Source: Paramicrosporidium saccamoebae KSL3 | Taxonomy: Eukaryota > Fungi > Cryptomycota | Length of the DNA: 32,000 nt | Direction of reading: 5' to 3' | Assembly (NCBI GenBank): GCA_002794465.1 | Contig: MTSL01000178.1 | Location: 22,015-54,014, forward strand | In this document: piece after piece, positions 1 to 32,000 of the stretch | Layout: every line of letters starts with the position of its first letter | Numbering within the stretch: the first letter of the stretch is position 1 | Notes under the pieces: generated by a model | What the model was told of the DNA's origin: nothing | The model's database searches: none | Seen by the model: only the letters and a program-made list of their open reading frames with translations | Made by a program: the position numbers and the translations under genes

Positions 1-365
1 GTCTGAATACTTCAAGAATGTCGCACTTTGCCTGGCGTCCGCGTCCACCCACTCTGTTGAGTCGGGACCAGCAACGGGAAATCCGTCGCAATCTGAAGGA
101 CTATGCATCCAAATTTGAAGAGGCAGATTTGCGGGAACTGTCACGGGAGAGCAGCAATACAGCGGAATTGAAGAGTCGTCTGATGAATCTGTGGAACGAA
201 TGGCGTCGCCATTGTCAACGCGAATACGATGTCCGCACAGTGACTCGAAAGGCGTTGATTGGGGCCGAGGACGAATTTGCTCGTGAACAATTGACGACAA
301 CAACTGCTGAGTGGATTGAAGAGGTGATTGAAGAAAGCGAGACGGTTGAGGAAAGCGAAAGTTGA
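1..365 (+). CDS. PRT1: Translation initiation factor eIF3 subunit b, C-terminal fragment (5' part lies outside the window)
   Basis: The frame is open from position 3. HFAWRPRPPTLLSRDQQREIRRNLKDYASKFEEAD matches the conserved eIF3b C-terminal WRPRPPTLL...I++NL++YS++FE motif. Acidic tail; TGA at 363-365. Confidence 0.9.
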   Translation, partial: LNTSRMSHFAWRPRPPTLLSRDQQREIRRNLKDYASKFEEADLRELSRESSNTAELKSRLMNLWNEWRRHCQREYDVRTVTRKALIGAEDEFAREQLTTTTAEWIEEVIEESETVEESES

Positions 366-413
366 GAAAGCAAGATGGTTGAGGAAGGCGAGATGATCGA
401 AGAAGCCCAATAG
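333..413 (+). repeat. Degenerate 18-nt acidic-codon repeat (GAAAGCGAGACGGTTGAG-like) spanning the eIF3b stop codon
   Basis: Units at 333-350, 351-365 (15 nt), 366-383 and 384-401, plus a partial unit at 402-413, all in one frame. Confidence 0.75.
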
Positions 414-704
414 TATGTTAATTTAATGATTGATTTGTGTAATCCAGCGTGTCAAGTTGCAAGTTCATTGGGTACAAATTTACTTAATGATGATTGCAGG
501 TTCATTTAGTAATTAGCCCATGTTTGTTAAATGATTGACTTTTAGCAGTGCTAAAAGGTATTGGTCTATTGGCAATAATCCCCCTCTACATTCATCAACG
601 CAACTAACAAACTAGCACACTTACAACTCATATAGTGTATTGGCACAAAGGCCAGAAAGCTACTAAAAAGCTACATTTAGACTACAGTATTTACAATGCC
701 CAAG

Positions 705-1780
705 TCAGGCCTTCACCTTGGATCGGGTGGGGGTGGGAGGCAAGGAAGACATTTTGGGGATGGGCTGGATGTCTTGGAGGAAGGGATGGGCAATAATCTG
801 ACTGGGAGTCAGTCGCTTCTCAGGATCATATTGCAACAGGGCCGCGAGCAGATCCACTCCATCGTCGGGCACTTCAGACGGCACTACTGCACGCAACGCC
901 CTCCGCCGTTCATCGAGAGCCAAGGGCGCCTTGAGTCCAAGTCGCTTGGGTTCCTGGCCCATAGCAACCATCTCCGCCGCAGTAGGAGCCCCCAAAACCC
1001 GAATAATCTTGGCCAATTGGTCGATGCTGTTCTTTCCCGGGAAAATGGGTCGTCCCATAAGCAATTCGGCAAGGACACAGCCGGCAGACCAGAGATCAAT
1101 AGCCACAGAATAACAACCCCATCCGAGTACAATCTCCGGCGCACGATAATAGCGGGCGCAGATGTATTGGATGTTGGATTCGCCCCGTTGCAGACGCTTA
1201 CTGCAGCCAAAGTCGCACAACTTTACCATTCCAGTGTGGGGATCGAGTAGCAGATTGTGTGGCTTAATGTCCCGATGACACACCCCCACCCCGTGCAAAT
1301 ACTGCAACGCCTGGGCAAATTGCTGAAAGGCCCGCTGTACTAGCGGCAATGGTACTGTCCGTTCTCCGTCCCGTAATAGACGGTCTACAGAGGTCGGCAT
1401 CCATTCCAAAACTAAACTCAGAAACTCTTCGCGGTGTTCGTTTCGGGTGTAAAAGTAGCGTTGGAGGGCGACAATGTTTCCATGCTCCAGCGCCTTGATA
1501 ATGGACAATTCGCGGTTCTGGTGGCCCTCGTCCTGGTAGACCGTCTTAATGGCCACTATGGCGTTGGTGGCAAGATCCCGGGCTCGACACACGATCCCAA
1601 AGGTGCCATTTCCGATCACGTCGAGGTAGCGGAACGAGAATGGCGTTGCGCGGTCTTCGCGGTCACACGCTGTCACTGTCACGGGCTGGTCCCACACCTG
1701 CTGCACTGTCCATTAGCACCGCACCGTCGCGTACCTAATCGAAACGCCGCCTTCACCGGATTCTTGTTGGCGCTGCTCAT
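705..1780 (-). CDS. GSK3: Glycogen synthase kinase-3 (GSK3/shaggy/Rim11 family) Ser/Thr kinase, 348 aa, 2 exons (1780-1735, 1705-705)
   Basis: Motifs IGNGTFGIV, VAIK, QNREL, CHRDIKPHN, KLCDFG and YICARYYRAPE. The 29-nt intron 1734-1706 (GTACGC...GCTAAT-GGACAG) joins ATG 1780 in frame. Confidence 0.92.
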
Positions 1781-1910
1781 TCTCACCTACTTATTGGCTG
1801 CCGCCCTCTCCCCCAACAGTCCACCGCCCTCCTGGTCGCTATTAACCCGTTTGTTTGGGTCCTCCTCCTCGCCCAATCCAGTCAATTCAGCTTTATTACC
1901 ATTCTACATT

Positions 1911-2981
1911 CTAATCCTCTGAAAACTTGATTCGTTGGTTCATTGTCTTCCCGCTCGCTATGGTTCGTTGCAGCTCTCGCTGTCGACGTTGTGCCTCCCA
2001 CGATGGATGCAATTTCTCCTCCAATGCGTGAGGCCCCGGAGCACCTTTCGGGCGTCCTGTTTGGCGTCTCTCATGCTGTGCATTATGTAAGTGTTTTGCC
2101 TTTTGTCCATACAGTCGCTCCCATTCGGCCCTTCGTGCTCGTTGGCCCTTTCGGTTTCCCGACTTGGTCTGCGTCTTGTCTTCCCGTTCCTCCCTGTCTC
2201 TGTCTCTCTCTTGGTCTCTGGTTCTTGGCTTGCTTCGTTTCGTCGGTCTCTCCACACTTAATTGTGTCTCTTCTTCCAAAGCAGTTGTATTACCTTCCTC
2301 CTCTTCCTCTCCCGCCCGTTTCTCTAAAGTACTTTCCTTTTCGGGATGTTCGTGGTATAGATTCCGGGTAAACAGTTCCATGTCCTGACGGATCCCATCC
2401 AATGTTTTGGTTAGGGCTTGTCCCTCAATCAGTGCCATGGTCGAGGCTTCGAGGGCGGAAGTCTCAATAAACTCACTTGTCCTGGAGACAAGATATTCAC
2501 TTGCTTGGACAATACGATGTTTGAACAGTAACTTGGCCATCTCGACTAGATCCACCCCCTTAATCCGCTTCATCTCGCCCTCCAGTCTTTCTATCTTTTC
2601 TCTATTTTTTGTCGTCTCTGTCTGTTCAGTGGTTGGTGGCTTTTTGAGTTCGGGAGCGCGTAGCTTTTTTATCACCCTCTGCACTGCAAAGGTTCGTGCC
2701 TTTTTGGCCGTTCGTTGGACCAGCTTTTTTATCGAATACTAAGGGTCAGCAACAGTAGTTGAGGTACTATTTTTCGAGAAAGCCGCTCTTGACGCATAGT
2801 CTCTAACGACTCGTCTATCAACCCTTCGTCAATCTTGTTGCGACGACTGCGCTCGTGTGCGATATTCTTGCATTTTTCAATGTTCGGTGTGATGCCTTTC
2901 TGTTGAAAATTAACACCTAGAACACAAAGATACCTTGGCTTCCAGAACGCCTATTTCCAAGGCCAGGTTGCGTTTCCTCAT
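1911..2981 (-). CDS. BUD22: Bud22/SRFBP1-family ribosome biogenesis protein, 335 aa, 3 exons (2981-2934, 2899-2768, 2738-1911)
   Basis: C-terminal NRKGQRARRAEWERLYGQKAKH and LHPSWEA...IKF motifs of the BUD22 domain. Introns 2933-2900 (34 nt) and 2767-2739 (29 nt) give a continuous frame from MRKRNLALE. Confidence 0.85.
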
Positions 2982-3038
2982 TTGGTCCAGCAAGGGTCCT
3001 CCCTCCACCCTCTTACAGTTGTACTAAATTCTAAACAT

Positions 3039-3863
3039 TTATTTACGATGCTTTGATTTCTTGACGTTGGAGGAATCAATACAACGATCAGTCCAGTTGC
3101 TCTTCTTTAGTTTGACTGGTCGACTACCAATATACTTTCCTACTCATCATCACCTCATGAACCAAACATACCATTCATTTCCCGGATTGCTGCAAGAAAG
3201 TCCTGTGGCTCCTTGAATCCAACAAATCCATAGCCTTTGGACTTGTTCGACTTTCGGTCCCGTATAATTCGGTATTTGGTCAGCGAGCCGAATCGGGAAA
3301 AGGCCTGTTGCAACATCATGTCCGTCACCTCTGGTCCCAAATCGCCCACAAATATCCGGAAATCATCTACAGATAAGACGACAGGAGGGACAAATACTTG
3401 GATCCCAGTCAGCAAGAGTTGGATCCTGCCATACCTCGCCAGCAGCCGCCCTCAAAGTGTGAGCCGGTGCGGTGGGTGGCTTTGCCGAGCAAACGGTAGC
3501 TGCTGTGGTTGTGTCCTTGGTCAAGTCCTTGGCTGGATCTTTCACTGAAGGTGTCATAATAAATGCAGGCCGTTTAAGTGTGTTGGTCTTTGCGGTACTG
3601 CTTCCAGGAATGGAGCCCACCACTGTACTGCCGGTAGAGCCTATTACCGTACGACTGACTTGAGGAATAGACCCGATTGTTGCACCACTAGTACGGGAAA
3701 TAGAGCCGGTTGTTGCGCCACTAGTATGGGGAACAGAACCGATGGTTGTGCCACTGGCACGGGGAACGGCGCCCACTACTGTGCTACTGACTTGTACTTT
3801 GCGCGGTGCCTGTCCAATAGGCAACTGACCGATGGGCTGTTGTTTCGATGGTCTCTGCTCCAT
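3039..3863 (-). CDS. RBM42: RBM42-like RRM splicing factor (U4/U6.U5 tri-snRNP associated), 253 aa, 3 exons (3863-3398, 3366-3172, 3139-3039)
   Basis: Spliced product reads [33 protein letters not shown]...[10 protein letters not shown]...[20 protein letters not shown], which is diagnostic of RBM42. Introns 3397-3367 (31 nt) and 3171-3140 (32 nt). Start codon is less certain. Confidence 0.9.
3601..3794 (-). repeat. 33-nt (11-aa) coding tandem repeat in the RBM42 N-terminus
   Basis: Four full units (3649-3681, 3682-3714, 3715-3747, 3748-3780) plus partial flanking units, encoding [44 protein letters not shown]. Confidence 0.85.
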
Positions 3864-3881
3864 TCACCCCAGTCATTCTGC

Positions 3882-6152
3882 ATGAACAGTCTTTTATGGC
3901 GGAGCATTCCCAGACTGCATTTCACAGCATCTTGTAAACTTTACTTTACGGAATACTCTATATTGCACTCCACAGAATACTCTACTTTATATTTCACAAG
4001 ATATTCCCGGCTGCACTCGACACCGCACTCCCGACTGCACTCGATATCGTACTCCCGACTGCAGTCCGCAAGGTATTACAGCCAATGTGTCCACGATGAA
4101 CGGATACGAAACATTGGTATCATTGCTCATATTGATGCTGGAAAGACCACAACCACTGAACGTATGCTCTTTTACTCGGGTCAAACGCGTCGAATTGGCG
4201 AGGTGGATCGGGGAGATACTGTCATGGATTATCTCCCTGAAGAGCGTGCCCGTGGAATCACCATCACTGCCGCCGCCATCACTTTTCCGTGGAAGGATCA
4301 TCGGATTAATTTGATCGACACACCCGGCCATGTGGATTTCGGGATGGAAGTGGAACGCAGTTTGCGGGTTCTGGACGGCACAGTGACAATTTTGGATGGT
4401 GCAGCGGGGGTACAGGCACAGACTCGGACGGTATGGCGACAGGCTGGACGGTATGGCGTACCAAGAATTGTATATGTCAATAAGATGGACAAGATGGGTG
4501 CAGATTATGAACGAACAGTAAAGGAAATTGCAGAAAAGTTGGGTGATCTACAGCCTGTCTGTGTGCAGATGCCGATTATGAGGGAGGATCGTATTTGGGG
4601 GGTGGTTGATTTAATTGGAAAGAAAACATTGCATTGGAGCGATCCACAAGGACGAGAGGTTATCGAGACTGATTGGGACAATGACGCTGACGCTAGGTGG
4701 GCGCCTGGGAGGATTAAATTGATGGAGCAGCTCGCTGATCTGGACGATGCGTTTCTAGAAAAGTATCTGGATGATCCCCATTTGGTCACTGGCAAAGACT
4801 TGGAATCTGCAATCCGGCGACTGACTTTGCAGACAAAGATTGCACCCGTTCTCTGTGGCTCCTCATTTACAAACATTGGAGTCCAGCCCGTTCTGGATGC
4901 GATTGTAAAGTATCTTCCCAGCCCATCGGAACGGCCTTTGCCAAAGGTGAATCAAGATGTGGTTTGGAAAGACGATCGTCTGCTTGCATTGGCGTTCAAG
5001 GTAGTCCATGATGAACAACGGGGATTATTGGTGTTTGTCCGAGTGTATGCTGGAGTTCTGTCCACTCGGACTATGTTGAGGAATGGAAGTAGGAACATTC
5101 GAGAGCGGGCTACCAAAGTCATGACAATCCATGCTAACCAATTTGAAGAGTGCGAGGCTGTCTCTGCAGGAAATGTTGCCGTGTTGCTTGGACTCAAAAA
5201 TACCCGCACCGGCGACACAATCACCGCCGAAAACGAATGCAAGAACCTTAATGTACAGCTCGCTGGAATTGACGTTCCCCAGCCAGTGTTTTCTTGTGCA
5301 GTGGAGGCGGAATCCACGAGCGACGATTCTCGACTGGAGGAGGCGCTAAAGATTATTGAACTGGAGGATCCATCGGTTCGAGTCACCAAGGACCATGAGA
5401 CGGGACAGAAGCAGCTTTCCGGAATGGGCGAGCTGCATTTGGAGATTGTTGGAAAGCGCATCACTAGAGATTTGAAGGCACGAGCATCGTTTGGACAGAT
5501 CCAGATTGCCTACAAAGAGACTTTTGGAAAGAGAACTGCGGAGACTATCCAGGGGGAAGTGGATAAGGATATGGGAGGGAGACGATTTGTTGGGGGATTG
5601 GAGTATACTGTGGAGAGCACCGACGAGCTGATTAATAAGATTGAGCCTAGTGATTGCATGCCGGCAATCCAAGAGGGATTTGAATCAGCCCTTCAAGACG
5701 GACCCACTGCCTCTTTTCCATTGATTGGCGTACGAATTAAAGTTTTACGTGTCGACTGGACGGAGGGTGTTTCTTCACTAGATGCCCTCCGATATGTGGC
5801 GTACACTTTACTGCGAAAATGGTGCGTTAATCAGTCATCGAGACTGGTGGAGCCCATTATGGGTGTGGAACTGACTGTCCCCGACAAATACCTTGGGACC
5901 GTTCTGGCTGACATTCATGCGGGCCGACGGGGAAATGTCACTGAAACGAATACATCGGAAGAAGGCGATCACACAGTCTGGGCCGAGGTGCCGCTGGCAT
6001 CAATGCTTGGTTATGCAACTAGTCTGCGATCCAAGACTGGCGGGACTGCGTCATTCTCCATGCAACCCCTGACGTATCGAACAATGTCGCAAGACGAAGA
6101 ATCGCGCATTCTTTCCTCCTTGGGCGTCATCCAGCCGATCAAAGACGCATAA
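3882..6152 (+). CDS. MEF2: Mitochondrial ribosome-releasing factor 2 / EF-G2mt, 756 aa, intronless
   Basis: Motifs [75 protein letters not shown] and [12 protein letters not shown]. The GxVDxGDT segment is typical of the EF-G2mt (GFM2/Mef2) clade. First ATG is at 3882; the track start at 3660 is TTG. Confidence 0.9.
3915..4082 (+). repeat. 7 x 24-nt (8-aa) tandem repeat within the presumed EF-G2mt mitochondrial presequence
   Basis: [56 protein letters not shown], with a period visible at DNA level (e.g. ctgcactcgacaccgcactcccga / ctgcactcgatatcgtactcccga). Confidence 0.9.
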
Positions 6153-6187
6153 ACGGAAAAAGTGGAAAATCTTAAAGTAGAGTAAAC

Positions 6188-7639
6188 ATGAATAGACTGT
6201 CGACGCAACTGCCACGGTGGTTTGGCTCCATGACGAGGAATCCTACTTTTGCCATCCTAAAGGACGCCGACCTGACAGAGTTCCGCAAGATCTTGGACAA
6301 TTCTGGCGATGTGGTGGACTCGTCTGATGACTTGGAAAAGTATAATCGCGATTGGACGGGGAGATACTGTGGGTCTGCCACAATAGCTTTGCGTCCACGC
6401 ACCACGGAACAGGTGTCTCGATTGTTGAAATATTGTAATAGACGGAGATTGGCCGTTTGTCCGCAAGGCGGTAACACGGGCCTTGTGGGCGGAGCCGTCC
6501 CGGTGTTTGATGAAATTGTACTGTCTATGGAACGTCTAAATCGCCTTATAAACCACGACGAAGTGTCGGGAGTACTCAGTGCAGAGGCGGGTTGTATTTT
6601 GGAGACGGCGGACAATTTTGTGCGAGAGCGTGGCTTTGTGATGCCGCTGGATTTGGGAGCCAAGGGGAGCTGCATGTTGGGTGGAAATGTAGCCACGAAT
6701 GCAGGCGGACTGCGGGTGCTGCGATATGGCGGATTGCACGGCAGTGTTTTGGGACTGCGAGTGGTGTTGGCAGATGGGACAGTGCTCGATGGGATGGGCG
6801 CCTGTCGCAAGGACAATACAGGCTACGACTACAAACAATTGTTCATTGGATCGGAAGGTACATTGGGTGTCATTACCGAAGTAAATATTGCCACCCCACC
6901 ACTTCCACAGTCTACCAATGTGGCCCTTTTCAGTGTGGCGATCTTTGAGGACATTAAACGACTATTTGGGCAGGCACGACGAGACTTGGGAGAGATTTTG
7001 TCAGCCTTTGAGTTTTGGGATGTCGAATCACAAAAACTCTTGGATATGCATTTCCCAGATAACAAACTTCCAATTAGGCCAGGAGCATTCTTTGTGCTGG
7101 TAGAGACGAGCGGTAGTGATTCAGAACACGATCAAAGCAAACTAATGCGTTTTCTGGAAGACTCTGAGGCACAAGTTGTAGACGGCACCATGGCACAAGA
7201 TGAGACGCAATTACGACGATTGTGGGCGTTGCGAGAGAGCATCCCGGAGGCTTGTGCACGAGAGGGCATTGTCTACAAATATGACGTGTCGCTCCCCACT
7301 GCCCGAATGTACGATCCAGTCCTGGCCCTACGTTCGCGTTTAGCTCATCCTGCCATTAGTCAGATCATTGGATATGGCCATTTTGGGGACGGCAACATTC
7401 ACGTCAATGTGGCCACCCAACACTACGAGGCCGCCGTGGTTGCCCAGATCGAGCCGTATATCTACGAGTTGGTTCGAAAACATGGCGGATCCATTAGCGC
7501 GGAACATGGGGTTGGAGTCTTGAAGGCACCTCAGATGGGGAGATTTGCGAAAACGGCAGCAGAGATGGCCTTGCTGCGAAACATTAAGACGCTCTTTGAT
7601 CCCCGAGGCATCTTGAATCCATACAAAGTACTTCCATAA
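6188..7639 (+). CDS. DLD2: D-2-hydroxyglutarate / D-lactate dehydrogenase (FAD-linked oxidase, VAO/PCMH family), 483 aa
   Basis: Motifs PQGGNTGLVGG, PLDLGAKGSC.LGGNVATNAGG, KDNTGYD.KQLFIGSEGTLG, GHFGDGNIH and SISAEHGVG. Confidence 0.93.
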   Translation: MNRLSTQLPRWFGSMTRNPTFAILKDADLTEFRKILDNSGDVVDSSDDLEKYNRDWTGRYCGSATIALRPRTTEQVSRLLKYCNRRRLAVCPQGGNTGLVGGAVPVFDEIVLSMERLNRLINHDEVSGVLSAEAGCILETADNFVRERGFVMPLDLGAKGSCMLGGNVATNAGGLRVLRYGGLHGSVLGLRVVLADGTVLDGMGACRKDNTGYDYKQLFIGSEGTLGVITEVNIATPPLPQSTNVALFSVAIFEDIKRLFGQARRDLGEILSAFEFWDVESQKLLDMHFPDNKLPIRPGAFFVLVETSGSDSEHDQSKLMRFLEDSEAQVVDGTMAQDETQLRRLWALRESIPEACAREGIVYKYDVSLPTARMYDPVLALRSRLAHPAISQIIGYGHFGDGNIHVNVATQHYEAAVVAQIEPYIYELVRKHGGSISAEHGVGVLKAPQMGRFAKTAAEMALLRNIKTLFDPRGILNPYKVLP

Positions 7640-7780
7640 AGTTTATCATATACAACGCTAATAGTTGAATATTTATAATACTCCCAACGATGATGTGATT
7701 ATACATTAAGCATTCCCATTATATTTACGTAACACACTCAACATGATATTTAAACAATATCCAACTCACCTCGACCAATC

Positions 7781-9476
7781 ATGTCGCAGTTCATGCGGAG
7801 GTTCAGCTCGGTAGCGGAACGAGCAGTGGTGGAGACGGACGTGTTGGTGGTGGGAGGTGGACCAGCAGGATTAGCAGCTGCTATTCGTTTGGGACAGCTG
7901 GCAAAGGAAAAGGGCAGGGAGCCGAATGTTATGCTGATTGAAAAGGGGGCAGAGATTGGTAAACATGGCAATAGAATTCATCGTAGGGTCTCATGTACTA
8001 TCGGGGGCAGTGCTGGAGCCAAGGGCATTTGATGAACTCTTTCCGAATTGGCAGAGTGAATATGGAGCAGACAGTGCGGACCCGGCCCCGCTGCGCACTG
8101 CGGCCACAACAGACAAGTTATGTTTCCTAACGGAACAATACCAATTCCCGATGCCCAAACTGGGGGACATGCGGAACAAGGGGAACTGGATTGTCAGTCT
8201 CAGTGAGGTGACCCGATGGATGGGACGACGGGCAGAAGAACTGGGGATCAGCATGTTTCCTGGATTTGCCGGTCGGGAGGTATTGTACGAGAACGGGCGA
8301 GTGGTGGGAGTAGCCACCAACGACGTGGGAGTGGATCGTAAGGGACAAGGCAAGCCAAATTTTGAACGGGGAATGGAAATCAAGGCCAATGTGACACTGT
8401 TTGCAGAGGGATGTCATGGATCGTTAACCAAGGGACTGATTAAGAGGTTTGCGTTGCGGGAAGACACTCATCAAACATACGGAATTGGACTGAAGGAGGT
8501 GTGGGAGGTGTCCAAGGAGAAACACCAACCTGGGTTGGTGATGCACACGGTAGGCTGGCCGTTGGATCGTCAAACATACGGCGGCTCGTTCATGTACCAT
8601 TACGGCGACAATTTGGTTTCCCTTGGATTGGTGGTGGGTTTGGACTACCAAAACCCATATTTAAATCCGTATAAAGAATTCCAACGTCTAAAGACCCATC
8701 CGACGATGAAAAGATATTTGGAGGGCGGACGATGTATTGCGTATGGCGCACGGGCGCTGAATGAAGGCGGCATACAATCAATTCCGAAATTGACATTTCC
8801 GGGAGGTGCATTGGTGGGCTGCACAGCGGGATTTTTAAACGTGCCCAAAATCAAGGGAAGTCATACGGCCATGAAGAGTGGGATGGTGGCAGCTGAGACG
8901 GCCTTCCAAGCCCTCGGGGGGAACATGGACGAATATGAACAAAAGTTGAAAGAATCGTGGGTTTACTCTGAGTTGCAACGAGTGCGCAATGTACGGCCCG
9001 CCTTTGAAAAGTTTGGATTGTATGGGGGACTGTTGTATTCAGGTATAGACCAGATGGTATTCCGGGGACGTCTCCCATGGACCTTTGCACATAAGATGCC
9101 CGACTATGCAATGCTGAAGCCTGCCATCCAATGTCGCCCCATTGAATACGGAAGGGCCGACGGAGTGCTGACCTTTGATCTGTTGGAGAATGTGTCTCGG
9201 ACGGGTACTAATCACGAAGAAGACCAGCCCTGTCATTTGCAGTTAAAAGACCCAAATGTGCCGGTAAAAGACAATTTGGCCGTCTTTGCCGGACCAGAAC
9301 AGCGCTTCTGTCCCGCGGGTGTGTATGAATACGTCCCAGAAGGCGACACCATGCGGTTTCAGATCAACGCGCAAAACTGCATCCATTGCAAGACGTGTGA
9401 CATTAAAGATCCCTCGCAGAACATTAATTGGGTGCCACCTGAGGGAGCCGGTGGACCGCAGTACACCATGACATAG
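7781..9476 (+). CDS. ETFDH: Electron-transfer flavoprotein:ubiquinone oxidoreductase (ETF-QO), 555 aa, 2 exons (7781-7958, 7987-9476)
   Basis: FAD motif [23 protein letters not shown]|SHVLSGA is restored by the 28-nt intron 7959-7986. 4Fe-4S ligands RFCPAGVYE and [13 protein letters not shown]; C-terminal W.PPEG.GGP.Y. Confidence 0.95.
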
Positions 9477-9542
9477 CCAACGTTGCTTAGTAAAGCGTCT
9501 TTGCAAAGTCAGCCGGGGTAGTCTATTCGTTGGAGGGGCGTC

Positions 9543-10760
9543 ATGTCAGCATCACTTTTGGGAGGAAACAGCGGCAACTCGATTAACATCCGTCGCGACG
9601 TGCAGGATGCCTTTTATCGCTACAAAATGCCGCGATTACAGAGTAAAATTGAGGGAAAGGGCAACGGAATCAAGACGGTGGTGCCGAATATGGTGGACAT
9701 TGGAAAGGCGTTGGGTCGACCAGCTGCGTACATTACAAAGTTCTTTGGAGCCGAGTTGGGCGCATTATCGACATGCGACGAAAAGGCAGCCAAATACATT
9801 ATCAACGGGGTGCATGATGCAGAAAAGCTGCAGACGCTGTTGGATGTGTTCATTGCCAAGTTTGTGCTATGTCCCAACTGCGACAACCCCGAGACGGTTC
9901 TGAGTGTCAGCAAAAAGGACGGCACTGTGTTCCGTACATGTCAGGCGTGTGGTCATCGTGCCACCGTTGATATCCTGCACAAACTGTGTTCCTACATCCG
10001 GGCTAATCCGCCCCCCAAGCCTGCAAAGAAGACACAGGCCAAGGATCGTGCCGACGAGGCGTCAGAAATGACCGGAATGGGAAGCACTCCCACCGGCGAT
10101 CAAATCGATGGAATGATTGTCCCAGAAGACTTTGATGATACTCTTCACGATGCTCCCACCAATGTGGATGAGGACGATTGGGATGAGGAGACGGCGGCTG
10201 CTTTGCGGGCTGATGAACTCTCCCGATTGAGTGAAAATGTGCGTCAGAAATTGTCGTTGGAGGAGACGGGTGAGGAGGGACTGAAGAAGGAAGAGGTAAA
10301 GGTGAGCAGGACGGACGAGTTAATGGATGCGCTTGATCGTTTCGGCGACTGGCTCAGCACCCAACCCGACAATGCTGCCATCCTGAATGAGGTGGAGGAG
10401 CGCAATATTCGGGCTGACAAGGCGGTAGTGGTGTTGGTGCAAGTTTTATTTGCCGACGACTTTATCCGTACCCTCAAGACGCGCATGTCCCTTTTGCAAA
10501 AGTTGGTGTCGAGCGAAAAGGAACAAAAGGCTCTATTGGGGGCCGTGGAGCGTCTCGTGGGTGTTGTCAATCCCTCCTTACTCGCCAAAACTTCCATGAT
10601 CCTTCAGACCCTCTACAGCAGTGATCTGCTCGATGAAGACGTTCTAGTGGAATGGCAGGGTAAGTTGTCTAAAAAGTATGTTTCCAAAGAAGTTGCTCTA
10701 CAAGTGCGGTCCCAGGCCCAACCATTCTTCGATTGGTTGGATACTGCCTCTTCAGATTAA
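9543..10760 (+). CDS. TIF5: Translation initiation factor eIF5, 405 aa
   Basis: Motifs INIRRDVQDAFYRYKMP, EGKGNGIKTV, zinc ligands CPNCDNPET/CQACG, and a W2 domain ending PFFDWL. Confidence 0.95.
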   Translation: MSASLLGGNSGNSINIRRDVQDAFYRYKMPRLQSKIEGKGNGIKTVVPNMVDIGKALGRPAAYITKFFGAELGALSTCDEKAAKYIINGVHDAEKLQTLLDVFIAKFVLCPNCDNPETVLSVSKKDGTVFRTCQACGHRATVDILHKLCSYIRANPPPKPAKKTQAKDRADEASEMTGMGSTPTGDQIDGMIVPEDFDDTLHDAPTNVDEDDWDEETAAALRADELSRLSENVRQKLSLEETGEEGLKKEEVKVSRTDELMDALDRFGDWLSTQPDNAAILNEVEERNIRADKAVVVLVQVLFADDFIRTLKTRMSLLQKLVSSEKEQKALLGAVERLVGVVNPSLLAKTSMILQTLYSSDLLDEDVLVEWQGKLSKKYVSKEVALQVRSQAQPFFDWLDTASSD

Positions 10761-11016
10761 AGACGTGCATTATTGAATAAATGTAACATTGGAGTGTTGG
10801 AGGGGGGTGGATTCAGATTGTTGGAGTGGGTGTATTTAGGTGGCTACTGAAGAGTTAGTAATGGAATCCTTTTTATTGGGGTTTCTGATCCGTAGCTATA
10901 CCATCTCACAGCTATTGTGTTTCAGAGGTGGGTTGGATCATGTTTGCATTGCTTAATTACATTTGCATTTTATTTGTTGGTTTGCATCCACTCGAGAGGC
11001 TCTACTCACTCTTATT

Positions 11017-14000
11017 TCACAGACCGTGAAAGGATTGTCGTTCTATGGTGGAGTACTGATTGGAATCTTTCCCAACTCGCCAGTAATAATCAGCACACTC
11101 GTGACGCCCCAACGAATCCACAAACTCCTCATCGTGCGTAATGACAATTAGTTGAAAGTTGCCCTGTTGACCACGCATCTTGATAATATCAACAAGCGAG
11201 CTGGCCAACGATTCAATGTTGTCGCGATCCAGATTGGTGGTGGGCTCATCCAATGCAATCACTCCGCAATGTTGTCCAAATGTCTCAGCCAACGCCAATC
11301 GGATAATCAGCGACGCCAATACGCGCTGTCCCGCACTGCTGCGACCTCGCATGTCCAGTTCCGTGTCACCCTTCAACATCACCACCCGGTAATTATATGA
11401 ACGTCCTCCCACTCCCTCTTGATCCGCCCGGATCTCAATCGTATCAATATCGGCGCCTTGGTATGTTGAAGTCCAAATCTCCCGGATAATTCGGTTCACT
11501 TCGCCCATCTTGTGGGCATGGAACTGCATGATCGCCTGGTCCAGTGCCTTGGAATACTTTTCCAAATCTTCAATGGCCAACGTTGTGGCATTGAAGCGCA
11601 CAAATTGATCCCGATAATTTTCCTCGATGGAGCGGTAATCAGTGGACAGTTCATTCTGTAAACGCTCGTTTTGATCCTGCAGCTGTCGTATTTCACCAAA
11701 GATCCCCGAGCGCTCTCCCAACAACTCGCAGTGGCGCAATTCATGGCGCTGTAGACTGCTGTTGGCTGATTGGCAATCAAACGTCCCCAACTTTGAAGTG
11801 AGCTCTGTCATTTGCATTTTTGTCGTCGTCAGTCTTTTTTCCAGTTCGCGGTACTTTAAGTTGTCTCGAATGTTGCGTTCCTCAACAACCGCCTCGCTAG
11901 TTGCCTTAGAGAAGACGGCTATCTGTTCATTAATCTTGTCCAATTCACTCTGCTGTTCCGTCAAAAGAGCTTGAATTTGCTCCTTGTCATGGCGAAGCAT
12001 CTCTAACATATCTACACTACAGCTATCCTCCATCTTTTCGACTTCGTTGTGGATGGAGCAATATTCGCGGTTTGACTGCTCTACTTTTATCCACCTGGCA
12101 TTTGCATCAGCTTCTTTGACAGAGTTTTCATTTTGCAGCTTGTTCAATCTATCTTGATGTACACTCAAATCCAATGTCCAACGCTCCAATTCGGCCTCGG
12201 TCAGAGCAATTTCCTCCCTAGCGGTCTGTATCGATTGTTCCAGTTCACTCTTGGTTTGCTCCCAACGAATCGACTCGGATTGCTTCAACTGAATCTTCAT
12301 TATTTGCTCTTTGATATCACGAAATCTCCCCTCTCTGGATTGCAAATCGGCCCGTCGGCATTTCATCTCGTTGCTAATGTGCTCCATTTCTTTCGCAATA
12401 CTCTGGCTCTCCCGTTGCAATTCACTCTGCCGTTCTTGGATCCCATCAATATCACCACTTACGCCCCCGATCCGCATCTCATTCTCCAAACTGTCCACAT
12501 CCGACTGCAAGAACCCAATTTCCCTCTGAATCTTTCCCATCTCTTCAGTACGCTTCTTCAAAGATGACGTCTTTTTCTCCTCTAACACTGCAGTAGACAG
12601 CTCCGATGCAATATCGTCAAAAGCAGCCTGGGCATGATCCTTTCCGTTCTCAAGAATCTTTAACTCGTTTGCAAGTTCAGGCAATTCCACCAGCTTGAGA
12701 CGGTCAACGTCGTCACTGGTGCTTCTCAGTCCTTTCAGCTCGGCCAATTTCGCTTCCAAGTTGCGCTTTCTATTTTCAATTTCAAGAGTCTTTTCGGGAA
12801 TGTTGGATATGAAGCTAGCCAACTAAACATTAAAATCAAGTTAGCGAGCTTACCTTTCGCGTAAACAGCTCTTCGTCCATTTTAGAATCAAATCCTCGTT
12901 CACACAAGGGACAATTCTTACCTTTCAAGAATGTGGAATTAAAGGCTTCATAAGTGGCCTTTGATGCAAGCGAGAGCGTAATCTCGGAACACGCCAAATT
13001 ATAGTCCGCCTCTAACTCCGCCAAATGCATTCCAAAATCTTCCCTTCCACAAACTTGCTCCAGTTTGCGCATTTTTTCATTCAACTCTGTCTCTTTCCGA
13101 GAATATAGCGCCTGCGCGTGTTCATGTTTAGATCGTTCAAATGAACTGGTGTGCAATAATTTTTCATTTCTCTCTTGAATGGCTTTCAGGGCCTGCTCCT
13201 TTTCCCTCCAGATCCGTTCACCCTCGCACTCGGCATCTTCGATGGCCACTGCGCTCTCTGCAAACACTTCCAATTCGGATTTAATATCATTGAAAATTTT
13301 GTGAACCATCTCATTCTTTCGCTCTAGCTCACCCTTCTTCAATTGTAACTTGGCACGGACTTGGGAAAATTTCGTGGAGGAGGCGATCTGATTGTTAATC
13401 TCTTGGACTTTTTCGTCTACCTCTTTCCGCTTTTGGGCAAGGACTTCCAGACGCTCCTCATAATTGGCACCCAAGAAGAGCGTACGGCTTGAATTTAGCA
13501 CGCCTTCATCCTCCAACAAGCGTAATTGCAGCTCATCCAGCTGATCCCTGGCCGAAGACACGGTGCTAATTTGATCGATTGTAGTGGCAAGCTTCATCTG
13601 GTGTTCCTCCATAGATCGCTTCTTCATTCGCTTGGTCTCTGTTAGCGATGATACCTTGGTGCCCGTGTGCTGGATCTTTTGCCTCAGGGCGTCTTCTTCT
13701 TCCCTAATTTCCTTTTGCAGCAGGCTCCACGAATCCTTCATGGTCTGCATCTTTTCACTTGCAAGGGTAGATGATTGCACAAGACTGTCTCCCATGGGAA
13801 TTTCAAGCTCTGAACACAGTGATGCCAGCAGAACAGTCCTTTTCGCCTTTTTGTCGGTCAAACGAGACAGTTCCGCTTCCATAATACCGGCTTCTGTCAA
13901 TTTTGTTGATAGAGCCCGACTCTGGTCCGAAATGGCGGCCTCAATATGTTGACGCTTCTTCTGCATCTCTGCGAGTCCGCTTTCACTAGTCCTTGTTCGC

Positions 14001-14935
14001 TGCAAGTGCTGGTCCAGGAGCACCTGCAGGATTTCGTCATTCTCAGACATAATACATAGGCCCTGCAAGAGATCATTCTGGCTCTGTTCGGTAACTTTCA
14101 TGTCATGCTGCATTCTTTCCAGCTCCGCATGAAGATCACTTAGTCGCTTCAGGTCATCTGTCAGCTTTTCAATAGCCGCATTGACCAGCGTCATCTGTGC
14201 CTCTATTGCTTCAATCCTCGCTCTACCCTCTTCCCTCCTCACCAGATTCCTTTCAACCTCCAACCGCACCTTTCCTGCCTTTTCTTTGTCGCTCCGCAGG
14301 AAATCGAGCTTTTGCTGCTCCAATTTCAGTTCGGCCGCCAGATCCTTCCTTAACCCTTTCAATGTATCAAGCGCCTTAGTATAGCGGGTGGCAGCAAAAA
14401 TGTCGTCGAATTTCTTCTTTAGGATGCTGGGTTCGGAGAGCGGCCAGAAGGACTCTTCCTGATGACAAAAGAGTACATTCTCGAGGACCGCACGGGATAC
14501 GCCCAACTGCAACGGTACTTCTGCATCCATCTCGGCGCATCGACTAGAGATGCTCACCTGCTCGCCAGTCTGCAAGTCTGTCGTCGCCAAAACGCTCTCT
14601 AATGTTTTCTGTTCCAATTTCGTCTTCTTCTGGGTGGATTGCATGGAACGAGTGCATACCATGGTCTGGCCTCGCACATTCTTAAACTTGAGCTTGATCT
14701 GACCTTTCACCTCTGCCTCCCGGGATACCTTGGGGTCATGCACAAATGCGCCTCCCTTTGCATTAGGCGGCAAATCACCAGTGGTTGCGTATTTGAGACA
14801 TTCAATAATCGTCGTCTTGCCCGCGCCATTTTGTCCCACGATAATGGTGAGGGGTGTGTAGAATTCAATGACACTCTCATTGTAGGGTGAGAAGGACCTG
14901 ATGCCACGAATGAGGAGTTTGTCGAAAGAGGACAT
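11017..14935 (-). CDS. RAD50: DNA repair ATPase Rad50, about 1295 aa, 2 exons (14935-12854, 12822-11017); alternative ATG at 14941
   Basis: MSSFDKLLIRGIRSF, Walker A IVGQNGAGKTTIIECLKYATTG, FCHQEES.WPLSEP, coiled coils, zinc hook CPLCERGF, MRGRSSAGQ and Walker B IALDEPTTNLD. 31-nt intron 12853-12823 (GTAAGC...GCTAAC...TTTAG). Confidence 0.96.
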
Positions 14936-14939
14936 GCCC

Positions 14940-15439
14940 ATGTCGGAGTCACCTGGTGGTCTATACGGGGAGGCGTCTGGCGATTTACCCAATGAGCCAT
15001 CCAGTGGTTTACCTAGTGAGCCATCTAATGAAACGTCCAACAACCTACCTAGAGAATCACCCAACACCTCACTCAACACGCCACTCCACACACCACCACC
15101 CACGAATGAACGCGTGGTCATTTGGTTTAGGGCGACGGGAAATGCACCGATACTGAAGCAGAGCAAGTTTAAAATTTCAGCAGAACAGCGGTTTGTGGCA
15201 GTGGTCGAATTTTTAAGGAGACAACTTCGTTTTGGGGAAAAGGACCCATTAGTACAATGAGGGTTAGTGTGTCATGCTGTAGTTTTTATATTTGAACAGT
15301 GCATTCTCGCCTGCTCCAGACGAGCCCGTGTCCAATCTCTATTCAGTATAGTCTCTCCCTGTCTATCGCTAAACACTAGTGCTTTAATGTGGATGGGATG
15401 TTGATAGTAAATTACAGCGTAACTGCAGCATGGGGATAA
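14940..15439 (+). CDS. ATG12: Ubiquitin-like autophagy modifier Atg12, about 144 aa, 3 exons (14940-15251, 15283-15345, 15380-15439); alternative ATG at 14934
   Basis: Spliced product reads VVIWFRATGNAPILKQSKFKIS...FLRRQL...|FLYLNSAFSPAPDEPVSNLYS|CFNVDGMLIVNYSVTAAWG*, ending in the conjugating Gly. Introns 15252-15282 (31 nt) and 15346-15379 (34 nt). Confidence 0.92.
14979..15098 (+). repeat. 12/24-nt coding repeats in the Atg12 N-terminus
   Basis: ggcgatttacccaatgagccatcc / agtggtttacctagtgagccatct / aacaacctacctagagaatcaccc, then aacacctcactc / aacacgccactc (GDLPNEPS, SGLPSEPS, NNLPRESP, NTSL, NTPL). Confidence 0.7.
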
Positions 15440-15473
15440 ATTGTATAAACTGTAGCTAGACTTGCATTGCATG

Positions 15474-17067
15474 TTATTTCAGTAACGAAGCCACTACGGA
15501 ACGGACATTCATTTTCCGCAAATCAGTATAAGTCTGTCCCACACCGACAAACAGAATGGGCGCATTGGCAATATAAGTCATGGAGATGGCAGCGCCAACC
15601 TTGTCGTCGATAGTGTCAAACTTTGTCAGCAGGATTCCGTCAATGCGAGCTACCTCTCCGCTGGCATAATCACAAAGGGCCCCGTTGAATTTCTTCAGCT
15701 GATCGACAGCTTCGTTGCCAACAAGCGCCTCGCCCACAAAAATGAGCTTATGGGGACGATTGGTATAGACGAGCTTGGCAAGAGCGGCCATCAAAGGGGC
15801 ATTTCCTTGCATCCGACCGGCCGTATCAATCATGACAACATCAAATCCCTCAGTCTTGGCATAGGCAATCGCCTCCTTGGAGATTGCCGCAGCATCCTTC
15901 CCATAGCCGCGCTCATAAAGCTGGAGTTGAGCGGGATCCCGTCCAACCGACAGATTGCGAACATGTGTTCTGAGCTGTTCCACGGCGCCGGAGCGGAATG
16001 TATCGCCTGCAACAATGAGAATGCGAAGTTTGTTTTGCAACAGCCAGAAGCACACCTTTGAGAGATTTGTTGACTTTCCCACTCCATTGACACCAATAAA
16101 CGCCATCACATAGGGTCGAGTCGTTCTTTTGATGTCTTCTAGGAGATCAGCTCCAGCCTTGGGCATCAGGATCCGTGAAACGGCAGTCTCAGTAGCATCG
16201 CGCACCATTTGTGCTACGGTGCGAAAGGTCCCCGTCTTCTTGCCAATCAGACTATCTGCAACCGAACTGCAAATCATCTCGGCGACTTCGGCCGCCACGT
16301 TCTTTTGTGTAAGATGTTCTTTCATATGGGCCTGTGCTGTTTGAAGATCGGTCCTCGTAATCTCCTTTTGTCCAGTGATATTGTCAAAGTACCTCCAGAT
16401 GCCAGTCTTGGGTTCAGCTTCCTTTGGTTCTTCTTCAAAATCCCATTCCATAAGCTCGGAATAGTCTTTTCCGTCTCCGACCACAGAAGATGGTGTGGGT
16501 GTGAGACATTCAGAGGAGACACCTTTATCCGAGCTCAAGTCAAGATCATTCAGCGCCTCCTTGCTGACTTTGTCTCCCCAGTCGCGTTTCTGTTTTCCCT
16601 TCTTGCCCTCCCCAGCAGCAAGCACCTTGGTCTCGGGAGTGCGGGTTTTTGTACGTCGCTCTTCCCGAGACTTTTCCTCCACTTTGCTACTAATCAGCCG
16701 GAACGGTCCGTCAAATTCATCAATGGACTGATAGTCTGTGATACGGTCCCGGTATGTCCGCGCCCAATACATTTTGACTTGCTCCAAAAGTGTGGGAACA
16801 TAGGTCAGTGGGAGTATTTTTTGATATGCAGCCTAGAGAGATGAATGCATGCTGGTAGCAAAGTACCAAGAACGCCAGTCCGAGCTCATGATTAATTGTC
16901 CAGTGTGTCTCTAGCGACCCCACAATCATCGACGTCCCAGCAAGCGACGTCTCAATAATATTCTCTCTCACCACTCGTGCTATCAATGCCTCATGCTCCT
17001 CCTTTAGCGGCTTCAAAGTCCATAAAACTAGACCACCAGTGGTCAGTACGACAAACAAGTCAAGCAT
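15474..17067 (-). CDS. SRP101: Signal recognition particle receptor alpha subunit, 519 aa, 2 exons (17067-16867, 16832-15474)
   Basis: Longin N-terminus MLDLFVVLTTGGLVLW. NG-domain motifs GVNGVGKSTNLSK, DTFRSGAVEQL, DTAGRMQ and TKFDTIDDKVGA. 34-nt intron 16866-16833. Confidence 0.95.
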
Positions 17068-17083
17068 CGCCCTGGACACTGTT

Positions 17084-18214
17084 ATGGAGCATCTAACAAG
17101 TATGGCAGCGTCGGCCAGTGAGGAACTTGTTACATTGGATGCAGCATCCTTAGGCCCACCAGCGGTGGTACTGGCCACGGCAGGCTATGACCACACGATA
17201 CGTTTCTGGGATGTCGTCCGCAGTTCCTGCATTGGCACCCTGCAGCATAACGAGTCACAGGCCAATTGCATGGCTCTGACACGGGACAAGCTGCGGCTGG
17301 CAGTGGGCGGGAATCCTGCCATTAGACTCTTTGACACTGTTGCAGCCACACAACTGACTGAGGAGGGCGTCGTCAACACCACCGCCAATGTCCCTCCCTT
17401 GCACGTCTTTGAGGGCCACATTGGAAACGTCGTGGCCCTTGGCTTCCATACTGATGGCGATTGGCTTTGGAGCGCTAGTGAGGATGGGACTGTCCGAATA
17501 TGGGACATTACCAGTCCCGAATATTTGTGCCAGCGCGAAATCAGTCTCGGATGCACTATTACAAGCGCAGCCATATCACCCTCACAAACTGAATTGTATG
17601 TGGCCGATCAGAACGGACGGGTGAGAGTATGGGATCTTGCCTCCAACACATCGCTGTTGGAGCAGTATGTGGAGGAGGGGGTCCAGCTCCGTTGCATTAG
17701 TCTTTCCCAAGATGGAAATCACATGGCATGCATTGATCATGCGGGACGACTCCATCTTTGGCGGATAGCCGTCACCACAGCGGAAGACGAAGATGCCACT
17801 TTGCTTTCTTTGCACCATTTATGCACGGTGCAGGCACACGAACAATATGGTCTTAAATGTCTATTCAGTCCTGATTCAAGTTTCATCCTCACCACCTCGT
17901 CGGATTCTACTGCGCGATTGTGGAGGATCACTGATCCCCGTCTGCTCACTGGATCGAATGGCAGTCTCAATAGGAGTTTCACAGAGCTCTCCGAGCCGCA
18001 AGTCTTGCTAGAATTGGCCCAGACATTTGAAGGACACAGCAAGTGGGTATGGGACTGCGCCTTTTCGGCCGACTCGGCCTACGTTGTGACGACGTCATCC
18101 GACAACACAGCCCGTCTATGGGACGTAAGCACCGCAGAGACTATCGCAATCTATGCTGGCCACAGCAAAGCAGTCACATGTCTTGTTCTCAACGACCTCC
18201 CCCATCTCCAATAA
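17084..18214 (+). CDS. LST8: TOR complex subunit LST8 (WD40), 376 aa; alternative ATG at 17102
   Basis: VVLATAGYDHTIRFW...QH.ESQ.N, FEGHIGNV.ALGF, SEDGTVRIWD, and GHSKWVWDCAFSADSAYVVTTSSD.TARLW. Confidence 0.93.
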   Translation: MEHLTSMAASASEELVTLDAASLGPPAVVLATAGYDHTIRFWDVVRSSCIGTLQHNESQANCMALTRDKLRLAVGGNPAIRLFDTVAATQLTEEGVVNTTANVPPLHVFEGHIGNVVALGFHTDGDWLWSASEDGTVRIWDITSPEYLCQREISLGCTITSAAISPSQTELYVADQNGRVRVWDLASNTSLLEQYVEEGVQLRCISLSQDGNHMACIDHAGRLHLWRIAVTTAEDEDATLLSLHHLCTVQAHEQYGLKCLFSPDSSFILTTSSDSTARLWRITDPRLLTGSNGSLNRSFTELSEPQVLLELAQTFEGHSKWVWDCAFSADSAYVVTTSSDNTARLWDVSTAETIAIYAGHSKAVTCLVLNDLPHLQ

Positions 18215-18376
18215 ATGTATATATTTTGTGTGAGTATATATGTGATGTAAAAGATTGACTAGCCGGGTATCTGAGAATATAAGTGTGACTAAGTGGACCG
18301 ATTAACTGGGTATTGGAGGATTATTAAGTTATTTGTGAGGCCAAAGATAGGTCATGGGATTAACAGTGAACAAGCC

Positions 18377-18436
18377 CTCGTCTCGTCTCATCTTGTCTCG
18401 CCTCGCCTCATCTCATCTCATCTCACCTCGCCTCAT
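18377..18436. repeat. Degenerate pentanucleotide microsatellite (CTCRY)12 upstream of BRO1
   Basis: ctcgt ctcgt ctcat cttgt ctcgc ctcgc ctcat ctcat ctcat ctcac ctcgc ctcat, followed by a C run. Confidence 0.85.
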
Positions 18437-18500
18437 CTCCCCCCCTTCCGCCTGACTTGGTCCATGGTATTTACCTTGGTACGCGACATAGGTGCGGTCT

Positions 18501-18508
18501 ATTATAAA
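18501..18508 (+). promoter_or_regulatory. Possible TATA box (ATTATAAA) about 85 nt upstream of the BRO1 ATG
   Basis: Motif match and position only. Confidence 0.3.
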
Positions 18509-18587
18509 GGGCCTTTATTTTCAACCCCAGAATTCTAGTTTTGTATTTATTACCGGACTGACCAATTAGGGCAGTGACCTCGAGGTG

Positions 18588-21147
18588 ATGCAGGCAGTAC
18601 CACTCAAGAAAAGCCTTCCCGTCTCATTCAAGGCACTTGGTACCTATATCGAGACTGGACATCACCAGGACCCGGAAGAGTATGAGGTGGAGCTGAAGAA
18701 GCTCGATGACTTGAGACAGGCAGCCATCAACGCAGTGCCCAGCGCAGAAGGTCTGGCTCGACTTGCCGAGTATCACGGACAGCTCTCAAAGCTCTCCACG
18801 CGGTTTCCAATAGGGGAGGATGGGATAAAGATTGCCTTTTCATGGTTCAACTTTGCAGGCAAGGAAAAGAAGCCAAGTATGTGACTTTTTAATTTTTCTC
18901 ACACTACATTATAGTTGCCTCGCATGAACTGAAATTTGAAGAAGCCTCCATCATAGTAAATATTGGGGCCACGTATAGCCAAATGGCTGCTCAGGAGAGC
19001 TATGGCTCCGTTGATGGTCTCAAACGTGCATATAACAACTTTTTGAATGCTGCGGGTGCCTTTGAATCGGCGGGTCGTTGTGCTTCGGGCGCGCCGATCC
19101 CTACCACTGACCTTTGCGAGTCGTCCATTTCCTGTCTTGTCGCCATGATGCTTGCTCAAGCACAAGAATGTTTCGTACAAAAGGCGATTCTCGAAAAAGC
19201 TGTCAAGGACACGACTCTGGCCAAACTGGCCATGTCCACGTCTGCGTTTTTCGAGTCTGCAAAATCCCACGTTTCCAAGAACAGTGCAACCGGAATGTTT
19301 GCAAATTATGTCGACTGGCTGGCCGGTAAAGCGGCTCTATATCGGGGCATTGCTCATTACCGCAAATCGACCGAGTGTCTCGTGGCATCGCAATATGGAA
19401 GAGAGATTGTCAAGTTGCAAGAAGCCGACGAAGCAGTAAGGGATGCCAAAGAATTGATCAAAAGACTTCCATCAGAGTTGAGTAACCAAATTACCGCCCT
19501 TGCTGTGTCGGTTACAAAGAATCTTGAACGCGCGCTAAAAGATAACTCGCTGATTTACAATGATCCCCTTCCTGCTCGAGGTGCATGGGGCGATTGTGGT
19601 GCTGCAGTTATTGTCAAAGCCACAGCTTTTCCTGATGCAGCAATCAGCTCCTATACAACGGCGCCGTGTCTATTTGAACGACTGCCAGTCATTCATGTCA
19701 GTAGAATACTGAATTCGCTTGCTGTGACCCGTGACCAAATTGTGTCTGAGCAACTTGTTCGTCTAGATGCCGCTGTATCCACTCTCGAGGGCGCGTTTAC
19801 TAAGCATCAGCTTCCAGGTGTTGTTCATTCTGTGCTCTCTCCAGAGGGACTTCCAGAGGCTTTGATCGCACAATCAGATGAGATTCGTGAAAAAGGCGGA
19901 TTTACTGCATTAGAAGAGATTCGCGAAAAGGTGCAAAATTTGCGTACAGACTGCTCAAAGATTGTCAATGCAACCACTTGCACGCTTGATGACGAAGAGG
20001 CACAGGACAACAACAACCGACAACGATATGGTCCCCAATGGACACGGGCGCTTTCATCGCAGCTCAACAAGATGCTTCGTGGTCGATTAGACGAGCTAAG
20101 GATGACCTTGAAACAGGGCGAGGCTGCCGATGCCAGTTTCATTGAGATATATAATGAGCATATTCCCTCAATCATCAGTCTATCTCTTTCAAAGGAAGAT
20201 TTGGAAGATGCTGTTCCTGCTTCAAGCTCCCGTAACCTGGGCATACCGGCAGCGGTGGTTGGGGAAATTACCGCAGCTATTGAACGGAAAGATCATCTCA
20301 TTGGATGTAGAAACAGTCTTGGAGAAGAACTGGGAAGTGCCATTGGGTCTGTAGATATTGTTGCGCGTGCTTTAGAGTTGGATGGAGAATCCGACATCGA
20401 AGCAGTGATCAGCAAAGAACTAAGGGATGCAGCAGAGTCCATCGGACCCAAACTAGACCGACTTGACAGTGACATTGCCGAATATCTGCGATTTTTGGAG
20501 CGCCTGATGGCAGATTTCTACGAAAGCTGTCCCAAGATCCAAACGTCAATGGATGAGCGCGGAGTTGCCTTCCAGCGGCTAAATGAAGCATACAATGCCT
20601 ACTTGGCCTTGATGCCCCAACTTGGTGCCGGCCAGCAGTTTTACACCGATTTACTGGAACAGCTACGCTCGCTTCAACAGGTCTGTGCCGATTTTGCACA
20701 AAATCGGCTTGGGGAGCTTCAAGAAATGTCCAGGTAATTTAGAAGCCGATATATTTACTGTGTAGGAATCTGGACAATGCTGCTGCTTCCCACTACGGAC
20801 AACAATCGGCTCCCATGTATGGTCAGCCGCCGGCGTTTGGTGGACAACCTTTGCCAATGTACAGTCAGCAACCCTCAGCTGCACAATACCCAACTCAACA
20901 GCCGCCTGTACCTGGTGCATGGAACCCTTCCATCCCGGTACGATATGGTGCACCACAGAACGTGTCGCCGGCATCTTATGGTGCGCCTGATCAAGGGAAT
21001 CCCTACCCAGTAGTATATCCATCAGGAGCACATCAACCAGGAGCATATCCGCCTGGAACGTACCCACCGGGAGCATACCCACCTGGAGCATATCCGCCTA
21101 ACAACGGACCCTTTGGTTATCAGAACCCGTATTATCGACCACAATAA
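18588..21147 (+). CDS. BRO1: BRO1-domain ESCRT adaptor (ALIX/Bro1/PalA family) with V domain and proline-rich tail, about 829 aa, 3 exons (18588-18876, 18915-20733, 20766-21147)
   Basis: AVPLKKS, LDDLRQ, I.F.W, FEEASIIVNIGATYSQMA, MLAQAQECF, A..DN.LIY and the V-domain RYGPQWTR..S; Pro/Tyr/Gln-rich tail. Introns 18877-18914 (38 nt) and 20734-20765 (32 nt). The Bro1 versus PalA/Rim20 assignment is not resolved, and the 5' end may have an extra exon. Confidence 0.88.
21025..21099 (+). repeat. 5 x 15-nt coding repeat (GAHQP/GAYPP/GTYPP/GAYPP/GAYPP) in the BRO1 tail
   Basis: ggagcacatcaacca ggagcatatccgcct ggaacgtacccaccg ggagcatacccacct ggagcatatccgcct. Confidence 0.85.
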
Positions 21148-21250
21148 AGTCTACCGGATCCAACATTAGAAAACTACTTTTAGTGACACATTAACGGCAT
21201 AATTATAATTCATTCAACACACAACGACAAGCCACTGAAACTCTATGTGA

Positions 21251-22028
21251 TTACACAAACACTTCGGCGTCCTCTTCATCAAGCAGCATGCTCCGTGACG
21301 ATTCCTCCAGAGCCGTCGTATCTACACACTGGGACAGCTTTGATCCATCCTCAATCTGCTCATTCTCCTTCTTCTTGTTGCTCTGAACCTTCTTTAGACG
21401 GAAAAAGTCCTCACGATCCTGCTCATCCAGCTCGCTCGTAATGTACGCCACTGTATTGTCTACCTTGGGGAGTACCACATACTCGAGCGCATTAACACGT
21501 CGATTAGTGGCCTGGATGACCTCGTCCAGCAGGAAAAATGCCGTCTGCAAAGCCGCCAAATCAACCAACGCCTGAAGCGACTTTGAAAACGCTTCCCTGC
21601 ACTTTTGCACCTGCTGTCCTCCACGTCCCAGCCACTGGGCCTCTCCACCCGTCCCCACGCACTCAAACACCGGTAGTTGTACTCCCGATACATTTTCCAT
21701 GCGGGCGCGCACCTTTACTGCCGCTGAGCCCACCTTTTCCCGGACCGCAAAACTAATGTCGCCAGCTGCAAAGTTGACCTCGGCCAGAGCAAAGGCGGCC
21801 TGTCGCATCGTCTTTCCCATAAGCAGCTTGGCGTCACGGATGCGCTGCAGGATGATGCGGAAGCGAGCAGTGAGCGCGTCGCTTTTGCGCTTCAAAAGAC
21901 TGTGCCCCTTTTGGGCGCCCTTTAGTTTAATTTTCATGTTGTTGAGAGCCCTAGGTGATCGATTAGAAAGGTTGGATAGATTACATTCTAGTGGGAAAGA
22001 CTGAAAGCCGTTGTTGTGCCGAAGACAT
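21251..22028 (-). CDS. VMA8: V-type H+-ATPase subunit D, 247 aa, 2 exons (22028-21985, 21950-21251)
   Basis: Spliced N-terminus MSSAQQRLSVFPTRM|ALNNMKIKLKGAQKGHSLLKRKSDAL; TNRRVNALE.V..P and ELDE.DRE.F.RLKKVQ. 34-nt intron 21984-21951. Confidence 0.95.
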
Positions 22029-22118
22029 GGCGAGAGTGCAGGGGTGTGACTCTGAACAGAGGCTGTATTGGTCGGGCGGGATTCCATATGTACAATACAC
22101 TCTATATATATGCAATGT

Positions 22119-22874
22119 CTATTTGGGCTTGTCTTCTTGTAATTGGTCTTCAGAGAGAAGCACATACTCGCGAGTACTACAAGCAAACTTGATAATGTCC
22201 ATTGGCCTCAATTCGATATATCTGCCAGATTCAATCTTGGTGCTGTTTATAAATGTTCCGTGGGTGCTGTCCAGATCGATGATGTATGGTTTGATGGAGG
22301 TGGAATAGTTTCCATATCCCAAGTCAGTGGAAACTTCTCGGTGTTGGATGACTGCGTGCTGCTTACTACAGCTCTCATGTCCAACAATCATGTCTGACAC
22401 CTAACACTATGAGTAAACTTGACACCGTACCTGCGGATCTCTCCCGATTCGATAACACGACTTGACGCCCACTTGGAACACTTCAACCTGTTTATCGTCC
22501 TTGAACACGTGCATTCGCCACCGTACAGTCGGTCGACAGGCCTCACTCGGCTCATCATATTTTAAAGTGACGCCATTCCGTAACAGTCGGTCCTCAGCCA
22601 GCTTCCCCGAAATAGAATAGTTAGGAGCGGCACGACGTGGTGAAGGCTCTTTCGGCCCGAACCCAGGAGAGTAACGAGAACGGTGACTGCCATGACGCGG
22701 ACTGTCGTGGCCATGACTGCCGTGACGAGGACTGTGTGAGCGGGACCTACTTTTACGAGGTCGCCTACGAGGACTCGGAGATGGTGATCGACTCTGATGC
22801 CGACTCTCCCTGGAACGCGAGCGACTGTGTCTCCGCCGCTCCCTCCTTGGAGGAGTGCGCTTACGACTATTCAT
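22119..22874 (-). CDS. PML1: SNIP1/Pml1 FHA-domain splicing factor (RES complex) with RS-rich N-terminus, 241 aa, 2 exons (22874-22431, 22400-22119)
   Basis: PNYSISGKLAED, GVTLKYDEPSEA..P..RWR..VFK, YRIGRD, HESCSKQHAVIQHR, KPYIIDLDSTHGTFIN and RY.EL...D.IKFA.STREYVLL. 30-nt intron 22430-22401. Confidence 0.92.
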
Positions 22875-22946
22875 GGAACTTAAAGATAAGAAACAGATTT
22901 CCAATCGCATGACACTGCATATGAAACGAAACTTTATTAAGCACAT

Positions 22947-23456
22947 CTAGATGAGGAGACGATCAAGCTGGGTCCTGATGGCGAGAATCTGCGGCTTCAG
23001 CTCGCTTCCCTCGTTGGCAGTGACGGAGCAGGCCACAACAGGTCGTGACACACCGCAAGCACGGCCGAGCGCCACCTTGGATGGCACAAACACATACGGC
23101 ACATTCTTGTCCTCGCACAAAAGCGGCAAGTGCAGAAGAATCTCAATTGGCTCAGTATCGGCAGCCATAACGATAAACTCGGCAATACCGCGGTTCAGGG
23201 TCTTTGTTGCTACACCATTATTACATCATAGAGCATCTCATACCTTCGTTGGCACCCTTACGGAGCTGCTTGTAATGCGAGGCCTGTTGGACAAGGTCGA
23301 GGAGGGAGTTGCTCATGGCCGAGTCGGCAAGGGGGAAGGCTTTGGGGTTGGGTGTGGAGGAGGTCTACAAAGGGGGGAGAGGAGGGCACCGGATGCACCA
23401 GAGACCATCCTTCTCCGTGCCCATTAGCATCATTCCAGGAAAGGTGGGCATACCAT
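22947..23456 (-). CDS. SNU13: Snu13/15.5K/NHP2L1 kink-turn-binding protein (U4/U6 and box C/D snoRNP), 128 aa, 3 exons (23456-23454 ATG only, 23364-23244, 23209-22947)
   Basis: Spliced product M|[40 protein letters not shown]|[57 protein letters not shown]. Intron 1 is 23453-23365 (89 nt) and intron 2 is 23243-23210 (34 nt). Confidence 0.95.
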
Positions 23457-23501
23457 ATCCAGGTCAGTGAAGCGCGTCGAGCTTTTTCACCCCTGGTCAG
23501 C
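23424..23501 (-). promoter_or_regulatory. Predicted box C/D-type kink-turn formed between the SNU13 5' UTR and intron 1 (cis-regulatory RNA element)
   Basis: 5'UTR G-CUGA-CCAGGGG (23501-23490) pairs with intron UU-CCUGG-AAU-GA-UGC (23441-23427). This gives a 7-bp C-stem, a 3-nt bulge ending in U, tandem G.A/A.G, U.U, G-C and C-G pairs. Paired by hand, not with a folding program. Confidence 0.7.
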
Positions 23502-23529
23502 AAGGACCAGGCAATATAGGTCCTACGAT

Positions 23530-25353
23530 TTATTGCACCAGTTCTCTAAGGAGATGCACAACATCGCGAGTTAGCACTAGGATGTTGGCCACTTCTCTCT
23601 TGATGTCTTCAAAGTCTTCCAGCAAATTTCGAATCTTTTTCGCAGCGACTCCCAGCTGGACTAGCTTAGTCTCGCATATTAGATCAGGCGAATAGCCCGG
23701 AATCTCCACAAATTGTTCACAAAACTGCTTTACCAGACAATCCACCGTCTCTCTAGCCTCTGGAGATGTATCGCCTGCTGTCATTGACTTTAACTCTTCT
23801 TGCAGCTCTTGAAGGGTGTTTTTGATAGCAGAACCGACAATTTCTATGGTCCCAGAGCCGGGAAACACGCCATCGTCGCGAAAAGAATAACTGTCGTCCT
23901 TTGGAATAAGCGGAAGGCTCTTTTCTTCTACTTGATCACTCTGAAGCTTTTCCAACCGATCGTCACCTCTTGGAATGGGCGGAAGGCTCTTTCCCAGTTT
24001 TTCCGCTTCCTGATCACTTCGGAGCTTTTCTAACCAGTCGATGCCAATGTAGGCGGCCATATTCCCATTCCGAGCCCCTCTTTCCTCCATGAGAATGAAT
24101 TCACGTAGTTCCTGCTCACGAAAAGTCAGTTGCACGAGGTCTTTGAATTCAGCGTCATTCAGTTTGCTCAATTTGTCTCTTGGTGAATTGCCAGTCATTA
24201 GATTGGGCTGGGAATTGTTGCGTCTCTCAATCTCTAAACAGACATCGGCAAATAGCCTTGAAAGTTGCGTGTTGTCTAATCCTAAACTTCGCCAGCCAGC
24301 TTCAGCCTGTCCCATCTTTTCTCGAAAGGCTTCTCTACTTTTGGTGTTGTCTGCAAGGTCTTCCACGCGACTAACCGCTGCCCTCGCTACCTGATGCTTG
24401 CTAATAAGCTCTAGTAATCTGTGGCTGCCGCTCTGTACCGCGTAATGCAGGGCTGTATGTCCAGAATAATCACGGAGCAGTGAATCTGCTCCCATTGCAA
24501 GTAATAGTCTCACCAAAGACTCATCGCCAGCCAAAGATGCGTAATGTAAAGCAGGCAGTGTCCCTTCTTTCGACTCGTTTACATTGTGACCCGCTATCCA
24601 AGCGCTAATAATCCCACTAATGTCTTGATCCAAGAGACATGCGCTAAATACACCCTCGTATTCTGTGGGTTCTGCATACTTTTCCTTAATGTGATGCTTA
24701 CGATCTGTCACTGGGAGTTGCCGCGGAGCCAGAGGGAATTGCTTTTTGGAACACTCGTTCCCATGCAACTCTATACTCAGTAACATCTCAACACTTGTAT
24801 TTCCATAATGGATGGGTCGTACTACCGAAATGAACTTTACATTCTCTGCGAGATCGAATGCATGTACTGCCGCACAGGCTGCACAGACGGTAATTCCCAG
24901 GTTCTGGACAATAAAACACGGGTCCCTTTGGAGACAATCAGAACAGAATTGATTATAAGGCTTGGTCTCCATGATTTGGCTCAATTTTTCCCGGTACACG
25001 GACGGGCCAAGCATCTGGGACCTAGATGCCTGTCTTTTAATGAGCGATATCCCTGCATCAGGACTTCCTAGGGCCTTGTAATGTTGCAGTAAGAGATCGG
25101 ATGGCTTTAGCAAACGGCGCGAATTCGTTGGAGATGCTATTAGCAGGCAGAATCCGTCAGTCCCATTTTCCAGATGAAACTTTTTCATTGCGCTTTCAAT
25201 AAAATTTGCCGCAGTAGTGTTTTCCCGTACCATCATAGTCTTTGTCATATCGACGCCATGGTCGGAGTAGATCACCTTCAACGGCACAAAATCCTTTGGC
25301 TGTTTCAGATTGTGTACCACCTGAGAGGCAGAATTGAACGTGTCAACGGGCAT
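23530..25353 (-). CDS. GIT-like scaffold: RA-like domain + ArfGAP zinc finger (catalytic Arg absent) + ankyrin repeats + Spa2-homology repeats + C-terminal helical bundle, 607 aa
   Basis: CSDC-x16-CAAC; ankyrins ALHYAS..G....VRLLLAMGAD and GHTALHYAV; SHD-like LF.DVC.EIERR and RDKLSKLNDAEFKDLV; N-terminal KTMMV....TA..FIESAMKKFHL....DGFCLLI resembles an RA domain. Confidence 0.7.
   Translation of the reverse strand: MPVDTFNSASQVVHNLKQPKDFVPLKVIYSDHGVDMTKTMMVRENTTAANFIESAMKKFHLENGTDGFCLLIASPTNSRRLLKPSDLLLQHYKALGSPDAGISLIKRQASRSQMLGPSVYREKLSQIMETKPYNQFCSDCLQRDPCFIVQNLGITVCAACAAVHAFDLAENVKFISVVRPIHYGNTSVEMLLSIELHGNECSKKQFPLAPRQLPVTDRKHHIKEKYAEPTEYEGVFSACLLDQDISGIISAWIAGHNVNESKEGTLPALHYASLAGDESLVRLLLAMGADSLLRDYSGHTALHYAVQSGSHRLLELISKHQVARAAVSRVEDLADNTKSREAFREKMGQAEAGWRSLGLDNTQLSRLFADVCLEIERRNNSQPNLMTGNSPRDKLSKLNDAEFKDLVQLTFREQELREFILMEERGARNGNMAAYIGIDWLEKLRSDQEAEKLGKSLPPIPRGDDRLEKLQSDQVEEKSLPLIPKDDSYSFRDDGVFPGSGTIEIVGSAIKNTLQELQEELKSMTAGDTSPEARETVDCLVKQFCEQFVEIPGYSPDLICETKLVQLGVAAKKIRNLLEDFEDIKREVANILVLTRDVVHLLRELVQ
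23894..24040 (-). repeat. Two-copy coding tandem duplication (DWLEKLRSDQEAEKLGKSLPPIPRGD / DRLEKLQSDQVEEKSLPLIPKDD)
   Basis: Copies at about 23894-23959 and 23960-24040 share ggaat..gcggaaggctcttt and tgatcact..g.agctttt. Confidence 0.8.
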
Positions 25354-25454
25354 CGATTGCGGCCAGCAAACAAATAAACAAAGTGTTTTTATAAAGTCGG
25401 GATATTAGTAGACAGTTTAGCAACGCGATTCCTTGGCACGTTTCATGATGCGCA

Positions 25455-26232
25455 TCATTGCAGACGTTTGGATCGAGAACCTTTTCCTGATCGCGCCAAA
25501 TTGGAGGGAGTATCCTTTAAGCGCGCTTGCCCAAAGGTAGTTTGGATGGGGCCATTACAAAAGAACTTGGCGCAGTGATGGCAGCTTTGTGGAACGTAGA
25601 CGCAGTCAGATTTACGAGCACATTGACAGACTGGCATCACCTGGGGACAGATTATGCACTCCTCAGACGATGGGGATGTGAAAGACAAGGACAAAGAGCC
25701 TTCATCGATGTCGGCTTTGTTGTCATCAGGCAGTACTGCAAGGGCAAACGGGAAATAAGTCGGTCGAGTACGTCTTGAGGCTCGCGTTCTGCTGGATATG
25801 GTAGGTTTAGTAGTGCTCGACTTGGTGGTGGTGGTGGTTCTTTGTATTCCCAGTTGTGTAGGCTTGGACGTAGTCATGGGAGGATTGACTACGGTTGTTC
25901 TTATTACCACAGGCACGCGGACAGTTCTTGATAAAGTCACTATGGCGACCCTCGTGGTCGAAGTGGTCTTAGTACTCGTACGCAAAGTACTCAATGGAGT
26001 AGAGCTGCTGATCGTTCGAGTGGCCACGAGAGATTGGGAGCTAGACGGCAGTGTCTGGATCAGAGTAGTCTTCGTTGTCTTGGTAGCTGCAGACACCTAC
26101 AGGATCAGCACCTGCAACTCCGCAAACCAAGGTTGAAGAGGGTCCATTCTCGTACTCAATCTCCACGCCCTCTTGACGGGGAATCTTGCGGGCGATGGCG
26201 TACGAGAGGAGAGCCAAGAAGATGAAATGCAT
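25455..26232 (-). CDS. Secreted Thr/Ser/Arg-rich mucin-like protein with an 8-Cys Opy2-like domain, 248 aa, 2 exons (26232-26128, 26096-25455)
   Basis: Signal peptide MHFIFLALLSYAIA. The 31-nt intron 26127-26097 (GTTTGC...GCTGAT-CCTGTAG) joins the two ORFs. The Cys pattern C-x2-C-x6-C-x-C-x5-C-x6-C-x2-C-x4-C resembles the Opy2 cysteine-rich region. Confidence 0.7.
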
Positions 26233-26465
26233 CGCAAACAAACCTCCCCTGCCTTATTGGGACACTCTATACTTGGGTCTGGACACGACCAGATTATCTG
26301 TTTCGTAAGTCTTGAGAGACTCCAATTGAGGCCTACCGATAGCAACCTGTACTTGCTGCTCGTCATTGACTGCTTTGTTAAGAGTCATTGCAAGCAGCCA
26401 TGTTAGATTCTATCCCAACCTCAGTCCGCTCTCGCTACCGAAAGACGTTGTTTATTGATGGATGA

Positions 26466-26723
26466 TTAGGCAGTGGGCAGCAATCCGGCATTAATGCATA
26501 GTTCCGGGTACGCTGAACAGACGGCTGCGTCAAAGGTCGTGGGCTTGTACGGGATTGTCACGGTGATAGGAGTGGTGGTCGGTGTGGGCGTTGGGGTGAT
26601 ATCGGGTGCTTGGTGGAGAAAGTCACGCATGTGCGCCATCTCGTGCAAGTTGTAGCCGTCAAATTCAGCGTCGATCGAACGGATAAAGGCCAACAGGAGT
26701 GGGAGAGCGGCGAAAAGGTTCAT
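26466..26723 (-). CDS. Small secreted Pro/Thr-rich orphan protein, 85 aa
   Basis: ATG 26723, signal-peptide-like MNLFAALPLLLAFIRSIDA, a TPTPTPTTTP tract and a C-terminal CSAYPELC pair. No homolog recognised. Confidence 0.55.
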   Translation of the reverse strand: MNLFAALPLLLAFIRSIDAEFDGYNLHEMAHMRDFLHQAPDITPTPTPTTTPITVTIPYKPTTFDAAVCSAYPELCINAGLLPTA

Positions 26724-26793
26724 GTTGTGGCCCGCACTAACCTGCTGCTGATATAAAGCACGGACGAGCTTTGTTGTGATTGCCTCTTTTAGG

Positions 26794-27160
26794 ATGAACA
26801 TAAAAGATTACTATTTTGGTCGGTCACTATGCTAGTGTGAGGCTTAAGCATTAAACACTGGTGGATGAAAAGTTCATATTTCAGCACTTGTGGATGACAA
26901 GGCCACATTTCGGCACCTGTGAACGACAGAACCATGCTTTGGCGCTTGTGGATGACAAAGCCATAGTCCGGCACCTGTGGACGATAAGGCTATATTTCAA
27001 CACTTGTGGACAACAAAGCTACGTTTCAACACTTGTGGATGACAAAGCAACACCATCGTTCAATGAACATAAAAGATTACTATTTTGGTCGATCACTAAC
27101 TATGCTAGCATTCCCTTTAAATAAAGTATTCAGCACTTGTGGACGACAAAGCCGCATCGT
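26794..27160. repeat. Non-coding 29-bp tandem array (7 units, 26849-27051) inside a direct duplication of the 3' end of the neighbouring gene
   Basis: Units start at 26849, 26878, 26907, 26936, 26965, 26994 and 27023 (consensus about ATTTCRRCACYTGTGGAYGACAAAGCYAY); an eighth copy lies at 27127-27155. The 42/46-nt direct repeats ATGAACATAAAAGATTACTATTTTGGTCG.TCACT..ATGCTAG are at 26794-26835 and 27063-27108. Confidence 0.92.
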
Positions 27161-28345
27161 CTTTTCAACTTCCTCATATCGCGCATGACGGTCCAACATT
27201 CCCTCGTCCATTAGGCACTCATCAACCTTTGTTTGACTGCACTGGAGTGGTGGAAAGGTCACGAGCTGATGGAGTGGTGTGAAGACTTCCTTCCGGTCAG
27301 GAATGTGCTTCTTTACAACAGCATCTGGCTCAAAACAGACCAGAATCTGAGAGGAAACGTCTGCAGTTGCTCGCCTCTTTCGCGAAACAGATGGTGGGGT
27401 TGTGGGGGGAGTAGGCGGCGCAGCAAACACGTCGAACCGCTTTGCAAATTTGCGCTTTCCTAGTGTGGGAGTGGGCACAGAAAGTGCTCGTTGGACCCTC
27501 TCCTTGACGGGAGAAGAGACTGATATGGAGCGCCGCGTAAAGTTCCGCGGACATTCTGAAGAGCAAAACCACGGCTTTGAATCGCCCGAGAGTACGCTCC
27601 TGTCAACGGGTAGACACCTGTGGTGGTAAGACTTGGGACAGGCATAGCAGCACACTAGGGATTCTGATGGAGAGCTTCCTTCAAGACAGACTGAGCAGTT
27701 CTCTTGAAGGACGGGTCTCATTCTGTCCAAGATGGTCTCTTTTTCATATAGCGAAAGGTCGAGACGGGCCAGTCCGGTGGAAATCCCAAAGCCGTGGTAT
27801 GAACAGCCGTGCTTGTTGCACAGTGTTCGTTGTCCCCAAGGGCCAGGCCGCCAGTTGACTCCATTGGTTGTTCCGCAATATCTGCACCAGTCCATGCCGG
27901 CAGTGGTCATAGCCTCGTAGATAGGCCTGTCATTCCTCAAGGTCTTTTTTGTGAGTCTCCCCTTTCCGGGCGCCATTTTCAAAATGACCTTTTTAATCTG
28001 TCCTTGACCCTCAACTTTGACAACATTGGCCCGAGGCAATATAGGCTTGGCGGGAGTTCGCTCGCCCGGACTGGACATAAACAGCAACTTACATTTTCCA
28101 CACAGTCCCCGCAACATCTGCGTCAAGTTTAGTTCCATTTTGAAGGCACGAACCAGGTTAGGACGGCACTCGGAACAGAGAAGTGGAAGGCGCTGGGCAA
28201 TAAGCTGGACCCTTAGTCGCTGGCAGAGGTCTGCGAGGGAGGACGTGGATAATTGTACTATATTAGAGTCCTTGAGACCAACAGGACTGCAGGGGGACAG
28301 AACAGACGGCTTTCCAACAGACTCAACTTTGGCTCCACTCGCCAT
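27080..28345 (-). CDS. Putative chromatin/transcription regulator: atypical GATA-like finger (C-x2-C-x18-C-x2-H), PHD finger and C-terminal PEHE-like motif, 421 aa
   Basis: WCRYCGTTNGVNWRPGPWGQRTLCNKHG; PHD CSVC...CCYACPKSYH..C...WFCSSEC; C-terminal EVFTP...DECLMDEGMLDRHARYEEVEK. Confidence 0.75.
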   Translation of the reverse strand: MASGAKVESVGKPSVLSPCSPVGLKDSNIVQLSTSSLADLCQRLRVQLIAQRLPLLCSECRPNLVRAFKMELNLTQMLRGLCGKCKLLFMSSPGERTPAKPILPRANVVKVEGQGQIKKVILKMAPGKGRLTKKTLRNDRPIYEAMTTAGMDWCRYCGTTNGVNWRPGPWGQRTLCNKHGCSYHGFGISTGLARLDLSLYEKETILDRMRPVLQENCSVCLEGSSPSESLVCCYACPKSYHHRCLPVDRSVLSGDSKPWFCSSECPRNFTRRSISVSSPVKERVQRALSVPTPTLGKRKFAKRFDVFAAPPTPPTTPPSVSRKRRATADVSSQILVCFEPDAVVKKHIPDRKEVFTPLHQLVTFPPLQCSQTKVDECLMDEGMLDRHARYEEVEKTMRLCRPQVLNTLFKGNASIVSDRPK

Positions 28346-28485
28346 TCAACGAATGCCTCCCGACCAGGCCTTCGGCTTTCAAGGGCGCCCTCGAGCTCAT
28401 GCGTTGATTGGCTATTGCAGCGATAGCCCTGGCAGAACCTCCCTACATCTTGGGACAGAGCCCTCGTCTTGAGCAGGATTGGTGA

Positions 28486-29364
28486 ATGTCGAGCCGAGAC
28501 CATGCTCTATTTACGGCGCCTCGCGTTTCGAACTTTGGCCTGCTGATGTCTGACGATGACACTTCAGACACTGATAGCGTCGAGGATGTCACACACAGTG
28601 ACACAAATGGAACTACTGCCACTACGAATGACATGAATGCAACCACTGTAGCCACAGGTAGCATGAATGGAGCTGCGGCCAACACAAACGACATGACAGG
28701 CCACTCGTCTAACGACCATGCTGCTGCTGAGGATGAATCTGATGGCTGGTCTTGTGCTGCTCCAAAGACTCACAAGAAATCCGGTGCCCGCGGCGTTGCA
28801 GCTCGTCCAGCGCAAGCCTTGAAAAAAAATGGACAAAACCCACCTCTGACTGTTGAGATGCTCTCCCCCGAACATACTATTGAGCTTTACGACTTTCCCG
28901 CTGTTTGGCGAACGGCAGACATTCGCAAATTCATGAGTCCCTTTGACCACCAATACAGAATCAAGTGGCAGAGTGATACCTCTTGCTTTATTCACTTTGA
29001 AACTAGCGAACTTGCGAACCGAGCCATGCAGGAGCTCCCCAGCGATGTTGCCTCTCTTCGCGTCTTTGCTCCTGAAAACGTGATCCAGCAGGCGCCAAAA
29101 ACCGAAGCCCATTCCACTCCCGAGACAACTCTAGAAGTCTACGGATTTCCGGCTACGTGGCGCAGCGACGAGCTCAACAAAGTGCTCACAAATGTTGCTG
29201 GTCAGTACCGTCTAAAGTGGCGAAATGATGCATCGTGCTTTGTAATCTTTGACTCTAGAGAGATTTTGGAAAATGGCAAGTTGGAATTGGCAAAGGAGGC
29301 CGCTATTAAGGTGCGACCTTATTTTTCAGAGCCGAACAGCGTTTCCCCCAAGAAGCAGCATTAG
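28486..29364 (+). CDS. R3HCC1-like protein with two tandem atypical RRM domains, 292 aa
   Basis: EHTIELYDFP..WRTADI......YRIKWQSDTSCFIHF and ETTLEVYGFP..WRSDEL......YRLKWRNDASCFVIF both match the R3HCC1/NCBP3-type H.IE+YDFP...IKWVDD RRM pattern. Confidence 0.65.
   Translation: MSSRDHALFTAPRVSNFGLLMSDDDTSDTDSVEDVTHSDTNGTTATTNDMNATTVATGSMNGAAANTNDMTGHSSNDHAAAEDESDGWSCAAPKTHKKSGARGVAARPAQALKKNGQNPPLTVEMLSPEHTIELYDFPAVWRTADIRKFMSPFDHQYRIKWQSDTSCFIHFETSELANRAMQELPSDVASLRVFAPENVIQQAPKTEAHSTPETTLEVYGFPATWRSDELNKVLTNVAGQYRLKWRNDASCFVIFDSREILENGKLELAKEAAIKVRPYFSEPNSVSPKKQH
28603..28716 (+). repeat. 30-nt (10-aa) coding repeat in the R3HCC1-like N-terminus
   Basis: TNGTTATTND/MNATTVATGS/MNGAAANTND/MTGHSSND. 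Confidence 0.6.
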
Positions 29365-29445
29365 CTTTGCGGGTATTCCCTATGTGTACCAGCATTTTCG
29401 ACATAATTTGAGCTAATAAAATTACGAAAAGTGTTAAAGGACGTG

Positions 29446-30759
29446 ATGACCGATTTGCCCTCTGTTCTCTTATCCACGTCCAATCGAGACAGTGTTGATA
29501 CAACACATGGAGTCGATCTGAACGATTTAAAACGGGCCCTTGACAAGGTTCGGGAGACAATGGCCGCTCGCAAGGTGCAGAAGCACAATTAAGTCTTTTA
29601 TACCGTGTAGAGCGCGCTTGGTGAACTAGTTGAGAAGAACCATTCCGACTTTACAGCCTATCTATCCAGTTTGAATAACCTGGAGCGCATTTGGCGTCCA
29701 TTGGAGGTGGAGTCTGCACAACGTCGAATATATGGCGACGACCGTGCCGTCTCACTGTCTTGTCTAAAAGCAGTTTTGGACGACATGACTAATGAATCTG
29801 AAGATTTTCAGGCAGACTATCTAAAATATCTTGAAAGACAGATGGGACAGAAGGCCGGAGAATTGGCCAGACTTCCCAACTACGAGAAATGCGCAGTCTC
29901 AATTTCCGACGGCGAGTACACGATAAACTCGGTAATCTCACAAAAGACACGGCAACTGGTAGAGTTTCTGGAGATGACAATTGCCCTATCTGATGAGGAT
30001 ACGATTAGGGCAGCCATCTCTGATTGCTGTCTTTTATTCTTGGAAATTTTTCGAAATGCTTTTGCCTCACAGCTTTTACAGCTCCCCCATTTGGCGGCCT
30101 TGTTCTACAACGATAGTCGATATCTTTCTGTATTCACCAAAGTTAAATGCTCCGGCACCACGGAAGTTCCCGAGAGGATGGGGCTGATTGGTGCAGAGAT
30201 TCTTCAAAATAGCCTGAATCGAAATCGTGACGAGATTGGCGATCTATTCACTGCAAAAGCTTGGCAGCTTCGCTATGGACAATTAGATAGGGATTCGCTT
30301 AGCAACATACAGAGGACTCTTGATCAAGCGCTACTTAGGCTAAGCCAAATCCGAAAGGTCTTGTTGCCAATCCTAGATCCTGACATGTTTGCCACAATAA
30401 TCCTTGAGCTTGTAGAGAATGTTCTGTCTTGGCTTTGGAATGGCCTAATTTCCATCAAGAGTCTTTCTAGAGATGTTCTCCCCATGTTACCCGACTTTGT
30501 TCAAAATTTAAACCGATCGTGTGTCGATGTAGTCGGAGCTGAGATATGTGCCAAGAATCCACTGGAGATTTGTAAAAAGCTCGACTACCTGCTAAAGATA
30601 TCCATGCAGAATCTAATCCAAGTGAGCAATGCATTTCGTCGAGATGAGTACATTGATACGCTCACCTTGCAAGAGTTTCGTTCAGTTATTAGCTTTACAT
30701 TCCCTGACACGGCCATGAAAGACGCCTTTCTGGCGGAGATTGATGCTGAAATAAATTGA
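29446..30759 (+). CDS. ZW10: ZW10/Dsl1-family tethering and kinetochore protein, shortened form, 425 aa, 2 exons (29446-29574, 29611-30759)
   Basis: The N-terminus LKRALDKVRETMAARK|SALGELVEKNHSDF resembles the ZW10 N-terminus. VISQKTRQLVE...F..QLLQLPHLAALFYNDSRYL resembles the ZW10 C.ISES..KL.E...LPQLAA+..NNC.Y+ segment. The 36-nt intron 29575-29610 has a weak GTGCAG donor. Confidence 0.7.
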
Positions 30760-30779
30760 TTTCCGCTTACATAAACTAC

Positions 30780-31856
30780 ATGAATTCAAGTCTATTTATC
30801 GGGGAACCAGCCCGACTCGGTACACCAGGATTTGATGGCTTTTCGGTACGCTACGTCGGTTTTTATAACTACAGTAGGTCAAGTTTGATCCATTCACTGG
30901 ACGACGCCTGGCCTGTGCATCCTCTGCCAATTTTGGAATGAAAGGTGCCGGTCGACTGTGGATATTTGAGCATATGCAACCCCGTCATCCTCCCCAAATG
31001 TATCTCGACGGTACTGTGTTTGATTATCAGATATGACCTGCCGGAGGGGCTTTATGATGTTGCCTGGAGTGAATCCAATCCTACCGTATTAGCTGCTGCC
31101 ATGGCAGATGGTACAGTGGCAATATTCGACCTAAAAGTCCCGAGCGTTCCTGTGGTGATGCGAAAGGAGCATCAACGAGAATGCAGCGGTATTGATTGGA
31201 ATGCGGTTAGCAAGGATCGTCTCCTCTCCACAGCCTATGATGGCTCGATCAAAATTGTACAAATGAGGGTCACTTGTGATTTCTAGTGGACTGCAGATGC
31301 CAGTGGATCCATGAGGACATTAAAGTCTCATGACGGATTGGTCTATCAGGCGTCTTGGTCTCCTCGGGAAGCCAATTTGATAGTCTCTGCTGGCTCCGAT
31401 TGCAGTATCCGATTATGGGACGCGCGCGCTCACAATGCGATGGCACAAGTCTTGTCTAGGGCCCACGATAATGAAATTCTGTCAGTGGACTGGAACAAAT
31501 GGGATCCGATGCAGTTTGCCACCGGTTCAGTTGATCTCACGGTGCGGATCTGGGATTGGAGAATGTCCTCGTCTCCCGCAACTACATTGAGGGGGCACCA
31601 CCGCGCCGTTAAAAAGGTCAAATGGTCCCCCTTCTCTGGAGGCGTGCTGTTTTCCGTTGGCTATGATATGATGATGCGAGTCTGGGATCTGAAGAGCCTG
31701 AATCCGATGGTCGGCATGTGGGAGGGTCACGATGAATTTGTCACTGGGGTAGATTTGTCTCTTTATGAACCGTCTCTACTCATGGCCACTTGTGCGTGGG
31801 ATCAAAGCATCCGTCTTCTCCGTCCCCCACATTGGGGTCAGAACACCCTATTGTGA
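30780..31856 (+). CDS. PEX7: Peroxisomal targeting signal 2 receptor Pex7 (WD40), 327 aa, 4 exons (30780-30845, 30878-30999, 31031-31256, 31287-31856)
   Basis: TPGFDGFS|VKFDPF...LACASSANFGMKGAGRL, GLYDVAWSE, H.REC..IDWN, AHDNEILSVDWNKW, GH.RAVKKVKWSP, H.EFV.GVD and A.CAWD. Introns 30846-30877 (32 nt), 31000-31030 (31 nt) and 31257-31286 (30 nt). Confidence 0.93.
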
Positions 31857-32000
31857 GATTTATAATAGCGATCGAGAGGTTATGATTCGTAGATATTACT
31901 GTGACGTAGAAAACTGATTAGCATGGCTTTGGAAATAGCTCCCTAGTATGGAGAAGGGATAATCAGAACAATCGATGAAGGATAATGAGATCTTTACCAT

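Follow-up and report, generated by a model that had tools for sequence, protein, structure and literature searches.

Abutting start codons of RAD50 and ATG12 in Paramicrosporidium saccamoebae: a probable lineage-specific by-product of genome compaction and start-codon loss

The locus described here raises the question whether the coding sequences of two divergently oriented genes, RAD50 and ATG12, directly abut with their start codons in one and the same palindrome and, if so, how this arrangement arose and where the two mRNAs would begin. The analysed stretch (hereafter the window) comprises 32,000 nucleotides of contig MTSL01000178.1 (assembly GCA_002794465.1; record position = window position + 22014) of Paramicrosporidium saccamoebae, a member of the Rozellomycota and intranuclear parasite of amoebae (PMC5701793). 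Its GC content is about 50%, its genes are densely arranged on both strands, and the eIF5 ORF at 9543-10760 has a single identical match in the public collection, namely this contig. At 14931..14944 lies the palindrome GACATG-CC-CATGTC (GACATGCCCATGTC), which holds both candidate start-codon pairs on both strands: CATG at 14933-14936 and at 14939-14942 provides ATGs at 14934 and 14940 on the plus strand and at 14935 and 14941 on the minus strand. The original prediction that RAD50 and ATG12 have their start codons in common CATG palindromes was thereby confirmed, all four ATGs being present. As such, the palindrome is unremarkable: wherever a C precedes an ATG, the opposite strand also reads ATG, and perfect 6+2+6 inverted repeats were observed seven times in the window (7.8 expected); CATGNNCATG has a single occurrence within the window. 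The unusual point at the junction is rather the absence of any other AUG that ATG12 could use.

RAD50, the SMC-like ABC ATPase of the MRN/MRX complex, is, as judged from its sequence, a real gene with its conserved start at 14935. On the minus strand, exon 1 extends from the conserved Met (MSSFDKLLIRGIRSF) to a GTAAGC donor (12854..14935) and is separated by a 31-nt intron (12823..12853; GTAAGC..CTAAC..TTTAG) from exon 2 (11017..12822, stop codon included), which follows the CPLC zinc hook and contains LDEPTTNLD. The spliced product of 1296 aa comprises the Walker A motif (GQNGAGKTT) of the N-terminal ATPase lobe (Pfam AAA_23, E=1.3e-38), the zinc hook in the middle of the protein and the ..ALDEPTTNLD.. 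stretch near the C-terminus; the annotated product matches SbcC_Walker_B. The assignment of the minus-strand N-terminus to the conserved RAD50 start proved correct: Met-14935 aligns 1:1 with residue 1 of the solved structures from yeast (9bi4), human (9q9h) and Chaetomium (5da9) with E=1.5e-76, and the RAD50 sequences of all relatives begin with MSS(I/V)(D/E)KLL. The minus frame reads MGMSSFDKLLIRGIRSF; the alternative start at 14941, two codons upstream of 14935, would give MGMSSF (M-G-M-S-S-F-D-K-L-L-I-R-G-I-R-S-F).

The plus strand carries a complete three-exon gene for ATG12, a ubiquitin-like modifier of autophagy. According to the preferred model, exon 1 (14940..15251) encodes a low-complexity tail of 57 aa (MSESPGG...PTNE) and the first part of the ubiquitin-like (Ubl) domain; it is followed by intron B (15252..15282; 31 nt, GTACAA..TGTAG), the position of which is kept in the relatives, exon 2 (15283..15345; FLYLNSAFSPAPDEPVSNLYS), intron C (15346..15379; 34 nt, GTATAG..CTAAAC..CTAG) and exon 3 (15380..15439), which ends with ..VTAAWG and TAA. 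Within the tail, the program TRF reported a 12-nt CA-rich repeat at 15058-15096. The spliced product covers the Pfam model APG12 (PF04110) completely (1-87/87, E=5e-30, 104 bits versus a cut-off of 22.8) and its alignments with Arabidopsis ATG12b (1wz3) and human ATG12 (4gdk) run from end to end. Its C-terminal glycine is exposed without processing, as the CDS ends with ..TAAWG directly before TAA; the same ending is present in four relatives, with SPAWG in the fifth (L009). The gene shows no apparent sign of decay, since its Ubl domain is not more diverged than those of the sister lineages and is the nearest of them to Arabidopsis ATG12b. The NCBI gene models comprise RAD50 at window positions 11017-15121 and no plus-strand gene between RAD50 and the SR-alpha gene, the stop codon of which (15474, opposite strand) is separated from that of ATG12 by 34 nt. 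No P. saccamoebae ATG12 protein was found among the 5.8 billion proteins searched (top match 56% identical, from Dispira) or in nr, and an exact-sequence look-up of the unspliced 119-aa ORF returned no record. Absent from the gene models as well as from the protein search, ATG12 is therefore unannotated; a literature search on Paramicrosporidium together with ATG12 or autophagy found nothing relevant. In the neighbourhood, the NCBI annotation joins LST8 and a BRO1-domain gene into one model and leaves out exon 1 of SR-alpha.

AUGs in frame with ATG12 are located only at 14940, 14934, 14910 and 14901, all at or inside the RAD50 start. The claim that ATG12 has no alternative ATG held for the region between 14940 and the Ubl domain, but not for the region upstream, where two further in-frame ATGs (14901 and 14910) lie inside the RAD50 CDS and, together with 14934, delimit a possible 5' extension (14901..14939, plus strand). 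The plus frame opens after the TAG at 14883-14885, i.e. from 14886, so that a CDS overlap could reach 41 nt. With RAD50 starting at 14935 and ATG12 at 14940, the gap amounts to 4 nt (GCCC), whereas with other pairs of starts the CDSs share 2, 8 or as many as 41 nt. An enumeration of every ATG in combination with one GT..AG intron of 25-150 nt yielded 112 formal models. Exhaustive enumeration gave no AUG-initiated model, intronless or with one intron, that starts downstream of 14940; any AUG-initiated ATG12 would therefore start at or before this position. Models with an upstream exon were rejected: 112 of 112 start at or before 14940, and none combines the donor typical of this genome with the CTAAC branch geometry. 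Thus, the proposed overlap or gap of at most 4 nt stands if an AUG is used (4 nt apart, or 2-41 nt of overlap), whereas a start at the ACG at 15033 would leave a spacer of 97 nt. Likewise, of the two arrangements by which ATG12 might have escaped the junction, a distant upstream exon is excluded by the relatives, which have exon 1 at the same spot, but a downstream non-AUG start (ACG 15033) is a less probable alternative to the AUGs.

Relatives were retrieved from metagenome and Logan contigs with the RAD50 N-terminus as query (70-93% identical; loci L002/L003, L004, L005, L006 and L007) and complemented by L009 from a JGI scan, giving seven loci of five lineages. In the first 220 residues of RAD50, the identity of these loci to P. 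saccamoebae is 79-91%; they form one clade, in which L004 and L002 are the sisters of P. saccamoebae and L009 is the earliest branch. In all of them ATG12 is positioned upstream of RAD50 on the opposite strand, the spliced ATG12 products of L002, L004, L006 and L009 gave full APG12 matches, and the gene order of L004 is that of the window (BRO1, LST8, SR-alpha, ATG12, RAD50, eIF5, ETF-QO). Synteny was accordingly found for the divergent pair, which is kept in five related lineages, but not for the zero gap, which is present only in P. saccamoebae: the distances between the two start codons are 196 nt in L002, 171 nt in L004, 291 nt in L006, 164 nt in L007 and 35 nt in L009. At the DNA level, the window spacer did not align significantly with that of any of the relatives, and among the relatives only the spacers of L002 and L004 resembled each other significantly. 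A resemblance between MSESPGG of the window and MTESPGSG of L009, the latter read antisense inside RAD50, was dismissed as coincidental, the L009 peptide being dictated by the conserved RAD50 codons for LLIRGIRSF.

Of 80 other metagenomic RAD50 loci scanned, a single one (L009) has ATG12 nearby; the linkage represents a clade-specific synteny and not a widespread coupling of functions. The idea that the adjacency couples DNA repair with autophagy is accordingly unsupported, all the more as a near-zero gap also separates the unrelated genes SR-alpha and LST8. At this second head-to-head junction (17065..17086), about 2 kb away, the SR-alpha Met codon (17067, minus strand) and the first ATG of LST8 (17084, plus strand) are spaced by 16 nt, compared with 82 nt in L004. 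The SR-alpha start (MLDLF..) aligns to residue 1 of the human protein and is identical in L004; an out-of-frame AUG at 17092, 25 nt upstream, limits its leader. The P. saccamoebae genome hence tolerates near-zero head-to-head junctions.

The comparison with the relatives points to the origin of the RAD50/ATG12 junction. Exon 1 of the relatives' ATG12 is short (9 codons in L009, 21-27 in the others), ends with ..DK; a phase-1 intron, 37-47 nt long, then separates it from the Ubl exon. In P. saccamoebae this intron has been lost, and the frame runs through without interruption. When exon 1 of L002 was slid ungapped along the window, the best local match (47.9% identity) placed the L002 ATG on position 15033, an equal or better match being obtained at only 6e-5 of the window positions on both strands. 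The codon at this site (15033..15035, plus strand) is ACG, orthologous to the start codon of the sisters (ACG TCC versus ATG TCC or ATG TCT), and the tail counted from here comprises 25 codons, in comparison to 24-27 in L002, L004 and L006, 21 or 26 in L007 and 9 in L009. Based on the placement of the L002 ATG, the ACG found there and the matching tail length, the ancestral ATG was evidently lost through a T-to-C exchange at 15034. The zero gap, in turn, represents a derived state of one lineage and not an ancestral design, because the relatives possess spacers of 35-291 nt and P. saccamoebae has lost the ancestral AUG.

The former spacer (97 nt, 14936..15032) is open in both the ATG12 and the RAD50 frame. 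Inspection by eye showed that 24 nt are duplicated in frame within it (14982-15005 and 15006-15029, with 19/24 positions identical); on the plus strand, it also has a CCAAT box (14988-14992), an element present in five of the six spacers (P. saccamoebae and four of the five relatives). Chance alone left the frame open over 14943-15032 in 23% of shuffles. To tell sense from wobble-aligned antisense frames, a codon-usage classifier was trained on 21.6 kb of window CDS. It was 98% correct on ordinary 55-codon windows and scored the disputed tail at -4.7 for the plus and +1.4 for the minus strand; since it also called the certainly coding 15033-15107 minus-like, it was rejected as uninformative for low-complexity sequence, and its mildly plus-strand coding score for the segment 14943-15032 is subject to the same unreliability.

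According to the model that we prefer, with a confidence slightly better than even, translation of ATG12 begins at 14940 or 14934, the two transcription start sites are crossed, and the promoters lie within coding sequence. The divergent pair is ancestral to the Paramicrosporidium clade, normally with a spacer of 35-291 nt; in P. saccamoebae, this spacer contracted to 97 nt, the intron preceding the Ubl domain disappeared and the ATG12 start became ACG (15033). Along the open upstream frame, the next in-frame AUGs are those common to the CATGs of the RAD50 start, and initiation at 14940 (or 14934) would add about 31-33 disordered residues to ATG12; the predicted N-terminus is (M)SESPGGLYGEASGDLPNEPSSGLPSEPSNE.. 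under the AUG model and (M)SNNLPR under the ACG model. The ATG12 transcription start site would be situated inside the first codons of RAD50, within 14869-14939, as the plus-strand AUGs of 14869-14940 are all in the ATG12 frame. The RAD50 start site would reside inside the first approximately 19 codons of ATG12, its range (14942-14999) being limited by the out-of-frame minus-strand AUG at 15000; with this AUG and a further one at 15024, the RAD50 leader would not exceed 58-64 nt, depending on the start and assuming scanning. Both mRNAs would thus have short leaders and 5' ends complementary to one another, and both genes would draw promoter, 5'UTR and coding sequence from the same region of about 100 bp. 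That leaders are short is indicated by upstream AUGs, out of frame, at a distance of 25-31 nt from the conserved starts of SR-alpha (17092) and of ATG12 in L002 and L009. The analysis shows the identities of the genes, their conserved starts, the synteny, the lengths of the spacers and the loss of the ancestral ATG; from these data we infer the initiating ATG12 codon and the transcription start sites, and with them the choice between embedded promoters and leaderless mRNAs.

Other readings of the junction have to be weighed against this model. If ATG12 started at the ACG (15033-15035) or another near-cognate codon, the CDSs would lie apart and the 97 nt would be an ordinary, very short bidirectional promoter; we consider this unlikely. 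The ACG occupies the exact orthologous position and would give a tail of sister-like length, the 97 nt carry a CCAAT box like four of the five relatives' spacers, and, as L009 illustrates, 35 nt between the start codons can be enough in this clade. However, ACG is usually a weak initiator, its context here has G at -3 and T at +4, and out-of-frame plus-strand AUGs 5 and 41 nt upstream (15028 and 14992) would be scanned first unless the leader was 4 nt or shorter. In yeast, the non-AUG starts (ACG/UUG) of ALA1 and GRS1 add isoforms upstream of the normal AUG; by comparison, the ACG in P. saccamoebae is located exactly at the former AUG, would be the sole start and is preceded by out-of-frame AUGs. 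The sequence statistics do not separate such a start from the preferred AUG model, because the open frame is a 23% chance event and the classifier fails on the repeat-rich tail. It also seems rather improbable that ATG12 is untranslated in this strain (recent start loss, incipient pseudogene) or that the C at 15034 is unrepresentative (heterozygous or an error), with the abutting AUGs as a functionless coincidence. In favour of this reading, the ancestral ATG is mutated, ATG12 is missing from an annotation that was made with RNA evidence, and bi-allelic SNPs have been reported for the organism, which is described as diploid and for which a stranded poly(A) RNA-seq library of KSL3 spores exists (PMC5701793). 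On the other hand, the ORF, both introns, the branch sites and the C-terminal glycine are all intact, the Ubl domain is conserved to the level of the sister lineages (and closest of them to Arabidopsis ATG12b), and the missing gene model says little in view of the other clear annotation errors at this locus.

The two remaining alternatives concern starts further outward on either strand. If ATG12 began at 14901 or 14910, 26-41 nt of its CDS would genuinely overlap, in antisense, the best-conserved stretch of RAD50. These two ATGs are in frame, no further stop codon follows the TAG at 14883-14885, and each plus-strand AUG of 14869-14991 belongs to the ATG12 frame; but the lack of an out-of-frame AUG in 24 codons is, by our own estimate, about a 50% chance event, both ATGs have C at -3 (versus G for 14934) and arise from the RAD50 codon pairs CTC-ATT and GGC-ATC, and the extra residues MPRMRSLSKED are without counterpart in the relatives, which makes this start quite improbable. 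Least credible is the public annotation itself, by which RAD50 would begin at 15121 with a 62-codon extension (MTTRSF...; 14942..15121, minus strand) and the plus-strand ORF would be no gene; we hold this to be very improbable and regard the extension as spurious, the product of an antisense frame that happens to be open. In favour of the annotation, the minus frame is open from 15166, the ATG at 15121 has a good context (A at -3), both strands are open over 14943-15107 in only 1.6% of shuffles, and the codon-usage classifier slightly prefers the minus frame across the whole segment. Open antisense frames of at least 62 codons in this phase, however, cover 47% of the genuine CDS of the window, and the open frame is therefore no evidence of coding here. 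Moreover, a search for homologues of the extension found none, all solved RAD50 proteins and all relatives starting at the Met of MSS..; in L004, a stop codon immediately precedes the RAD50 ATG; and the plus strand holds a complete, spliced and clade-conserved ATG12.

As a point against the preferred AUG start, the CCAAT box at 14988-14992 suggests that the 97 nt may still be an ordinary promoter, firing downstream of 14940; such mRNAs would be devoid of the upstream AUGs. A more far-reaching proposal, which we put forward only tentatively and regard as doubtful, is that GACATG-CC-CATGTC acts as a common initiator and start context of two nearly leaderless mRNAs, both expressed from about 100 bp with crossed start sites. 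In microsporidia, a CCC/GGG motif is located just before the AUG. When 14 start codons were compared visually, neither a common upstream motif nor a Kozak context stood out convincingly (purine at -3 in about half, GGG/CCC within 10 nt in 5 of 14). If the palindrome did function in this way, an RNA polymerase II promoter pair would work without any non-coding DNA, and a former promoter would have been turned into part of a protein N-terminus.

In classical bidirectional promoters, the two transcription start sites face away from each other across approximately 100-1000 bp. The locus resembles the often CCAAT-rich bidirectional promoters of yeast and mammals in its conserved divergent pair, short common region and CCAAT box, and its divergent starts are separated by less than 1 kb in six lineages (0-291 nt), as is characteristic of conserved head-to-head genes; in contrast to the classical type, the start sites would be crossed here, each within the partner's CDS, if AUG initiation holds. 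The compacted microsporidia (Encephalitozoon cuniculi, Antonospora locustae), which belong to a related lineage (Rozellomycota/Microsporidia), have similar spacers of tens of nucleotides, whereas P. saccamoebae differs from them by its many short introns and fuller gene set. In E. cuniculi, 5'UTRs of less than 7 nt and transcripts initiating in upstream genes have been documented, and the correction of start codons left 9 of 129 head-to-head CDS overlaps (PMC2803860, PMC3629993). Microsporidian start codons are often mis-annotated, with apparent CDS overlaps as the result, and the same applies to the RAD50 start in the present case; by analogy, the E. cuniculi corrections may be read as a warning against accepting CDS overlaps from sequence alone. 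Unlike those overlaps, the RAD50/ATG12 junction keeps a gap of at most 4 nt even after the RAD50 start is corrected. The event at ATG12 itself would correspond to start-codon turnover with N-terminal extension (ATG to ACG, open frame to an upstream AUG), the added residues being of low complexity and preceding a dispensable disordered tail; it would depart from ordinary turnover in that the replacement AUG is part of a palindrome with the neighbour's start, by which the whole intergenic spacer is removed. In summary, RAD50/ATG12 is an extreme case of the head-to-head pairs of compacted genomes, an already known type, and its arrangement appears to be a lineage-specific by-product of compaction and start-codon loss.

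For P. saccamoebae, these results correct the public record, in which an intact ATG12 is missing and RAD50 carries 62 spurious residues; surveys of autophagy genes that cover early-diverging fungi and the relatives of microsporidia would count ATG12 as missing in this organism. For the clade, the six lineages provide a natural compaction series with spacers of 291, 196, 171, 164, 35 and ~0 nt, the last step of which would be tied to a single T-to-C exchange in a start codon. If the upstream AUG is used, the locus would offer a small system in which to study how RNA polymerase II promoters and 5' leaders work when they lie wholly within coding sequence.

The ATG12 reading frame carries two repeats: an in-frame 24-nt duplication (window 14982-15029; copies 19/24 identical, encoding DLPNEPSS and GLPSEPSN), which immediately precedes the ACG at 15033 that is orthologous in position to the ATG12 start codon of the sister lineages, and a CA-rich 12-nt repeat of 3.2 copies, detected by TRF in the ancestral part of the tail (15058-15096). 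This low complexity accounts for the odd codon-usage scores. Of the six reading frames, three (+0, +1 and -1) contained no stop codon over the 165 nt from 14943 to 15107, and the ATG12 and RAD50 frames were jointly open in only 1.6% of shuffles. In the earliest-branching relative, the metagenomic lineage L009 (region 935-1013), the ATG12 tail comprises only 9 aa and 35 nt lie between the start codons of ATG12 and RAD50; its ATG12 frame is open upstream as far as an in-frame AUG at L009 position 1013 within the RAD50 coding sequence, from which a peptide MTESPGSG.., antisense of RAD50 LLIRGIRS, would be read.

The introns of the P. saccamoebae clade are 31-47 nt long with CTAAC-like branch sites (in the window, 12823-12853 in RAD50 as well as 15252-15282 and 15346-15379 in ATG12). 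The intron preceding the Ubl domain of ATG12 was kept in all five relatives and lost in P. saccamoebae; the ATG12 intron that comes after NLY(S/R) is missing in the relative L006.

The stop codons of ATG12 and SR-alpha face each other tail-to-tail at a distance of 34 nt (15440-15473; about 107 nt in the relative L004); of necessity, the two 3'UTRs either overlap or are extremely short. At the divergent SR-alpha/LST8 junction (17065-17086), 16 nt separate the SR-alpha Met (17067, minus strand) from the LST8 ATG (17084, plus strand), in contrast to 82 nt in L004, and an out-of-frame AUG at 17092 implies an SR-alpha leader of at most 24 nt. The public SR-alpha model (region 16720-17178 and 15474-16787) has its start at 16772 and leaves out the N-terminal SRX exon, the Met of which (MLDLFVVLTTGGLVLW) aligns with residue 1 of human SR-alpha. 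Another public model (17084-20737, >1140 aa) merges the LST8-like WD40 gene (17084-18214) with the BRO1-domain ORF (18983-20737), which are called separately on the L004 contig. In a further divergent pair of the annotation (3863-3896), an RRM protein on the minus strand and an EF-G-like GTPase on the plus strand, the annotated starts are 32 nt apart, and an out-of-frame AUG precedes each of them by 13-14 nt.

Exactly one CCAAT box was present in five of the six RAD50-ATG12 spacers (window, L002, L004, L006, L009), the probability of this by chance being 0.04-0.46 per spacer. In the window (14988-14992) and L006 it precedes the RAD50 ATG by 53-58 nt and lies inside ATTGGG(T)AAAT. The box may represent a shared promoter element, which in the window would now code for Pro-Asn of the ATG12 tail.

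Follow-up and report, generated by a model that had tools for sequence, protein, structure and literature searches.

A candidate split kink-turn across the 5' leader and first intron of SNU13 in Paramicrosporidium saccamoebae: a putative autoregulatory splicing element

Introduction

Snu13 is a component common to the U4 snRNP, the box C/D snoRNPs and U3. Through this shared membership, the concentration of free Snu13 links the capacity for splicing to the making of ribosomes, and in the open literature that we searched there was no description of how that concentration is set. The SNU13 locus of P. saccamoebae raises the question of whether the transcript may itself carry the sensor. According to the original prediction, the pre-mRNA can fold a box C/D-type kink-turn from one strand in the 5' leader and another in intron 1, and an excess of Snu13 would stabilise this fold and repress splicing of its own message. 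If true, a kink-turn in its own transcript would be a simple sensor of Snu13. The original prediction also suspected that such feedback might already be reported in animals; we found no such report in the open literature searched. That search likewise returned no kink-turn in any SNU13 transcript, and the phrases 'SNU13 mRNA' and 'SNU13 pre-mRNA' are absent from the open-literature collection searched.

Results

The SNU13 gene model

SNU13 lies on the minus strand of the window, by which we mean the whole 32-kb stretch of DNA that was analysed. The predicted gene has three exons and encodes a product of 128 aa, which is 82-88% identical to fungal Snu13 proteins (chytrids, Basidiobolus, Umbelopsis and others). 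The gene model and the splicing signals of intron 1 are as follows.

23456-23454, minus strand: start codon, the entire coding part of exon 1 (gene model)
23453-23365, minus strand: intron 1, 89 nt, GUAUGC...UUUGUAG (gene model)
23453-23448, minus strand: GUAUGC donor of intron 1 (direct read)
23423-23429, minus strand: UGCUAAU branch-site match, whose CUAAU (23427-23423) is the sole CURAY match in intron 1
23364-23244, minus strand: exon 2 (gene model)
23243-23210, minus strand: intron 2, 34 nt (gene model)
23209-22947, minus strand: exon 3, including the stop codon (gene model)

The one-codon exon 1 is forced by an in-frame TAG directly preceding exon 2, which encodes the conserved N-terminus but lacks a start codon. 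This ATG|intron junction is also present in Umbelopsis, in Rhizopus and in three further loci (L043, L053 and the coral locus L069). Intron 1 measures 89 nt, compared with 31-49 nt for the remaining predicted introns of the window, and the branch A of UGCUAAU is placed about 59 nt from its 3' splice site. A hairpin in the 3' half of the intron was no better than those of shuffled sequences (z = -1.1).

Anatomy of the candidate kink-turn

The two strands of the candidate, their box motifs and a nearby repeat were located as follows.

23501-23490, minus strand: non-bulged strand, reading G-C (NC stem), U (3n), G-A and CCAGGGG (C stem) (direct read)
23500-23497, minus strand: box D CUGA, in the 5' leader (direct read)
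23467-23459, minus strand: second exact CUGACCUGG, 11 nt from the AUG (direct read)
23441-23427, minus strand: bulged strand within intron 1, reading UUCCUGG, AAU, GA, U (3b) and GC (direct read)
23433-23427, minus strand: box C-like AUGAUGC, which matches RUGAUGA at 6 of 7 positions
23432-23430, minus strand: in-frame UGA within the box C-like motif (codon-by-codon read)

All of the bases and pairs that the original prediction had listed for 23501-23490 and 23441-23427 are present on the minus strand, in the permuted order that it described, with the CUGA strand 5' of the AUGAUGC strand. Five Watson-Crick pairs (23496-23492 with 23435-23439) form the C stem, which is extended by two G.U pairs, G23491.U23440 and G23490.U23441. 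The kink-turn bulge consists of A23434, A23433 and U23432, so that its third base is U, and is followed by two potential sheared pairs, G23431.A23497 and A23430.G23498, assigned by sequence compatibility. Beyond these G.A pairs lie U23429.U23499 and the NC stem, G23428-C23500 and C23427-G23501. With its 3-nt bulge ending in U, its C stem, and a non-Watson-Crick third pair followed by two further pairs, the site has the sequence features of the box C/D class. It also fits the preference obtained for Snu13p by SELEX, which calls for UGAU, U at bulge position 3, U.U atop the G.A pairs and at least two Watson-Crick pairs in helix II (PMC1874613): the SNU13 site has UGAU, U at L3, the U.U and two Watson-Crick NC pairs.

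The placement of the site is of the kind that autoregulation would use. It lies on the SNU13 sense strand, and the C stem closes a 48-nt loop (23489-23442) in which both the AUG and the GUAUGC donor are enclosed, as had been claimed. The claimed overlap with the only consensus branch site was likewise found, since CTAAT is the only CTRAY in the 89-nt intron and the NC-stem nucleotides U23429, G23428 and C23427 are the first 3 nt of UGCUAAU. A codon-by-codon reading bore out the predicted consequence of intron-1 retention as well: ATG GTA TGC CCA CCT TTC CTG GAA TGA, or M V C P P F L E followed by the UGA stop of the box C-like motif.

Several other readings of these motifs were rejected. The site is not an intronic box C/D snoRNA, as box D precedes box C and there is no guide; the intron has no CUGA 3' of the box C-like motif, and neither CUGA is preceded by a RUGAUGA. 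No Rfam family matched the site at its gathering score, the best weak match scoring 14.9 bits where the threshold is 90. The idea that UGAUG might be a signal common to introns was also set aside, with only 3 of about 8 predicted introns carrying it, too few to decide. A kink-turn built from CCAGG-GGU-GA and the second CUGA does not form a proper NC stem and is outdone by a plain helix. The second CUGACCUGG could instead pair with CCAGG as a hairpin, or could serve the intronic strand as a weaker fallback box D, with a U.U mismatch in the C stem and one Watson-Crick NC pair.

Rarity of the site against chance

A strict scan was performed on both strands and in both strand orders, in which CUGA and RUGAUG had to be joined by a C stem of at least 5 pairs within a span of at most 150 nt. 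The SNU13 site was the sole match in the window (64 kb of strand), compared with 0.36 sites per window in dinucleotide shuffles, or 0.073 when the C stem had at least 7 pairs. Under a loose kink-turn definition the window contained 76 candidates, and generic kink-turn resemblance thus means little. A second C/D-like pairing at 3151/3089 on the minus strand was rejected; it joins a 32-nt intron to the next exon of an RRM-protein gene and no snoRNA is present there.

To assess the local rate, the 165 nt lying between the upstream stop codon and the intron 1/exon 2 boundary (23529-23365) were shuffled 20,000 times. Any generic kink-turn (C stem of at least 5 pairs, NC stem of at least 2) arose in 7.1% of the shuffles. 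The frequency fell to 2.9% with U required at L3, to 0.38% with the U.U pair in addition, and to 0.07% when the C stem also had at least 7 pairs. The features that make the SNU13 site rare are thus the ones selected by Snu13p in SELEX (PMC1874613).

Folding and competing structures

Folding of the region with RNAfold, a check that the original prediction had itself named, did not return the kink-turn pairing in either the minimum-free-energy or the centroid folds, under an energy model that includes neither the tertiary pairs of a kink-turn nor protein. The description of the kink-turn as 'textbook' thus holds for the sequence and not for the predicted fold, as the minimum-free-energy folds use other hairpins. 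The favoured competitor is the following.

23492-23511, minus strand: competing hairpin CCUGGUC/GACCAGG, which sequesters the G-A of box D

In this hairpin (23511-23505 with 23498-23492), CCAGG at 23496-23492 prefers an upstream CCUGG; in an RNA starting at 23501 it pairs instead with the CCUGG at 23463-23459. The competing 5' hairpins are transcribed before the intronic strand. Forcing the kink-turn cost 8-12 kcal/mol relative to the preferred hairpins, a figure that credits neither tertiary pairs nor protein, and Snu13 binding could supply about this amount. Box C/D kink-turns reportedly stay unfolded in metal ions and fold once L7Ae protein is added (PMC5689011). The folding result fits a protein-driven switch and fits equally a fold that never forms.

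The competing pairings draw on a local repeat. Four CCWGG motifs occur within 77 nt (at 23435, 23459, 23492 and 23507), the densest cluster in the window, and the only exact copies of CTGACCWGG in the window are those at 23500-23492 and 23467-23459.

The upstream gene and the start of transcription

The SNU13 leader directly follows an ORF of 607 aa encoding an ArfGAP/ankyrin protein, for which a database search returned no near homologue. Its stop codon lies 73 nt from the SNU13 AUG and is overlapped by an AATAAA.

23534-23529, minus strand: AATAAA that includes the stop codon (23532-23530) ending the upstream ArfGAP/ankyrin ORF

G23501, the first base of the non-bulged strand, is only 28 nt past this stop codon and AATAAA. 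The box D strand may therefore not be transcribed as part of SNU13, cleavage of the upstream mRNA being expected there, and the proximity of the two signals leaves little promoter room upstream of 23501. Promoter-like motifs point both ways: TATATT at 23518-23513 is TATA-like and predicts a start near 23488, downstream of box D, and an AATAAAT motif predicts a start near 23504, with which box D would be included. Such crowding recurs in the window, where several other gene junctions have an ATAAA-like signal at or just past the stop codon, and at two others the spacer measures 67-76 nt. The position of the transcription start relative to box D is the main weakness of the kink-turn reading.

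SNU13 loci of early-diverging fungi

Conservation in relatives, on which the original prediction had relied for a check, was not observed: none of ten early-diverging fungal SNU13 loci has a counterpart. No comparable motif is present in the loci of Rozella, Geranomyces, Entophlyctis, Thoreauomyces and Spizellomyces, nor in those of Umbelopsis, Rhizopus and a Mortierella-like organism, though the last three all share the ATG|intron junction; the two Basidiobolus loci complete the set. The collections searched held no close relative of the P. saccamoebae locus, and a metagenome scan yielded at most 82% identity. In B. ranarum, a strict C/D-type pairing was found upstream of SNU13 at -274/-130. 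It is missing in B. meristosporus, with which only the proximal 110 nt align, and was rejected as a counterpart. Its absence from the congener shows that C/D-type motifs do arise by chance.

Across a wider set of 86 SNU13 loci, the strict C/D scan gave no match near any 5' end. In loose kink-turn scans of 83 loci the sense count equalled the antisense count, and kink-turn counting alone is thus uninformative.

Kink-turn-like elements in other SNU13 leaders

Among 80 metagenomic SNU13 loci that were scanned, two elements recur shortly before the AUG. The first, of an ascomycete type, occurs in 12 fungal loci and has the form 5'-(helix)-C-GA-GC...GC-A(A/G)(G/U)-GA-A-(helix)-3' with a loop of 3-51 nt. 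In seven of the 12, the encoded Snu13 is an exact match to the protein of a named ascomycete (S. cerevisiae, Brettanomyces bruxellensis, Candida parapsilosis, Hanseniaspora, Sungouiella intermedia, Geotrichum candidum and Tuber melanosporum). In the S. cerevisiae-type leader it reads AUUCGAG-C-GA-GC...GC-AAG-GA-A-CUUGAAU. Across the loci the outer helix covaries, with 7 of 8 pairs changed on both sides and a score attained by 0 of 500 shuffles, and the element is readable as a kink-turn with the non-bulged strand 5', like the P. saccamoebae site.

The second, of an animal type, is a CCUC-NGU-GA-A-GC...GC-N-GA-GAGG hairpin present in 11 SNU13 loci, one of them encoding a Snu13 93% identical to that of Acropora and another grouping with beetle Snu13. 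A vertebrate transcript contig with an incomplete 5' end carries the 3' half-motif GCCGAGAGG, located 19 nt 5' of the AUG. Two genomic animal loci have an AUG|GU junction shortly after the hairpin, at distances of 5 and 22 nt from its end. The animal element is almost invariant, and covariation therefore says little about it. Rfam has no family for either the ascomycete or the animal element.

Both elements share with the P. saccamoebae site the gene and the 5' location, and the ascomycete element also shares the strand order and a C stem capped by a loop whose length varies. They differ from it in their core, which has A.C at 3b.3n and C-G at -1b.-1n where P. saccamoebae has U.U and G-C, and in architecture: both of their strands lie in the leader, whereas the P. 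saccamoebae site has an intronic bulged strand, a long C stem and a short NC stem. Set against the ascomycete pattern, the P. saccamoebae site reads C-U-GA-CC / GG-AAU-GA-U-G and shares strand order alone. By its sequence, then, it is not a member of the ascomycete or animal leader elements. The more general proposition that SNU13 transcripts carry kink-turns gains independent support from these predicted 5'UTR elements.

Discussion

The anatomy, the rarity and the placement of the SNU13 site are observed. On balance we lean, by a modest degree, towards the reading that it is a functional Snu13 sensor, plausibly acting in an Rpl30-like autoregulation of splicing. This reading rests on the anatomy, on the binding rules and on the recurrence of kink-turn-like elements in SNU13 leaders. 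The autoregulatory proposal of the original prediction is partly supported. The exact anatomy, the unusual length of intron 1, the elements of other clades and the precedents compared below speak for it; the folding result, the closeness of the box D strand to the upstream stop codon, the early-diverging relatives and the differing core of the ascomycete and animal elements speak against it.

In the proposed mechanism, the naked SNU13 pre-mRNA would rest in other hairpins. Free Snu13, when in excess, would capture and stabilise a kink-turn of box C/D type joined from the leader CUGA strand and the intron-1 AUGAUGC strand. The C stem would then lock the AUG and the 5' splice site in the 48-nt loop, and the NC stem with its bound protein would bury the first three nucleotides of UGCUAAU, at which BBP and U2 would fail. 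Retention of intron 1 would bring a stop after 8 codons and yield an unproductive transcript, possibly a target of NMD. Because the bulged strand is removed by splicing, control could act only on the pre-mRNA, and the spliced mRNA would be immune. We infer that box D is transcribed, that Snu13 binds the site and that splicing responds; blockage of U2 and decay by NMD are proposed by analogy.

The reading that has to be weighed most seriously against a Snu13 sensor is chance, in which the two strands resemble a kink-turn that the RNA never adopts and Snu13 has no action on SNU13 RNA. Generic pairings of this kind are indeed common (76 loose candidates in the window, 7% of local shuffles), the loose scans of 83 SNU13 loci gave equal sense and antisense counts, and a comparably strict motif in B. 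ranarum is not conserved in its congener. The C/D-like pairing at 3151/3089 is merely an intron and exon of an RRM gene, and the minimum-free-energy folds ignore the kink-turn pairing at SNU13 itself. Chance sits less well with the Snu13-specific features, which cut the local rate to 0.07-0.4%, and with a match that falls on the correct strand of the correct gene: the sole gene whose product binds this motif carries the site at its 5' end, in the sense orientation. Nor would chance be expected to overlap the AUG, the donor, the branch site and an in-frame stop together, or to place kink-turn-like elements in the SNU13 leaders of two other large clades. We regard it as unlikely, at a level that still deserves weight.

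The CCWGG and CUGACCWGG repeats suggest a different origin, with the kink-turn as a by-product either of DNA-level sites in the SNU13 promoter or of a CCUGGUC/GACCAGG hairpin marking the 3' end of the upstream gene. That hairpin lies 18-37 nt past the upstream AATAAA, where cleavage is expected; the four CCWGG in 77 nt are the densest in the window, both exact CTGACCWGG copies occur only here, and with intergenic spacers of about 75 nt signals must overlap. The repeats leave unexplained, however, why CUGA stands directly 5' of CCAGG and AAUGAUGC directly 3' of the intronic CCUGG, and why the U.U and two G-C pairs match; one CCWGG lies within the intron, and SNU13's own AATAAA has no comparable hairpin after it. 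This origin appears improbable to us. We give still less credence to a Snu13-binding kink-turn with a non-repressive role, such as nuclear retention, 5'-end protection, chaperoning of the intron fold or a landing pad of snoRNP type. The ascomycete and animal elements, lying wholly within the 5'UTR of the mature mRNA, speak for such a role and imply that splicing control is not the general mode, and a preprint describes intronic K-loop RNAs, bound by 15.5K, with an effect on excision of their host introns. In P. saccamoebae, however, the bulged strand is intronic and the motif is possible in the pre-mRNA only, and the overlap with the branch site together with the in-frame stop suits repression best.

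Three forms are seen among the sequences: an animal 5'UTR hairpin (coral, beetle-like and vertebrate-like), a permuted, covarying ascomycete 5'UTR element, and the putative split leader/intron form described here. None of the three was reported in the open literature searched. They raise the idea, which we advance tentatively and with rather more doubt than confidence, that SNU13 kink-turn feedback is an old and widespread opisthokont homeostat that has been repeatedly rewired. If true, in this fungus of compact genome the second strand moved into intron 1 and control shifted to splicing, and the split exon/intron form would show a sensor transferred from translational to splicing control. The Rpl30/L7Ae principle would also be extended to a family member of the spliceosome and the snoRNPs. 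As elements are present in SNU13 leaders of the S. cerevisiae type and of animals, the idea is directly testable in yeast and in cell lines.

Comparison with known systems

The closest parallel is Rpl30 (L30e) of S. cerevisiae, an L7Ae-family protein reported to bind a kink-turn in its own L30 pre-mRNA and mature mRNA (PMC3706390, PMC5539422). The likeness is that of an L7Ae-family protein with a kink-turn in its own transcript, here predicted from sequence. In the work of Vilardell and Warner and of Macias et al. 2008, the RPL30 motif is said to combine the 5' leader/exon 1 with the start of the intron, and splicing is reportedly blocked at the recruitment of U2. Snu13 differs in not being a ribosomal protein, and its site is of box C/D type (CUGA/UGAUG, U.U), with the bulged strand at the branch site, where RPL30 has it at the 5' splice site. 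Since the spliced SNU13 mRNA would lack the motif, translational control in the manner of RPL30 would be impossible.

Archaeal L7Ae is reported to recognise a kink-turn within its own mRNA, in the 5' leader, and this kink-turn depends on the protein for folding (PMC5539422, PMC6298567). As a direct homologue of Snu13 with feedback on its own message it resembles the present proposal, although its feedback is translational and its motif local to the leader, whereas the SNU13 site is split between exon and intron and its proposed action is on splicing. In human NOP56/SNORD86, a C/D motif in the pre-mRNA of a core protein senses C/D proteins, leading to a splice-site change and unproductive RNA (PMC8162545). 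Both cases involve a C/D motif within the pre-mRNA of a gene for a box C/D core protein; NOP56/SNORD86, however, assembles a complete intronic snoRNA, whereas at SNU13 there is no snoRNA and the putative sensor is Snu13 alone.

The natural binding sites of Snu13/15.5K, the U4 5' stem-loop and the C/D snoRNAs, have the same 3-nt bulge ending in U and the same tandem G.A/A.G pairs as the SNU13 site, which also shares the AAU-GA bulge of U4. The U.U at the third position is common to C/D boxes and the SNU13 site. Unlike the U4 and snoRNA sites, the candidate in SNU13 has its strands 48 nt apart and in permuted order, with the C stem closed by the loop, in the context of an mRNA precursor.

CCWGG cluster and CUGA boxes at the SNU13 leader

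The densest CCWGG cluster of the window, with four copies in 77 nt, lies at window 23435-23511, in the region of the candidate box C/D-type kink-turn that spans the SNU13 5' leader and intron 1. The exact sequence CTGACCWGG occurs in two copies, both within this interval and nowhere else in the window. The repeats may offer alternative strands for pairing, or they may serve as sites at the DNA level. Each of the two CUGA boxes is followed by C (minus strand, window 23497-23495 and 23464-23462), which places the box D adenine, 1n, in a GAC context. PMC5579392 reports that in box C/D RNAs of humans such a context permits N6-methylation, which blocks binding of 15.5K, the human Snu13.

Intron 1 and gene layout

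A phase-0 intron immediately follows the SNU13 start codon in the window (ATG|GT at 23454/23453), and the same position is occupied in Umbelopsis, Rhizopus, a Mortierella-like locus and two animal loci. The position may be an old one.

Loci with an intron directly after the SNU13 ATG
L091 and L092: Umbelopsis and Rhizopus
L043: Mortierella-like
L069 and L053: animal

Intron 1 measures 89 nt (window 23453-23365), roughly double the length of the other predicted introns (31-49 nt), and about 59 nt separate its branch site from the acceptor. UGAUG is found in three of approximately eight predicted introns of the window.

Other predicted introns compared
window 12853-12823
window 3171-3140
window 21482-21451
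window 18877-18914
window 23243-23210
window 22167-22119

The 32-nt intron of an RRM-protein gene contains GGUGAUGAUGA, for which a CUGA in the exon that follows is a loose pairing partner (window 3089-3171, minus strand); the two resemble boxes C and D, but this stretch of intron and exon is not a snoRNA.

Gene layout is very compact, with spacers of just 67-76 nt at three tandem junctions and ATAAA-like signals that overlap or shortly follow several stop codons (window 23529-23534 and 22933-22938, among other gene ends). Adjacent genes probably have overlapping transcripts or signals in common. At window 26856-27048, where no long ORF is present, there is a tandem repeat with a period of 29 and 6.7 copies (72% matches).

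SNU13 leader elements in other eukaryotes

In B. ranarum (L088:1225-1375), a strict C/D-type pairing, CCUGACUGUUG / CAGUAGGAUGAUGG, is located 5' of SNU13 and brackets a possible GTACGT...ACTAAT...CAG intron; the pairing is absent in B. meristosporus. Umbelopsis and Rhizopus share a GTGACTGCT(A/T)AAA motif 80-100 nt 5' of SNU13 (L091 ~1395-1410; L092 ~1410-1425).

Animal SNU13 5'UTRs carry a conserved hairpin, CCUC-NGU-GA-A-GC..GC-N-GA-GAGG, which by its sequence can be read as a kink-turn whose 3b.3n pair, the one after the tandem G.A, is A.C. An AUG|GU junction lies just 3' of it in L053 and L069.

Animal-type hairpins
L065:60-94, coral-like cDNA
L069:45-79, genomic
L094:25-41, vertebrate transcript, 3' half only
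L017, L024, L026, L029, L031, L035, L053, L056, L060

A third kink-turn-like form besides the animal and ascomycete ones, the hairpin UGUCU-CGU-GA-C-(9-bp helix)-C-GA-AGACA, was observed 5' of a eukaryotic SNU13 (L010:550-588).

Ascomycete SNU13 5'UTRs contain a conserved kink-turn-like element, helix-C-GA-GC..loop..GC-AAG/AGU-GA-A-helix, with 4-60 nt between it and the AUG downstream; its outer helix covaries. Rfam holds no family for this element, and our literature search found no paper describing it.

Ascomycete-type elements
L022:2408-2462, Snu13 protein identical to that of S. cerevisiae
L009, L015, L018/L020, L021, L023, L033, L040, L052, L055, L066

At the L014 locus, GCGC-AGU-GA-A-CC...GG-C-GA-GCGC lies ~20-40 nt 5' of the SNU13 match; its core is the same as that of the ascomycete element, but the strand order is opposite.
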